Positions 1 through 64,000 of a DNA stretch of 64,000 bases are shown here, piece by piece. The notes below the pieces were generated by a model, which was not told the DNA's origin, made no database searches, and was given only the letters and a program-made list of their open reading frames with translations. The position numbers and the translations under genes are program-made. How positions within the stretch are numbered: the stretch's first letter is position 1; each line of letters starts with the position of its first letter. The DNA lies in assembly GCA_963726195.1 (NCBI GenBank), contig CAVSBO010000008.1, forward strand, positions 132,879 through 196,878, in the 5' to 3' direction. The stretch is from Candidatus Thorarchaeota archaeon (lineage in GTDB: Archaea > Asgardarchaeota > Thorarchaeia > Thorarchaeales > Thorarchaeaceae).

Positions 1-2
1 AA

Positions 3-395
3 ACTTTCTGTACCATGCTGACTGGTACCGGAATGCCCGCAGAACGGACAAAGGCGCTTGTTGACCAATATGAGTCAGGCGCGAAGGGATCGTACTTTAG
101 GAAAATCGTAGTGGTCCGGAAGGAAAACAAAACAGTAGCAGCCTCGGCTTTGACAGTCCCCGACAATGAACCTGAAGTGGCACGTGTCATGAGAATCATG
201 ACGCTCCCGGGCGTCGACCTGTCTGATGTCGGCGGGAGAATCATCAGGAAGCTGATTGAATCCGCTGCGAAGGACGGTCTGAAACGATTCCGCATTTCAT
301 TGATTCCTGACGATGTCAAAGCGTACGATGGGATACTGTCCCACTTGAGAGTGGAGGCTGTGCCCTTCATACATTCTTACAGAAAGCGGCTCTAG
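3..395 (+). CDS. GNAT-fold acetyltransferase-like protein, C-terminal part (probably begins before the window)
   Basis: Frame is open from the window start; VGGRIIRKLIESAAKDGLKRFRI resembles a GNAT motif A region. Confidence 0.5.
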   Translation, partial: TFCTMLTGTGMPAERTKALVDQYESGAKGSYFRKIVVVRKENKTVAASALTVPDNEPEVARVMRIMTLPGVDLSDVGGRIIRKLIESAAKDGLKRFRISLIPDDVKAYDGILSHLRVEAVPFIHSYRKRL

Positions 396-429
396 GTACG
401 GAGCAGGCGTGATTGGACAAAGTGACAAG

Positions 430-693
430 TCAGACTTGGACGGCTGTCCCCTCTTTCGTCCAGTCAAGCTGCCATTGGATGGCCATCCTCTTTGTCATCC
501 TATTGCACTGCCAATAAAACGCATAACAAATCGCAATGAAGCAAACTGCCAAGAAGAGAAACAACACAGTCTTGCAGGTCAACGGCCAGAGAGTGATGAC
601 CAATACCGCAATTGAGAGTGCCAAGAATAGTACAGCGACTTCCAGCCGATTGACCCGTTTGGCAAGATTCTCGATGCTGTCCTCCTTGGCCAC
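430..693 (-). CDS. Small two-TM membrane hypothetical protein
   Basis: 87 aa, two hydrophobic helices, GGAGG-like RBS upstream of GTG. Confidence 0.55.
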   Translation of the reverse strand: MAKEDSIENLAKRVNRLEVAVLFLALSIAVLVITLWPLTCKTVLFLFLAVCFIAICYAFYWQCNRMTKRMAIQWQLDWTKEGTAVQV

Positions 694-838
694 ATGAAAT
701 CCTCCCGCTCACGCATGTGTCAATAGTGGACCCCACAAGGTGTGCAGGTATTTGAACGTTTTCGCCAGAGGAGAGGATGAGATCAGTGGTCAGGCCAATC
801 AGAAACAAGTGCGGAGCTAACTGTTAAGTGAGAGTCGA

Positions 839-1636
839 ATGAAAGCCTCACCCATGAATGAGACCCTGAAGGTAATCGATGATCGAAAATCCTTGAGAGG
901 GTATGACCCCCGACCCATCAGTAAGGAGCACAAGGACTGGATTATCCACAGCGCTATCCGTGCACCCACTGCGGGTGACATGATGCACTATTCGATTATC
1001 GAGGTGGCAGACCAAGAGAAGAAGAACCAGTTAGTCAAGACATGCGACAACCAGCCCTTCATCGCAAAGGCCCCTCTTGTACTGCTGTTTCTTGCGGACT
1101 TGCAGAGATGGTATGACTTCTTCGAGTGGTCACGCGTACCAGAGATGTGCGAAGCTCGCCATATCGAATACTCGACCCCTCAGGAATCTGACTTATTACT
1201 TGCCTGTTGTGATGCATTGATCGCTGCAGAGAATGCTGTGATTGCAGCCGAGTCGTTAGGGATAGGCTCATGCTACATTGGTGATATAATGGAAAACATA
1301 GAGATCCATAGACAGATGTTTGATCTGCCGAGGTGGGTCTTCCCGATTGCGCTCCTCTGTTTCGGTTATCCGACGAAACATGAGACCAGCCGCAAGAAGA
1401 CGCCTCGTTTCCCTGAGAGCTTTGTTTACTTCAAGGACAAATACTCCCGCGTGGATTGCCGGCCGTTCGACAATATGCTGTTGGAGCACTTTGGAAAGTC
1501 GGACAGCTCCTATGGAGATGCTCAGAACACAGGACAGGGTGTGTACCTGCGAAAGACAGGCTCGACGTTTGCTGCAGAAATGCGCCGTTCTGTCAAGGTC
1601 GCGTTGAAGGATTGGACTGAAAAGCCGTTCCATTGA
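839..1636 (+). CDS. Nitroreductase / flavin reductase (NfsA-FRP-like)
   Basis: RKSLRGY, RAPTAGDMMHYSII, AAESLGIGSCYIG, LLCFGYP motifs. Confidence 0.9.
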   Translation: MKASPMNETLKVIDDRKSLRGYDPRPISKEHKDWIIHSAIRAPTAGDMMHYSIIEVADQEKKNQLVKTCDNQPFIAKAPLVLLFLADLQRWYDFFEWSRVPEMCEARHIEYSTPQESDLLLACCDALIAAENAVIAAESLGIGSCYIGDIMENIEIHRQMFDLPRWVFPIALLCFGYPTKHETSRKKTPRFPESFVYFKDKYSRVDCRPFDNMLLEHFGKSDSSYGDAQNTGQGVYLRKTGSTFAAEMRRSVKVALKDWTEKPFH

Positions 1637-1756
1637 TGGTCCACAGGCTGAGCATTCGGTAACTAAAAATGGCACGCATCATACGGACCAACGCCGTTGG
1701 ACTTCAAGAATCCACTATGCTTGAAGCGCCTAGGCAGTTCAGGAAACTCGAACCCC

Positions 1757-3544
1757 ATGAAAGGAATGCACAACAAGCTGCTGTCAATTGACCTATCAAC
1801 TGAATCATCTGAGGAAACCAACATAGATGACAGCATACTTGCCGACTATCTTGGAGGTCGAGGACTCGGAGTCCAGTTGTTCACATCCGTCGTAGATGCT
1901 AAGACTGATCCGCTATCCGCTGACAACCGTCTCGTTTTCGCAACCGGCCCTCTGACCGGGTCGATTGTCCCTACAAGTGGCCGCTTCTCGCTTGTCACGA
2001 AATCTCCACTGACTGGGCTGATTCTTTACTCTAACACAGGAGGCAATGTCGGGCCTGCTCTGAAGAGCACGGGCTATGATGGTCTAGTCATAACCGGACG
2101 ACTCGCAGAACCCAGCTACCTGCTGATCTCAGAGACCGGAGAATCGCTGTTTGTGCCTTGTGAGGACCTTTGGGGTCTCGATACTCAGGAAACTCAGAGC
2201 AGACTCGTATCGGCAATCAGTGGCCGGTTCCATACATTAATGGTTGGTCCGGCTGGAGAGAACGGGGTTCTGTTCGCTTCCATTATGAATGACGGCAATC
2301 ATCGCGCCTTTGGTCGGGGTGGGTCAGGAGCTGTCATGGGCGCCAAGAACCTGAAGGCCATCGTAATCAAAATGGGCAAGGCAAGACCCGAGATCGACAA
2401 ACCGGAATTGCTCTCGACTTACGTGAAGTCCGCCCGAGACAAGATGAAGGTCGCTCCAATCACGAACTCATCTCTCCCCACGTTCGGAACGGCGGGTCTG
2501 GTGAATATAATCAATGAACTCGGCATGCTAGGAATCCGGAACTTCCAAGTTGGGTATTCAGAAGAAGCAGAGAAACTCAGCGGTGAAGCAATTCGAGATG
2601 AGATATTCCAGAAAGAGGAAGGATGCCATGCCTGTCCAATTCGTTGTGGCAGGATGACGAAGACAAGAACAATGAACGGCAAAGGTCCCGAGTTCGAATC
2701 CACCTTGCTTGGGATGCTCACATGCATATTCGATCTTGAAACGGTTGCTGAGGCGAACTACTACTGCAACCTCCTCGGTCTGGACACAATCTCGACCGCT
2801 GGAACCATCAGCTGCGCGATGGAGCTACAAGAAAAGGGTGCTCTTGCCGATGACAGGATTCAGTTCGGAAACAAGGAACTTCTGATTCCTTTGGTGCAGG
2901 ACATCGCATACAAACGTGGAATCGGAGAGGAACTGGCTTCCGGGTCTGCCCGGCTAGCAGCAAAACATGGTATGCCCGATGTGGCGATGCATGTCAAGTC
3001 GATGGAACTTCCCGCTTACGATCCCCGCGGAGCTCTTGGTCATGCGTTAGGATATGCTACGTCGAACAGAGGTGGGTGTCACTTAACAGGGTACTTGGCC
3101 GCAATGGAAGTGTTCGCGGCGCCGAAGAAAATTCCACGAGCCAGCGCGGGCAGTAAGGCCGACTTGTTAGTACTGAAGCAACATCAGAGTGCTGTCGAAG
3201 ACAGTCTCGTTGTCTGCAAATTCGCGGGCTTTGCCCTTGGGTTTGATTTCTATTCTAGGTTCGTAACTGCTGCAACTGGCGAAGACTTCAACATCACTCG
3301 CCTGATGAGAATAGGCGAACGAATCTACAATCTCGAGAGGCTATTCAACGTGAAGGCGGGGCTCACAAGGAAGGACGATACCCTACCAAAGCGATTTTTG
3401 ACAGAGCCCCTCAGCGAAGGGCTATCGAAGGAAAGAACTGTGCCGCTGGAATCAATGCTTGAAGACTACTACAGACTCAGGGGTTGGGGCAAAACAGGTA
3501 TTCCTTCAAAATCAAAGCTGGACGAGCTCGGAATCACATCGTAG
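1757..3544 (+). CDS. aor: Aldehyde:ferredoxin oxidoreductase (tungsten AOR family)
   Basis: YLGGRGLG, KSPLTG, GRGGSGAVMGAKNLKAI, CHACPIRC, ELPAYDPRG, YYRLRGW motifs; likely start MKGMHNKLL. Confidence 0.93.
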   Translation: MKGMHNKLLSIDLSTESSEETNIDDSILADYLGGRGLGVQLFTSVVDAKTDPLSADNRLVFATGPLTGSIVPTSGRFSLVTKSPLTGLILYSNTGGNVGPALKSTGYDGLVITGRLAEPSYLLISETGESLFVPCEDLWGLDTQETQSRLVSAISGRFHTLMVGPAGENGVLFASIMNDGNHRAFGRGGSGAVMGAKNLKAIVIKMGKARPEIDKPELLSTYVKSARDKMKVAPITNSSLPTFGTAGLVNIINELGMLGIRNFQVGYSEEAEKLSGEAIRDEIFQKEEGCHACPIRCGRMTKTRTMNGKGPEFESTLLGMLTCIFDLETVAEANYYCNLLGLDTISTAGTISCAMELQEKGALADDRIQFGNKELLIPLVQDIAYKRGIGEELASGSARLAAKHGMPDVAMHVKSMELPAYDPRGALGHALGYATSNRGGCHLTGYLAAMEVFAAPKKIPRASAGSKADLLVLKQHQSAVEDSLVVCKFAGFALGFDFYSRFVTAATGEDFNITRLMRIGERIYNLERLFNVKAGLTRKDDTLPKRFLTEPLSEGLSKERTVPLESMLEDYYRLRGWGKTGIPSKSKLDELGITS

Positions 3545-3556
3545 GAGTGGAATGAA

Positions 3557-4172
3557 ATGACGATAGACGAAGAGACCTTTCATATCTTCCAGAAGGTGGG
3601 AAAGGAAATCCTCATTCGAAATCTGGGATCGAGTCATTCAGGGAACATCTCAATCCGGTCTGGCGGTAAGATCATCATAAAGAAGCGAGCGGCCATGCTC
3701 GGATGGCTCGAACCCGAAGACCTGATTGAGTGTGGCCTGGAGAAAGATGACTCGTCATCACTGCTTGCAAGCACGGAGCTAGGTGTTCACCGTGCCATCT
3801 ACCTACAGACCGACGCAATGGCCGTTGTCCACACACACTCTCCCTACAGTGTGGTCCTCAGTATGATTGAGGACGAAATCACCTGCATCGATGCAGAAGG
3901 AGTATTCCTGTACAAGAAGGTACCAGTCGTGGAACTCAATGTTCCTTCAGGATCTTCTGAAGCGGGCAGAGAAGGTGCCTCCTTTGTTGAAGAACTACCC
4001 TGCATGCATCGTCAGGAGTCATGGCATATTTGCGAAGGGAATCACACTGGAAGATGCTCTTCAGAATGCAACCGGGGTCGAATTCTCGGCACAGGTTCGA
4101 TATCTTACAATGCTGACGGGCCGGCCCCTGAAAAGAGACTACAGCAAGGAGAAAGACTTCGGGAGCTGGTAA
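3557..4172 (+). CDS. Class II aldolase/adducin family protein (fuculose-phosphate aldolase-like), frameshift near 3965
   Basis: SGNISIR, STELGVHRAIY, VVHTHSPY, then IVRSHGIFAKG in the second frame. Confidence 0.85.
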
Positions 4173-4204
4173 CCAAGACGACGGAGAGCCGACAGTGATA
4201 GTAC

Positions 4205-4651
4205 CTAACGCTTGTCTCTCCAGCACGGAAGGTTACTGCGTGCTACCACGAAACGAGCAGGTGGCCTGTTTGTGCAGAAGCAGTACCATACTGTGTTCAG
4301 AACTCGGGTACTAGTGGCAAAATAGCACTTGCGACAGTTCTTGATGGGCTCAATACGACTCTCTCTGAGGCCTGCCTTCTCTTCTAGTTTCACTAAGCCT
4401 TCTTCAATCTCTTCGTTAAGATAATACAACCCCGGTACCAAGTACTCAGCATCAGAGTCGCATCTTGGCTCTGGATCACTTCTGTGAGCCTCAATCTTGA
4501 GCCTGAGGTTCCTCTTTGTTATCTGGTCAAGATACTCTTGGTCTTCCTCCGTCCACCTGTAGATTGGATTGGGAGGAGGCGGCTCTTCTGGTTCTTTGAA
4601 ACGCTTGATGTATCTGTCCAAGAGACGCATCTCTTTGCGCGGAACTCTCAC
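4205..4651 (-). CDS. Hypothetical protein with C-terminal Cys cluster (CxxC...CxC...C)
   Basis: 148-aa ORF, NCRKCYF...WYCFCTN...LPCW. Confidence 0.55.
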   Translation of the reverse strand: MRVPRKEMRLLDRYIKRFKEPEEPPPPNPIYRWTEEDQEYLDQITKRNLRLKIEAHRSDPEPRCDSDAEYLVPGLYYLNEEIEEGLVKLEEKAGLRESRIEPIKNCRKCYFATSTRVLNTVWYCFCTNRPPARFVVARSNLPCWRDKR

Positions 4652-4981
4652 AATTACCCCTGCCTATCTTTCAACAATCGCTCTTTATTGGGACGGACAG
4701 TCGTTGGACTCGCACTCTCATAGACTGATGTCCTTCAGATTGGAGACTGCCCCAACCTCACAGTCGTCCCGTGAGACCATCCTTCCTTCCTAGTTATGGG
4801 TTTTTCGCTTGAGTGTTCAAGCCTGCAGTCTGCTTACTAGATGACCCGACTATTCGAATCATTGTGCGACCAAGCTGTCAACACTGCCACATGAACTTCG
4901 CACGGTCCCCGCAAGTAAGGTGATGGAGGTCGCTTTATATCAATAAGGTTGGCCCAAACCGGCTAGGGGCAAGCAGTACTG

Positions 4982-5923
4982 ATGACGAGACCTGTGACAT
5001 ACTACCTGCTACTAACAATGACCATGGCCATTTGGGGCGGAGGATGGGTAGCCAAGAAAATCATGGTCTCGATTGTGACCCCATTCATGGCAGGTTTCTT
5101 GCGATTTGGTATTGGAGGCCTGCTTCTTTCCATGCTCTTACTAGACAAACATGAGCTTCCCAAGAGACCGATCAATCGGTCGTTCGTCGGATTGGTTCTC
5201 GCGATTGGAGTGCTTGGCATCTTCGTCTATGCAACGTTTGAATTCGTCGGGGTAGGTTTGTCCACAGCGGCTCAAGGCTCCATCATAGACGGTTTGTGCC
5301 CGACAAGTATCACCATATTCGCCTTCTTGATTCACAGAGAGACCTTCGGCAACAAATGGCGATATCTGGGAATTCCATTGAGCTTCCTAGGGGTTGTGTT
5401 CGTGGTTGGAGTCCAAGCCCTCATCAAGTTCAGCCCTGAGTACTTCCTAGGCGATATGGTTCTCATAGCCGGGGCATTTCTATGGGGCTTCTATTCTTCT
5501 CTCGTGAAACAGGGACTGAAGTATACGACTCCGTTGAAGCTTACGACTGGAGCGGTTCTCGTGGGTGCCACGCTTTTCGGGCTGTCGTCTTTCCTCGAAG
5601 AGTCGCTGAACATGTTGATGTCAGTTCCTGCAATCGTATGGTTCTGTGCCTTGTATCTCGGAGCAGGATCAACCTTCGTGGGATTCGTAATCTATTACTG
5701 GGGAATTAAGAATCTGGGCGCAACAAGGACTGGTATCTTCCTGAACCTCGTTCCGGTCTTTGGGACTGTGTTTTCGGTACTGGTCTTGGGCGAAGACATA
5801 TACTGGACATTTCTGCTCGGGCTCCTCCTTGTAGTGGTTGGGGTCATTATGATTAACTTCCCCGAGAGGAAAGCCGAACCTGCTGGCGGCGTCTGGCCTA
5901 TTGAGAACCTGTCTCAAGGATGA
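4982..5923 (+). CDS. DMT/EamA family transporter
   Basis: IWGGGWVAKK, about 10 TM helices, FLNLVPVFGTVFSVLVLGE. Confidence 0.92.
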   Translation: MTRPVTYYLLLTMTMAIWGGGWVAKKIMVSIVTPFMAGFLRFGIGGLLLSMLLLDKHELPKRPINRSFVGLVLAIGVLGIFVYATFEFVGVGLSTAAQGSIIDGLCPTSITIFAFLIHRETFGNKWRYLGIPLSFLGVVFVVGVQALIKFSPEYFLGDMVLIAGAFLWGFYSSLVKQGLKYTTPLKLTTGAVLVGATLFGLSSFLEESLNMLMSVPAIVWFCALYLGAGSTFVGFVIYYWGIKNLGATRTGIFLNLVPVFGTVFSVLVLGEDIYWTFLLGLLLVVVGVIMINFPERKAEPAGGVWPIENLSQG

Positions 5924-6003
5924 CGGCTCTTGATTGTGTTGCTGAACGCCCGCGCTGGCTCAGATGATCGCTGCGTGAGTAGGCACATTCATTTCTCAGC
6001 TGG

Positions 6004-6960
6004 ATGTTTTTGGCGTCGGCGTTGTTTGGCATGAATCCCACTGGCGACCAGCTTTTTAGACCACTGAGAGAGCGCGGCTACAGACTGAGGATGGTATCTG
6101 CGGAGCACATCTCCTCGTTGAAACAGGAAATTGAGGCGCGCAGCAAACAGGGTGAACTGGATCAAGAGTTCTACACCCAGCGTCTTGCTTGGTTCAAATT
6201 CGAGTTGCCCGAGCAGCTGAAAGACGCGCAGTCAATCATTGTCGTTGCAGTTCCTCGACCACAGACCCAAGCAACTTTCACTTGGAAGGGACGAAGGAGA
6301 TCACTCGTACTTCCACCTACATATACAGCCTATGACAAGATCACTCAGCAGATTGAAGCTCTATTGGGCGAACTCCTTGGAAAGAAGGGTTATCGAATAG
6401 TTAGGACCGGTCTGCCGCTGAAGCTCTTGGCAGCGCGTAGCGGTCTGGTCCAATATGGCCGGAACAACATTACCTACGTGCATAAGATGGGAAGCTTCCT
6501 TCAGCTTGTTGCAGTCTACTCCGACATGCCCTGTGTTCAGGACTCATGGCAAGAGCCTGAAATGATGGCTGCCTGCGAATCATGCGAGCTGTGTCGCAAA
6601 GCATGTCCGACGGGTGCCATTCCGTCTGACAGGTTTCTCTTGCATGCAGAACGTTGTATCGTCTTTCACAACGAGCGGCCGGGCAATATACCATTTCCAA
6701 CTTGGATGAATCCATCATGGCACAACTGCATCGAGGGCTGCCTGCACTGCCAAAGAGCTTGCCCGCTCGACCGGAAATTCATGAAGTGGATTGAGGATGA
6801 AGAGGAATTCTCAGAGGAAGAGACAACCATGATCCTGAACGGAGTCGACCGTGAGGAACTGCCAGACGAGACAGTGAAAAAACTGGAGCATCTTTCGATT
6901 CTTGAGGACCTTAACTTACTGCCGCGTAACTTGGGCGTCTTCTTCTGGGAGCACACTTAG
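6004..6960 (+). CDS. Epoxyqueuosine reductase (QueG)-like 4Fe-4S double-cluster protein
   Basis: KLLAARSGL..YGRNN, CESCELCRKACPTGAI, EGCLHCQRACP. Confidence 0.85.
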   Translation: MFLASALFGMNPTGDQLFRPLRERGYRLRMVSAEHISSLKQEIEARSKQGELDQEFYTQRLAWFKFELPEQLKDAQSIIVVAVPRPQTQATFTWKGRRRSLVLPPTYTAYDKITQQIEALLGELLGKKGYRIVRTGLPLKLLAARSGLVQYGRNNITYVHKMGSFLQLVAVYSDMPCVQDSWQEPEMMAACESCELCRKACPTGAIPSDRFLLHAERCIVFHNERPGNIPFPTWMNPSWHNCIEGCLHCQRACPLDRKFMKWIEDEEEFSEEETTMILNGVDREELPDETVKKLEHLSILEDLNLLPRNLGVFFWEHT

Positions 6961-7207
6961 GCGGGTTTTCAATGATGCGCAACGCTTGAACAAGAAGGAA
7001 CTATTCGGAGATTCAAAGTTGGGCGAAATAACGCGGTGCATCTGATGTACTGAATCATCTTGTTTCTGATGGTTCACACATCTCTCTATCTAGTGAGATA
7101 CCTCAGGGACGAGAAGATTAAACTGCGCTCTAAGTGGCCCGGCCAGACCAGTGTGGCAAGATTCATCAGGGCAGCGTGTTCATACGACAACATCGACGGT
7201 GGTTCTC

Positions 7208-7432
7208 TTGACATGCTACTTCAGGATCATGAAAGGTCTCTTTGACGAGATTGGAGTGGAAATCACGCCCCAGAATAAGCATGAAATCGATTTGCGGATA
7301 CACAAGCTTGTAGGCGTGGACTACAAGGACTGCCCCTCCACTGGGAGAGAAGTGAAGAGGCGAATGACAGAGGACAGGGCGGCCTTTGCCGCGAGTCTTC
7401 GGGCGGCCTTGTCTGGTCTGACTCGCGGATGA
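7208..7432 (+). CDS. Small hypothetical protein (MTCYFR...CP type)
   Basis: TTG start in frame with ORF 7151..7432; TCYFRIMKGLFDEIGVEIT...YKDCPST. Confidence 0.6.
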   Translation: MTCYFRIMKGLFDEIGVEITPQNKHEIDLRIHKLVGVDYKDCPSTGREVKRRMTEDRAAFAASLRAALSGLTRG

Positions 7433-7526
7433 ATTCACTAGATAATAGCAGAATGGTGCGGGAGGACGATTCGACTATACGATACGTCCACTGTGCTTTT
7501 TTATTCTTAGAAGTTGATTGTTTACT

Positions 7527-8869
7527 ATGCACGCTTGCAGATATAGCGTAGCTTCAGTCCTGCTTCTCGCTGTACTGTTAGTGCCGATTAATGCTGCAAC
7601 ATCCGTCGCGGCGTATACGACCGGACAAGAGGCGGGCAGTCTTTGGCCACACATTCAGCGAGGACTACTGGACGAATAGCTCGATTCCAATCAAGACGGC
7701 AGATGCGAACGCCACTCTCACTACATCCTTCGTGCATGTAGGAGAGTTTCAGGCGTTTCTCATAGCCTTCAATGAAATCAACGTAACCGGCGGCCAGACA
7801 ATCGTATTGCCGTATCAGCTCTTCGGGATGCATTACAAGACTCCTGAGAACAAGGAAGTTTTCATCGGTGCCGTATTCGCATTCCTGCTTGTTCACAACG
7901 AGACTTACGGCTCAAACAATCTCCCTGATATCGGTCACGAAGCCGCCTGGTACATCGTTCCCATAACCTCGAACAGTCCGTGGAACGTGACAGCAAAGGT
8001 CGAACCCATCCCGGCAACCCTCGTCGAACCTAACCACTATCGCTTCGGCATGCGCTACATCAACATGACCGCAAGAGTGGTGAGTGCGACTGGCGGCTTT
8101 TGGGCGTCGCTTCTTCTTCCAATCGTGACTGTGCTGTTCAGCGAGATTACCATCCAGTATGACATCACAATTTCGTCAAATGGTACTGTGAAGGCACAGA
8201 CTCTGTATACCCTTGGACAGGTAACTCATGCTCGTATCTTGGGCTTTGAGGTACCCCCTTCAAGCATAATTCAACCCACAATGGAGATCAGCGCTGTTCA
8301 CTACCTTGCAGTCTTCACCAGCAAGTACAACGTTACAAGAAGCACTGACGGCACCAAGTTGGTTCCGCCCACTGCGACGACTCCATTGACTGGAAACATC
8401 TCAATCAGGGTGGGTAATGACAGTGAACGTGCCTTTCACATAGGTCTTGGAGAGACCTACGCACTCTACAACGAGAACCACAAACCCATGGACTCTAGTG
8501 GGCGCAAACTATCAGGCTCTCAACTGTCTTCTTGGAGCAAGGGGAAGCGACTTCCTCCTGATTGCATGGCAGGCTCCTCTCTCAGCATTTCTGTTCGCAC
8601 ACATGGCATATGGTCTCTCCACTCAGCTGAGGGCGACCTACTCTAGCGTTCAAGACATGGCCAACCATGTCGGGACTGCCTTCCACAACGGTCAGTGGTG
8701 GTACGCTGTCACATTCCCCACATGGCATGGACTGCGCGTACAACAGGATCCAACCTATGTTGCATACACCAACCTTGGAAACAGCCAGACTGGCGGTTCA
8801 GGGATTATTGTCGTGGCAGTCATTGTGATTGCTGTTGTTGCCTTGGTTGTGTTTGCGAGAAGACGCTGA
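7527..8869 (+). CDS. Secreted/surface protein with signal peptide and C-terminal TM anchor (two frameshifts)
   Basis: Signal peptide MHACRYSVASVLLLAVLLVP from 7527, joined to ORFs 7591..8646 and 8447..8869; ends IIVVAVIVIAVVALVVFARRR. Confidence 0.7.
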
Positions 8870-8888
8870 AGTCTTCCTAGATGACAGC

Positions 8889-8930
8889 AGGAGAGGGCTC
8901 GTGAGGCCTTCTCTCCTCTTTCTTTTTCTT
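8889..8930 (+). terminator. Hairpin plus pyrimidine/T tract between convergent genes
   Basis: AGGAGAG...CTCTCCT stem followed by CTTTCTTTTTCTT. Confidence 0.55.
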
Positions 8931-10800
8931 ATTGTCTGAGACCCGCTGACTTTAGCTTTGAATCCACGCTATGCAGACCTAGAGCGCTGAGTGTCTTAGA
9001 AGTCGGTACACCATTCTCGTCCCAACCCACGGCATGATAGTAGTTTGCTCGTGTTTTCTCGAAAGCCGCTCTGTCCACACTCTTGCCTGCATAGGGCCCC
9101 GAAGGAAGAGGTTCCCAGAATCGAGGTGGATTGTCATCATCTATTCTCGGTCTCCAAGTGACATCAGGGCCACCAAGAAGCAGCATTGTTCTCTGTAGCT
9201 GAAGTATCCTCAAGGCCTTCTTCTTGTACCATTCATCGGATGTCTGTTCCCACCCTGTGATGGCTGTATAGAACCGAAATATCTCATCATTGTCAACGCT
9301 CTTGGCGAAGAAACAATAGACGCCAGAATCGTTTAGAATCGCGGATAGTTCTCCATGGCCTCCCTCTGTGGGGAAGTGAGCTGCGGAGCCATGGTCACCG
9401 CCCTGCACTGAACACGCAAATCCAATGGGGCTCGATATGAAGTCCTTTCCACTCCTGATGCCGTGGCCGCCGATTTCCATGCCTTTCTCCTGAACAGCAT
9501 AGTCCGTGAGGTCCACTCCCTTCATCTTTCCAATCATCTTCGCGGCCCGATAGACTCCCTGGGCCAAGATATCGCCAATTCCCTCTCGCCTGACCACCAA
9601 ATCCAGCAGCCTTTCGAAGGCCTCCACATTCCCCCACTCAAGCTCGATTCCCTGAAGGTCATCCTTTGTGAGGATGCCTCTTTGATAGAGCTCTCCTGCA
9701 AGACCGAGGACTCCTCCGCCTTGAATTCCACACAGACCGACCTCGTTGATCATGGAGGCGAAGTGGATGTTGGTCTCGGGATCGAATATGCCGAGATTGG
9801 TTCCTCCAAAAGATTGCAGTTCGTAGTCCGGATTGTCACAGATGGTTCCCTCGTACTTCCCACTTCTCAATACAGCAAGCTTGAGACAGGTTACAGGACA
9901 ACCGAAATCTCCCCAGTACTTCTTGACCCAGAACTTGTCAAACTCGTCTCCGCTGTATGCCTCATTGTCATGCCATTCCTCTTGCCAATTCCTTATGGGC
10001 TCTGAACTGGTCCCCGAGCCAAAGTAGTATCCACCACCCCCCGTACCGTATCGTCTGAAATCCTCTCTTTCGTAGCCCTTGGCAGACATGCTCTTGTACA
10101 TCTCCGCCATGGACTCCGGGTCGTGTATCTCTGGAAGAGGTCCGAAGCCCTTAGCGACGACAGCCTTGAGATTCTTGGAGCCCATTACACCACCATATCC
10201 ACCATAGCCAGCCGCGTGGGCATACTTGGCCAGCACCACTGCCACCCTCGTCGCATTCTCTCCCGCAGGACCAATGTAGAGTATTGATGGCTCCTTGACC
10301 TCTCCATATCCCGGTCGTTTCTTTTTGATCTCCTCAATGGACCTCTTGTTCAGATAACGCAGTGTCTCTTTGCCTCGTTTGCCCCAGATGGCTGATGCGT
10401 CCTTGATCTCGACTTGGTCTTCAAAGACAGTAATGTAACATGGTTTCTCAGCCCGTCCTGTGATTATGAGCCCGTCAATGCCTGCACATTTGAGGTCGAC
10501 ACCGAACTCGCCCGCGACGGTTGAGCCTACGACACCATTGCATTGAGGCGACTTGCCCGAAACACAAATCTTCGTGCCAGGAAAATACCCTGTAAGAGGA
10601 CCCGTGAGCATCAGCAGGATATTCTCTGGACCGAGCGGGTCCACCTCCTCCCATCTTCTACCCAGTCTGTTCCAAAGAATCCTTGCGGCCAACCCTCGGC
10701 CCCCGACATAGTCCCTTAGCATACGGTCCGGGAAGTTCCTCTCCTTGATTTCACGAGATGAGAGGTCGATGTCTAGGAATTTGCCAGCATATCCCCTCAT
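8929..10800 (-). CDS. Second AOR-family oxidoreductase (divergent subfamily)
   Basis: MRGYAGKFLDIDLS, YVGGRGLA, GGVMGSKNLKAV, GDFGCPVTC, YYHAVGWDENGVPT; ATGA overlap with upstream ferredoxin. Confidence 0.9.
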   Translation of the reverse strand: MRGYAGKFLDIDLSSREIKERNFPDRMLRDYVGGRGLAARILWNRLGRRWEEVDPLGPENILLMLTGPLTGYFPGTKICVSGKSPQCNGVVGSTVAGEFGVDLKCAGIDGLIITGRAEKPCYITVFEDQVEIKDASAIWGKRGKETLRYLNKRSIEEIKKKRPGYGEVKEPSILYIGPAGENATRVAVVLAKYAHAAGYGGYGGVMGSKNLKAVVAKGFGPLPEIHDPESMAEMYKSMSAKGYEREDFRRYGTGGGGYYFGSGTSSEPIRNWQEEWHDNEAYSGDEFDKFWVKKYWGDFGCPVTCLKLAVLRSGKYEGTICDNPDYELQSFGGTNLGIFDPETNIHFASMINEVGLCGIQGGGVLGLAGELYQRGILTKDDLQGIELEWGNVEAFERLLDLVVRREGIGDILAQGVYRAAKMIGKMKGVDLTDYAVQEKGMEIGGHGIRSGKDFISSPIGFACSVQGGDHGSAAHFPTEGGHGELSAILNDSGVYCFFAKSVDNDEIFRFYTAITGWEQTSDEWYKKKALRILQLQRTMLLLGGPDVTWRPRIDDDNPPRFWEPLPSGPYAGKSVDRAAFEKTRANYYHAVGWDENGVPTSKTLSALGLHSVDSKLKSAGLRQ

Positions 10801-11333
10801 TCTTCCCAGACCTCCTTCAGTGTTTTTTCTCCGAGGATGGTTGTGCCAGTCTCGCGCGTCAGCTGCTGAGGCGTCTCCGGTTGCTGCTTGGCTTGTCCTT
10901 GCTTGCCTTGCCACGATAACGTTAGTGCATTCCACTTTCCTTCTGTGCATGTTCTTACGCACTCTGGGTCTCCACCGCACAAATCGCATATCACTACGCG
11001 ACTCCCATCAGGGTGCAGATGTGGAACGCGGCCCGGGCAAGCATCAATACAATTACCGCAGGTAGTGCAGAGGGAGTCGTCCACATTGATTGCTCCGGTC
11101 TGTTCGTTGACCGACAAGGCTCCCTCGGGACATGCTTCAACACACTTTGGATCATCACACTGAAAACAAAGATGCGGTATCTCAATGCCAGGAACAAACA
11201 TGAACACGCGGACCCTTGACGCTTCTGGCCAAATCCGCTCCTCATGGGACAGCGAACATGCAATCTCGCATCTTCTGCATCCACTACACAGCAGGTAGTC
11301 TCGATTGACCCACACTTGTCTCGGTCGAGTCAT
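10797..11333 (-). CDS. 4Fe-4S dicluster electron-transfer subunit of the adjacent AOR
   Basis: CSGCRRCEIAC, CFQCDDPKCVEACP, CTTCGNCIDACP, CDLCGGDPECVRTC. Confidence 0.92.
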   Translation of the reverse strand: MTRPRQVWVNRDYLLCSGCRRCEIACSLSHEERIWPEASRVRVFMFVPGIEIPHLCFQCDDPKCVEACPEGALSVNEQTGAINVDDSLCTTCGNCIDACPGRVPHLHPDGSRVVICDLCGGDPECVRTCTEGKWNALTLSWQGKQGQAKQQPETPQQLTRETGTTILGEKTLKEVWEE

Positions 11334-11459
11334 GAATATCCCTCGTGTGCAAGCAGCGTGAAGTCAGTACGAGCAGCGTTCCTATTCAGCTTTCCTCATT
11401 GTCGAAGGAGACGCGTGAGAAGAAAGGTATTTGAACCCCGTTCTGTCAAGGTATTCAGT

Positions 11460-12194
11460 ATGGACATGTCCGAGATGAAGCAGTACGCTTGGGTTCTCTA
11501 CGGCATTGTGAGCATACTCATCATATTCGGGGTTGCGATGCTTTACACTCCTGTTGCAGCCCTGTCGGCTGCTCTCCATCCAATACCTGCCCAACTCGCG
11601 ACGCCAGTTGACCTCGCAATTCCCGTGGTTCCTGCGGCGATTATCGTCTATTGGTATGTCTTCTACTCATTCATATTCTTCAGCTACTTTTACTTCGCAT
11701 TCGTTCAGCGCGAGTATCGGAATGCGCTTGTCATAGCCTATGTCCTAATCAACGCTGTCGCATACTTGGTCTATTTGGTGTTTCCAGTAATTGGACCCAC
11801 TCGCATTGTCCCCGGCACTGACTTCTTCTCGCTCCAGTTAGCATCATTGTATCTAAACGACACCCCGCTCAACTGTTTCCCGAGCCTTCATGGATCAATG
11901 TCACTTCTGGCCGCGTATTCATTGTGGAGAGCAAAGAAGGAGTACGGATACATCTCATGGCCGATAGCCATTGCTGTAATGATTTCAACGCTCTTCGTTC
12001 ACCAACACTGGATTGCAGATCAGATATTCGCTACGATTGTCACGCTCTCCATCTGCTATTTTGTCTTTAACTGGCTCAAGTACACGAGAGTCCTGAAGTC
12101 CACTACACAGGTCCACCTATGGCAACTACTTGTGTCAGCTGTGTTTGCGGTCCTATTCATGATGCTCTACGTGTGGGCATTCTACATCGCTTAG
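11460..12194 (+). CDS. PAP2 / IPC-synthase-like membrane phosphoesterase
   Basis: NCFPSLH and STLFVHQHWIAD catalytic motifs. Confidence 0.85.
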   Translation: MDMSEMKQYAWVLYGIVSILIIFGVAMLYTPVAALSAALHPIPAQLATPVDLAIPVVPAAIIVYWYVFYSFIFFSYFYFAFVQREYRNALVIAYVLINAVAYLVYLVFPVIGPTRIVPGTDFFSLQLASLYLNDTPLNCFPSLHGSMSLLAAYSLWRAKKEYGYISWPIAIAVMISTLFVHQHWIADQIFATIVTLSICYFVFNWLKYTRVLKSTTQVHLWQLLVSAVFAVLFMMLYVWAFYIA

Positions 12195-12353
12195 CGGGCA
12201 AGAGAAATGATGCATTCGAGGCCGCTCTGGACAGTCTCTCGTCGCGTGGCTCCTGAAATCAAGGCCTAATCACACCTAGGTCGATCACGAAGCACAAGTT
12301 TGAGGAATCGCAACTCTCATGTACGCAGACATGCCCAGTTTGCAAGAGACGAT

Positions 12354-12662
12354 ATGGGCAAAATCCTATCTGTTAGGCTGGACAAGGACCTTGAAACCAG
12401 ACTGACTTACCTTATGAAACGGAGAAGGATTGTGGACAAGTCTGCATATATCAGACAGCTCATAGACAGGTCTCTTTTCCAAGACCTTCTTGACTACCTA
12501 TCTGAAGAGGTATCGGCCAAGCGAATCAGTGCGTGGAAAGCGGCATCTGATGCTGGCATCTCTTTGAGAGCAATGATGGCAGAGCTGGCCCGACGGAACG
12601 TGCCTTCCTATGATGAGGTGTCACTCAGAGAGGACTTGATGAGTGAACGGCTATACTCGTAA
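12354..12662 (+). CDS. RHH (CopG-like) plus UPF0175-like antitoxin-type protein, no toxin partner seen
   Basis: ILSVRLD...DKSAYIRQLI, ISAWKAASDAGISLRAMM, SYDEVSLREDL. Confidence 0.7.
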   Translation: MGKILSVRLDKDLETRLTYLMKRRRIVDKSAYIRQLIDRSLFQDLLDYLSEEVSAKRISAWKAASDAGISLRAMMAELARRNVPSYDEVSLREDLMSERLYS

Positions 12663-12859
12663 GTCAAGTCCGAATTTTCATAGCACTCTCCCGTTGAGGG
12701 ATGCCAAGTTCTGCCGAGTTTGTCCAATCTCAATGCATCTGCCGGCAATTCTAAGAACTTGAGCCACACGAAGAATCTGAATGGACACCGACTGCAGTCA
12801 CGATAACTCAGGAGTTCCTCTTTCCAATCATTGAATAGTGCTCGCGGGCGAGTCGAAGT

Positions 12860-13426
12860 ATGGAACTTGCTACCTTCGGTGCAGGCTGCTTCTGGTGCAC
12901 AGAGGCTGCATATCAACAGCTGAAAGGCGTCGCCTCAGTGGTTTCGGGATATTCTGGCGGAAATGTCGAGAATCCCACATACGAGCAGGTGAGCACAGGC
13001 CGGACAGGTCATGCCGAGGTCTCTCAGATTGAGTATGACCCCGAACAGATTACTTACGACGAACTGCTCGAGGTGTTCTTCGCGATCCATGACCCAACCA
13101 CTCTGAACCGTCAAGGCAATGATGTCGGCACGCAGTATCGCTCTGTCATATTCTACCATGATGAAAATCAGAAGAAAGCTGCTGAGGCCGCGGTCGTCAG
13201 AGTCAATGCTAGTCGTGTTTGGAGGAAACCAATCGTAACAGAAATCAAGCCATTCAAGAAGTTCTTCCCGGCAGAAGACTATCACCAGAACTACTATCGT
13301 AGTAACCCGAATCAGGCCTACTGCCGTCTAGTGATTCAGCCCAAGCTCGACAAGTTCGAACATGTATTCAAGCTGAAGCTCTTGGACGAAAATGTGGGGG
13401 ATTTTGTTCGAGGTTCGAGACACTGA
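12860..13426 (+). CDS. msrA: Peptide-methionine (S)-S-oxide reductase
   Basis: GCFWC, GHAE, HDPTTLNRQGNDVGTQYRS, AEDYHQNYY. Confidence 0.97.
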   Translation: MELATFGAGCFWCTEAAYQQLKGVASVVSGYSGGNVENPTYEQVSTGRTGHAEVSQIEYDPEQITYDELLEVFFAIHDPTTLNRQGNDVGTQYRSVIFYHDENQKKAAEAAVVRVNASRVWRKPIVTEIKPFKKFFPAEDYHQNYYRSNPNQAYCRLVIQPKLDKFEHVFKLKLLDENVGDFVRGSRH

Positions 13427-13551
13427 TTCTCCAAATGCAAATGAGCGCTTTCAAAAAGGGCTGAGAGGAACAGGCCTCAATCTTCGATACTCGGCCCCTT
13501 CGAACAGGGATGCGACCCATCGTAAGTGGGGTGGTGTATGATGGTCCTAAT

Positions 13552-15833
13552 TCATGGCGTTTCAGCCGCAGGAAGCGCAAAGACGAACGTTATCATTTCC
13601 AGTTCCTCTGAGTGCTCTTGGGTTTCGATATGGACCCGACCAAGGAATAGTCGAGTGAGTTCTCTTACGAGGGTGAAGTCCAATCCCTCGGACGTGTCTG
13701 TTTCGAGATAATGCTCGAATAGGTCACGGGTTCTCTTGGCCTCTGTCTTAGCAGCTAGCATAGTCATCCGGATCTCCCACATAGGCGGAGTTTCTTCCGA
13801 GAGAACAGTCATTGTCGCGGTGACAGATACGATATCTTTCGCTCTCCTGACCAGTCCTCTTAGCAGACTGAAGAACAAATCGGCTAGAAGGCCGTTTGCA
13901 CTGACGAAGCACTCCCCGATTTCATGATTTGTCTTGATCTCAATCTTCTTCTCGGGCATAGCCTTGGACACTCTAGTCGCCGCCCATTTGACACAGTCGA
14001 CAACATCTGTTGGTTCAAGGTCCTTCGGAGAGTATGGTTCTCCACCCACAAGTCCTCCCATCGCTTTGGTCAAATCATTGGCATGTGAGATTCTCATCAT
14101 TGCCCCTGAAAGCGACTTCCGACCGGGGTCACTCATGTGCGTTTCTTGGCTCATTCCGCTGAGCAGACTGAGTGTTTCTGTCTGATGGTCAACTATGTCA
14201 CTTTCCACTACATCCGAACAGACTCTCGCCCGACTCTTGAACTCCCGTATCTCCTTGTTCTTGTCGAGATACAGGTACGTCATGGTCACGTAGAGCATGA
14301 TTCCCGCAGTCAGCAGGATTCCCTCTGCAGCCCACCAGCCCGCACTCCAGTACGTGAAGTTGGCTTTCAGGATCATTGATATGATCCAGAGTGCCTGAGA
14401 CAATACTGCTACGCTCTCGACAGAGTACTGCCCGCCCGTTTCAGCAGCCATCAGCATAACAAAACTCACGAGCGCAAAGGTCGAAATAAACGCTGTACCG
14501 AGCATGATTGTTTCGGCCACATTTGCTCCGAACAGGTCAGGATACATCTGGAAAAGCTGTGACCTTATGATCTCTCCAAGAATGAGTATGACCACTACCA
14601 ACACGTAACCCGCTAGATGAAGCCTGACTGAGAGCCTCGGTCTCTCTTCGCGGGAAGGCGCAAGTATTCTTCGCATCGCGACAAATAGAGTCACTACAGA
14701 GATGAGCCCTCCACATACGTATGCCACAAATGGCTCGAATTGGGCCCCGTACACAGGGGAGAAGCGCGAAACCCCAATATCCACCTCCAGAATAGTCCAC
14801 GAGAACATCAGGAACACTATAGGGGAATGATACCATGACGTTCCGCTTCTCGACCTGAAATAGAGCACAGTGCCTACTACGCCTGTGAAGATTGCTGCAT
14901 TTCCGTGAATCAAGAACGTCGCCCCTATGTCGACATAAGACACGAACGAAGACACAGCCTCGATTAACTGGGTTGCGATGAAGGGGATTACCACGGAAAG
15001 TGAGATGGCCACGACAATGGTGTACGCAAGCGACCGTTTCACGCCGACATCGACAAGGAACGGATAGCCAGTTCCGCCGACTATGAAAATGAGACCCGCT
15101 GCCTGAAACAAGATGGCCGCGACCCACAATTGGGATGGTTCAGCCAGAACAAACAGGAGTATGACGGTCGACATGCCGTATGATGCGCTTGATATCATTA
15201 GACGCACGGGGTCATGTGTTGACCAGTCGGCTCTCTGTCTGCTTAGTCTAAGGATCAACAGGGCATATACTGCTAGGCCTGCGGCACCTGTGGCATAACC
15301 CGCACCTATGACCGCGACACTTGAGGGTATTGCCTGAGTGACGTAGTATGCAAGTCCATAGAATGCAAGTGCAGTTAGGAGGAGTAGCAGTGTAGCAGTG
15401 CGTTTCCTCCAAATAGAGACTCTCTTTCAAATCCTCGCCCTGCACATGATATGCTAGGAGCAAGAGCACCGCCAATGTCGTAGTTTCGATGAGGCCCAGA
15501 AGGATTCCTGCCGGGGCACGCTGGAATACTGGCGTGTTGATACGGTAGAAGTGATCCATTGTGGCACCTACCTGAATGGTCGAAATGTAGGCCAGCGCGA
15601 CGACAATGATTTTGTGCTTTGGCGAGGGGTCGATTCTAGTGCGGCTTGAGGCAGCAGACTGTTGCAACGACTGCTAGGAACGCAAGAACAGAATGAATGG
15701 CGACCGCCGAACTCTGTGTGTCCCACGGAGGATTGCTCAGCAAGAACACATACGAAAACACCGCCACTAATACCAAGATTACTGCTGTCCTTACGGCGTC
15801 ATAGAGCCTCGTGTATGGAGTCCCTCATGACAT
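13552..15833 (-). CDS. Multi-pass membrane protein with degenerate histidine-kinase-like C-terminal domain (frameshifted)
   Basis: ORFs 15248..15667 and 13552..15258 plus an upstream hydrophobic frame; C-terminal VSANGLLADLFFSLL and GLDFTLVRELTRLFLGRV resemble HATPase N and G boxes. Confidence 0.65.
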
Positions 15834-15866
15834 GGCGGCTCTCAAAATGAGAAAAGGGTATTCCCG

Positions 15867-15875
15867 TTATATATA
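15867..15875 (-). promoter_or_regulatory. TATA box candidate
   Basis: TTATATATA about 35 nt upstream of the 15833 start. Confidence 0.45.
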
Positions 15876-16101
15876 GAGGATTACTTTCTTCCCACTCGTC
15901 ATAGATAACTCTCAGCAACAACTCCTTCCACATTCAGACAGCGATTAATTGCTTTGCAGGCGAACGTCCACTCGAGTCGCAGGTTCCCGCTTGTGAAAAG
16001 ACGTACCGGGTCATAACTTGATTGCCCGCAACTGGGTCAAGGGTTTCTGAAGAATGCGGCCGACCGGCCATCATTCATCGACAAGATATAATGTCGAAGG
16101 T

Positions 16102-17041
16102 CTATCGGTCTATTGTAGCACTGCAGAATGGGCAACTTGCACTCTTCCCACTCTTCAGGCAATCGACTGTGGCTTGTGGAAGTACACCACCGCATCTTGG
16201 ACAGAGCCATGCGCTCAGCTTCTCAGGAGAAGCCGCTGGCGTAGCGGCCGACGGGGATTGCATCTGATAGAACCGGTTCGGTTGCTGGGCAAGCGACATG
16301 ATCGCTTCTGGAACCAGGTACGCATCACGAAGTGACAGTGACATAATTTCATACGGGGCTGGATAAATCTCGCAGTCCTCACCTATCCTCAGGTCAAGGA
16401 GGGATTTGCAGGCGAAAAGAGGCGAAATATCAACACTCTTGATACGATTGTCTTGAAGCATGAGTCGGACAAGCTGACCGCAGCGAGCTAGTGGGCGAAG
16501 GTCAATACTCTCTATCTGATTGCTTTCCAAGCATAGTTCTCGAAGTCGGTCACATTTTAGCAGCGGCTTCAGGTCGATGGCACGAAGCTTGATTGCGCGA
16601 AACATCTAGGTGTCCGATGCTAGAGTACGTCGAAAGGGAACTGAGATTGATGCTCTCGAGCCGATTTTCAAAAAGGAGTATTGTTTCCAGCTTGGAGCAT
16701 TTTTGGAGCGGGCTGAGGTCACACGCACCAAGCTGATTGTGGAATAGCATGAGCTTTCTAAGATTGGTGCACCCTGACAGTGGTTCTAAGTCAATGACTT
16801 GGAGCTCGTTTTCGGAAAGCCACAGCTCTCTGAGTTCCACGCAGTTAGCCAATGGCGTCAAGTCGATCTGCTTCAGATGGTTCTTGGACAAATCCAGTTT
16901 TTTGAGCCAAAGGCTTCCAGACAGAGGACCAAGGTCAATGCGCAGAATGTCTTTTTCCGGGAGACTGAGTGACCCATTCCAGTTCTTGTACTGTTTTCTG
17001 ATTGTCTCCCCGGTGACCGTAGCATACTCCAGCTCAACCAT
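16102..17041 (-). CDS. Leucine-rich repeat protein with C-terminal zinc ribbon (frameshift near 16600)
   Basis: Repeats LxxLxLxxNxLxxIDLxPLxxC; C-terminal CPRCGG...CPFC. Confidence 0.88.
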
Positions 17042-17436
17042 GACCCCGCACCCGGTTTGAGGTAATCGGGAAGCACGCCTTTGAGCTTTTCCTAGCCACT
17101 GAACCGTCGATACTCTCGGATTTGGACGCATTGCATGAAACCTCGAAGCATTCCCACGAACCCGCATCAACGGCGGCACGCCTTCTCGTCTTTCCACTCC
17201 GAAGTCTCATTCTGAAGCACATGCTCCTGCTGGTGCGGAGACTCATGCGGAAACATAACTTGATGACCGTACCAGCGATTCAGGAGCCCACATCTGCTTC
17301 TCTTGTCTGTGGGCAGATAGTCGGCCCCAAGAACCTCTCTGCCCATGACGACAAGTCGACCTGAGCTGTGGTTTCAGCGGCCTTCTAGAAGCGATGTAAT
17401 GCTCTTTGGGAGCCTCAGATACCGTTGAAGTGTTAA

Positions 17437-17454
17437 GCTCTGTGTTAACAGAGC
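17437..17454. promoter_or_regulatory. Inverted repeat, candidate vapBC operator
   Basis: GCTCTGT-gtta-ACAGAGC about 40 nt upstream of vapB. Confidence 0.4.
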
Positions 17455-17491
17455 ATATCAGTGTATACGCACGTAGCAGAGATGATAGGCG

Positions 17492-17707
17492 TTGGGAAAA
17501 AACATTCTCATCAGTAACGAGGTCTATGAGAGGCTGAAGTCATTGAAGCGGGACACCGAGTCTTTCACGGAGGTCATCATGCGACTGCTTGGTCACAGAA
17601 GCAGAAGTGTTCTTGATTTGGCAGGGACCTGGCCGTATTCAGAAGAGGAAACTAGAAGCATGGAGCATCTGTTGGAGGAGAGTTGGGCTGAGGGATGGAA
17701 TAAATGA
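17492..17707 (+). CDS. vapB: VapB-family antitoxin (archaeal DUF217-like)
   Basis: KNILISNEVYERLKSLKRDTESFTEVIMRLL...DLAGTW. Confidence 0.85.
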   Translation: MGKNILISNEVYERLKSLKRDTESFTEVIMRLLGHRSRSVLDLAGTWPYSEEETRSMEHLLEESWAEGWNK

Positions 17708-17877
17708 CGCTACATGCTGCAGACATCCAACGTACCAGCTTTTCGAAAGGTAGGCCGCTCAGCGTCAGAGATCTGTTCATAGCCGCCACGGCACTCACAA
17801 ACGGTTGTGGAACGGTTATTACCAGAAACGAACGGGATTTCTCGGCCATCGAAGGATTGAAAGTCGAAACTTACTGA
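17704..17877 (+). pseudogene. vapC: VapC PIN toxin lacking its N-terminal half
   Basis: ATGA overlap with vapB; translates to MTLHAADIQ...GRPLSVRDLFIAATALTNGCGTVITRNERDFSAIEGLKVETY (57 aa). Confidence 0.8.
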
Positions 17878-18024
17878 ATTGCGGCCGCGGCCAATCCGCG
17901 TTTAATCCGTCCATGGCATCAAGAGAATGATCCAAAGATTCCGCCCTGCTTGGCTCGCGAGTCTAGGCTTGCACGAGGCGCATGGAGCACATATTTAACA
18001 GCTCCATGATTCGCGTCGGTTACT

Positions 18025-18261
18025 ATGAACACAGAAACCGACAGTGCCGGGACACGCCGCGAGAACATCCACCCGGGTCTCGTGGTCGATGTGATTCTCA
18101 AGAAGGACCAGTCCACAGGCAAGTTGACCCGGGGCGTAGTCAAGGATATTCTCACCAACTCCCCCATTCATCCTCGCGGCATAAAAGTCCGGCTGAACAA
18201 CGGGCTGGTCGGTCGGGTAAAGGTCATCGTCAATGAGCAGTCCGGGAAGTCGGGAAGGTGA
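18025..18261 (+). CDS. YwbE (DUF2196) family protein
   Basis: VILKKDQSTGKLTRGVVKDILTNSPIHPRGIKVRL..GLVGRV. Confidence 0.9.
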   Translation: MNTETDSAGTRRENIHPGLVVDVILKKDQSTGKLTRGVVKDILTNSPIHPRGIKVRLNNGLVGRVKVIVNEQSGKSGR

Positions 18262-18300
18262 GGTCTTCTCTAGTTCCACATGTGAGGTCGTGAGAGCGTC

Positions 18301-19065
18301 ATGCCCGGACGAAGTACGAATCATGTCTTTGGGCGTTCGCGGCGAGGGTATGCTGTTGCTGCGCTGGTGGGATTGGATAACAACCGCGCAGCCCTTTGGG
18401 TTGTGTACAGTGAATCCATCAGACAACACGGCTTCATCGACCGCCCGGCAGATCCCGATAGCCGCAAGGAGGCTGCTCTCTACAACTTCTACAATACCAT
18501 CATTGCTGAGGTGAAGAAGGTTCTTTCGACTGGTCTCGCCAGCCTTGTTGTGGCCAGCACAGGGGTCGACGCTTCGCTTGCCGAGAGCTTCATCGCCCAC
18601 ATACGCAAGCATCACGCATACCTCGTACGAGCTATCCGCATGGAAAGTATCGCCGGCGATGCGATGACAGTCAACGCCGCTAGGGAACTAGTCAAGACAG
18701 ATGCCTTTCAGTCGGTCACCAACGATGTCACCAATCAGGAATCGGATGCTCTCGTTGAAGTGCTTGATGCTAGGCTCTCTGATAGTACGGGACGGGTGAC
18801 TGTGCTTTTCTCGCTTGAGGAGATTGACCGGTACTTCAGGAGTCTCTCTAAGGCTGGCGAAGCCGCTGTCGAATACCCGGAGTATGTGCTCATGACCGAT
18901 GCATTTTGGGCTGCACGAAAGAACGATTCTCGCCTCCAGCGAGTGATGGATGTTGCTAAGAACGCCTCGGTGAAGACCCGTGTCCTGCGCAGTGACGGGG
19001 AGGCCGGGACACGCGTCGCTCAGCTTGGCGGCCTCGTCTGTTTCACTGCACCGAGGGCTCGTTAG
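18301..19065 (+). CDS. Pelota/eRF1-like protein (domains 2-3 only)
   Basis: C-terminal VKTRVLRSDGEAGTRVAQLGGLVCF matches the eRF1 domain-3 end; middle region is RNase H-like. Confidence 0.6.
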   Translation: MPGRSTNHVFGRSRRGYAVAALVGLDNNRAALWVVYSESIRQHGFIDRPADPDSRKEAALYNFYNTIIAEVKKVLSTGLASLVVASTGVDASLAESFIAHIRKHHAYLVRAIRMESIAGDAMTVNAARELVKTDAFQSVTNDVTNQESDALVEVLDARLSDSTGRVTVLFSLEEIDRYFRSLSKAGEAAVEYPEYVLMTDAFWAARKNDSRLQRVMDVAKNASVKTRVLRSDGEAGTRVAQLGGLVCFTAPRAR

Positions 19066-19203
19066 TTCCAAGAACCGTTTCTTCCGGCACAGTATGTACA
19101 ACACAAGAGGTTCGCTGAACACATTGGCGCTTGGTTTATCCTGTCACCTGTCACGCACTTTTTAGGACCGAAATGTTCTCAGCAGCATTGGCTGTGGAAT
19201 AGC

Positions 19204-20037
19204 ATGAACCTGCAGGTTTCAGAACTGAGGCGCGATTTCGTCGGGAGTCACCGCGAAGTCACGACTTCAGATGGCATTACTCTATTCCTTAGAGCTTGGG
19301 AGCCTTCACCGAAAGATGCTAGGAATACCGCTATCCTGATCTTTCACGGAATCACTGCTCATAGTGGACCCTACGAATTCATTGGAATACCCCTTTCTAA
19401 GATAGGCTTCCCCACATTTGGTATGGATATGCGCGGCCATGGACTATCCGATGGAAACAGAGGAGACTGTCCGAGCAAGAAGCGATTCGCTCTAGACCTC
19501 TGCGAAACTCTGTCTTTCCTGAAGGAAACATATCCAAGAGTCGTCACGATAGGTCATAGCCTTGGAGTATTGTCATCGTGGATAGTGATGGACACATGTC
19601 CAGAGAAGATTGATGGAGCAGTCCTCCTCTCGGGGGCCCGCACCATTAGACCCGGAATCATGCCCAAATTGGGTTCCTCAACAAAGCTAAAGATCGCGCT
19701 CAGCTCAATCATCTCTCCTAGCAGGCCCGTCGTTAAGTATCGTCGCGAAGGAATGACAGGTCTTGATGACCCGCTCTTTACATTCAGCTACACGTTGCGT
19801 TTCATGAGATTGCTGAACTTCGCTGGAATCAAATTCGTCCATAGTCTCGACATCCCAGTGTTCGTCGGTGTCGGAGATCAGGACGAGTTGTTCTCAGTAG
19901 AGTCAGTCAGAGAACTATATGATGAAATTCCTTCCAAGGACAAGGAGTTCTACGTGCAACCGGGAGCCAAGCATGCTGTGTTTCCTAAGGGCAGCTGGAC
20001 ACCGATGATAAACTGGCTAAAGGAACGGTTCACTTAG
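19204..20037 (+). CDS. Alpha/beta hydrolase (lysophospholipase-like)
   Basis: HGITAH, DMRGHGLSDG, GHSLG, GAKH. Confidence 0.9.
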   Translation: MNLQVSELRRDFVGSHREVTTSDGITLFLRAWEPSPKDARNTAILIFHGITAHSGPYEFIGIPLSKIGFPTFGMDMRGHGLSDGNRGDCPSKKRFALDLCETLSFLKETYPRVVTIGHSLGVLSSWIVMDTCPEKIDGAVLLSGARTIRPGIMPKLGSSTKLKIALSSIISPSRPVVKYRREGMTGLDDPLFTFSYTLRFMRLLNFAGIKFVHSLDIPVFVGVGDQDELFSVESVRELYDEIPSKDKEFYVQPGAKHAVFPKGSWTPMINWLKERFT

Positions 20038-20182
20038 TCACTCTTACCCGACGTCCTGAGTCCCATGGAACTCTGAAGTCTGAGCCCTTCGTCATAGCCA
20101 TTCCGCCAACCAGAGACAAAATCTCTGTGAGCGTCTAATCTGGATTGGAACTGGAGACAAGCATCCATGAGACAACCTTCTT

Positions 20183-20929
20183 GTGACTCACCTCTGCGGT
20201 CAAGCTGGAGAACTGCACTCAGTGAGGACATCCGACGCGCTACTGCTGCTGAGCATGGCATTAATCGCAGCCTACGGAATTGTCACGATATTCATTCCTG
20301 AGTCCACAGGATTGTTACTCTTGGTCTACGACTGGTTGCTGCAGATATCCATCGCCTTGGGATATCCCGGCGATTTCTTTGTCCCTTTGGTCGGCAATGC
20401 CATCATCATCGTACCCTTCCCTTACGAGGGTATTCCATTCATTTTGGGGGGCATAAGAAACTCTGTCACATACGACTTCGTCTTCGACCCGACACTCGTA
20501 GGTCTGATTGCTGGCGCCGGCGCGGCAATCGGAGAGATGGTATGCTATCTTGTTGGTCGGCTTGGTGGCAGACTGGTTGCTGAGAACCAAACGAGTGGTT
20601 TCTCAGCCTTTGTGAAACGTCATTCCATAGCCGCTCCATTAGCAGTCTTTATCGTGGCCGCGACACCTATTCCGGATGATGCGGTAATAATACCACTCGG
20701 GGCGGTCAAGTATCCGTGGTGGAAGGTTGTGCCACCCCTACTTGCGGGCAAGACTGTGGAGTTGACTGCAATTGCTTGGGCAGGCCGCCTGAGTCTCGAT
20801 TGGATAGCGCGCTGGTTGGGGGCAATAGAGTCTGCAGGAATACCCGGAACGATGACAGAGGTGGCCGCAATGACTCTGGTGGTGCTTTGCCTTTATCTCG
20901 TAGCGCGGATCGACTGGACTCGATTCTAG
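20183..20929 (+). CDS. VTT/DedA (SNARE-associated) membrane protein
   Basis: GAAIGEMVCYLVG, AATPIPDD..IIPLG, LAGK. Confidence 0.85.
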   Translation: MTHLCGQAGELHSVRTSDALLLLSMALIAAYGIVTIFIPESTGLLLLVYDWLLQISIALGYPGDFFVPLVGNAIIIVPFPYEGIPFILGGIRNSVTYDFVFDPTLVGLIAGAGAAIGEMVCYLVGRLGGRLVAENQTSGFSAFVKRHSIAAPLAVFIVAATPIPDDAVIIPLGAVKYPWWKVVPPLLAGKTVELTAIAWAGRLSLDWIARWLGAIESAGIPGTMTEVAAMTLVVLCLYLVARIDWTRF

Positions 20930-21071
20930 ACAGGCTCCTACGTGATTCTTCATTTTCTCTCCGGCGGGGCAAACAGAGAACAAGAAGGGTTCTGCTCTAA
21001 AGGTCAATCCAGAATGATTCTCAGAAGAAAAATAAGGAACGGAATCAATGCTTTTTTCCCCGGGTTGAACT

Positions 21072-22781
21072 ATGAAAGCACTACAACTTATCAGGTCCAG
21101 TAGAAAAGCAAAGGCACTGCTTGTCAATGTCATTATTCTAATACTTGGCGTCGTTTCGGTTTTCTCTTTGACATACTATGCGGATGCTGAACATCCCTAT
21201 ACAATCGTGCATCATACACTTGAGTCCGGTGATGGGACTCTCATCCAAGGACTAGTATACACGCCGGTTGACACTTCGGGAAAATGTCCGGGTGTTGTAG
21301 TTGGACATGGGTTCTGTGAAAACAAGGAATACATGCAACCATTGTCAATCGAGCTTGTAAAACGAGGCCTCGTGGTTGTAAACATTGACTTTCGTGGTCA
21401 TGGATCTTCGGAAGGTTATCTGAGTGATTTTGAACGAAGCAATGGACTTGTCCTAGATATGCTGGCAGGAGTGAGATACCTAGAAGACCTGGGATTTGTA
21501 GATAGAATCGGACTAGCAGGGCACTCAATGGGTGGCGGCACTTCGATGCTCACTGCACTGCAAAATCCGACGAAGATTAATGCAACGGTTGCTATTGGAG
21601 CACTTTCAACGTTCTCTTCAAGTGGAAATATCTCTAAAGTGCCAAACCTTCTTGCTGTATTTGCTTCGCATGACCAAGGGATAACTCGGGATGAAGGGCT
21701 AAGTTTCCTGAGGTCATACACAGGACGTGAAGATGTTGAGATTGGTACCCTGTATGGGAATTTCGCAGCTGGGAATGCGACAAAGGTTTCTATAAGCCCA
21801 TACTCCGAGCATCTCATGGAGCCAATTGATTCTTCGATTATTTATGAAGCAGTTCAATGGTTTGAGTACGCTTTCAATGGAGCACCAGGAACAGATGTCC
21901 GGATAACTGCACAATACCTCATCGTATCGCTCGTCGTCTCACTCACTGGATTGCTTCTAGTTCTGTTCACATTCGTATCATACTTAGGAAGTTACATCTT
22001 CAAAGGAAGACAGGTACATCCTCGAGCATTGGACGAAAGTGGAAAATTCCCGCTCAGGCCCATCTTGGGATACTTGCTTGCAGCATTCATGGCCTTTGTT
22101 CTCTTGATCCCAGTCTCTGCCTTCTTCATGGATGTCGCGCCTATTACTATGTTCAACTCTGTCTTTGCGGGTCAGGCCGTCGGACTTGCCTTTGGAATTG
22201 TAGTGGTATCAATCCTTCTCTCATACAAAGGTGGTAAATTACAACTGCAGAGGATACTAACAAGAAGTAAGGAGATGACGTCGACTTCACCCTACTTATC
22301 ATTGGTGTATGGAGTCATCACTGGAATAGTGAGCATAAGTGCATTAATAGCTGTATTTGACTGGAGTATCGTAGCCTCGATGCCAACCACAAGAGAAGTC
22401 GGAGTCATCTTCTCACTCGTATTTCTGCTGTTCCCATTTTTCTTCCTGAAGGAGTTCTATCTACGTGGTTTCATTCAAGAACGCTTGAAATATGCCAGTA
22501 GAATCAGAGAGTACTTCACAATGCTGGTCACTGCGATAGTTATTGATACCCTAGTATTCATTCCTGTCATGATGATTGGCTGGCAATCAGTATCTCTCTC
22601 CTTCGTTGCTCTGGCTCTGACAGCTGTGACTCTGTTCATAATATTCCAACAGGTACTAACCACATGGGTCTACATGAATTCAGGTCGGAATATCCTTGGA
22701 TCGACTGTCTTCTACTGCATCCTTTTCGCGTGGATGATAATTTGCTTCTATCCATTTGGTCAACCAATGATGCTTCTGTAG
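21072..22781 (+). CDS. Alpha/beta hydrolase fused to a C-terminal multi-TM domain
   Basis: DFRGHGSS, GHSMGG, EHLME; about 8 C-terminal TM helices; lower GC than neighbours. Confidence 0.85.
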   Translation: MKALQLIRSSRKAKALLVNVIILILGVVSVFSLTYYADAEHPYTIVHHTLESGDGTLIQGLVYTPVDTSGKCPGVVVGHGFCENKEYMQPLSIELVKRGLVVVNIDFRGHGSSEGYLSDFERSNGLVLDMLAGVRYLEDLGFVDRIGLAGHSMGGGTSMLTALQNPTKINATVAIGALSTFSSSGNISKVPNLLAVFASHDQGITRDEGLSFLRSYTGREDVEIGTLYGNFAAGNATKVSISPYSEHLMEPIDSSIIYEAVQWFEYAFNGAPGTDVRITAQYLIVSLVVSLTGLLLVLFTFVSYLGSYIFKGRQVHPRALDESGKFPLRPILGYLLAAFMAFVLLIPVSAFFMDVAPITMFNSVFAGQAVGLAFGIVVVSILLSYKGGKLQLQRILTRSKEMTSTSPYLSLVYGVITGIVSISALIAVFDWSIVASMPTTREVGVIFSLVFLLFPFFFLKEFYLRGFIQERLKYASRIREYFTMLVTAIVIDTLVFIPVMMIGWQSVSLSFVALALTAVTLFIIFQQVLTTWVYMNSGRNILGSTVFYCILFAWMIICFYPFGQPMMLL

Positions 22782-22906
22782 ACGGATGTGTTCGTATACA
22801 AATCACAGGAGTCCCGAGATCGCGGGCTCTCATATGGAGCGATAACTCGGTTGCTATACAAGCGATTCGGAAGATCCTGGGATATCAGCTCAGTGGAGCA
22901 TTCCAA

Positions 22907-23992
22907 TCATACGGATTTCACGCCTTTGCGGCCCTTCGCCGCGGAGATCCTCTTGATCCGCGTGTCCAGAACGGGGTGATCGAGCAAGAATTCGACTCTC
23001 TTACTAATGCTGCCGTGTACTAGACTGTTCTCCGCCAGCTTGACCAATGCCGAGGCCATAGCATCAGGGCTCACGAGAATCGAGGCATACATATCAGCAT
23101 CTGTTTCCCACCGCCTCGAAATCCAAGGCAATATGAGCACCGGAAAACCGATGACAACGAAAGCCAACGATATCAGTGATAGGATTTGGATGCCTTCCGA
23201 AAGGAGGCCAGCAGCATTCAAAACCGTGAGAAGAGCAACCACATTTATGGCGACTAACGCTGGTACGAAGAAGGCTAGTACCTTCTTGACATAGTGTCGT
23301 CCCGCGACATGTCCCAGCTCGTGGGCCACGACGGCTGCTGTCTCTTCCTCGCTCAGAATCTTCTCAAGGTAGCTTGAAAGTGCAATGACGGAGTTTCTTC
23401 CGCCTCCAAACTGGAATGCGTTCGCCACCTTGAGGCGGCTAAGTTCCAAGTATCCAACCATACTCACATTGATGTTCGATTTCGCTATTGCATCCCAGAT
23501 GAGAGGATGTTCGTCACGGCTAAGCGGTCTGAGCTTCTTTTGTAGTCCTTGGCTTCTCATTGGGATGAATATCGATGCTGCCATTAGGGAAATCAGAATC
23601 CCGTCCATACTGATGTAGAAAACAATGGAATCCTGAGGGAAGACTGGCCTAAGCACTGTCAGAATTATCACAGTGGCAAAGATGATGTCATAGAATACGG
23701 GCTCAATAACGTTGAACCGAAAGTACTCTCCAAAGCTCGCCTCGATATGTCTATGTCTTGCTTCTAGTCGATACTTCGCGCGCATGATGGTGAGCTGCAC
23801 GAGCGTGACGGTGAACAACGCGACCAAGGCATAAACGGGCTGCCAGGTGGACAGGTAGCCCAATGTAAGTGGAATCAGGATGGCCCCCGAGAGCATCGAC
23901 AGTCCCGACAAGATTACGAACCGACTTCCAAGCCCGCGTGAATCGGTTCCGGTTTCGTCACCCATTGTCTTCCACCCATTCCTAGCTTTCAT
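22907..23992 (-). CDS. M48 (HtpX-like) membrane zinc peptidase
   Basis: NAFQFG, AHELGH, SRRWETDAD, DHPVLDTRI. Confidence 0.9.
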   Translation of the reverse strand: MKARNGWKTMGDETGTDSRGLGSRFVILSGLSMLSGAILIPLTLGYLSTWQPVYALVALFTVTLVQLTIMRAKYRLEARHRHIEASFGEYFRFNVIEPVFYDIIFATVIILTVLRPVFPQDSIVFYISMDGILISLMAASIFIPMRSQGLQKKLRPLSRDEHPLIWDAIAKSNINVSMVGYLELSRLKVANAFQFGGGRNSVIALSSYLEKILSEEETAAVVAHELGHVAGRHYVKKVLAFFVPALVAINVVALLTVLNAAGLLSEGIQILSLISLAFVVIGFPVLILPWISRRWETDADMYASILVSPDAMASALVKLAENSLVHGSISKRVEFLLDHPVLDTRIKRISAAKGRKGVKSV

Positions 23993-24101
23993 AGGAAGCG
24001 AAGTCTAACCCCCATCTCTGCCCTGTGCCACTATCATAGCACTTGCAAAGTGGGTTCCAATTCCTGCCGCAGCTTCCAGTCGGGTATGCGCCTTTCTCAT
24101 G

Positions 24102-25388
24102 TCAGCTGTCTTGGCCGCTCGCTAGTTCACCCATCTTACTCTCCCATTCGCGTGCTTGGCGTACCTTTACGTTCCTGTAAATCTGCCAGCCAAGGTACCC
24201 AATAACGGCAAACGAAGTGACCGCCGCAATCTCACCCACATTGGCGGTTGCACTCCCGAAAGGCTCTCCCTGCTCGACATGAACAATGACCGAATCGGAT
24301 GCTGGCCTGCTAAACAGATCATACACGACCAAAGTCACATTGTAGATGCCGGTGCTCAGCCCATCTAGGTCATAGGTGATAGAACCACCGGTCCACTTCC
24401 CGTTCTCATTGACTGCGCCATTCATGTATATCTCATATACACTAGGGGCCGTGGACTGAGGCGTCCAGACGATCTGATGAGCTCCAGATCCCGCTGTAAA
24501 CGACACATCACTCGGAGAGTCGATTGTAGGAGCTGTTGTCTCAGAGGCTACTATTCTGTATGCCAGCCTTAGATCATGAAATCTGAGTGTCTCGCAAAGG
24601 GGGTCAGTGCCATATCCACTGAACTGGATTGAAATGTACTTGACGAGGCGGCTTCCCTCTGGTTGCTCGGAGAGAAGATAGTCTTCGCCGCTAGGACATG
24701 TCATCCAAAGTCCGGATGGATAGAGGACAAGTCGGAGTGTGTCATGAAAAGGCATGGCATATGAGCTCTGATCAGTTTCGGTCGTTGTACCGTTGCTGTA
24801 CCTGTAGACCGAGTTGACACAGACCCCGCTTGTATCTGTCCAAGGATCGGCAACCTGTATCACTGCAATAGTTGCACCGTCGGCCGCGTGTAGGCCGAGC
24901 CTAATCCAGCCCCGTCTATCAGCCGCGCTTGCATTCATTTCGAACTCAGCAAAAAGCTGTTCGAAGTCGTGAAGCTCGAATGGTTGCTCAAGCGTACAAT
25001 AGTACAGAGGTCCGTGATTGCCTGTACCAGTTCCAACATCATCAGAGTAGAAATAGGTCCCAGAGCAATTGATTGAACCGAAAGTCACATTGACTGATGA
25101 ATCATGCGTCCAAGTGTTGTTTCCTCGGCCGTCGAATGCAGTCAAGTTCGAGCAGTCGTGATGCCAAGTGAACCTAATGACTGGGGTATCGACATCCGCG
25201 ACATTCACAGTGTCTCTGGCAGCATTGCCAGCGGAATCTTTGACCACAATGATATGGTTGTGTATGCCAGCTGTATCGAGTCCTTCGGCCATTGGCTTCG
25301 GCAAGTTGTATGACGCGAAGAGAATGCTCAACGTCAGAAGGCAGAAGACTGACAATGCTACCAGCCTCTGCCTGCTGCGATGAAGCAT
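24102..25388 (-). CDS. Surface protein with Ig-like domain and C-terminal TM
   Basis: Signal peptide; PTIDSPSD...GIYNVTLVVYD...SDSVIVHV Ig-like repeat; TM anchor. Confidence 0.75.
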   Translation of the reverse strand: MLHRSRQRLVALSVFCLLTLSILFASYNLPKPMAEGLDTAGIHNHIIVVKDSAGNAARDTVNVADVDTPVIRFTWHHDCSNLTAFDGRGNNTWTHDSSVNVTFGSINCSGTYFYSDDVGTGTGNHGPLYYCTLEQPFELHDFEQLFAEFEMNASAADRRGWIRLGLHAADGATIAVIQVADPWTDTSGVCVNSVYRYSNGTTTETDQSSYAMPFHDTLRLVLYPSGLWMTCPSGEDYLLSEQPEGSRLVKYISIQFSGYGTDPLCETLRFHDLRLAYRIVASETTAPTIDSPSDVSFTAGSGAHQIVWTPQSTAPSVYEIYMNGAVNENGKWTGGSITYDLDGLSTGIYNVTLVVYDLFSRPASDSVIVHVEQGEPFGSATANVGEIAAVTSFAVIGYLGWQIYRNVKVRQAREWESKMGELASGQDS

Positions 25389-25769
25389 TCGGTCTTCTAT
25401 GATAGATGCGCCTCCATAGCCCAGTACAGCAAATCAAGTACAAGGAGCAAAGATCGTATTTACGCGTTATGTCCGCTGAACCTGTGAGATAGGGGTTCGC
25501 AATAGCAATCGATCCGAATCTGGCATAGGTACCACACATACTAGGTAGGGGACTCATAGAGAAACGCGGCGAGGAGTCCCCCAAATTCAGTCTGGGGAGG
25601 AATCGCCGCCGCGGGGGACTTATGAGTTTAAATGTGACCCTGAAAAGTGAAGGATTGTATCCGACCGTGGCAATGCTGTGGTCGGGAGGGCGAAAGTCAA
25701 CCGCCCGAATGTCGCACGAAATGACGAGGTAGAGTTCCTACCGCGGATCGCAGTGGCAAGCCTACGACT

Positions 25770-26267
25770 TTAGTCGCGGGTAGTTGACCTATGTTTCAGT
25801 CTGAACGCGTAGACAATCTGGTCGTTGTGCCAGCTTAGGTAGTGTGAGACGCGACCTCCCACCTCAAACCCGCACGACTCGTAGAACCGCTGCGCATAGT
25901 CCATGAAGTCCCCCGTGTCCACGCGTAGCACATCTGCACTGCGGTGTTCAGCACCCAGCCTCTTGATGTGCTCGACCAGCTCCCTGCCAATTCCTTTCCG
26001 CAGGTAGTCGTGATGAACCACTATCGACTCTATGACCAGTGCTCTCCACCCATATTGGACTGCCGCGAATCCGACCACATCATGGCTAGCAGGGTCCTCT
26101 GCCACGAGCACTGTACCGAACTCCGGGTTCTGAGCGAAGAGGCCGATTCTCAGTTTCTCATGCGATAAGAACTGGGGACCGAAGTTCTCAGCGTTCAGAA
26201 TGATGTCTTGCAGAACAGGCCAGTCCTCAGGTCTGTAGTTTCTGATGATTGCCGCCATTTGGGTCAT
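25770..26267 (-). CDS. GNAT N-acetyltransferase
   Basis: VHHDYLRKGIGREL, AQRFYESCGF. Confidence 0.9.
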   Translation of the reverse strand: MTQMAAIIRNYRPEDWPVLQDIILNAENFGPQFLSHEKLRIGLFAQNPEFGTVLVAEDPASHDVVGFAAVQYGWRALVIESIVVHHDYLRKGIGRELVEHIKRLGAEHRSADVLRVDTGDFMDYAQRFYESCGFEVGGRVSHYLSWHNDQIVYAFRLKHRSTTRD

Positions 26268-26288
26268 CTCCGGGGACTTGCTCGCACC

Positions 26289-26350
26289 AAGAAAAGGAGA
26301 GCGGACGAGCTCCTCTCAGCTCTGGAATCTGACTAGGTCCGTTTCTCCCG
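26289..26350 (-). repeat. ~70-bp dispersed hairpin repeat, copy A (most diverged)
   Basis: Shares GACGAG...GACTA...TTCTC core with 40687, 45966 and 47759. Confidence 0.55.
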
Positions 26351-26412
26351 TTGATAGTGCAGGAACTCAGGACCGAGTTGCGCTCCGTGCGTGACCAACT
26401 ATCAATCCATCG

Positions 26413-27633
26413 TCACACCACAGGACGGACAAAACGCGCTCCTAGTGTGTTCATCTGAAAATGCTGAATAACGGGGCCATGCTTTCGTCTGCTTCGTGCT
26501 CTTCTGACTACGAGAACAAGGACGCCTGCGGCCGGAAAGGCAGCAATAACCAAAATGACTTGGAAGGGCGAAACAGTCCCCGGGAATGCCATTGGATATC
26601 TGTCAATACTGCCTGCTTCTCCCGGAATCGCATAGACACCAATTCCAAAGTAGCTGGCCCAGTAGTTGCCTGCATTCGCTGAATTGTCCCATGTATTATT
26701 CCCGCCTCTGTCACGAGCGTCTCCTGCGGTATTCCATCCGATTCTGTTTCCATAGAAAGTGTTGGAGATCCCCTCGACGTCTATTCCGTAGCTCGCGCCA
26801 TGAATGACGGTATTGTTCGCTATCAGGCAAGAGTTACCGTACATATAGATTCCAGGGCTTCCGCTGCCCGAAATGTCATTGTTGGCAATCACGCAGAGGT
26901 CCATCCTGCTGAGCATGAGTCCACGGCCCCTGCTTTGAGTTACGACATTTGTCACAATCTGACTGTGCGAGCATTCATCCATTGCGATTCCGTTCTGACC
27001 GCTCAGGTCAATCGTGTTGCTGGAGACAAGTAAGTGGGATGTGCCCCAAAGCTCAATTCCGTCCCCCCCACAGCCCGTAATCAAACACGAATCTATCACG
27101 CAGTCAGAAGAACCCGTCATCCAGATGCCATCAGATATTGACGAGTGAAAGTAGCAATCATCGATTGTCACATTGAGGGAGGATTCGAGAAACGCCCCGA
27201 TTCCTTCTCCAGACAAGGTGCAATGTGAAACAAGTCCGCTGGACACGTTATCGAACCATATGGCAGGATAAGTACCAGCCTCTTCGTCTAAAGCGGTCGT
27301 GGACAGTTCACAGTCACGGATGGTGAAATGAGCGGTGGTATCTGAAACACGAATGCACGAGTTCGTCGATACTATCGATAATTCTGATATGGTGTAAGGA
27401 TTCTGTACCGAGCCGTTGCCTGGCCATCCCTGCACTTGGAAGTCGCCGTTGTCCGTAATCACGATTGGGTGGTGTGTGGCGACCGACTGTACCTTAGTGT
27501 AGGAGTGAGGTGCCATCGCGAGCCCACTGGCGCCTAGACATGGCACCAGCAAGAGCGAGAGGATCACTGAGTATCGGACAAACAGAGCAACTGCCGCACG
27601 AAACACCCGCGTATACTTCCTCGTTCGTTCCAA
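26413..27633 (-). CDS. NosD-like right-handed beta-helix surface protein
   Basis: HHPIVIT..GWPGNGSVQNPYTI, parallel beta-helix repeats, GNYW, DRYP, TM anchor. Confidence 0.88.
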   Translation of the reverse strand: MERTRKYTRVFRAAVALFVRYSVILSLLLVPCLGASGLAMAPHSYTKVQSVATHHPIVITDNGDFQVQGWPGNGSVQNPYTISELSIVSTNSCIRVSDTTAHFTIRDCELSTTALDEEAGTYPAIWFDNVSSGLVSHCTLSGEGIGAFLESSLNVTIDDCYFHSSISDGIWMTGSSDCVIDSCLITGCGGDGIELWGTSHLLVSSNTIDLSGQNGIAMDECSHSQIVTNVVTQSRGRGLMLSRMDLCVIANNDISGSGSPGIYMYGNSCLIANNTVIHGASYGIDVEGISNTFYGNRIGWNTAGDARDRGGNNTWDNSANAGNYWASYFGIGVYAIPGEAGSIDRYPMAFPGTVSPFQVILVIAAFPAAGVLVLVVRRARSRRKHGPVIQHFQMNTLGARFVRPVV

Positions 27634-27795
27634 AAAAGGCTTCTGAAAGACTAGATGAGTGTCAACCTGAGGCGGACCGGAATTGTCATCTCAACCGACT
27701 AGGTTCGCCAAGCATTCCTGCTCGATTGCGAACAGCTGGTTCTCTTATCTGTAAGGCAAATAGTCAGGACCGGATAACTCGCTGCCCACGATGAA

Positions 27796-27880
27796 CTATC
27801 TGTCCAAAGTCACTCCGCAGAATGGACAACATGCGCTCTTTCCACTTTTCAAACAATCGACTTCAGTGGCTGGAAGCGCC
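27796..27880 (-). pseudogene. Orphan 3' tail of an LRR-zinc ribbon paralog
   Basis: LPATEVDCLKSGKSACCPFCGVTLDR versus LPQATVDCLKSGKSASCPFCSATIDR at 16102. Confidence 0.75.
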
Positions 27881-28092
27881 TGTCGGAAGCTTAGACAAAC
27901 TTGGGCATCGACTTGTAGGAGCTTATAATCGCAGCCAAGTATCTCAATCGTCGAGATTGAAACGACAAGAGTTCGGCTTCGAGGCGATTGAGCATGGTCT
28001 TGTCTCCGGAGGAACGAACACTCCTGCGTCCAACTTTGTCTAACTAGTGATGATGGGTTTTCCGGCTTTCTCTGACAACGCATGACGGGAAG

Positions 28093-31000
28093 ATGACTAC
28101 AGGATTGTTGCATAACGATGTGATACGACAGAGTGACTTGGACGAGTTGGCACCAAGGTCATCATTGGCGGGCGAGAATCAGAAGGCGAAGCATCTTACA
28201 GTGCGATTGGTGTGGCACGACCGAGCGTGGGATGGTCACATCTGCAACAGGCCAGGCCTGAACACATCATGCGTCATGCATGATTACGTTCGTGGTAGGC
28301 GAAATGATGGACTGGAGGACTCAAATGCAGGAAAGCCCGTTTCAGAGCTAGATTTCATTCCACCGTGTGGCAGCGATATGGGAGCGTTCTCCGGGTTTGG
28401 ATTCAGCATCAAGCACGATGATCCCTTCGAAAGGAGTTCTCTGGGTTCTGTTCAGGAGATTGTCCCACCGTTTAGCTGTGCTGCGCGGCCCTATGGTCGC
28501 ATGCTGGCCGATGATGACACAGAACACACTTGGACAAAAGAGGACGAACAGTCCAGACGACTGGAAGCATTCTTCGATGAGATTAGAGCGGCCGAGTCAC
28601 TAGTCTTCTTCTACGTTGAGCATGCGGATGACCTGGAGGTCGAAAGCGGCGAAAAGGTCGTCGTGGGTGTAAGCACTTTGAAGAAACTTGGTGACCAACT
28701 GTTCTTTGGGTCGAAGGAGACAAACGGACTCGAGCATCCTGTCTGGTCCCGAATAATCACACACGGCTTTCCGAATGAGGGCGTCAGAATTCCCTATCAG
28801 GAGTACATCGCTCAAGGCAAAGATACGTCAGATATCTTGGTGACAGTTCCACGAAATGCAAGGCCCGGGTTTTCACATGTCTCTGAGACTATTTCCGATG
28901 ACGTAGCAGTCGGCGTCCTTCAGAGGATATTCGCCTCCATCCGGCGTGTTCGAGATGATGGCTATGTTCATGGAACATGGGACAAGGCCTTGGTCTGGTT
29001 GGACGAAACGATTGGTCGCCTCTGGAAGGATAGGGGCCCTTGTCCGGGCATTGGACCTGTGCTCAACTACCTAGGTTTTAGAGGGGGCCGCAAGTACGCA
29101 GAGGAACTGGAGTCAGCAGGCAAGGACTTGGGTCAGTTCTTGATTCAGCTGCCCGCGTATACTGGATGGAAGTCAATCGCCGCCAAAACAGAGCCATATG
29201 TGGGATTGGAGTCGCGCGTCGGCGAACTGGAAGAGACTGCCCGCGGCTAGACAGAAGCTGCTTCACATGTTCTGCATTCTCGACATTAACAAGAAGCAAG
29301 TGGACTTCTGGGCAGACCCCGATGCTCGGAAAGAATTGGGGATTAAGTGCAGTGACGAAGATATTCTTGCGAACCGTTCATTGTTAGTTGGACAAAGTTG
29401 GACACAGGAGTCTTCGTCCGCCCAGAAACGGCACTGGGCTCAAACTCCTTGAGGTCAGGTTTGTGTCTTTTCGACCTCAATGATTGAATTCTTCACTGAC
29501 GCTTGTATACTCCTACAGTTTCGTGTCCAGCTTTGTCCAGATTTTCGGCGGCTGCCGCTGACGCCTATTTGCTTTGTGAGCAGAGTTCTGCCACACAGGA
29601 TTAAGCGAGCGTTTCCTTTGAAACAGTGGATCGAGCTTTGTACCGTTCATTGTTAGTTGGACAAAGTTGGACACAGGAGTCTTTGTCCGCCCAGAAACGG
29701 CACTGGGCTCAAACTCCTTGAGGCTGCAGCGTGTCGAGTCAACCTCAAGGAGCAGTCTGGTTCGAGCTATTTAAGCCCCCACTGGAAAATGCCCAAGACC
29801 GTCCAACTTCTACGCAGGCGTTGTCAACCCTGAGGACTCCGGTGTCAAGACAGCAGCCAGCTTGATGTCGCCGGGCCCGCATGAACACAATCGCATGCGA
29901 GCGGCTATGGCGGAGGTGCTTCGGAATGCAGGCAACACCGAAGGACACACGTTTCTTCTCATTGAAGACCTACTGGAGCGCGTAAAGAAGCAGTTCTCGA
30001 GACCGGGCATTTTCATTCCGGACCAGCAGCTCGTGTTGTACAATACTAGCCTCTACGAGCCGGTAGTTGCAATCACGGCTTCTGATTCTGGCCATATCGT
30101 TGAGCTGAGAGACTACGTGGAAATGAACGAGATTGTACACGATAGAATTCGCAGACTCGGAGAGTCCAGAAGCACCACGGTGGATGTAGATTGGGCTCCG
30201 ATCCTCAAGGAGGTTTTGAAGTCAGAAGTCGATGAGAGGGATGAAAGGGAAGTCGCCTCACGAAAGGAAAAGAAAGACGCCCTAAGCAAACTGGCATCAC
30301 ATAGATTGTCAGTACTTGTGGGTGCCGCCGGAACCGGGAAGACCAAGGTGATTGGAGCATTGCTGGCTGGTCTCAAGAAGGCAGAAGGCTCGTTGCCGGT
30401 ACTACTGCTTGCGCCAACTGGCAAGGCCAGAATGCGACTTCAGGAGGAAACATCGGAAGTGGCATTCACGATACACCAGTTCCTCATGGAGAAGGACTGG
30501 ATCAATCCTAAGAACTACGCTCTCTGCAAGGCAGGTGGAAAACTAGCAGAGGTTGACACAGTCATAGTTGACGAGGCGTCAATGGTACCGCTCAATCTCT
30601 TTGCAGCTCTTCTTCGTGCATTCGACTGGAATCGTGTGAGAAGGTTCATTCTCGTCGGCGACCCAAACCAGTTGCCGCCAATAGGGCCGGGAAAGCCATT
30701 TGTCGATATTCTTGCGTGGCTACGCTCGAATGAGAAGACGAAAGAACTGGTTGCAGAACTGATTACGAGGTCAAGGTTCGAAAGCCGGGATAGCGAAGCT
30801 CTTGAACTCGCGGACAGCTATGTCTGGGATTCCAGAGATCCGACAGATGATGTGATGCTCTCTCGGATTGCTAGGTCAGACACAGGCGGGGATCTCGTTG
30901 TCAGGTTCTGGAATGGAAAGGAGGACCTTGAGAGACAAATCGCCGAGTGTATGAACGAGGAGTTAGGCCTCAAGACAGGTGAGAATGATTACAGGTCACT

Positions 31001-32057
31001 TGATGAATCGCTCGGATTCAGCAGCAAAGACCCATCGAAGCTCACTAGCTGGCAGATACTTTGCCCTACAAGAATCCACTATTTCGGATCTGGTGAAATG
31101 AATCGGCTAGTGCAACTCAGATTCAGAGCCCCTCTCATGAAGTCGTGTGAAATGAACCGTGCAAGACCCTTTGGGAGCCAGCGCATAGTATTGCACGACA
31201 AGGTAATCCAGAAAGTGAATAGAAGAAGGCTAGCTTACGGCGGCTTAGGCTCGAAGAACTACTATTATGTTGCAAACGGAGAAATCGGAGGAGTGGAGTC
31301 AACGTCCGGAGGCCCAACATCGGGCGGCGACAAGAACGAAGACAGTCTCAAGGTTCGATTCTCCTCGCAGGCAGACAAGGCATTCTACTATCCACGTTAT
31401 CAAGTTGACATGAATCTTGAACTTGCTTACGCAATGACAGTGCACAAGGCGCAGGGAAGCGATTTCGAGAGGGTGTTTCTCATTATACCCAGAAAGGCGA
31501 GGACATTGTCCAGAGAAGTCATCTATACGGGCCTCACAAGATTCAGGCAGAAGCTCGTCCTCCTTGTAGAGAAAGACATCGAGTCTCTTCTGACATACAG
31601 AAGCCCTGATTCATCAGCAACGGCTAAGCGGCAGACGAATCTGTTCCGAGTCTCGCATACCGCAGTCCCATCCACAGGCTTCAAACCGGAAGAGCTAACC
31701 CATAGAACACGTACTGGCATCCTTGTCCGGTCCAAGTCGGAAGTCATTATTGCGGATGCGCTGTCCTCTCTTGGCCTGTCGTACAAGTACGAGGAACCTT
31801 TGAGAAATCCAAAAGACCCGAACGATTTCGTCCTGCCTGACTTTACGGTCTACCATGAGGGCGAGGTTTTCTACTGGGAGCACCTAGGAATGCTCTCAGC
31901 TGAAGATCAGAGGCGGCGTTGGGAGGCAAAAGAGAAGTGGTACTTGAGGAATCACTTTGCAGAGCGCTTGATTGCGACCCGAGATGGACCCGAGCACGGT
32001 ATAGACTCGCCACAGATTGAGACCATCGCCCGAAGCAAGATCCTTGGTATTCACTGA
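28093..32057 (+). CDS. Large RecD-like SF1B helicase with C-terminal PD-(D/E)xK-like nuclease, interrupted by two inserts, one frameshift and one TAA
   Basis: N-terminal HLTVRLVWHDRAWDGHIC; Walker A GAAGTGKT; VDEASM; GDPNQLPPIG; AMTVHKAQGS; YTGLTR; C-terminal RSKSEVIIAD...PDFT...YWEHLGM. Confidence 0.85.
29376..29563. mobile_element. Fold-back (palindromic) insert 1, 188 bp, inside the helicase gene
   Basis: Removal gives D-I-L-A-N-P-Y-L-L-C-E; 29389-29405 is complementary to 29523-29539 with one wobble. Confidence 0.65.
29644..29828. mobile_element. Fold-back (palindromic) insert 2, 185 bp, inside the helicase gene
   Basis: 29642-29723 equals 29373-29454 with one mismatch; removal gives E-T-V-D-R-A-L-Y-P-E-D in frame with ORF 29862; 29714-29723 pairs with 29743-29752. 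Confidence 0.65.
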
Positions 32058-32174
32058 AAGCAAGATGAGTCATGTAGGCGAAGTAGGTTGAACGAGGCTC
32101 AGAATCCCACTATATAATTGCCACCAAGTCCCTGGAACTGGAACAGGCATTGTCAACCAACACCTAACCCGCCT

Positions 32175-33956
32175 TCATATGAGTTTCTTCAACTGCTCAA
32201 TAAAGCGCTCAGCCTCTCTTATCCCAAGGGTCCAGAAGTCGGGCTTCGTGATGTCATGCCCGAGCTCAGCGATTTGGTCCTTTGGGCTCATGCTGCCTCC
32301 CCTACTTAGAAGTAGCTTGAATCGCTGATTGAACTTCGACCCTCTCTTTTTGAAGTCACCATATAGAGCAAACACGAGCAACTGTGCGAAGCTGTAGCTA
32401 TAGTTATAGAAGCGGAAGTTCGGGTAGTAGAACGAGTCCCGGTCAGCCCATTCATACTCGGTGTTCTCTGTCCACTCGACACGGTCGCCGTAGATTCTCC
32501 GTCTTGCGGTCTTCCAGAGCTGACACGCCTTGTCTGCATCAAGCATTTCACTAGCCTCTATTGTCTCATAGAGACTCGACTCAAAGAATGCGCAGGCCGC
32601 ATTGTAGTACACCATCGTATAGAAGCGATCTAGTACTCTGGCGAGTATCTCGAGTGTCAGGGCCTGCGTGTCGCACTCTCTGAGCAGTTGTTCCGTCAGT
32701 AGGAGTTCCCCAAACAGAGAGGCAGTCTCAGCCATGCATATAGACACATCACAGTTCAGGATGCTCTGGTGCTCGTGCATGAAATGATTGTGAACAGCGT
32801 GCCCTAGTTCGTGTGCCAGGGTGTAGGCGTCGTTCAACATACCGTTGTAGGTCAGGAATACGAAGGATGTTCTTCCATGAAACCAACTCTCACTGAATCC
32901 CTTACTCATCATTCTACCCTTTCTGTCAAGAGAGTCAATACGGCGTTGGTCAAATAGTCCATCGATGTAGGCGCCCACCTCGTTGTCGAATGCATGATAT
33001 GCACTAATTGTCGACCCTCTTACACTCGACCAGTCCGCTGTCCATGTCCTCTCAGATGACCACGGTGCCCTGATATCATAATCGAGCAGGCGTTCGACTC
33101 CGAAGAACCTAGCCTTCAGCCGCAAGTACCTCTGGTAACTGTCTGAGGCTCTCTCTATGGACGATAGCATGGTGCCGATGACTGTCTCCTCGACATCTTG
33201 GTCCACTAGGCTCTGAGTCATGGGCGAGGGCCATCTTCTGAGCTTTGACATCTGGACATGATCTGCACAGACCGCCTGCAATGCCGTTCCGTGCAACAGC
33301 CTGTCTTTGGCAAGACAGCCGAAATAGGCCTTGGATGCAGATTCTCTTGTCTCTCTGTTCTCATCCATTCGCAGGCTGAAGAGTTCATTCATAGTGACGG
33401 CTTTCTCTTCCTTCGCAGTCTTCAGTTCCAGAACCTGCGTTCCCATCCAGCTCTCCCGCAGTTGAGAGATTGTGAATATTCCGTTGTTGTCCTTGGTCAT
33501 TATGACATTCTCTTCTGCCTGTGATAATCGATACGATGCCTTCATGCTCGCCTTTTGCAGATAATGTCTGTACGCTCCAAGTTCTGGTGCATCGAGCAGT
33601 TCTGATCTACTTCGGACAAGGTCTCCCAAGTCATACTCTATGGTTCGGAGGGTACCAGCAAACTCGTTGGTGGCCTTTTGTCTCAGAGCCCCGAGTGCTC
33701 GGCCGTTGGTTGATACAACATCTAATGCATACTGGCAGTCCGAATACACTGCTTCAGTTTCTACTCTCTCATTGAGAGATTCTATCCTCCGGATGTAGTC
33801 TGCCAAGTCCTTTGCTGAGACTTCGCTAAGGTTCCCTTTGAGTTCATTTCCCAATCCATGCAACTCAGAAATAATCGAGTCTATCTCGCGTCCAATTCCA
33901 GCTACGGATGTATCTGCCACAATCGACGACAGGTCCCACGTCCTCTCCTCGCTCAT
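32175..33956 (-). CDS. M3B oligoendopeptidase F-like peptidase
   Basis: TWDLSSI N-terminus, TLAHELGHAVH, AETASLFGE, FYNYSYSFA, GGSMSP. Confidence 0.92.
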   Translation of the reverse strand: MSEERTWDLSSIVADTSVAGIGREIDSIISELHGLGNELKGNLSEVSAKDLADYIRRIESLNERVETEAVYSDCQYALDVVSTNGRALGALRQKATNEFAGTLRTIEYDLGDLVRSRSELLDAPELGAYRHYLQKASMKASYRLSQAEENVIMTKDNNGIFTISQLRESWMGTQVLELKTAKEEKAVTMNELFSLRMDENRETRESASKAYFGCLAKDRLLHGTALQAVCADHVQMSKLRRWPSPMTQSLVDQDVEETVIGTMLSSIERASDSYQRYLRLKARFFGVERLLDYDIRAPWSSERTWTADWSSVRGSTISAYHAFDNEVGAYIDGLFDQRRIDSLDRKGRMMSKGFSESWFHGRTSFVFLTYNGMLNDAYTLAHELGHAVHNHFMHEHQSILNCDVSICMAETASLFGELLLTEQLLRECDTQALTLEILARVLDRFYTMVYYNAACAFFESSLYETIEASEMLDADKACQLWKTARRRIYGDRVEWTENTEYEWADRDSFYYPNFRFYNYSYSFAQLLVFALYGDFKKRGSKFNQRFKLLLSRGGSMSPKDQIAELGHDITKPDFWTLGIREAERFIEQLKKLI

Positions 33957-34305
33957 ATCGAATACCGACTTCTGTGATGAAGGCAGTTGAAGAAAAGTGA
34001 TGTGGTCTTCTCCCTTCCATCGGGCAGATACTCGGCCCTGAGAACCTCTCTGCGCATGGTAGTCCTTATGGTATGGACCGACCGAGAGGGCATAGAGCAC
34101 GTATTCAACAGCTCCTTGATTCGTTGTCTGTCACTTGCATGAAGTGGAAGGGAAGTTGACTCTGGCAGGCAACTTGGCTTGGAAAGTCGGGAGTGTCTTC
34201 GGCGTTTGGCAGTTCCGGTGGCTCTTGTGGGGGTATTTGCGCATATCCGCTTAACTGTGGGTCCGTAGGACCCGGGCGTCACGCTCTGGGCTTTCAGGCT
34301 CTTTT

Positions 34306-34662
34306 CTAGAGTGTTCCCCTGATTCTCTCAAGATTCTCCTTGGCCGCTTGCTCGGTTGATAGGAACCTTTCGAGCTCGGCACAGGGATAGTCCTCGCAGT
34401 GAGCACAGGTTTCCACGCCTCGAGCCTCTGCACACGGCCGTATCTTGCAGAACCTCTGGCACCAAGCCGAGAGTGTTGAGGATTTGCACCCTCTGCACTC
34501 GACATCTGCCGGGCCAATGTTGGCTTTCAGCTCCTTGGTCCAACGCTCAGCAATCGTTCTCTTGAGTGCCAAGTTTCGGGACTTAGTCGCTTCGAAAGCA
34601 TCACACTTCGTACAGTCGAGTCCACAGTAGGCGATCAAGTTCGTCATAGCTGTCACCATCAC
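34306..34662 (-). CDS. DUF3795 Cys-rich protein
   Basis: IAYCGLDCTKC, CRGC, CKIRPC, CAHCEDYPC. Confidence 0.88.
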   Translation of the reverse strand: MMVTAMTNLIAYCGLDCTKCDAFEATKSRNLALKRTIAERWTKELKANIGPADVECRGCKSSTLSAWCQRFCKIRPCAEARGVETCAHCEDYPCAELERFLSTEQAAKENLERIRGTL

Positions 34663-34933
34663 CTCGTCTGCCTCTAGCGAATGAACGACATCCGATGCGC
34701 CGCTGCCAAGGCAGCGGTCCGATTCTGTTCAAGCCGACACATGGCCTCTGCCTCAGCGAGGTGCTCAGACTGTGTCGAGGTGCTCTGGACGCTCCTCCTT
34801 CTCAGTTTGAGGACTGAAGTTCGCTTAGGCTCCTGAGCCGCTGGCTCTGTCGGCAGCCTGAATGTGTGTTGTGTCTGAATGTTCTCCATTTTATTCACAC
34901 TGGAGGAGCCGTCGAGAGATGGCATAGGCTTTG

Positions 34934-34976
34934 TACCGACACATGCCTACCGACATATGTCGGGAGAGGCTATATA
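34934..34976. promoter_or_regulatory. Operator-like repeats and TATA box upstream of the Bat-type regulator
   Basis: TACCGACACATG then perfect palindrome CCGACATATGTCGG (34950-34963); TATATA at 34971, about 25 nt before the ATG. Confidence 0.6.
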
Positions 34977-35000
34977 GGTGCAGCGACACGTGGCTAGCTC

Positions 35001-35726
35001 ATGCCGCTGTTCGAGATAGTGTTCCGGGCCAAGTATGACAATCCTTTCGGCAACGTAACGGGCAAGTATCCGTCGATGAGGCTCTATGAGTGGTGCAACG
35101 GCCAGTACGACATTATCGAACTGGTCCTCCAGAAGCAGGACGACTATGCCCTGATAAGAGAGGACCTTGCCAAGGTTGTGGAGGTAGTTGAAGAGATACA
35201 CAGTGGTGGCAACAACCATGTTATCACGAGGATGTGTGCCTGCGGTGGTCCTGGCACGGTTAGCAAGTACCTCGAGGACCCGAGCATCCTCAGTATTCCA
35301 CCGGTTGCCTATGAGGACGGCTGGGAGTACTTCAGACTGATTGCGTTCCGTCATGAGAACGTCAAGCGGCTCCTCACCCGCTTGCATCAAGACGGCTTCA
35401 ATGTCGAGATCCTCAGGAAGACACCCTTCGACGGCTACATCGCCAGCTCACTGACGCTCACGACTGACGCACTCTTCTCAGGGATAACGGAGAAACAGAT
35501 GGACGCCCTACTGACCGCCTATGCGCAGGGCTACTTTCGCTACCCGAGAGGGGCCGACCTGCAGACCATCGCCTCTAGGTCGAAGATGGGGAGAACCACC
35601 TTTTTGGAGCACCTAAAGAAGGCCGAGAACAAGCTGATCACGGCTCTCATACCGCACATTCAGCTTTTCAGACAGCTTCCTCAAGAGCGCAGGAAAACGA
35701 TGGGCTTCGCCCGGGATGCAGGATAG
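35001..35726 (+). CDS. Bat-type (HTH_10) archaeal transcription regulator
   Basis: ITEKQMDALLTAYAQGYFRYPR...TFLEHLKKAENKLI. Confidence 0.9.
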   Translation: MPLFEIVFRAKYDNPFGNVTGKYPSMRLYEWCNGQYDIIELVLQKQDDYALIREDLAKVVEVVEEIHSGGNNHVITRMCACGGPGTVSKYLEDPSILSIPPVAYEDGWEYFRLIAFRHENVKRLLTRLHQDGFNVEILRKTPFDGYIASSLTLTTDALFSGITEKQMDALLTAYAQGYFRYPRGADLQTIASRSKMGRTTFLEHLKKAENKLITALIPHIQLFRQLPQERRKTMGFARDAG

Positions 35727-35819
35727 GCGGCAGATGCGGAGAACTTGACCAGACTTGGACATTGGTGAGTAGGAGTTCATTGGCCCGAGTGACGGAAAGA
35801 AGAGATGTCTTTCAGAATC

Positions 35820-37564
35820 TCACTGCAGCCTCCTGTAGTGAATGTAGGCAGCTGCAGAAACCGTCAAGGCAGTGATTGTCAGAACAACCAACGCTATGGC
35901 TTCGAGCTGTTGCCCGACTTGTTCGGAGGACGTCGAGGAGGATAGTTTCGAGGGATATCGGTCGTGACTGCCAGCGGTTCCTGAGACTTCGTACCAACCA
36001 TACCCGGAATAGTCACTCCAGTCTGTTTCCCCGCGATATGCCATCATCCCATGTATTCGAAGAGCCACGGTCTTCGCCGTTCAATGCGTTCCATCCGACG
36101 GAGTTGTAGTACACATCATTGTACTGTGAATCTGCAGTCAGCCTGATACCCACCTGTGAGGAATTGAACACCCCGTTGCCGACAATCTGGCAGTGCTTCG
36201 AGAACCAGAGGTCTATCCCTTGCTGGCAACCCGCGATCAAGTTGTTCTCTATCGAACAGAACAGGCCGTGTTCTAGATAGATGCCGCAGTGGGCATTTCT
36301 TATGCTGTTGTTGCAGAAGCATGAGGAGTTCACATACCAGGCAAACACAGAACGCCAGTTCCCAAAGAGAACATTGGATGCAACTCTCACGTCCTTCACA
36401 TGATAGGGATAGATACCTGCAAAGTTGCCTGTTATGGTGCAGTTCAGGACACTGCATCCCTCGCAGAACAGCAGGCTCACTCCTCGGACTGTGTCATTTG
36501 ATATTGCACTGTCGGCCAGAGTGACATTGACGCAATGTCCAAGCTGCACTGCAGCAGAAGAATTAGAGACGATCGCATGGTGAACCGTCACATTCCTGCA
36601 TCCTGCCAGAATCACCTGTCCGTTCGACGCAGCGTCGATAACCGTGTTGGAGTAGTTCCAGAAATAACCGAGGGGCTTGCCATTCACCATATTACCTGTC
36701 ACTGAATGATTCCAGTGCTCGAGGAGGCTCGGCGGGCCCAGTGGAGTAGGCAACTCGATGCTGAGGCCGCTGCCAAAGAACGTGTTGTGATGAACCTCGC
36801 AGCCTCTGCATTCTGAGAGAGCGACGCCTCCCAATTCACCGAGACCGCTGCCCAAACCAATCATCGTCTGATTGGCAATCGTGCTTGAGTCCGCACGCGT
36901 GAGCATTGCGCCATACCTGTTCGAGTACAGGTCATTCCTATCGAGCACGCACCCAGTCGAGTCTGTCACTTCAATCCCGATCCATGAGAGGGAGACGCCA
37001 TTGTCAACGAGTGAACATGAGCTAGACCATGCAAGACTCACACCATAGTAGTTGTTGTAGAATGTGTTACCGCGAAGGGTGCAGTTCTCGGAATATGACG
37101 CCCGGGCGCCGTATCCGTACGTACTGAACATCACGTCCCCAACAGCGTACCAATATGAATATCCGGAATCCATGAAGCAATCAGCGACCACGCCGCCTCT
37201 AACTCCTTCGAACTCAATGCAACACATGGCGCCTCCCTTGAGTGAGCTGAAGGAAGCAGCCGCTTATCACAAAGCAAGTTGCGACGTTGTGCACAGAAAT
37301 GCATACCTGACTACATGTTATGTTGAGATTCTCAATCCTGAAGGGATTGCCGGGCGTGCCGCTTCCAGGCCACCCCTGGGACGTGAAGTCTGCTTCGTTG
37401 TCAATAGAAATCGGACCGTGCGGCAACAGTCCAGACATGTGAACCGAACTTGCTACGACCAGTGGCGCAGACGAGCATGATACGGTCGAAAGGGCGAACA
37501 ACACGACAGCCACGACTGACATCGTCTGAAGTTTCCAGCTCCTGCCTGAAACAAGCGTCAGCAT
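35820..37564 (-). CDS. NosD-like beta-helix surface protein (two frameshifts)
   Basis: HGPISIDNEADFTSQGWPGSG, NMVNGKPLGYF, WDDG..GN(Y)WSDYSG, DRYP, TM anchor across three ORFs. Confidence 0.82.
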
Positions 37565-37694
37565 CTCGGCTCACATCTTCACGTGGATCTTGTGAAGCAG
37601 TCTGGACAGAACCCATCTTCAGATTTTCTGCTTACTCGCACTCTCTTGGCATTTTTCACACTTGTAGTGGAGACTCATAAGTTCCTTGTTCTAC

Positions 37695-37961
37695 CTATAC
37701 TGATTCATCGTCGAATTCCGAGAATAGCGATTGTCTTGTTCGAGTCTTCTCGGAAGACCTAGTTTCCGCAATTCTGTCTTGAGAAGGTCCGGCTGTTTCG
37801 ATTTGTGACGAGTCTCCGTTTGTGTGAGGCATTCCCACAGTCGTCTTTTCGGCTGGATACTCGCTGAGGGGGATCTGTTCGTTGTCAGGCGGTTTTTCGG
37901 GCTTCTTCTTTCTGCCAAATCGCGCCCCTCGCTCTTTGCGCCACTTATCCAACAGGGTCAT
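37695..37961 (-). CDS. Small disordered hypothetical protein
   Basis: 88-aa low-complexity ORF with an ATG start. Confidence 0.4.
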   Translation of the reverse strand: MTLLDKWRKERGARFGRKKKPEKPPDNEQIPLSEYPAEKTTVGMPHTNGDSSQIETAGPSQDRIAETRSSEKTRTRQSLFSEFDDESV

Positions 37962-38106
37962 GTTTCCGTCGAAGACTCCTCAGGCCGCTTAATGCTCTTT
38001 TTGTGTATACGCACCATTTATCGTTTTGGAGAACGAGTATTCTCCTCGAAAAGAAACCGACTTCCATGTGTTTCCATTTTTGGTCCGAGCGGAGAGGATC
38101 TTTTTT

Positions 38107-38393
38107 ACAGAACGCGGTCGGGCATCCTTGTTCGGTCGAAGTCGGAAGTCATTATTGCAGATACCTTGTCCTCTCTTGGGCGGCTGTGCAACTACGAGTA
38201 ACCTTTGCGAAACCCAAGAGAGCCTAACGATTTCGTCATGCCTGACTTCACGGTCTATCATGAAGGGGGCATCTTCTACTGGGAGCATTTGGGATTGCTT
38301 TCAGATGAACACTATAGGCGGCGTTGGGAGGCCAAGGAGAAGTGGTACGTGAGATATCACTTTGCAGAGCGCTTGATTGCGAAATGTTCTTGA
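38107..38393 (+). pseudogene. Degenerate copy of the helicase C-terminal nuclease domain
   Basis: RTRSGILVRSKSEVIIADTL...YE*PLRNP...PDFTVYHEG..YWEHLG; homologous to about 31703-31977; in-frame TAA at 38199. Confidence 0.85.
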
Positions 38394-39062
38394 GTGGCAT
38401 TGCAGGCAGCGGGCTCAGTGGTTCGCGTGACTGGGGAGCAGCGCATGAATCGCATAGGATTAGGACTCTATGGTAGCATCATTGGTGTTCTTGCCGGAGT
38501 CATGAGCACATATATCGTCTTCAATCCGGAGCCGGCCACGATAACCGAGTCCATCATCGAAGTGTTCTTGTGGGCCGCATGGCTTGTGACGCAGGGAGTC
38601 GGGTTCCTTGTAATCTACGGACGGTACAACGATAATGTGTCACGCGCCACATTCGTGTTTGGTCTCGTCTCAGCGGCCATCGAGCTAATGGTTCTATTCA
38701 CGCTTCTGACGGCGCCCGGCATAACTTACTACGCAGAGATGCTGGCGACACACGTTGGGCTTCTGGTCATGATACTTATCGCATCTTTCACCGAGGCACC
38801 ATACCTTATCCTAGGAGGAGTTAGTGTACTGCATGTCGCGCAGAGAACAAACCAGACCACACTCTTTGCTTTGGCAGGCTTGGCGTTCATAGTTATGGGT
38901 GAACTTCTTGGTCTAATGGCATTTCTCCTGCTGCTTGAGCCCAGCTACTCTCCTGTGATTGTAGTCAACATCCTTGCCTGTCTTGTGTTCTATCATCTCA
39001 CGGGTGAGGAGGTCGGCAAGAGAACGGTTGCTGCAAGCGGCAGTGATGTTGCAGTGCAGTAA
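38394..39062 (+). CDS. Multi-TM hypothetical membrane protein
   Basis: About 6 hydrophobic helices; likely start MNRIGLG. Confidence 0.7.
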   Translation: MALQAAGSVVRVTGEQRMNRIGLGLYGSIIGVLAGVMSTYIVFNPEPATITESIIEVFLWAAWLVTQGVGFLVIYGRYNDNVSRATFVFGLVSAAIELMVLFTLLTAPGITYYAEMLATHVGLLVMILIASFTEAPYLILGGVSVLHVAQRTNQTTLFALAGLAFIVMGELLGLMAFLLLLEPSYSPVIVVNILACLVFYHLTGEEVGKRTVAASGSDVAVQ

Positions 39063-39285
39063 CGCCGTTCTCCGATATGCATCCTGTGACTCCAAATCGA
39101 GAACCCCGGTCGAGCATCTTTGGACGCGGCAGTGCAAGGTGGCTTCTACAGCTGCTTCTCTGTCTCGTATCCCCCAGAAAGGCCAAGAACCGAGTCCGCG
39201 ATTGTCTGGACGACCGTCTGATCGTGTCAGTCTCTGCTGCTGTGTACATCATCCTTAAGGCCGACTAGAGAACAAGTGACTCAAT

Positions 39286-39684
39286 ATGAGTCTTCGAGCA
39301 ATTCTTGAAGAAACGGAGAGACATGCAAAGAGAGTAATGGAGACTGGTCTCTCAAGAATCGATGGCGATCTTGTTTTTCCAGAAGGTCCCGGAGTCTATC
39401 TGATATACAAGAATGGAGAGGTAGTTTACGTTGGTCAGAGTACTGGTCTTAAGGATAGATTCAAGGAACACTTGTCAGCAAGCCGAAGCATCAGAGGAAG
39501 CGCTTTCAGAAGAGACTTGGTTAGAGAGCATTATGTTATGGAACCCGAAGAGACCAAGAAGTGGATTATGGAGAATTGCAGCATCTCTTTCTTAGAAATC
39601 AAGGATCCAGATATGTGCAAGTTGGTTGAGAGTCTTCTGACAGCTCACTTTAGAAAGCAGAACAAGCCTTTACTCAATAGTTGA
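39286..39684 (+). CDS. Standalone GIY-YIG nuclease
   Basis: PGVYLIY...VYVGQS..LKDRFKEH...VESLL...KPLLN; lower GC. Confidence 0.85.
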   Translation: MSLRAILEETERHAKRVMETGLSRIDGDLVFPEGPGVYLIYKNGEVVYVGQSTGLKDRFKEHLSASRSIRGSAFRRDLVREHYVMEPEETKKWIMENCSISFLEIKDPDMCKLVESLLTAHFRKQNKPLLNS

Positions 39685-39747
39685 TTCTTATCCGTCTTCC
39701 TGCTATTGGTGGCAAAGGACAAATGGAATCGGACCTGTGCTTCCTCC

Positions 39748-40560
39748 TTACCTTGCCTCTGTGTCTTTGGATGGAGTTCTCAACCAAGATACTATTCTGT
39801 CTGCCAATTGGTTCCTGATGTCTGTAAATGAGTGGTCTGCATCAAAGATTTCCATTTGCACTTGCTTGGCTCCATGCTTCTGCAGAGCTTTGTAGAGAGG
39901 GAATACGTGATGTTCTATGGCGTTCTCTTGGTCACGCAATCCACCGATTATTAGAATATCGTTGTTAGATAGCGCTTCAGCATGCTTGACCAAATCGTAC
40001 TTGTCCATGTCTGCAAATACCTCGGCAAACAACTCTTCAGCTCGCAGGCTGCTGAAATCTGAATCGGATATGCCTTGGTCTACAGATTTCAGAATCGCTT
40101 GTCTGAATTCATCACTCCGCCGCATCATTCTTCCCACTTCGCTAAGGTCACCTCCGGCAATGTAGACCACTCTTCTTACTGCGGTGTCATTCAGTGAACC
40201 CAACAAAGCCATGCCGCCCCCAAGACTGTATCCTATGATCGTAATGCTTGAAGGGTCAACACTGAACTCTCGAACAGTGAGGCTCGATTTCACATAGCGT
40301 ATAGCTGAGGCTACGTCCTCCAGCGAGTTCGCAATCGTAAGCAGTCCTTCGCTTCCCCATGTGCCGCGATAATTGAAGGTAAGGGCACTGAATCCTTCTT
40401 TCATCAATCTCTCGCCAAGCCCGAGTACGTCTGTGTCGTTTCCAGGAAACCCCTGACAAAGGATAACCGTTGGCAATGGGCCGGCTCCAGAGGCTTTGTA
40501 GAAGACCCCATGGACACTCGCACCTTTGCTCTCGAATCGAACTCGGGCTGGCTTCCTCAT
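39748..40560 (-). CDS. Alpha/beta hydrolase, paralog 1
   Basis: QGFPG, NYRGTWGSEG, GYSLGG, ADHSF. Confidence 0.9.
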   Translation of the reverse strand: MRKPARVRFESKGASVHGVFYKASGAGPLPTVILCQGFPGNDTDVLGLGERLMKEGFSALTFNYRGTWGSEGLLTIANSLEDVASAIRYVKSSLTVREFSVDPSSITIIGYSLGGGMALLGSLNDTAVRRVVYIAGGDLSEVGRMMRRSDEFRQAILKSVDQGISDSDFSSLRAEELFAEVFADMDKYDLVKHAEALSNNDILIIGGLRDQENAIEHHVFPLYKALQKHGAKQVQMEIFDADHSFTDIRNQLADRIVSWLRTPSKDTEAR

Positions 40561-40686
40561 CTCACATCAAAGGACTGTCTGCCTACAAACCGGTCTTAAA
40601 GACTTGCAGGAGTACTTGCTTGAGGCATGGAGTCCTGCAAGGCGAACCTGCTGCACGACTGCATCTTCCCTGGAGTTGTATTCACA

Positions 40687-40752
40687 CGGAGAAGGAAGAC
40701 AGATGACGAGCTTCTCCCAACTAGTCAAGACTATATCTACTTCTCTTGTCCG
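40687..40752 (-). repeat. ~70-bp dispersed hairpin repeat, copy B
   Basis: CGGAGAAGGAAGACAGATGACGAGC...GACTATATCTACTTCTCTTGTCCG. Confidence 0.7.
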
Positions 40753-40824
40753 CACGTCAAGAACCCATGCCCGCTCTAAGGGACGACATCGAGAAGGGAT
40801 GGGGCGTACCTCGGCGACTAGTAG

Positions 40825-41874
40825 TCACTTCTTGAGATACATCTCTAGTTCATCAAGTTCGATTTGACATAGGTAGATTTGCCTGTACATCTTGAATCCG
40901 AGTCGTCTGTTGATATCCAACATTGGTTCATTCGACGTGGCATTCCCTGTCTGAATCGAAGTCACGGTAGGGAACTCTTTCTTGACCTTGAGAAGAACCG
41001 CACCCTTGAGCCACTTGCCAAGTCCCTTCCCACGGTATTTCTCTTGAACTCCTGTCAACCACTGGTTTAGGATTGATGGCCGAACAGGGAGCCAAGCAAC
41101 GTCGGTCAAACCGGAAATGTCCCCGTTCTTCTCTATCGTCAAGGCAGCAAGATATTTCATTCCTGCTTCAGCAAGCTTCTCCATTCTGTTTCTCCAAGAT
41201 TCGGGAGTGACGATCTCATCGCCGACCTTCAGCTGTTCGCGTGGGGCCTGATTCCCTACCTCGGTGTATACATCGCAGTATTGCCCAAGTATCGTATCAG
41301 GAATCGAGTGAAAGAACACGATGCGCGTCCCGGGAGATCGTTTCGGACCTTCCTTAACCCATGCTTTGACCATGTCCCAGTCCACGCTATCCAGATTGAG
41401 ACGGTTATCCTGCATTGCAAGGGCCTCTTTCCCACCAATGCTACGAACGAGGACGCGCCCAGCCTCATTCATGATTTGCCCTACAATTGATTGTCGTCCT
41501 CTTTCCCTCACTTCATCATATAGCACTGACAGAAGCTTGGCTGCTATTCCCCTCCTACGATATTCTCTGCGCACCGAGAACATGGGCATGTTGCAGATGT
41601 GTTCGTTACCTTTGTAGGATGGAGAAGAGTCCTTCCAAAACAACAGTCGGAAGAATCCCGCGATTTTCTCGTTTTGTTCAGCATCTACAGCCTCGTAAGC
41701 AACTAGGTCATTTTCTGCTGAGTCCGCTTGCATTGCAGACTCCCATGTTTTCCTATCCATCGGGGGGTCCCCGGGCCAGAACTCCTTGGAGTATTCTGCC
41801 AGAAAATCCCCAAATCTCGACCAATCATTCGTTGACTCATGAACTATGTCGTACGGACGTATCTCAATATCCAA
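40825..41874 (-). CDS. Tandem-domain GNAT acetyltransferase
   Basis: VRREYRRRGIA and TGVQEKYRGKGLGKWLK...NEPMLDINRRLGF; likely TTG start LDIEIRPYD. Confidence 0.88.
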   Translation of the reverse strand: MDIEIRPYDIVHESTNDWSRFGDFLAEYSKEFWPGDPPMDRKTWESAMQADSAENDLVAYEAVDAEQNEKIAGFFRLLFWKDSSPSYKGNEHICNMPMFSVRREYRRRGIAAKLLSVLYDEVRERGRQSIVGQIMNEAGRVLVRSIGGKEALAMQDNRLNLDSVDWDMVKAWVKEGPKRSPGTRIVFFHSIPDTILGQYCDVYTEVGNQAPREQLKVGDEIVTPESWRNRMEKLAEAGMKYLAALTIEKNGDISGLTDVAWLPVRPSILNQWLTGVQEKYRGKGLGKWLKGAVLLKVKKEFPTVTSIQTGNATSNEPMLDINRRLGFKMYRQIYLCQIELDELEMYLKK

Positions 41875-42053
41875 TCTGCATTCAACCTCCGGACCACTGG
41901 TTATGGCGAAACTGTCAATCAATGGGTTCGCCACTAGATAAATAGTGCGGGCGAGGACTGAATCTGAGCGACAGAAGCTTGAGACGTCCCGCTTTTCGAC
42001 CCTCATCATCACCCTAGAAGCGACATAATGCTCTTTAGGACCTTCAGACACCG

Positions 42054-43350
42054 TTGAGCATTCGTACAGGGGGTAGCTGTTTGCCTGACAAGCGACTCGT
42101 TCTGAACAACGTCACTTATTTTGATGCTATTCACGGGAAGATGGAAGCAGACAAGAGCATTGTACTTGCCAATGGGAAGATTGACTGGATTGGCGAATCG
42201 TCGTCCTTTGACAAAGAAGAGAATGATCAAGTACTGGATCTCGATGGCAAGTATGCTCTTCCAGGTCTGATTGACTGCCATGTGCATTTGGAAATGGCAA
42301 CGTCAATCAACCAAGAACGGGTATATCTGACCACACCCACGTTCTACTACGGTTACCTGGCGCTGAAGCATGCGCAGGACCATCTGAGAGCAGGCTTCAC
42401 AACGTTGAGGGATTGTGGTGGAGAGAAATGGGGGTCGTCCTTGAAGAAGGCGATTTCTGCTGGACTCTTCAAGGGACCGAGAATCCTTGTTGCTCAGTAT
42501 GGAATTTCACAGTATGGGAATCAAGACATGATGCTGCCTAATGAGCTGCTAGAAGCCTTCTCAAAGAACAGAGAGTTCTCAACCCCAAGTGGCGTCGATG
42601 GTGTGATTCAAGCTGTTCGAGACAGGGTGGTTGTGGGTTCAGATTTCATAAAGACGTTCACAACGGGCGGAATTATGCACGGGGCGAAATCGAAAGTCGA
42701 TAAGACCCTCTTCAATGAGGACGAGCTGAAGGCAATGGTCCAAGAGGCTCATAGAAACAACATGCATGTAGCCAGTCACGCTCACGGAGATGCCGGGATT
42801 CGCTTGGCGGTTGACGCGGGAATCGATACGATTGAACACGGTAGCATGGTCTCTGACGAAACGGCAAAGGTCATGATTAGGAAAGGAACCTACCTTGTAC
42901 CGACGCATAGAGCATATGCTGAACTACATGATTCCGACATCATGTCAAAGCTTGAACCTGAGGTAGTGACGAAACTTAACCAAGTCTTTGACGTGATGCT
43001 AGACTGCCACAGGATGGCATTCAAGAAGGGAGTAAGGTTCGCACTGGGAACCGATTCAGTTGGTGACGCAGCTCCTCATGGGACCTCCGCAAAGGAGATT
43101 GCTCTAATGATGACGGAGGTTGGTATGAGTGCAGTCCAAGCATTGCAGTGTGCAACTATAGAAGCAGCTGAAAGCGATCAAGCTTGGAGACGAGATAGGG
43201 TCCATTGAAACTGGAAAGGCTGGTGATATCATCGTGGTGAACTCCAACCCGTTGGAGGATGTAACCGTTCTGCAGGACTTGACCAACATCGAGTATGTGA
43301 TCAAGGATGCCCAGATTGGTGCAACAAGGGGTAGTCTGGTCGGGCTTTAG
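42054..43350 (+). CDS. Metal-dependent amidohydrolase (frameshift near 43170)
   Basis: PGLIDCHVH, GFTTLRD, ASHAHG, IEHG, ALGTD, then GSIETGKAGDIIVV..NPLED. Confidence 0.9.
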
Positions 43351-43410
43351 AAGTGGCATTCCCGTTAAGATGTTTCGACCATGTGAGTTTGTAGCACCAC
43401 AGCTCCTGCG

Positions 43411-44931
43411 TTAATCACCATACAGCTCCGAATACTTCCGTTTCAGGTATCTGAGATAGGGTTTCGCAGAAGCTTCCTTCCCGGTGACATTCTTGATGAG
43501 GTCAAGCGCATCGTACAGCGAACCTTTCTGATGGATGTTCTCCTTCATCCATGTCATGGCCGGCTTAGGTTCGCCCTTTTCGATTTGCTGCTTCCAGTCG
43601 GGTATGCGCCTCTCCATTGCCTCAGCGAGCTGGGCCGAGAAAATGTGTCCTAGTGCATAACACGGGAAATAGCCAAAAGCCTGCCTAGCCCATTGTGCGT
43701 CCTGCAGTGCACCCTCGCTATCATCTCGGACAGTGACACCTAGGTACTTCTCATACTTCTCCTTCCAAATCCCGGGTATCTCCGACACCGAGATCTTGTT
43801 CGCGAACATGGCCTTCTCGATCTCAAAGCGTATTATGAGATGAAGCGGATGTGTGACTTCATCGCTGCCTCCTCTTATCGGAGAAGGTCGAACCACACTA
43901 ATTGCCTCGGTAAATTCCTCAGCAGTTACGTCCGAGAACATGTCCTGTGTCAGCTTGTTCAGACGCGGCAAGAAGTAGCGGATGAAGTGGGGTGAGCGAC
44001 CGATTATATTCTGCACGAATATTGACTGGGACTCATGTGTTCCGAGGCCTTCTGGAAGTCCAACCAGCTCGTACTCCCACTCCCTGTTGAGATTCATCTC
44101 GTAGAGGGCATGACCACCTTCGTGCAACAAAATGAGAACGGGCATGAAGACGTCATTCTCATAGTAATGCAGTGCAATCCTGACATCATCGTACCTTCCA
44201 GTTGAGAAAGGATGTTCGGTCTCACCCAGCTTTCCCGTAGCATGCTCCGATTTGATATCAAAGCCTACGAAATCCGCAATGTCCTCAACTATCTTGACTT
44301 GCACGCTCTTCTCGACCTTCCTCTTCAAGAAGTCCGTCCGTACACTTTTTGATGCTTCTGCGTATCTCTTGACAAGTGGCACGATACCACTCTGGATTTC
44401 CCTGAACACCTTCGAATAGTAGTCAGAGGTCATTCCCGGTTCGAGCAAGTCAAGGCAGACATCGTAAGGGTCGGTTAGGCCGAGAGAATCCATGAGGAGG
44501 TCTGAACAACGTAGTTGCATCTCTAGCCTCTTCTCAAGATGAGGCTGAAACACCTTCCAGTCTTTCTCTGCCTTTGCTTTCAGCCACGCGTCGTAGGTAA
44601 CCGTTTCCTGCTTCCGGATTTCTGCTGATAGCTCCTCGGGAATCCGTGTTTCGCGATCGTAGAGGCGACGAAGGAGAAACAGATTCCGCTGTTGGACTTC
44701 TGTAAGGGACGAAGCGTCAGGACTTGCTGCAACTGTTTCCAGTAGTCGTCCAATCTCGGGATTGGTGACCATCCTGTGATGCAGTCTTTCCAGAAAGGAG
44801 TTCTGCTCAGCTCTCTGTGTGGCAGCTCCCCGGGGCATACCTGTGTACGTATCCCAGTCGAGTGTATTCATCACCGAGTACAGCATCGGAATCTCTCGCG
44901 AGAGCTCAATAAGCCGGTCATAGGACTGCAT
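43411..44931 (-). CDS. M32 carboxypeptidase (Taq-like)
   Basis: EHPFS, HEGGHALYE, HESQS, IRFEIEK, GYFPCYALG. Confidence 0.93.
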   Translation of the reverse strand: MQSYDRLIELSREIPMLYSVMNTLDWDTYTGMPRGAATQRAEQNSFLERLHHRMVTNPEIGRLLETVAASPDASSLTEVQQRNLFLLRRLYDRETRIPEELSAEIRKQETVTYDAWLKAKAEKDWKVFQPHLEKRLEMQLRCSDLLMDSLGLTDPYDVCLDLLEPGMTSDYYSKVFREIQSGIVPLVKRYAEASKSVRTDFLKRKVEKSVQVKIVEDIADFVGFDIKSEHATGKLGETEHPFSTGRYDDVRIALHYYENDVFMPVLILLHEGGHALYEMNLNREWEYELVGLPEGLGTHESQSIFVQNIIGRSPHFIRYFLPRLNKLTQDMFSDVTAEEFTEAISVVRPSPIRGGSDEVTHPLHLIIRFEIEKAMFANKISVSEIPGIWKEKYEKYLGVTVRDDSEGALQDAQWARQAFGYFPCYALGHIFSAQLAEAMERRIPDWKQQIEKGEPKPAMTWMKENIHQKGSLYDALDLIKNVTGKEASAKPYLRYLKRKYSELYGD

Positions 44932-45230
44932 CTCTTCTCCCAGCCTCTGACATACCGTTGATTAACTGTCGGTATGCTTCTACTAATCTCTTCCGACATC
45001 TTGAGTCGCTTGGAGTTCTGAGGATGGAGTCCTTCGGCAAATCTCGAGTCAAACGCTGAACCAACCAAAAGGCAAGACTGCGTGCTCTGTCAATACGAGC
45101 CAAACACAGCCCAAAATCAGTCTGCTCCGCTGCTTCGATGGCAAGAGAAGGATGAAGAGCAACAAGCTGTCCGGCCCCCTTGGAAGGGATTAGCCTATTG
45201 GCAATCCTCTTTCTTGTCTGCAAGGTTGAT

Positions 45231-45827
45231 TCAAGTGTCATGTGGTCCCCGTGGATGGCTTGATTTACGGGCTTGATTGTCCTTGATTGCTTCTCCTTTC
45301 AGGGATGGTGCTCCTTTATCATACTTGTATAGTCGAGGATCGACCTTTCTCCAAGCTCCTGTTCCGCTTGAGAAGGTCTCACGGTCCTTCTCAGTGGTGG
45401 GAACGATATCAACCGTACACTTGTCATCACCACATGTTTCACATGTGATATGAATCATCTTCGCTTCTGGCTGCTTCGCCATCATCTTGGCCGCATCCAC
45501 ATAGCAGTACATGTGTCCGATATCGAGAGCATCCTGCTCCTTGAACACCTTCGCAATCAGACAACCCCTTACGTAGTATTTTCCTTGTGCAGTTTCTCCG
45601 GTTTCGTTATACAAGCCAAAGGATATTGGATTGAGCGTTGGGTCTGGACGCTCCGCACATCCCCTGCCATACTCAATCATTGCTTTTGCAATTAGGTCGA
45701 GTCCCCTCTCTCTTCCGTGCTCTTGTAGCAAGACTCTTGAGAAAGCCAGATGAAGCAATGCAAGTCTGATTATATTCTCCTGCATTTCTCTCTTCGTATC
45801 TTCTGATAACGTCGCAGATTCAGACAT
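45231..45827 (-). CDS. ATC-hydrolase-like (V4R-related) protein, paralog 1
   Basis: RLALLHLAFS, GCLIAKVF, YCYVDAAK, CGDDKC. Confidence 0.7.
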   Translation of the reverse strand: MSESATLSEDTKREMQENIIRLALLHLAFSRVLLQEHGRERGLDLIAKAMIEYGRGCAERPDPTLNPISFGLYNETGETAQGKYYVRGCLIAKVFKEQDALDIGHMYCYVDAAKMMAKQPEAKMIHITCETCGDDKCTVDIVPTTEKDRETFSSGTGAWRKVDPRLYKYDKGAPSLKGEAIKDNQARKSSHPRGPHDT

Positions 45828-45965
45828 CCTTTCGCCTCCCTAGTGCTCGTGTGATATGTGGCAAGAGTCTTCTGCAGAGTCGCACTAATCTCCTCCGGTT
45901 TCAACCTAGGACTCCGAAATACCAGATATGGAATCAATGTCCTCTATTCTGATATCGGGGACCAG

Positions 45966-46034
45966 CGGAGAAGGAAGAGAGAGGACGAGCCTCTCGCAAT
46001 TGCTGAGTCTGACTACATCTGTTTCTCTTGTCCG
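45966..46034 (-). repeat. ~70-bp dispersed hairpin repeat, copy C
   Basis: CGGAGAAGGAAGAGAGAGGACGAGC...GACTACATCTGTTTCTCTTGTCCG; starts about 10 nt after the stop of the 46045 gene. Confidence 0.7.
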
Positions 46035-46044
46035 TGATGATGGT

Positions 46045-46644
46045 TTAACTACCATGTCTTTTCCTAAGATGGCTTGATCGGCGGATTCGATTGTCCTCAA
46101 TTGCTCCTTCTTTCAGGGAAGGGTCTCCTTTGTCATACTCGTAGAGTCGAGGGTCGACCTTTCTCCAAGCCCCTGTTCGGCTTGAGAAGGTCTCGCGGTC
46201 CTTCTGAGTGGTAGGAACGACATCGACCGTACATCCATCATCACCGCACGCTTCACTTGTCAAGTGAATCATCTTCTCCTCCGGATTCCGCGACATCGTC
46301 TTGGCTGGATCCACGTAGCAGTACATGTGCCCAACATCTAGTGCGTTCTGCTCTTTGAACACCTTCGCCAACGTACAGCCCTTGACACACAGCTTCCCCT
46401 CTTCGGATTCTTCGAATTCCTCATTCAATCCAAGATTAGTTAGGTCCGGGAGTCCTTTCTGCAACCGCTCTGCAATCCTCTTGCCGTAGTCAATCATTGC
46501 CTTTGCGATTAGGTCGAGTCCTCTCTCTCTTCCGTGCTCCTCTATCAAGACTTTGGAGAACGCTATATGGAGCAAGGCGAGTCTGGATAATGCGCCTTCT
46601 GCTGCTAGTTTAGCATCTTCTATTGATATTATAGAATCTGACAT
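46045..46644 (-). CDS. ATC-hydrolase-like protein, paralog 2 (tandem duplicate)
   Basis: Highly similar to 45231..45827. Confidence 0.7.
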   Translation of the reverse strand: MSDSIISIEDAKLAAEGALSRLALLHIAFSKVLIEEHGRERGLDLIAKAMIDYGKRIAERLQKGLPDLTNLGLNEEFEESEEGKLCVKGCTLAKVFKEQNALDVGHMYCYVDPAKTMSRNPEEKMIHLTSEACGDDGCTVDVVPTTQKDRETFSSRTGAWRKVDPRLYEYDKGDPSLKEGAIEDNRIRRSSHLRKRHGS

Positions 46645-46820
46645 CTCCGTATCACTCCACCGACGATATGCACGACGGAATGCTCCTGCAGGGACTGATG
46701 GTTACTAATCAACATTCCGAAACTGGAGTGAGAGCAGCTCTTCCTCAGGACACGAGTTCCGTGAAACGGGAAAATCTATTGTTAGCAAAGGACGAATGGA
46801 AGTGGACCTGAGCATCCTCC

Positions 46821-47630
46821 TTACCTTCCCTCTGTGTCTTTGGATGGAGTTCTCAACCAAGATACTATTCTGTCTGCCACCTGACTCCTGACATTCTCAA
46901 AGGAATGGTCTGTGTCAAGGATTTCTATTTGCACTTGCTTGGCTTCATGCCTTTGTAATGCCGTGATGAAAGGCAGTATGTGGTGCTCCATATCCGCTTG
47001 TTGGTCACGCCATCCACCAATTATCAGAATGTCCTTGCTAGACAGTGCGTCCGCATGCTTGACCAAGTCGTACTTGTCCAGGTCTGCAAGCAGATCAGCG
47101 ATGATTTCCCTAGGATTCGCTCTCAGGCCTGCGTCGGAAACACCTTCCTCTATGCTCTTCTCAATCGCTTGTCTGTATTCATCACTCTGCTTCATCATCC
47201 TTCCGGCTTCGCCAAGGTTGCCTCCAGCAATGTCAACTACTCTTTTCACTGAGGCGTCACTCAACGAACCAAGCAGAGCCATGCCGCCACCATAACTGTA
47301 TCCGATAACGGCGATGTGTGACGGGTCAACATTGAATTCCTTGACAACGGAACTCGATTTCACGTAGCAAATTGCCGAGATTACATCCTCCAATGAGTTC
47401 GCATCCTTGAATAGCCCTCCGCTTCCCCAAGAGCCACGATAGTTGAAAGCAAGAGCATTGAACCCTTCTTTCATCAATCTCTCGCCAAGACCAAACACGT
47501 CTCCGTCACTTCCAGGAAAGCCGTGGCAAAGGACAACCGTTGGCGATGGTTTGCCTCCAGAGGCTTTGTAGAAAAGGCCATGGATGTTCGCACCGTTACT
47601 CTCAAACACGACTGGGACTGGCTTCTTCAT
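46821..47630 (-). CDS. Alpha/beta hydrolase, paralog 2
   Basis: HGFPG, GYSYGG, TDHSF; near-identical C-terminus to the 39748 gene. Confidence 0.9.
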   Translation of the reverse strand: MKKPVPVVFESNGANIHGLFYKASGGKPSPTVVLCHGFPGSDGDVFGLGERLMKEGFNALAFNYRGSWGSGGLFKDANSLEDVISAICYVKSSSVVKEFNVDPSHIAVIGYSYGGGMALLGSLSDASVKRVVDIAGGNLGEAGRMMKQSDEYRQAIEKSIEEGVSDAGLRANPREIIADLLADLDKYDLVKHADALSSKDILIIGGWRDQQADMEHHILPFITALQRHEAKQVQIEILDTDHSFENVRSQVADRIVSWLRTPSKDTEGR

Positions 47631-47758
47631 CTCACATCAAAAGACTGTCTGTCCACAAACCGGTCTTAAAGACTTGCAGGAGATACTTGCACGAGGCATG
47701 GAGTCCTGCAATGCGAACCCGTTGTACGACTGCATCTTCGGTGGAGTTATGTTCACAT

Positions 47759-47827
47759 GGACGGGGAAGAGAGAGGACGAGTCTCTCTCAACATGACAGA
47801 CGGACTACATCTGCTTCTCTTGTCTGC
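47759..47827 (-). repeat. ~70-bp dispersed hairpin repeat, copy D
   Basis: GGAAGAGAGAGGACGAG...GACTACATCTGCTTCTCTTGTCTG. Confidence 0.7.
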
Positions 47828-47949
47828 GAGGCAAGAAGTCTGTTCCGAATATCTCTCTGCCCATCAAACGTCAAGACAAGGAATTGGTAGTCAAAAGTGA
47901 AGAGAGGCACCAAATCTATATACGACCTCCATCCGAAATCCTGTAGTAC

Positions 47950-49334
47950 TTGAAGGGGGATCAGCGAGGATTGATCAGTCAAGAGCCCGTAGAATCTAGG
48001 AATCGCGGACTGATGGGTCTACTAAGGGAGTATCCTTGGGACTTCATGGTCTTTCTTATTCTGGCTCTTGCGATACCGAGAATCTACAGCTTGGTCAACA
48101 CATTCTGGGTCGGTCATATTGACTACAGCTCATTGGCCATTGCCGAACAATACGAGTTCATGGGCATCTCAATTGAGATAATCAACGAAACCATCCCCTT
48201 TGGAGTACTTGCGCTTGTGAGCCAGAACTATCGCAGTCGTGATGCGGTCGTCAGACAGCTCATCGCGGGGATGGGACTGCGACTTCTGTTCTCGACTGGG
48301 CTCGCTCTCTTCATGCTTCTGAATATGCCACTGTTTGTCAATTTCATCGGAACCCCGCCGGACTGGTTGAGCGGACCGTGTCCTATCTTTCGCTCCGCGC
48401 CATCAGCTTTGCCCTTCAATTCCCTGGCTTTGCTCTTGGTTCTCGGTTTGAAATCCATGGACAAAGCCAAGCTGGCCCTGCTCATAGTCACTCTGAACAC
48501 GGGCATGAACATGGTACTGGATCTCTTCCTCGTATCTCAGTTACCTTTCTCTCTTCAGTCCTAGGTCTTCAGGGTGTTGCAGAGGGCTACCTGATTTCAA
48601 ACGTGTTCTACTGTGCCCTAGCTGTCGTCGCAGCATTGCACACATTGCGGATTAGACGACAGGAGTGGGGTCTTACTTCCTTGAAATCGGAAACCAAACC
48701 TCTGTTCAATGTGGGGGGCTGGACCGGGATTGACTCATTCGTGCGCAATTTCTTCTACTTCTTCGTGCTTCAGGTCTTGAATTACATGGGGCCAAACCAG
48801 TATGCGGGCTTCCAACTCTTCCAGAAGCTGATGTGGACTGCATTGATTCCTGTGCTTGCAATTGCAGACGGCACAAGCATCCGAGTGGGTAACTACCTCA
48901 AGACCGACCAGGCCAGATATCGCATACCTCGTCTTCTGATGGTGTCTGCATTCCTAGGATTCTGCATCATAGGCGTCTTTGGCCTGCTCGGATTGGTGGC
49001 GATTGACGCGATGGGCTTCGCTTTCACGTCCAATCCCGATGTCGTGCACTACTGCAGTATAATGTTCTTCTGGCAAATCATTCCATATGTCTTGTTTGCG
49101 GTGTCGACGAATCTCAGAGGCCTGTTCTTCGGGACTGGTAAGACCTACTACATCTTGATCATCAGTCTGATACTCAACCTCTTCATCATCCTGCCCTTCT
49201 TCCTGTTGATGAGTTCGGCATTGCTGCCTCAGGCGTACGAGTCGGTGATGCTCATGTTTGTGCTCGTCGACTTCGTAGACATACTCATCACCTATGCACT
49301 AGTAAGGCGTCTTCTTGGGCGACTGTTCCACTGA
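47950..49334 (+). CDS. MATE-family efflux transporter (frameshifted)
   Basis: About 12 TM over two ORFs; NTGMNMVLDLFLV, LRGLFFGTGKT. Confidence 0.75.
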
Positions 49335-49387
49335 GGCATGATGCTGAACTCTGGAGCTACGGGTGAGAAGGGATTTATCTTACTCAT

Positions 49388-50452
49388 GTGCAGTCAGCAC
49401 AGGCTGCAAAGTGGTTTGGAGGCCTGTTCTTGGTGGACGGAATCGCTGTTCATGATATTGCTGTATTCTGGGACTTCCAAAATATAGGTATGAAGCAAGA
49501 CTCGAGTTTCGCCACAGACGTCCTTGGGTTCCTCAAAGGCAGAGGGCGCGTAGTGGCTGCATACGCATATGCTGATTGGCTGCATGCACCTGAGGAGACC
49601 GCGAATGTACTCTTCAGGAATCGCTATGAGCTGATTCATGTTCCTTCTCCTACGAAGAACAGTGCAGATGTCCTCATGACTGCACATGCGATGGCCCATC
49701 TGATGAGTGCACCTACAATCATGGAGTATGCGTTAATCAGCAAAGACTATGACTTCAGACCCCTTGTTGCCAATCTTCAAAGGATGGGAAAGAGGGTTCT
49801 GCTGATTTGTCGGCCCCTTGAGGTGAACCCTGATCTGATAGGAATGGTCGACGACTATGTTGACATTCAGAGCTTGCGCACCTACGTAGACGAAAGTGTT
49901 TCGGAACAAGAGCCGAAGTGGCTGAGGAAGAGCCACCAGACAAGGAATTGGAGCGAAGAAGCGCCTTTGCGCAGCTTCAGGAATCAGTCAGGATGATTGC
50001 AGCACGAGGAAACATACCGGGCATAGGATACACAAAAACCGTGATGACTTCACTGAACCCGGGATTCGACGAGGTTAAGCTGGGGTCTGCAACTTGGGGC
50101 GAATTCGTGACTGCTGCCGCTGATGCTGGTTTCGTTGTGTTGGAAGGCCACGGCGCAAGCACCGTATTGAAAGTTCCAATCAAACTGAGCCGCAGCACCA
50201 AGGACTCACTTGACTCGCTTCAGAAGGGTTTCGACTCTCTCGTTTCGACCGTGCGCAAAATGGAGTATGAGAAGAAGAGCACTGAGCTGAGTACTAGTGG
50301 CCTCGCTCATGCACAACAACGACCCCTCCTTCAGCCATGCGAATCTCGGTTTCCGGAAGTTTTTCGACTTCGTGAAAGCTGCCGAGCAAAGAGGGCTGGT
50401 GAATATTGAGCTAGTTCTGGCCAAACGACCGCTTGTTCATTCAGTGGACTGA
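49388..50452 (+). CDS. NYN-domain RNase with LOTUS/OST-HTH domains (frameshifted)
   Basis: AVFWDFQNI, KNSADV, LISKDYDFRPLV..LQRMGKRV; NPGFDEVKLG and FSHANLGFRKF.DFVKAA LOTUS-like repeats. Confidence 0.85.
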
Positions 50453-50481
50453 GTTGCCCGCTTCACTTTGCTCACGCGTGT

Positions 50482-50865
50482 CTATTCTGAAGACATGGAC
50501 TCTATCCTATCAAACTCCTCTCGCAGAAGTTTCCACGACGACTCGAACTCGTCCGCCTTTCCTTTCAGATGATTCACATGAGTGTCATACAGTGTGGACC
50601 AGAGCCTGATTTAGTTTCTTGAAGTGGGCGCCGAGTCTGAGAATCTGGTCCTGCACCTTTTGCGCTTCTTCTGACAGCTTCTTAGCATGAACGCCTGCCT
50701 TGATTAGTTCCATCTTGTGGCCGAGAGTTAGAGGAGATACGACCTGCACTCCTTTCTTGGTATAATCGTTAAGAAATCAAAGGCCTCCGTGGCTAGGAAC
50801 CAGTAAACCCCTTCAGACGGAATGTAGGCGAACGCGAACTCGGCTGAACCCTTCAGTGGACAGAC
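50482..50865 (-). pseudogene. rmuC: C-terminal fragment of DNA recombination protein RmuC
   Basis: Not in the ORF track; manual translation VCPLKGSAEFAFAYIPSEGVYWFL...GVQVVSPLTL...KKLSEEAQKV. Confidence 0.7.
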
Positions 50866-51111
50866 AAGACCGGGTTGCAGACGGACTGGCGAGACTGCGT
50901 ATTGGACCGTCTATTAAGAAGACTGTTGCCGACCTCGAGCTCAAACTGCAAGGGCCCGATACGGATGAGATTCAGGCTGTTAAAGCGCTATTCCTCTTTC
51001 ATCCCTCAGAGAGAAGTGGTATAGGCTGGCGCTGTGACCTGAAGCTCAAGGACCTTGTGAGGACGGCATCGCATCAGCAATCGAGTGACTCTTGAACAAC
51101 CCTCTAGCCTA

Positions 51112-52095
51112 TTATAGAGTCAAAGACGAGTTCCATCTCGTTTCGAACGCCAACTCCAAAGGCTGCCTGATGTCTTCTCCCAGAGGTACAATGAAAGTTT
51201 CTTTCTTGCCGAGGTCCTTCAGACTGTGACCAACGAGCCACATGTGGGTCTCCGATAATACGTACCTGTCATGTATATCCGGTGTCGTTTTCCTTACTTC
51301 TGTGCTTGGATGCTCCTGTTTGAAATCGCCTAGAGTCCTGATGAATAGACTTTCATACTCAACTTTATGAGTGATTATGCGAATCTCGATGCTTGCGTCA
51401 ATCTTCTTGAGGATATCCAGTAACCGGATTCCAACATATGGGTCACAAATCCAGACTCTCTTCTTCGGTTTGGACATGATATCTTCAATCAGAATCTGTT
51501 TCGCACTGTATGGTTTGCCGGGCTCAATATAGAATATGTCCGACTTCACATCGTTGTCCGAGCCGAACTTCACCATGAGCTTCTTCTCTTTGCGACGAGA
51601 ATTCCCGCATCCCTGCCGCTCTTGACCAGCATGTCAATGAAGGAATCCACATGCTTCTCCTTCACACTGTATTCTTTCTCAAGCAGAGTTCTGAAGTATT
51701 CTTCATCGTAGGGAAACTCCCCGCTTATCGTAATTGCTGAACACATTCCTGAAAGACTCGACGTTGTTTATTGCTTGTCTTAACAGCTCAGGTTTTGTTG
51801 ATTCGGTGCCGAGCACCAACGAGCTCCCCAAGGCGGTAAGAAAGACTTTCTGAGAACTGGGATTCTTCTTAACGAGGCCAAACTCAGTCGCCGCGCCTAC
51901 CATGTCAGCTTTTCTGCTACTGCCTTTTGAGATGCCCACTCTCTCAGCGACAGCAGTAAGATCGCAGGACTTTCCATTACCAAGCTCCTGTATTGCCTTG
52001 GCGAATCCGAGAGCCTCGCTTAGGCGAATCACTGGCATTGGTCTGGCCGGGCCTCGCACTCTTGGATGCGTTTGCCTCCCTTGAGCCCTACTCAT
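51112..52095 (-). CDS. wHTH N-terminal domain fused to a PLD-like (HDR-type) nuclease domain (two frameshifts)
   Basis: ORFs joined through EFPYDEEYFRTLLEKEY; C-terminal ICDPY...IHDRYVL...VGHSLKDLGKK. Confidence 0.7.
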
Positions 52096-52184
52096 GATAT
52101 GTCATGAGAGAAGGTTCCAATACATGTAATGAATCTTGCTGTGCAAAATTGGAACTACGAAGCCGACAGCAGGACACTCTGACG

Positions 52185-52494
52185 CATTTCCGTTGTGGAG
52201 CCGACTAGGCAACATGTGCAAGATACCTTCGGCTTCTGAAGTACAGAAGCGCGAGTCAAGAGAGACTCATTGATCATGGCCATGCAGCGAGGGAGAGACG
52301 ACTCAAAGACACAGAGGATTGTCGTTGTGTCGAACAAAGCCGATCTGCACAAGTTAGAGGATGAGATTGAGAGCATCGAGGGCGACTACAAGAGATACAT
52401 TGCTTATCATGATGTACGAAATGTAATGAGCGCATCTGAAACGCTGACACAGGTCAACGAGATATTGAAAGAGCTGAGGATGCCGTCACCATAG
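52185..52494 (+). pseudogene. Remnant of a restriction-endonuclease-fold protein (3' part)
   Basis: WSRLGNM.KIPSA.EVQ...DSLIMAMQ...IVVVSN; no N-terminus. Confidence 0.4.
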
Positions 52495-53089
52495 TAAACC
52501 CTCCATTCAGACATACATCTTCTTTAGATGATGACCTTCTCCGGAACTCATGTCTGCTCGGTCTGAGGCATCTCGCTCTGAATACCTCCCGGCAGGTGGT
52601 GCCAGTCTCTGAAATCTAAAATCGTCAACCTTGCTGCAACCTCGACCCTCGGACAGAGCGTGAGGCTTGACGATTTGGCCGGTCTGCCCAGATATTTAAA
52701 CTCCGATCCATTCTCGGTATTTCTGTGCGTACTTCAAGGACAAGAACCATGGAGGCGAAGGTATACCATATTCGCTTCTGGAAAGACGATTGCAGTTAGG
52801 CAAAGAGTGAGGAGAAGACCGCGACAAGCACCTCTAAAAGAATTGGAATTGTTCACCTGAGGATTTTCTCATGCTGATGAGGATGGTTCCCGTGGTCTGC
52901 ACTATTGACATCGTGAGTCTAATACACTAACATTTGGAGAGCTGTTGTGCTATTCGGAATTCTAGGAGAGCGCATCTGTGATACAGACATCGGTGCTGGA
53001 CCTGAACATGGTGAGCATCCTGCTGAATTCCTTTCTCACTGTAATACACCATTGCGACTATCCTGAGCCTGTGGACATCGCACAGGCTC

Positions 53090-53500
53090 TCGAAACTCGA
53101 GGGTAACATCAAACAGACTGAGTTCTCCATCTGGAAGGCGGAGGGATATTGCGGAGACGGAGGCCTGCGTTGTCCAGGCTGAGAATCGTTGATGTCCTTG
53201 AGAGCTGGGAGGAATACCTGTTCAAACTGCCAATATCCCGGATTCCGACAATATCACGAAGATGACTGAAAAACTAGGGCACTTACGGACGAATATGGTG
53301 AGATCGTCCCTGAAGCAGTGATTTTGTACAACGAGCTAAACGTCGGAACTGTCGTAGGAGCATCTACTGATGATAAAGTTGTGACCAAGCTCGCAAACCG
53401 TGTAATTGAGACAATTCGCGAACTTAGGGAAGACATTGAGGACCTCAAGACACAACTTGGCTTGCCGAGTACAGCAAGCAGTAGCAGCGGTGGCACATAG
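53090..53500 (+). pseudogene. Fragmented hypothetical gene with coiled-coil C-terminus
   Basis: Protein-like segments in shifting frames ending IETIRELREDIEDLKTQLG. Confidence 0.35.
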
Positions 53501-53539
53501 TTGCATTGTCTTTTTGATATGCAGGCCCACCTTGTACAT

Positions 53540-56500
53540 CTCGGTCTGCCGGGGGCTGGCCCATAAATGCTTCGTATTGCGGCTCCAATATGATTCGTAG
53601 ACATGTTGATAAACGAGCTCACACTTCTGGTTGTAAAGGTCTTTCGAGTATACTTCGGGGAGTTGGTATCCGCTCTACTTCGATTGCTTGACGAACAGAT
53701 GCCCGTAGTCTGCTGCGTCTTTCTCCAATCCAGCACAAGCTTCTCTTCTTTCAGAGTCCAGAGCAAATCACATGCCACCTTCTTGACCAGTTCCTTGTCC
53801 TTCTTTGCTCAGCTTGTCTGGTGGCCGGGTCAGGAGATCGAAGACTGCAAGTTCCTCTTCTGTCAGGTTCTCCTCTGTGTGACGTTTCTCTTCTTGCTGC
53901 AGTTCACCCATGAGCTGAACCAACGATTCGAAGAACTGGTCCACATCCATCCGTCCTGAATTGTAGTCATCAATCATCGCCTGTAGCCGTTTCATGTAAT
54001 CGACTCGGGACTTGTTCAGTCGGACCAGTTCGCGTATTCTCCATTGCGTGATGCTTCGCAGACGCTCGATGTAGGTGTGCTTCCTTCCCTTCGAGAATTC
54101 CCTGCGTAGTCTCTCAAAGTCAATCTTGCTCAGGTCCGTTGTCAGATGCTCCACAGGGTCTTCAGGCATCACATACGGCTCGGCTGCAACAGACCTGTCC
54201 AACAGATCATCAATGTCCTTCATGACGCCTGAAACGTCCACAATCTTGGCAGCAGCCTCAATCCTGCGCGCGATGACGACAAGCAGTCTGCGTTTTGAGT
54301 TGAACTCCTCCTCCCTCGGGTCAGGCTTGATTGCCCTGTAGAGCAGATTGACGGAGGACACAAGCGACAGGAAATCATGTTTCGACTTATCATTCTCCAG
54401 TATCGAGTCGGCCGCATTCTTGATGAGCATGCCCCTGTCGAGACCTTCGGCGGCTTGGATTGCGCTCAGGTAGATTCCTCTCTCCCTGCAGAATTGCTCT
54501 GCGTCTGCAATCGCCTTCTTGAGCTCCTCGACCAGCGCCTCTTTGATCTTGACCGGCATGTCGCCTTCAGCGATGCCACCTCCTGAGATGGAGCCATAGA
54601 TTGCCAGTGCCTTCCGGAGGTTGTTGAATATCCCGATGTAATCGACAATGAGACCGTTCTCTTTGTCACGAAAGACGCGGTTCGCACGGGCTATTGCCTG
54701 CATTAGAGAGTGGTTGCGCATGGGCTTGTCCAAGTAGATGGTTGAGCAGGGTCGAACATCGAAGCCTGTTATCCACATTGCACAGACGAAGACGATACGC
54801 AGAGGGTTGTCAGCGTCCTTGAACTTCTCGTCGAGTTGAGTGTCTGTGACCATTCTTCGACGGTGTGTTGTGATATCCAGACCCTTCTTGCGGAAATCAT
54901 CCACTTCGTTTTGCGATTGAGAGATGATGACCGCCATGTCGGTCTTTTTCATGTAGTTGACCAGAGCCTGCAGCTCCTCGATGTGCTCCTGCTCTACTGG
55001 GTCGAGTTTGGAAGCCTTCAGAGACTTGATTTCTCCCTGCAGCCTGCCAATCTTCTCCTTCCAGTGACTCTGCACCTTATCGTACATCCGCACCGCAGTC
55101 ATCCTATCGATGGAGATGACCATGGCCTTGCCCTGATGGCCGCGCGACGTGAAGTGCTCAACAATGTCCTCGCCAATCTTCTCAAGTCTGTCGTCGCGTG
55201 TGATGAGGTGGTACTGCTTGCCGAGCAGTCGTTCGAGCTTCTCTTCCTGTGCGGAATCCAGCTCGGCATCCTCCAGAATCTTGAGCATGTCCTCGTTGTA
55301 GCTTTCGTTTATGAGCTGTAGCTTAGGAATCCTGTTCTCGTAATAGAGGGGGACAGTCGCATGGTCTATCACTGATTGCGCGAAGTTGTAGATGCTGACA
55401 TATTCACCGAATGCCTTCTCAGTTTTGTCTTCGGCAAAGAGTGGGGTTCCTGTAAAGCCGAGGAATGCGGCGTTAGGGAGAGCGGTTCTCATGTTGTCGG
55501 CTAACAGATCGTACTGTGTGCGATGTGCCTCATCTGTGATGACGATGATGTCCGAACGGTCTGAAACCTTGGGATGCTTCTCTCCATGCTCGGTACGAAA
55601 CTTGTGAATTATCGTGAAGAGATACCTATGGTCCTCTTTCAAGAGCTGCCTGAGATGCTCGCTGCTCTGGGCACGTACTCTGTCCTCAGCCTCGTAGACT
55701 ACGCCCGCCCGCGAAAAGGTCTTGTAGATTTGCTCGTCCAGCTCAAGACGGTCCGTGACTACGACGAAGCTCCAGTTCCCACGAATCTTGCGCAGTACCT
55801 TCTGGCTGAAGAAAATCATGGACATGCTCTTTCCGCTGCCCTGAGTGTGCCAGAACACACCGAGGCGACCACGGTTCGCTTGGATGTTGCGGACGGCTTC
55901 GATTGCGTTATTCACGCCGAAGTATTGATGATAGCGGGCGACGTACTTTTCAGTGCCACCCTTCTCTTCACTGAACAGCATGAAATTCTCGACGATATCA
56001 AGCAGGCGCGAGGGCTCGCACATTCCTTTGATCATTGTAGCCAGAGATGCCTCTGAAGGAGAATCCTCGCTCTCTACCTTCTTCCACTCGTTGAATTGCT
56101 CGAATGGAGAGGTCAATGTTCCGGCGCCACTGTCAACGCCGTTTGATATGATGATGAATGCGTTGTACCAGAAGATGTGAGGAATCGTGTCCCTGTAATC
56201 ACGGAGGTTGTCGTCGTAGGCGCGCTGCAGGTTCTCGGTGGGACGCTTCAGTTCGATGAGGACAAGGGGGATTCCATTGACGAAACCCACGAGGTCGGGT
56301 CGGCGACGGTAGAGTGTGCCATTGACCCAGAATTGCGAGACGAGGAAGAAGTCGTTGTTCTCCGGGTTGTTCCAGTCAATTACCTTGACTCTATCGGTTT
56401 TCTCCTCGCCTTTTGGCGTGCGAAACTTGACCAGTACGCCCTCTTTCAGAAGTGCATACACCTCTTTGTTGGCGGCAACGGGGGTCTTGGTGCTTCTGTC

Positions 56501-56755
56501 TGCTGTCAATTCGCTGATGGCTTGTTCAAGGGCCTCGTCCGGGATGCCTGAGTTGATGTTCTTGAGAGCCTTGAGCAATCGCTGTTTGAGCACGACCTCT
56601 GTGGATTCGTCGCGCCCTGTGACGGGACATTCTGTGAGGGTCTCGTCGAAGGCTTGGGCCGTCTGCCAGCCAAGCTCGCCGAATATCCGAATGGCTGGCT
56701 GCTCGACAAGAGCGTTCTCGGTGTAGTCATCGGCCCATTCTGGCGTCGTGGTCAT
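53540..56755 (-). CDS. hsdR: Type I restriction endonuclease subunit R (frameshifted tail, end approximate)
   Basis: RRPDLVGFVNGIPLVLIELK, WHTQGSGKS, DEAHR, GFTGTP, QAIARANR, LVLDWRK. Confidence 0.95.
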
Positions 56756-58080
56756 CCCCGTCCGTCCACTGGTCGAGTGTTGACTGCTCCTTGTATTTGG
56801 ATGTTTGCTGAGCTGTGTTGAGAGAGCTGATATCAATATTGGATACGTCTAGGCGTCCTGAAACGAGCCTCGGCAAAAGCAGGTCCCTAGCTGCAGTGAG
56901 ATTTCTGTTCGTTCTCAGCAAATTGAGAATCAGCTCGCCCATAGGGTTGACCAGCTCTGTATACTTGCGCATTAGCTCTTCTGGCGGCAGCAGAATCTCT
57001 ATTGTCCTGAACACGGACTTGATGATTTCTTTGTAGGTAGTGCCTGTGCCAAGGCTGATGAATCGCTCTACGTTGTCGAGAAGCCAGAAGTAGATGTAGT
57101 ACTCCGATACGCGTTCATTGGGAATGCACGTTATGAACCCTTGATTGGTGCATGCCGGCGTTGTGTTTATCGAGACATACCCGATGGTTGCCCTGCTCGT
57201 CATCATAACAGAGCGGGCCGGAAACATTCTAGCGGAGCTTTTGTTCAAGCCCAGCTCGGTTATCTTCTTTACCGATTCATCCATGAACATCGATTCTGAT
57301 GATGTAAGGTCAGAGGGCGTATACCAGTTGATTGTTCCATTCTCCCAGAACTGGGCATTCTTGGTTGAGGGTGTTCCTCCACCTGTAATCTCGAAAGCGT
57401 CCGCAACTGTTGTTTCAGCCCAACCATCAGGAATCTCCCCCATCGCCGAGTCGATCATCTCGGTCTCCTCATGCCCCGGGAACCTGAAGTGCACAAACCA
57501 CTCACGGTAGATTGCCCTTGCCATCTTCTCGAGTATCTGGATGCGACGACGGTTGTTCTCGATGAGGTCATCATAGACGGACAGAAGGTTGCTTATCCTC
57601 TTCTGAGTCACCAACGGTGGCAAAGGTATCAGATGCTCTCTCACCAGACTCTGGTTCAAGTTCTGTTGAGCAGCCCCAAACGCTTGGGAAACAAGCCTAT
57701 GCCGAGTAGCGCGAAGCGCGTAGAAAAGGTACAGATAGTCAACCTTGTTTTCGTCTGGTACCAAAGCACAGATTGCCTGATTGATGCTTGCCTCGCGCCG
57801 CAAAAAGCCGAGCCTACCTACTGTTGCTCCATACAATGCCATAAGCACAGTGTTCCGAGGGTACATCTTTGCAGATGATTCAGCAAGTGCCTGTTCCGTG
57901 ATTGTCTCTTCACTATCATACAGCGCCCAGTCTCGAAGTTCCTGGGACTTGAACCATCTTACGCCATTGCTTCGGTAGTAATCGGTATTCCGCCGCGATC
58001 GGGGTTCCTCCGCTTGAAACTATCTCGCACACACTCTGGACCTTTGCATAAGACCATCCTTCGGGCAGGATTTCGGTCAT
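56727..58080 (-). CDS. hsdS: Type I R-M specificity subunit S (frameshift near 57995)
   Basis: LPEGW, SGGTP, NQA, DDLIENNRRRIQILE, IPDGW, GGGTP, RDLLLPRLVSG; ATGA overlap with hsdM. Confidence 0.93.
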
Positions 58081-59662
58081 TCTTCCCCACCCAGAATGCG
58101 CTCAAGTCCGGACTGCATCTGTTTCTCAAGGTCGTGACATTGTTCTGTTATGTCGCTGGCTTCAAAACGGGGACGTGACAGTTCGTCAAAGAAGGGAGTC
58201 TCGGCCTCATCATTCTCAGCAGTCCCTACATATCTACCGGGGCTCAAACTACCCGCTTCCACCTCTTCGAGGGCCACCAATCTGCAGAGGCCAGGCCCAT
58301 AAGCGTACTTGCCCTCGGGAAAATCGTGGTGTACTCATCCACGCTCTGCTGCAGGTTCTCAACAGTCTGCTCTCTGTACATCCTTACAATGTGGCAAGGA
58401 ACTAGGAGTTAGGGAGTGAATTCGCGGTGGGCTCTGTCGGCTTGGCGATAGAGATGGCGTGCATCAATCATGAGTATCGACTTCTCCCTTGTTGTTCCTT
58501 TCTTTCCTCTGTCAAGGAACCAGAGTCTGCAAGGCAGGGTGACTGTTAGAAAAAGTTGGGACTGATTGACACAATCACGTCTACACAGTGGGTATCGATC
58601 ACTTCTTCCGTATCTCAAGTTCAGAATAACGAGAATCACATGCCGAGTTGGCCATCACGAAGCCGGCTCTCCCTGTTGTTCAAGGGTGCATAGAAGGCTT
58701 CAATCCACAGGTAGTTGGCATTATCCACAGTAGGTATTCCAAGTGAAAACCGAGGGTCTTTCTTGACTCTGTCCTTGTCAACGCGGTCCACGTTGAATGG
58801 CGGATTGGCCATCACAAAATCGAACTTGCCCAAACTTGATGGATGTCTTCGTAGTACGTGTTGCCTTCTTTAATATCACCTGCAAGACCGTGGACTGCAA
58901 GGTTCATGTTACAGAGTTGTACTGTCGATGAGGTCTTCTCTTGCCCATAGACGCTGATGCAATCTCTCGGCCTCATCTAATGCTTTTCAACGAAGTGAGC
59001 ACTCTGAACGAACATGCCACCTGAGCCACAAGCAGGATCGTAAATCCGCCCTTCGGACGGTTCTCGATATCTTGTATCAGTCGGACCAAAGACACGGGGG
59101 TGAAGAACTCACCACCCTTCTGCCCTTCAGCCATCGCGAATCTCCCGAGGAAGTACTCGTATACGTTTCCGAAAGCATCACCCTCGACGTCCATGGGTAT
59201 TGAATTGAATATTCTCAGCAAAGAGAGGAGAACACTGCTCTCTAGGTTCTGGTACGTCTTTGGTAAGACCCCTTTGAGGTCCTCATTCTCGAATTCGATG
59301 AGTTCCATCGCCTCATTGATTGCCCTGCCGACATCTGCGCTCTCAGGAAGGCTAATCAGATAGGAGAAGCGCGCCTTATCAGGGACGTAGATTACACCTT
59401 TTGCTTGATAGTCGACCTTGCCAATCTCTCTTCTTCTGCGAGTGCCCTCCTCCTTGATCTCCCTCTCCAGTTCTTTCTGGGCATGTGCGAACTTGAAGTC
59501 GGCCCACTTCAGGAAAACCAGCCCGAGCACTGGCATGGAATACTCAGAGGACTTGAGTTTGGAGTTCGCCCTCAGTTCGTCGGCCGCGCCCCAAGCTTCT
59601 TCTCCAACTCGGTGTTGTTTGCTGGCGTCTCCGACCCCGTTGATTGTTGGCGCATGCCTCAT
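58077..59662 (-). CDS. hsdM: Type I R-M methyltransferase subunit M (many frameshifts)
   Basis: [31 protein letters not shown] (split frame), [23 protein letters not shown]. Confidence 0.9.
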
Positions 59663-59926
59663 TTTAGCGTTGCGTGTTTCAATCCCGCGAAAAGCTCTTT
59701 AGGACGCTTTGAGTGCTAGGGATTGACTTCGTAGCGCAAGTGGTTCGTGGAGCAAGCCCGGGGCTTATTTCATCGGCATGCATGCTCGCACGGGTGGTCT
59801 CAGATGAGCAGAATAGGCTGATTGAATGGTTGGCACGAGGATGTGCACTCATCATCTTGTTATGCCATGCTCGGACGCGACACGGACTTGGGAACTGTGC
59901 AACTGGGGCGGAAGGTGATTTGACAC

Positions 59927-60226
59927 ATGAGTGAAGATGACGAGCTTCTCAAGATTATTACAATCGCAACAAGGCTCCTCTGTATGCAGATTCGTCCGAG
60001 GATTGAGGGCCTCAAGACGCAGCTGCTAAAAACCTCTCAACAGGGGAAGGCGTATGATGCACTGGACGGAAAGAGATCAATAGAGGAAATAGCACATTTC
60101 GCAGGCTACTCTAATACGAGGACTCTGGAAACAATGCTGCCGGATTGGGAGCGCCAGGGCTTTATCCTGAGCACAGGAAAGGGTGCTGGTAAGAAGTATC
60201 TCAATATCGACAACTTGGGGGTGTGA
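59927..60226 (+). CDS. HTH protein A of the four-gene operon
   Basis: KAYDALDGKRSIEEIAHFAG...W..QGFI. Confidence 0.75.
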   Translation: MSEDDELLKIITIATRLLCMQIRPRIEGLKTQLLKTSQQGKAYDALDGKRSIEEIAHFAGYSNTRTLETMLPDWERQGFILSTGKGAGKKYLNIDNLGV

Positions 60227-60621
60227 GAACGAAACCTGGCGAGGATGCCTCAGCCGAATTGATGCTTCTGCTGGAAGAGACTGTCATGTGGCTGCGCTTC
60301 ATGAATCTTCCGAAGCTTCGAGAGGTCCTTCTGAAGGAACTTGATACCGACGCCAAGAGGCGTGCGTATGATATGACAGACGGCGGGAAAAGCCGAAGAG
60401 AGATAGCGCAAACAGTAGGCACTTCAGATGACAACGTCCAGAATTGGTGGGAAAGATGGTACGAACTCGCGATTGTCAAGCCGAGCAAAGCCTATGCGGG
60501 TCGTCCCGAACGCATCGTGAAACTTGAGGATCTCGGCATCAGTTTGAAAGCTCCGGCAAAGAAAGATGGTAAGAAACCAGACAGCTCAGCAGAATCGCAG
60601 GATCAACCCGAGGGGACATGA
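60223..60621 (+). CDS. HTH protein B (paralog)
   Basis: RAYDMTDGGKSRREIAQTVGTS...WWERW; GTGA overlap. Confidence 0.8.
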   Translation: MRTKPGEDASAELMLLLEETVMWLRFMNLPKLREVLLKELDTDAKRRAYDMTDGGKSRREIAQTVGTSDDNVQNWWERWYELAIVKPSKAYAGRPERIVKLEDLGISLKAPAKKDGKKPDSSAESQDQPEGT

Positions 60622-60622
60622 C

Positions 60623-61429
60623 ATGACAGGGAAAGATGATAACAAAGAGGTCATGAATGCAATAGTCGACCATATCTTTCAGTTTCACCGCTTCCCGTCG
60701 TGTACGCAAATTGTAGAGGTCACGAAGTTATCCAAAGCAAACTGTCTCAAGATTTGCGAAGAGCTTGTGAAGGCGAAACAGCTGTACGTAGTCTTTGAGG
60801 GCGATGGACTACCTACGGTCTATGTTCCCTATGATATGATGCAAGACCTACTTATGGCTCAGAGAAAACCCGAATGGGTCAGCAACTACTCTTTCACCGA
60901 CGAACCAATGCTTGGTGGAAAGGTGAAGGCACTCCAAAGCGAGTTGGTTACGTATGAGTTGTTCAAGAGACTTCTATATACCACAGATTTTGCCTTGGAG
61001 GAGGCCATCGCTTTTGCACTCAGCTGGCTTGAGTTTGAGGACGTAATCCACAACAAAGACAACACTGACAATCCTGATGTCACCTTCAAGCATGACGGGG
61101 AAGAAAGCCCTAGTAGAAATTGAGGGCACGACGAAAGCGGGTGGGAAGGCCAAAGTCCTACAACTTGAAAGCTGGATGAAGAGAGAGATAGACACTGGCA
61201 AGAATCCGCTGAGCTTGAGGGATTTTACATCATAAACCATTTCAGGGAATTGGAGCCGGCTTCTCGAGGAGACCCTCTTGGGGATCACGCGAAGGAGTAT
61301 CTAAAGAGGTATCAGTTCAAGTACCTCACAACACTATCGCTGTTTAATATGGTTAAGCGTGTTAAAGAGGGAATGCTGACAGAGGAAGATGCCAGAAGTG
61401 AAGTGTGGCAAGGTGACAGAATTGCCTAA
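60623..61429 (+). CDS. wHTH plus PD-(D/E)xK restriction-like nuclease (two frameshifts)
   Basis: LEEAIAFAL, NPDVTF, ALVEIEGTTK, QLESW, IINHFRELEP..R when frames are joined. Confidence 0.7.
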
Positions 61430-61844
61430 AGAAAGAGAGAAAGACAAACAGGACCGTATAGTTGAGCTCCTACAAGAGCTGGTTATGTGGACTAGGGCAA
61501 CAAGCATTCCGAAGGTTCAGGAGGCATTGTCCATCCTTCTCCAAACTGATGAACAGAAAAGGGCTTACTACTACAGCGACGGACAAAGGAACCGGAACGA
61601 AGTGGCTAGTCTAGCTGGCAGTCGTGGTCCTACGGTGTCCAGGTGGTGGAAGACTTGGATAGGAGCCGGTATCGCGGAGCCAATGGGCGTGCAGCGGGGC
61701 GATAGAGCCAAGAGCATATTTCCTCTTGAGGAATTCGGCATCAAGGTGCCGGCGCTCATCAAGGGCGAAAGAGAAGAGAACGAGGTTCTTGAGCACAGTA
61801 CGGGGGACGAACGGAACGACTGCGGTCGCACGGCGGAGGAATGA
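61422..61844 (+). CDS. HTH protein C (paralog)
   Basis: RAYYYSDGQRNRNEVASLAG...WWKTW..AGI; TTG start overlaps the nuclease stop. Confidence 0.8.
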   Translation: MPKEREKDKQDRIVELLQELVMWTRATSIPKVQEALSILLQTDEQKRAYYYSDGQRNRNEVASLAGSRGPTVSRWWKTWIGAGIAEPMGVQRGDRAKSIFPLEEFGIKVPALIKGEREENEVLEHSTGDERNDCGRTAEE

Positions 61845-62050
61845 AACTCTTGGGTCTATGCAATACTGTTCTAAGAATCTATCAACACGCAGGAGCTTAT
61901 GATGCGTCCGCTGGAACTAAGAAGGCGCAAGGAAGCAGACTTTCCGAGTCATTGAAACTTACAGTACATGCTCTGGACAGAGGACAGCGAGTCACACTCT
62001 AATGACATTGCTTGAGCCCTTTACCTGAAGTGCGTATCACCTAGAGGAAA

Positions 62051-62935
62051 GTGAATCGGATGGCGCCTCGAACAGCGAATCATGTGGGCTTCCGTTCGAA
62101 GGAAATTGGCACAAAGGTTCGCTATGAGCTTTCTCTTCTCGATCTAGTTTCGGAGTTCAAGCAGCTATGCACTCTCTGCGGCAGTTGTTGCAGTGACATC
62201 AAGATTCCTCTGTATCCTGTTGAGCTGCCATATTTGGCTCGACAATTAAGTCTCGAAGAGGCGCGCCACCATATCAGAAAGAACCCATATCCTTTCAACA
62301 TCCAAGCGGAGTTCTACTTTGTCATTGATGGCCCGTGTCCGTTTCTTGAAAGGGGTCTCTGTCGAATATACCCAATCCGGCCCTTGGTGTGCAGGATATT
62401 TCCGATAAGACTTGATGCGTTCATGGATGGCATCAACACGCATCATAGAGAACCCTCGCTTGACATTGTCTGGTGCAAACCCACTTGGCCTTGCCAGCAA
62501 GGATGTATCGTTTTCAGGGAGAGAACGTTCTTGTTGGCCAGCGAATTCGGGAAAGCCGGACTGAGACTGATTGACTATCTGTTAGCGACTGTTCTTGACG
62601 ATGCAAGTTTTGCTTTTCTATATGGTCAGGAGCCTTTGACTGGTGATGACAGATTCGTGCTCCCGGATTCTCTTCGAGCTACCATGCAGCCTATGGACTA
62701 TGTTCACGCCTTTCTGAAAGCTCTTGTGGCCAAGTACCGTAATCCATCTCTCCGGGACGTAGAGGTATATGATAGACTTGAGGAATTGGATAATATCTCA
62801 CTAGAGAAGATATGTAACTCCAAGAGTATCAGTATGGCACGAGAGTTGACTTCAGGTTACTTGAAGCGCATAGAGAAGTATAATCCGTCACTCATTGCAT
62901 GGCGAAGGCACATCAGGAAGCACTCTTTCGAGTGA
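62051..62935 (+). CDS. YkgJ-family CxxCxxCC cysteine-cluster protein
   Basis: CTLCGSCC, CPFLERGLCRIYPIRPLVCRIFP. Confidence 0.85.
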   Translation: MNRMAPRTANHVGFRSKEIGTKVRYELSLLDLVSEFKQLCTLCGSCCSDIKIPLYPVELPYLARQLSLEEARHHIRKNPYPFNIQAEFYFVIDGPCPFLERGLCRIYPIRPLVCRIFPIRLDAFMDGINTHHREPSLDIVWCKPTWPCQQGCIVFRERTFLLASEFGKAGLRLIDYLLATVLDDASFAFLYGQEPLTGDDRFVLPDSLRATMQPMDYVHAFLKALVAKYRNPSLRDVEVYDRLEELDNISLEKICNSKSISMARELTSGYLKRIEKYNPSLIAWRRHIRKHSFE

Positions 62936-63074
62936 GTCATGTGATGATTGCTCTTGTTGCGTCCACAGATCCTCAGGTGGCTGTCATCTCATGTTCCTAG
63001 TTGGAAGCCCAAGGATAAAGCTCTAGGGAATAGGCAAGCGGGGCGCGTGTGGCGCCCCGGCTCCCATCCAGAAA

Positions 63075-64000
63075 TTAGATCTGCTTTTCTTGGCGATATG
63101 GGAGGTAATCCGGTCCGAAAAGTTCTCTCCCCATGACGACCTTCTGGACATGGGCTCCGCCTTCTGCACCAACGGTATATGACCGTACCCCGCGATATGA
63201 AGACTCCAGCGGGCACTCCTTCGTGTAGCCGAATGCTCCGTGCCAGGTCATTGCTCGCGTGATGATATCCAGTGCATCGTGCGGTGTCCTGTACTTCGCA
63301 GCCGCGGTCCACTTCGCAATGTCGAGCTTCGAGATGTTCTTGTCGCCCTGCTTGTAGTGCCGGTCCCACGCGTCAGCCGCGCGATAGGTCAGCAGTCTGT
63401 CAGCCTCAAGAGCCATCCACGAGTCAACCGCCTCGAACATGATTCCCTCGAACGAAGCCAGCGGTCTCCCGAATGCTTTCCTCTGTTTCACGTACTCCAC
63501 GCCTATGTCTTGGCATGCTTGAGCTGCGCCGAGGCACGTTGCACTTATCAAAACCCTGGCAGCCGAGAATCCTTCCATCGCCTGATAGAACCCACGTCCT
63601 CTCGGTCCGATAATGTAATGCTTCGGAATCTCCACGTTCTCAATATTGAATCCGCCAGTGGACACACCCATCCTACCCATGTCCTCAAAGAGCGTAGTCG
63701 TGATTCCCTTTGTCAATCCCTTGCCCAAGTTCAGCGGCAGAATGAATGAATCGAATGCATTGTGGCTGCCCTTCGGGTCAGACTTTCCGAGAGTCCAGTA
63801 CACACCGCCGTACTTCTCCGACTCCCGAACGCCGCTGATGTATACCTTCTCTCCATTCACAACGAACGAATTGCCCTTCGGATCCTTCGGCTTGATGACT
63901 GTCCTTGTCGTGTTCACAAGGTCAGACCCACCAGTCGGCTCAGTCGTTGCGATACCGAAGAACAGGTCGCCTTTCGTGACCCTAGGCAGAATCTCCTTCT
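63075..64000 (-). CDS. Acyl-CoA dehydrogenase (5' end beyond the window)
   Basis: FGIATTEPTGGSD, NGEKVYIS, RKAFGRPL, HGAFGY, GAEG. Confidence 0.93.
   Translation of the reverse strand, partial: KEILPRVTKGDLFFGIATTEPTGGSDLVNTTRTVIKPKDPKGNSFVVNGEKVYISGVRESEKYGGVYWTLGKSDPKGSHNAFDSFILPLNLGKGLTKGITTTLFEDMGRMGVSTGGFNIENVEIPKHYIIGPRGRGFYQAMEGFSAARVLISATCLGAAQACQDIGVEYVKQRKAFGRPLASFEGIMFEAVDSWMALEADRLLTYRAADAWDRHYKQGDKNISKLDIAKWTAAAKYRTPHDALDIITRAMTWHGAFGYTKECPLESSYRGVRSYTVGAEGGAHVQKVVMGRELFGPDYLPYRQEKQI

Follow-up and report, generated by a model that had tools for sequence, protein, structure and literature searches.

Two short inserts, each about 185 bp long and devoid of genes, lie 78 bp apart within a single helicase-nuclease gene of a Candidatus Thorarchaeota archaeon. 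What are they, how did they enter the gene, and might they have a function of their own? The window analysed here is a 64,000-nucleotide stretch of contig CAVSBO010000008.1. The inserts are very probably gene-less miniature derivatives of IS607-family transposons, one from each of two subfamilies, which would be mobilised in trans and carry a candidate omega-RNA.

The interrupted gene (28093-32057, plus strand) encodes a RecD-like SF1 helicase with an N-terminal domain and a C-terminal nuclease-like domain; its Pfam domains are AAA_19, AAA_30 and UvrD_C_2. It belongs to PDC-S68, a candidate anti-phage defence family. The window's two pieces match the PADLOC profile PDLC05065 at profile positions 4-350 (P0002) and 479-1217 (P0003), and the homologue P0004 matches it at 6-1217 (E = 0). 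There are more than 6,000 homologues, mostly 1,130-1,200 aa in length, and the intact gene would have about 1,196 codons. Its lesions here are an extra C (29152), insert 1, a TAA codon (29602) and insert 2. According to the initial annotation, deletion of the two inserts restores one frame with a single TAA left. The limits of the inserts were right, as a metagenome contig skips both stretches, and the TAA is real in the window, but the extra C had been missed; it lies in a CCC run (29152-29154) and shifts the frame. One frame with one TAA results when 29376-29563, 29645-29829 and one C at 29152 are removed. The extra base is missing in all four metagenome runs compared and is likely a homopolymer error. 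The spliced protein is 70.5% identical from end to end to P0004 (1,163 aa), which reads ..DDEILANPYLLCEQSPAAGDERSIPFGIVDRALY.. without a break over both insert junctions (tblastn and alignment). The sequence between the inserts (29564-29644, plus strand) had been proposed to be native coding sequence, and it is: in tblastn with P0004 and in the spliced translation it reads ..YLLCEQSSATQD and ASVSFETVDRALY on either side of the in-frame TAA (29602-29604), and it is covered by metagenome contigs both with and without the flanking inserts. The TAA is also found in insert-bearing contigs from other samples. Apart from short C-terminal fragments, the helicase gene was not found in 60 related genomes; P0004 and the metagenome contigs were therefore used as empty-site references. 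The gene is now a pseudogene.

Both inserts are on the minus strand. Insert 1 (29376-29563, subfamily A) is 188 nt in total, with a 186-nt body and one 2-bp core. On the minus strand, which is the TnpB/omega-RNA strand, its left end is at 29561 and its right end at 29376. It is flanked by CC at 29374-29375 and by CG at 29562-29563 (CC in other populations). Its limits are unambiguous, and exactly the same stretch is skipped by a public metagenome contig. Insert 2 (29645-29829, subfamily B) has a 183-nt body and a 2-bp CC core at 29828-29829; its left core is CC at 29643-29644. Deletion of its 185 nt can slide by 3 nt, as ACC is present on either side. The 82-nt direct repeat described earlier (29373-29454 and 29642-29723, one mismatch) was confirmed, and two copies of its 23-nt core are present in the window, against none expected from 100 shuffles. 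The inverted pairs, the repeats with 10-bp spacing and the nested hairpin reported at the same time are all present. In insert 1, TGGACAAAGTTGGACAC (29389-29405) pairs with GTGTCCAGCTTTGTCCA (29523-29539); in insert 2, CTCCTTGAGG.. pairs with ..CCTCAAGGAG (29714-29726 and 29740-29752). The nested hairpin is AGGAGT..CCCAG-AAACGGCA-CTGGG..ACTCCT.

Each insert consists of a left end of about 45 nt, a right end of about 66 nt, and, between these, a TATA-like box and a structured module that reaches the last base of the right end. Tandem TTGGACA repeats are found in both ends. The right end has two AGTTGGACA units at 10-bp spacing (29385-29403 in insert 1, the same units at 29654-29672 in insert 2), and their inverted partners in the left end are at 29523-29539 in insert 1 and at about 29787-29806 in insert 2. 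This arrangement, two TTGGACA units 10 bp apart per end and inverted between the ends, is nearly invariant in 41 relatives. IS607-family TnpA is bound at multiple subterminal repeats (PMC6188088), and the TTGGACA units are probably TnpA binding sites. The suggestion of non-autonomous, site-preferring mini-elements with repeats of a transposase-binding type is supported.

A search for further copies of the arm was rewarded: the genome has about 24 loci of this family. There are two mini subfamilies, A (insert 1) and B (insert 2), each conserved over its whole length. Full-length copies with 89-92% identity to insert 1 are found at C10:39217, C3:846903 and C4:88316, and copies with 88-89% identity to insert 2 are found at C3:337717, C4:111819 and C16:77462. 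The right arms of the two inserts differ because their subfamilies differ. The right-end module is conserved in all copies at 74-81 of 83 positions. Among genomes of the same family, 25 of 36 carry it, and all 24 genomes examined from outside the family lack it. Gene conversion between the inserts was considered as a source of their 99% identical arm, which is mostly explained by general right-end conservation. Three diagnostic bases are the only hint of exchange between inserts 1 and 2.

A third, decayed copy lies at 27870-28056 on the plus strand (about 71% identity by blastn), with GG at both junctions. Its orientation is opposite to that of the inserts, and 36 nt separate its end from the start codon of the helicase gene downstream. 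Three copies are thus clustered within 2 kb of one candidate defence gene; another close pair is found at C3:337130/337717.

IS607 has subterminal repeats, inserts at GG, preferably (G)GG, and does not duplicate its target (PMC6188088). In a junction table of 16 copies of the present family, every copy has GG at its two ends and none shows a target duplication. The one departure from GG is a CG core of insert 1 in the window. This core is CC in metagenome runs X1 and X2. Given the C at 29563 in these runs, insert 1 is exactly what a 2-bp CC/GG crossover would give, and the CG left core may have immobilised the copy in this genome. The target is approximately AGGGT, (A)AG-GG-T; the AC^CC insertion site seen earlier is the GG core of this target on the other strand. 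In an IS607 IStron, TGGG is used by TnpA and TnpB alike and the omega-RNA ends in UCGG (PMC10690162). The counterpart pair in this family is AGGG and ..ACGG.

Empty-site junctions, which the initial annotation proposed to look for, are present in metagenome contigs. A contig from run X3 exactly lacks both 29376-29563 and the 185 nt of insert 2. In run X2, insert 1 is present and the insert 2 site is empty, on separate short contigs; the 185 nt are thus skipped by contigs in two runs (X2 and X3). A third, independent empty site is found on contig C9 of the same assembly, which is the empty form of C10:39217. Conversely, contigs from independent studies join insert 1 to its native flank (X1, 29463-29632; X2, 29432-29639). 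Alleles without the inserts exist in nature, so the inserts are real and mobile, and the allele lacking both inserts, together with the contigs in which insert 1 is present and insert 2 absent, indicates DNA transposition.

The genome has a single match to PF00239 (resolvase family), at C3:855244-855618. It belongs to a TnpA (P0125, C3:855049-855675) with an HTH_17/MerR domain followed by a Resolvase domain with the motif YARVSS, which is the IS607 domain order. The element bearing it has its left end at C3:854973, just upstream of TnpA, and subfamily B has a nearly identical left end. Its right end (C3:863119) is common to the mini-elements, and its TnpB is frameshifted. An autonomous partner with the same ends, which the initial annotation proposed to look for, exists in this genome; its enzyme is a serine recombinase rather than a tyrosine recombinase or DDE transposase. 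Six loci run from the common end of about 66 nt into a TnpB-like gene. The encoded proteins match Pfam Cas12f1-like_TNB, and the RuvC D/E/D motifs are visible; a PDB sequence search gave weak matches to Cas12g only. One intact but divergent TnpB-like ORF (708 aa, P0001) is found at C16, and only the last 66 nt or so of its 3' region are in common with the mini-elements. Full-length relatives are 7.6-8.1 kb long and encode the 708-aa TnpB-like protein and an ORF of about 1,700 aa; searches of Pfam, PADLOC and the ESM Atlas with the 1,708-aa ORF returned nothing. From the ends held in common, we infer that the inserts are mobilised in trans by the single serine recombinase of the genome.

The right-end module resembles an omega-RNA scaffold. 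In insert 1 it spans 29376-29479 on the minus strand, as judged from pair counts over 41 right ends and a single-sequence fold, and the equivalent in insert 2 is at 29645-29752. It comprises hairpin 1 (29450-29456 / 29473-29479), stem 2 (29406-29411 / 29444-29449) and hairpin 3 (29421-29425 / 29434-29438), all given for insert 1 on the minus strand. The loop of hairpin 3 can pair with the terminal AACGG, including the core base 29375, to form a pseudoknot; the pseudoknot columns are almost invariant and therefore carry little covariation. Across the 41 right ends, 91% of cells are paired, and eight pairs (26 cells) have changes on both sides. None of 500 shuffles was as good, and the pairing collapses when the partners are slid. 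Single-sequence folds give z-scores of -2.3 and -4.0. Beyond ..AACGG the copies have unrelated sequences. The first 22 nt past a right end match the genome only at their own locus, save for the alternative-haplotype contig C9. The scaffold thus ends at the right-end boundary with a variable flank in the position of a guide.

Upstream of the module is a TATA-like box. In insert 1 it is AGTATACA (29504-29511, minus strand), a degenerate version (5/8) 28 nt upstream of hairpin 1; in insert 2 it is CTTAAATA (about 29774-29781), 24 nt upstream. A box at 24-28 nt is found in 19 of 32 mini-elements. Six relatives have a perfect TTTAAATA or TTTATATA, in five of them at 25-26 nt. TBP is encoded in the genome, and the host is therefore an archaeon; a full-length match to Archaea_SRP scored below the gathering threshold, and TBP was relied on instead. 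Gene-less elements carrying omega-RNAs have been documented (PMC10055086, PMC10691335). Taken with the upstream box, the covarying module probably encodes a stand-alone omega-RNA, although conservation of the right end could partly reflect TnpA binding at the DNA level.

The latter point leads to the alternative that survives best, namely that the inserts are plain MITE-like hitch-hikers of IS607 without any RNA function, in which the module is kept for TnpA binding and the hairpins act at the DNA level or are incidental. The most conserved columns are indeed the TTGGACA repeats and the terminal AATGAACGG, and GGACAAAG / CTTTGTCC can be interpreted as one more inverted site for TnpA. Beside the TnpB genes sampled, nothing corresponds to the 5' part of the module, which comprises hairpin 1 and the 5' arm of stem 2. 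However, hairpin 1, stem 2 and hairpin 3 all stay paired through two-sided changes, which the shuffles did not reproduce; most copies have the TATA-like box at its set distance; like an omega-RNA scaffold, the module stops precisely where the element does; and gene-less carriers of such RNAs are on record. This alternative is accordingly regarded as possible but rather unlikely.

It is very unlikely that the inserts are palindrome-associated elements (PATEs) of the IS200/IS605 type, which a Y1 (HUH) transposase would mobilise in single-stranded form. Such elements would also have an end in common with TnpB-like genes, hairpins, and no target duplication. However, the genome, at 88.9% completeness, has no Y1_Tnp (PF01797) match, and the common left end adjoins a serine recombinase. 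GG at both junctions and tandem subterminal repeats are typical of IS607, rather than the subterminal hairpins and lone 5' TAM of IS605 (PMC6188088).

Removal at the RNA level, either as an IStron-like intron or as an archaeal bulge-helix-bulge intron, would leave the helicase functional. The initial annotation had raised an intron-like insertion; the exact restoration of the frame on deletion would agree with this, and IS607-family IStrons exist in bacteria (PMC10690162). However, the one match in an Rfam scan of 28500-30500 (E <= 1) was a chance snoRNA hit, and introns, ribozymes and other known RNA families were not detected. The structured module is on the strand opposite to the gene, and the TAA would be left in the exon between the inserts, in this window as in contigs from other samples that bear an insert. 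The full-length relatives are transposons, and empty and filled forms exist as DNA. RNA-level removal is thus highly improbable.

An artefact, whether a chimeric read or, as had been suggested, nanopore mis-calling of the second arm of a near-perfect palindrome, can be dismissed as having almost no probability: there is a likely homopolymer error nearby, but the junctions of insert 1 recur in contigs from independent studies (X1 and X2), both right halves are 88-92% conserved in other copies in this genome and recur in related genomes, and the elements are not symmetrical, running from the left end through the TATA-like box and hairpin to the right end, with only about 17 nt as inverted repeats.

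The miniature IS607 reading suggests the following course of events. TnpA would exchange strands over the GG dinucleotide common to the element ends and the AGGGT-like target, and such an exchange would explain why the target is not duplicated and why empty sites bear no scar. Tentatively, insert 1 preceded insert 2; both lie antisense to the gene. The internal TATA-like box would then drive a stand-alone omega-RNA with a scaffold ending in ..AACGG and the adjacent flank as guide. This RNA could programme the 708-aa TnpB-like nuclease of C16 in trans, and the guided nuclease could cut vacant AGGG-flanked sites, favouring retention of the element. A bolder proposal is that the mini-elements are a lineage of self-promoted guide-RNA cassettes with a 5' scaffold of their own that was not taken from any TnpB gene sampled, and that they direct the 708-aa nuclease to cut vacant alleles. 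With filled, half-filled and empty alleles across natural populations, such cassettes would act as a drive, and the copies would be clustered not by chance but through spread over short distances, guided by RNA or mediated by the recombinase. This proposal is speculative and considered doubtful.

The locus provides a natural case of IS607-type cut-and-paste in an archaeon, with base-exact limits from empty-site contigs in public metagenomes. Together, these contigs show the gene free of inserts, carrying insert 1, and not yet occupied at the site of insert 2. They fix the GG core and the AGGGT-like target for the mini-element family, and they record the stepwise dismantling of a candidate defence gene (PDC-S68) by transposons. 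The locus also extends the occurrence of gene-less elements with a guide-RNA-like module from IS605 to IS607.

The kind of element is already known, and no new mechanism is revealed. In build, the inserts resemble classical prokaryotic MITEs such as the SM elements of Sulfolobus, which are short, multicopy and non-coding, have inverted repeats near their ends, interrupt genes and are mobilised in trans. Classical MITEs are derived from DDE transposons and make target-site duplications; the inserts differ in having a 2-bp crossover and no such duplication. The closest relatives are IS607, IS1535, ISC1926 and the IS607-type CboIStron, in which TnpA is likewise a serine recombinase with a MerR-like HTH at its N-terminus. 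The IS607 family also has, at its right end, a nuclease gene of the TnpB type, together with GG at the termini and target, a (G)GG preference, no duplication, scarless empty sites and subterminal repeats. The -3 position differs between the target and the right-end terminus in both systems (AGGG/ACGG here, TGGG/TCGG in Cbo). Unlike IS607-family transposons, the inserts are wholly gene-less, and their host is archaeal; their full-length relatives also stand apart in their size of 7.6-8.1 kb, their divergent TnpB-like protein and their ORF of about 1,700 aa. IStrons, which combine a group I intron with IS605 or IS607, also place an IS607-type element in a gene whose frame is restored on removal; the inserts differ in their antisense orientation, in having no ribozyme, and in that the frame is seen to be restored in DNA alone.

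With respect to the candidate omega-RNA, the stand-alone loci of the OMEGA systems (Altae-Tran et al. 2021, as summarised in PMC10691335) similarly retain the ends and scaffold without an effector or transposase. The PATE-like gene-less IS605 elements (Meers et al., PMC10055086) also keep their ends and guide-RNA scaffold, which would work in trans with a TnpB from another locus. The gene-less omega-RNA elements described are mostly of the IS200/IS605 type, with Y1, single-strand movement and a 5' TAM such as TTGAT. The present inserts differ from gene-less IS605 elements in that the 5' half of their module is absent beside the sampled TnpB genes, and in having IS607-type chemistry and an archaeal TATA-like box of their own.

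The two inserts in the helicase gene share a direct repeat of 82 nt with one mismatch (29373-29454 and 29642-29723). The 23-nt core of the repeat occurs twice in the window and in none of 100 shuffles, and all of the inverted pairs listed in the initial annotation are present. Alignment with homologues identifies the ORFs around the inserts as fragments of one gene. P0004, the closest homologue found (1,163 aa, 73% identical to the helicase part), is unbroken over both junctions (..ILANPYLLCEQ..VDRALY..); its alignment path follows frame 1 to ~29154, frame 2 to 29375, then 29564-29643, and then 29835 onward. In silico deletion of one C at 29152 together with 29376-29563 and 29645-29829 gives a gene of 3,591 nt in a single frame with one internal stop (TAA at 29602). 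The repaired product aligns with P0004 end to end at 70.5% identity; the alignment comprises 1,163 aligned positions and four gaps. The initial description of the repeat, its inverted pairs and the restored frame is therefore correct in detail.

The host gene is a full-length member of the PADLOC candidate family PDC-S68, and comprises a RecD-like helicase and a PD-(D/E)XK-like C-terminal region. Only short fragments of it are found in 60 related genomes; this near-absence fits an accessory, island-borne gene. Four lesions are present in the gene in this genome. At 29152-29154 the window has CCC, whereas the contigs of all four public metagenome runs compared (X1, X2, X3 and X5) have CC. The extra C at 29152 causes the shift from frame 1 to frame 2; it may be a strain-specific frameshift or, since it is absent from all four runs, a homopolymer assembly error. 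The contigs of X1 and X2 that carry insert 1 have the TAA at 29602 as well (their four listed differences fall elsewhere). Approximately 6 kb downstream of the helicase gene, 38079-38384 on the plus strand (C8:170957-171262) is 75% identical to helicase residues 605-706, the nuclease-like C-terminus, with one TAA; from its sequence, it looks like the remnant of a helicase paralogue.

Both inserts belong to a family of mini-elements. With insert 1 as query, a search of the genome from which the window comes (2.9 Mb, 19 contigs) returned 23 matches, and blastn with both inserts as queries resolved ~24 loci. The mini-elements fall into two subfamilies. Subfamily A copies at C10:39217, C3:846903 and C4:88316 align with insert 1 over its full length at 89-92% identity; other subfamily A copies are 76-85% identical to it. 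Subfamily B copies at C3:337717, C4:111819 and C16:77462 align with insert 2 at 88-89% identity. The two subfamilies can be aligned to each other end to end. Each has a left end made of a short palindrome and two TTGGACA units, followed by an A/T-rich box, a hairpin and a right-end module of ~83 nt; the module is alike at 74-81 of 83 positions in all copies. The existence of two subfamilies with a near-uniform right-end module explains why the 'left arms' of the inserts are nearly identical and their 'right arms' different. The initial annotation had suggested that the right arms differ through nanopore mis-calling of a palindrome; this can be discarded, since both right halves recur, conserved, in other genomic copies. 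Among the genomes searched, 25 of the 36 in the same taxonomic family carry the right-end module, and none of the 24 belonging to other families in the phylum does. At C3:337130-337717, a subfamily A copy has a subfamily B copy as its neighbour at a distance of 587 bp, the two being inverted relative to each other.

A third, decayed copy (~71% identity) is located at 27870-28056 on the plus strand, opposite in orientation to the inserts, and is flanked by GG on either side. The copy stops 36 nt short of the helicase start codon (28093), and it may have come between the gene and its promoter. With both strands counted, AGGGT has a density of ~1.5 per kb, so target scarcity does not account for three copies within 2 kb; local transposition, insertion tolerance in a dispensable gene, and selection are candidate explanations.

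In every copy, read on the TnpB strand, GG precedes the left end and GG follows ..CAATGAAC at the right end. Immediately before the left GG, 14 of 16 copies have G, and the next base out is usually A; the base following the right GG is usually T. The target reconstructed from these bases would be about AGGGT, or ACCCT on the plus strand, which matches the AC^CC insertion site noted initially. Natural empty alleles are found in public-run contigs compared over 28800-30400. In X3 (freshwater sediment), one 468-nt contig covers 29136-29375, skips 188 nt exactly, covers 29564-29641, skips 185 nt (with 3 nt of positional ambiguity) and continues to 29977; it is an allele without either insert. In X2 (peat), one contig spans 29432-29639 and thus has insert 1, and another joins 29641 to 29827 and thus has an empty insert 2 site; as these are two separate short contigs, the two states are not placed on one molecule. 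Loose ends at 29375 in X1 and X5 run on as CCTATTTGCT.., the empty form of site 1, and X1 also contains an insert 1 contig.

Base 29563 is C in the insert 1 contigs of the two peat runs, X1 and X2, and G in the window. With C, the junctions of insert 1 read AA-CC-[element]-CC-CCTAT, with an identical CC (GG) core on both sides; the empty form of the site is AACCCCTAT, and together these match the prediction of a 2-bp crossover. The window's G either arose later or is an error. If the base is real, insert 1 may be locked in place, no longer able to recombine. The 4.9-kb contig C9 represents the C10 locus in an alternative haplotype: C9:440-760 is the insert-free form of C10:39140-39460 and lacks the subfamily A mini-element at C10:39217. 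This insertion is thus polymorphic in the source population.

At six further loci only the terminal ~66 nt are shared, and beyond them runs, in reverse complement, a gene whose end reads ..GGEYFYCPNCDSHIHADINAARNI... The intact TnpB-like gene, on C16, encodes P0001 (708 aa), which matches Pfam Cas12f1-like_TNB and the PADLOC Cas12f/Cas12u profiles; a weak alignment with Cas12g spans the RuvC-II glutamate and the RuvC-III aspartate. A 7.6-kb repeat, C16:21557-29170 (~88% identical to C8:106586-114192), has this gene at its right end. The repeat also contains P0124, a 1,708-aa ORF on the opposite strand, head-to-head with the TnpB-like gene. P0124 has a D..ExK-like motif (VLEIKT), belongs to no recognisable family and gave no match in Pfam, PADLOC or Atlas. 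Together, P0124 and the 708-aa gene are an unusually large cargo for an IS607-type element. A third full-length relative, C3:854973-863117, has a frameshifted TnpB-like gene and, directly inside its left end, the only resolvase-family gene in the genome. The encoded protein has an N-terminal MerR-type HTH followed by a catalytic domain with YARVSS; this domain order is that of IS607 TnpA. A Y1 transposase was not found in the genome. Subfamily B, insert 2 included, has a left end almost identical to that of the C3 element (..GAAG-GG-TTGACAACAGCTGCCTAGAAGTTGGACAATCTTGGACA..). An autonomous partner bounded by the same ends, as suggested initially, is thus represented by this element with its serine-recombinase-type gene.

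The right-end module has the features of a structured RNA. Right ends from this genome and its relatives (41 distinct sequences) were aligned, a structure was read from them, and its pairs were then counted. The structure consists of hairpin 1 (GAGGTC..GACCTC), stem 2 (AGGAGT..ACTCCT), hairpin 3 (CCCAG-TGCCGTTT-CTGGG) and a pseudoknot in which the hairpin 3 loop pairs with the terminal AACGG. Pairing holds in 91% of cells and falls to 30-54% when partners are slid. Two-sided changes occur at 8 pairs (26 cells), and none of 500 shuffles reached the observed covariation score. The pseudoknot columns are nearly invariant, with one compensatory change, so the test of this helix is weak. In 19 of 32 mini-elements, hairpin 1 has a TATA-like box 24-28 nt upstream of it; a perfect box (TTTAAATA or TTTATATA) is present in six relatives, in five of them at 25-26 nt. 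The box is CTTAAATA in insert 2 and a weaker AGTATACA in insert 1. As the genome encodes TBP, it can reasonably be read as an archaeal promoter. By analogy, we infer that the module is transcribed and used by TnpB as an omega-RNA. None of the TnpB genes at the loci sampled has the 5' half of the module next to it.

In insert 2, the segment that links hairpin 3 to stem 2 (29686-29694) has the subfamily A sequence, TTTGAGC, in place of the TACGACC or TGCGACC seen in other subfamily B copies. The difference is a hint of past recombination or gene conversion involving a subfamily A copy, perhaps the neighbouring insert 1.

The inserts are genuine elements, well defined and mobile in the recent past, and their kind is already known. 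Added here are the base-exact boundaries from natural empty alleles, the identity of the disrupted gene, and contigs from a single run that show a filled insert 1 site and an empty insert 2 site. IS607 inserts at GG, prefers (G)GG and makes no duplication, and its TnpA binds multiple subterminal repeats (PMC6188088); the junctions and target of the mini-elements match these published features. In the IS607-type CboIStron, TGGG is recognised by both TnpA and TnpB, and the omega-RNA ends UCGG (PMC10690162). Here the corresponding sequences are AGGG and ..ACGG, and the -3 position is again the one that differs. Gene-less elements with omega-RNAs have been described for IS605 (PMC10055086), and stand-alone omega-RNAs have been discussed (PMC10691335). 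The design of the module matches that of TnpB omega-RNAs, in which the scaffold stops at the right-end boundary and the adjoining flank serves as guide.
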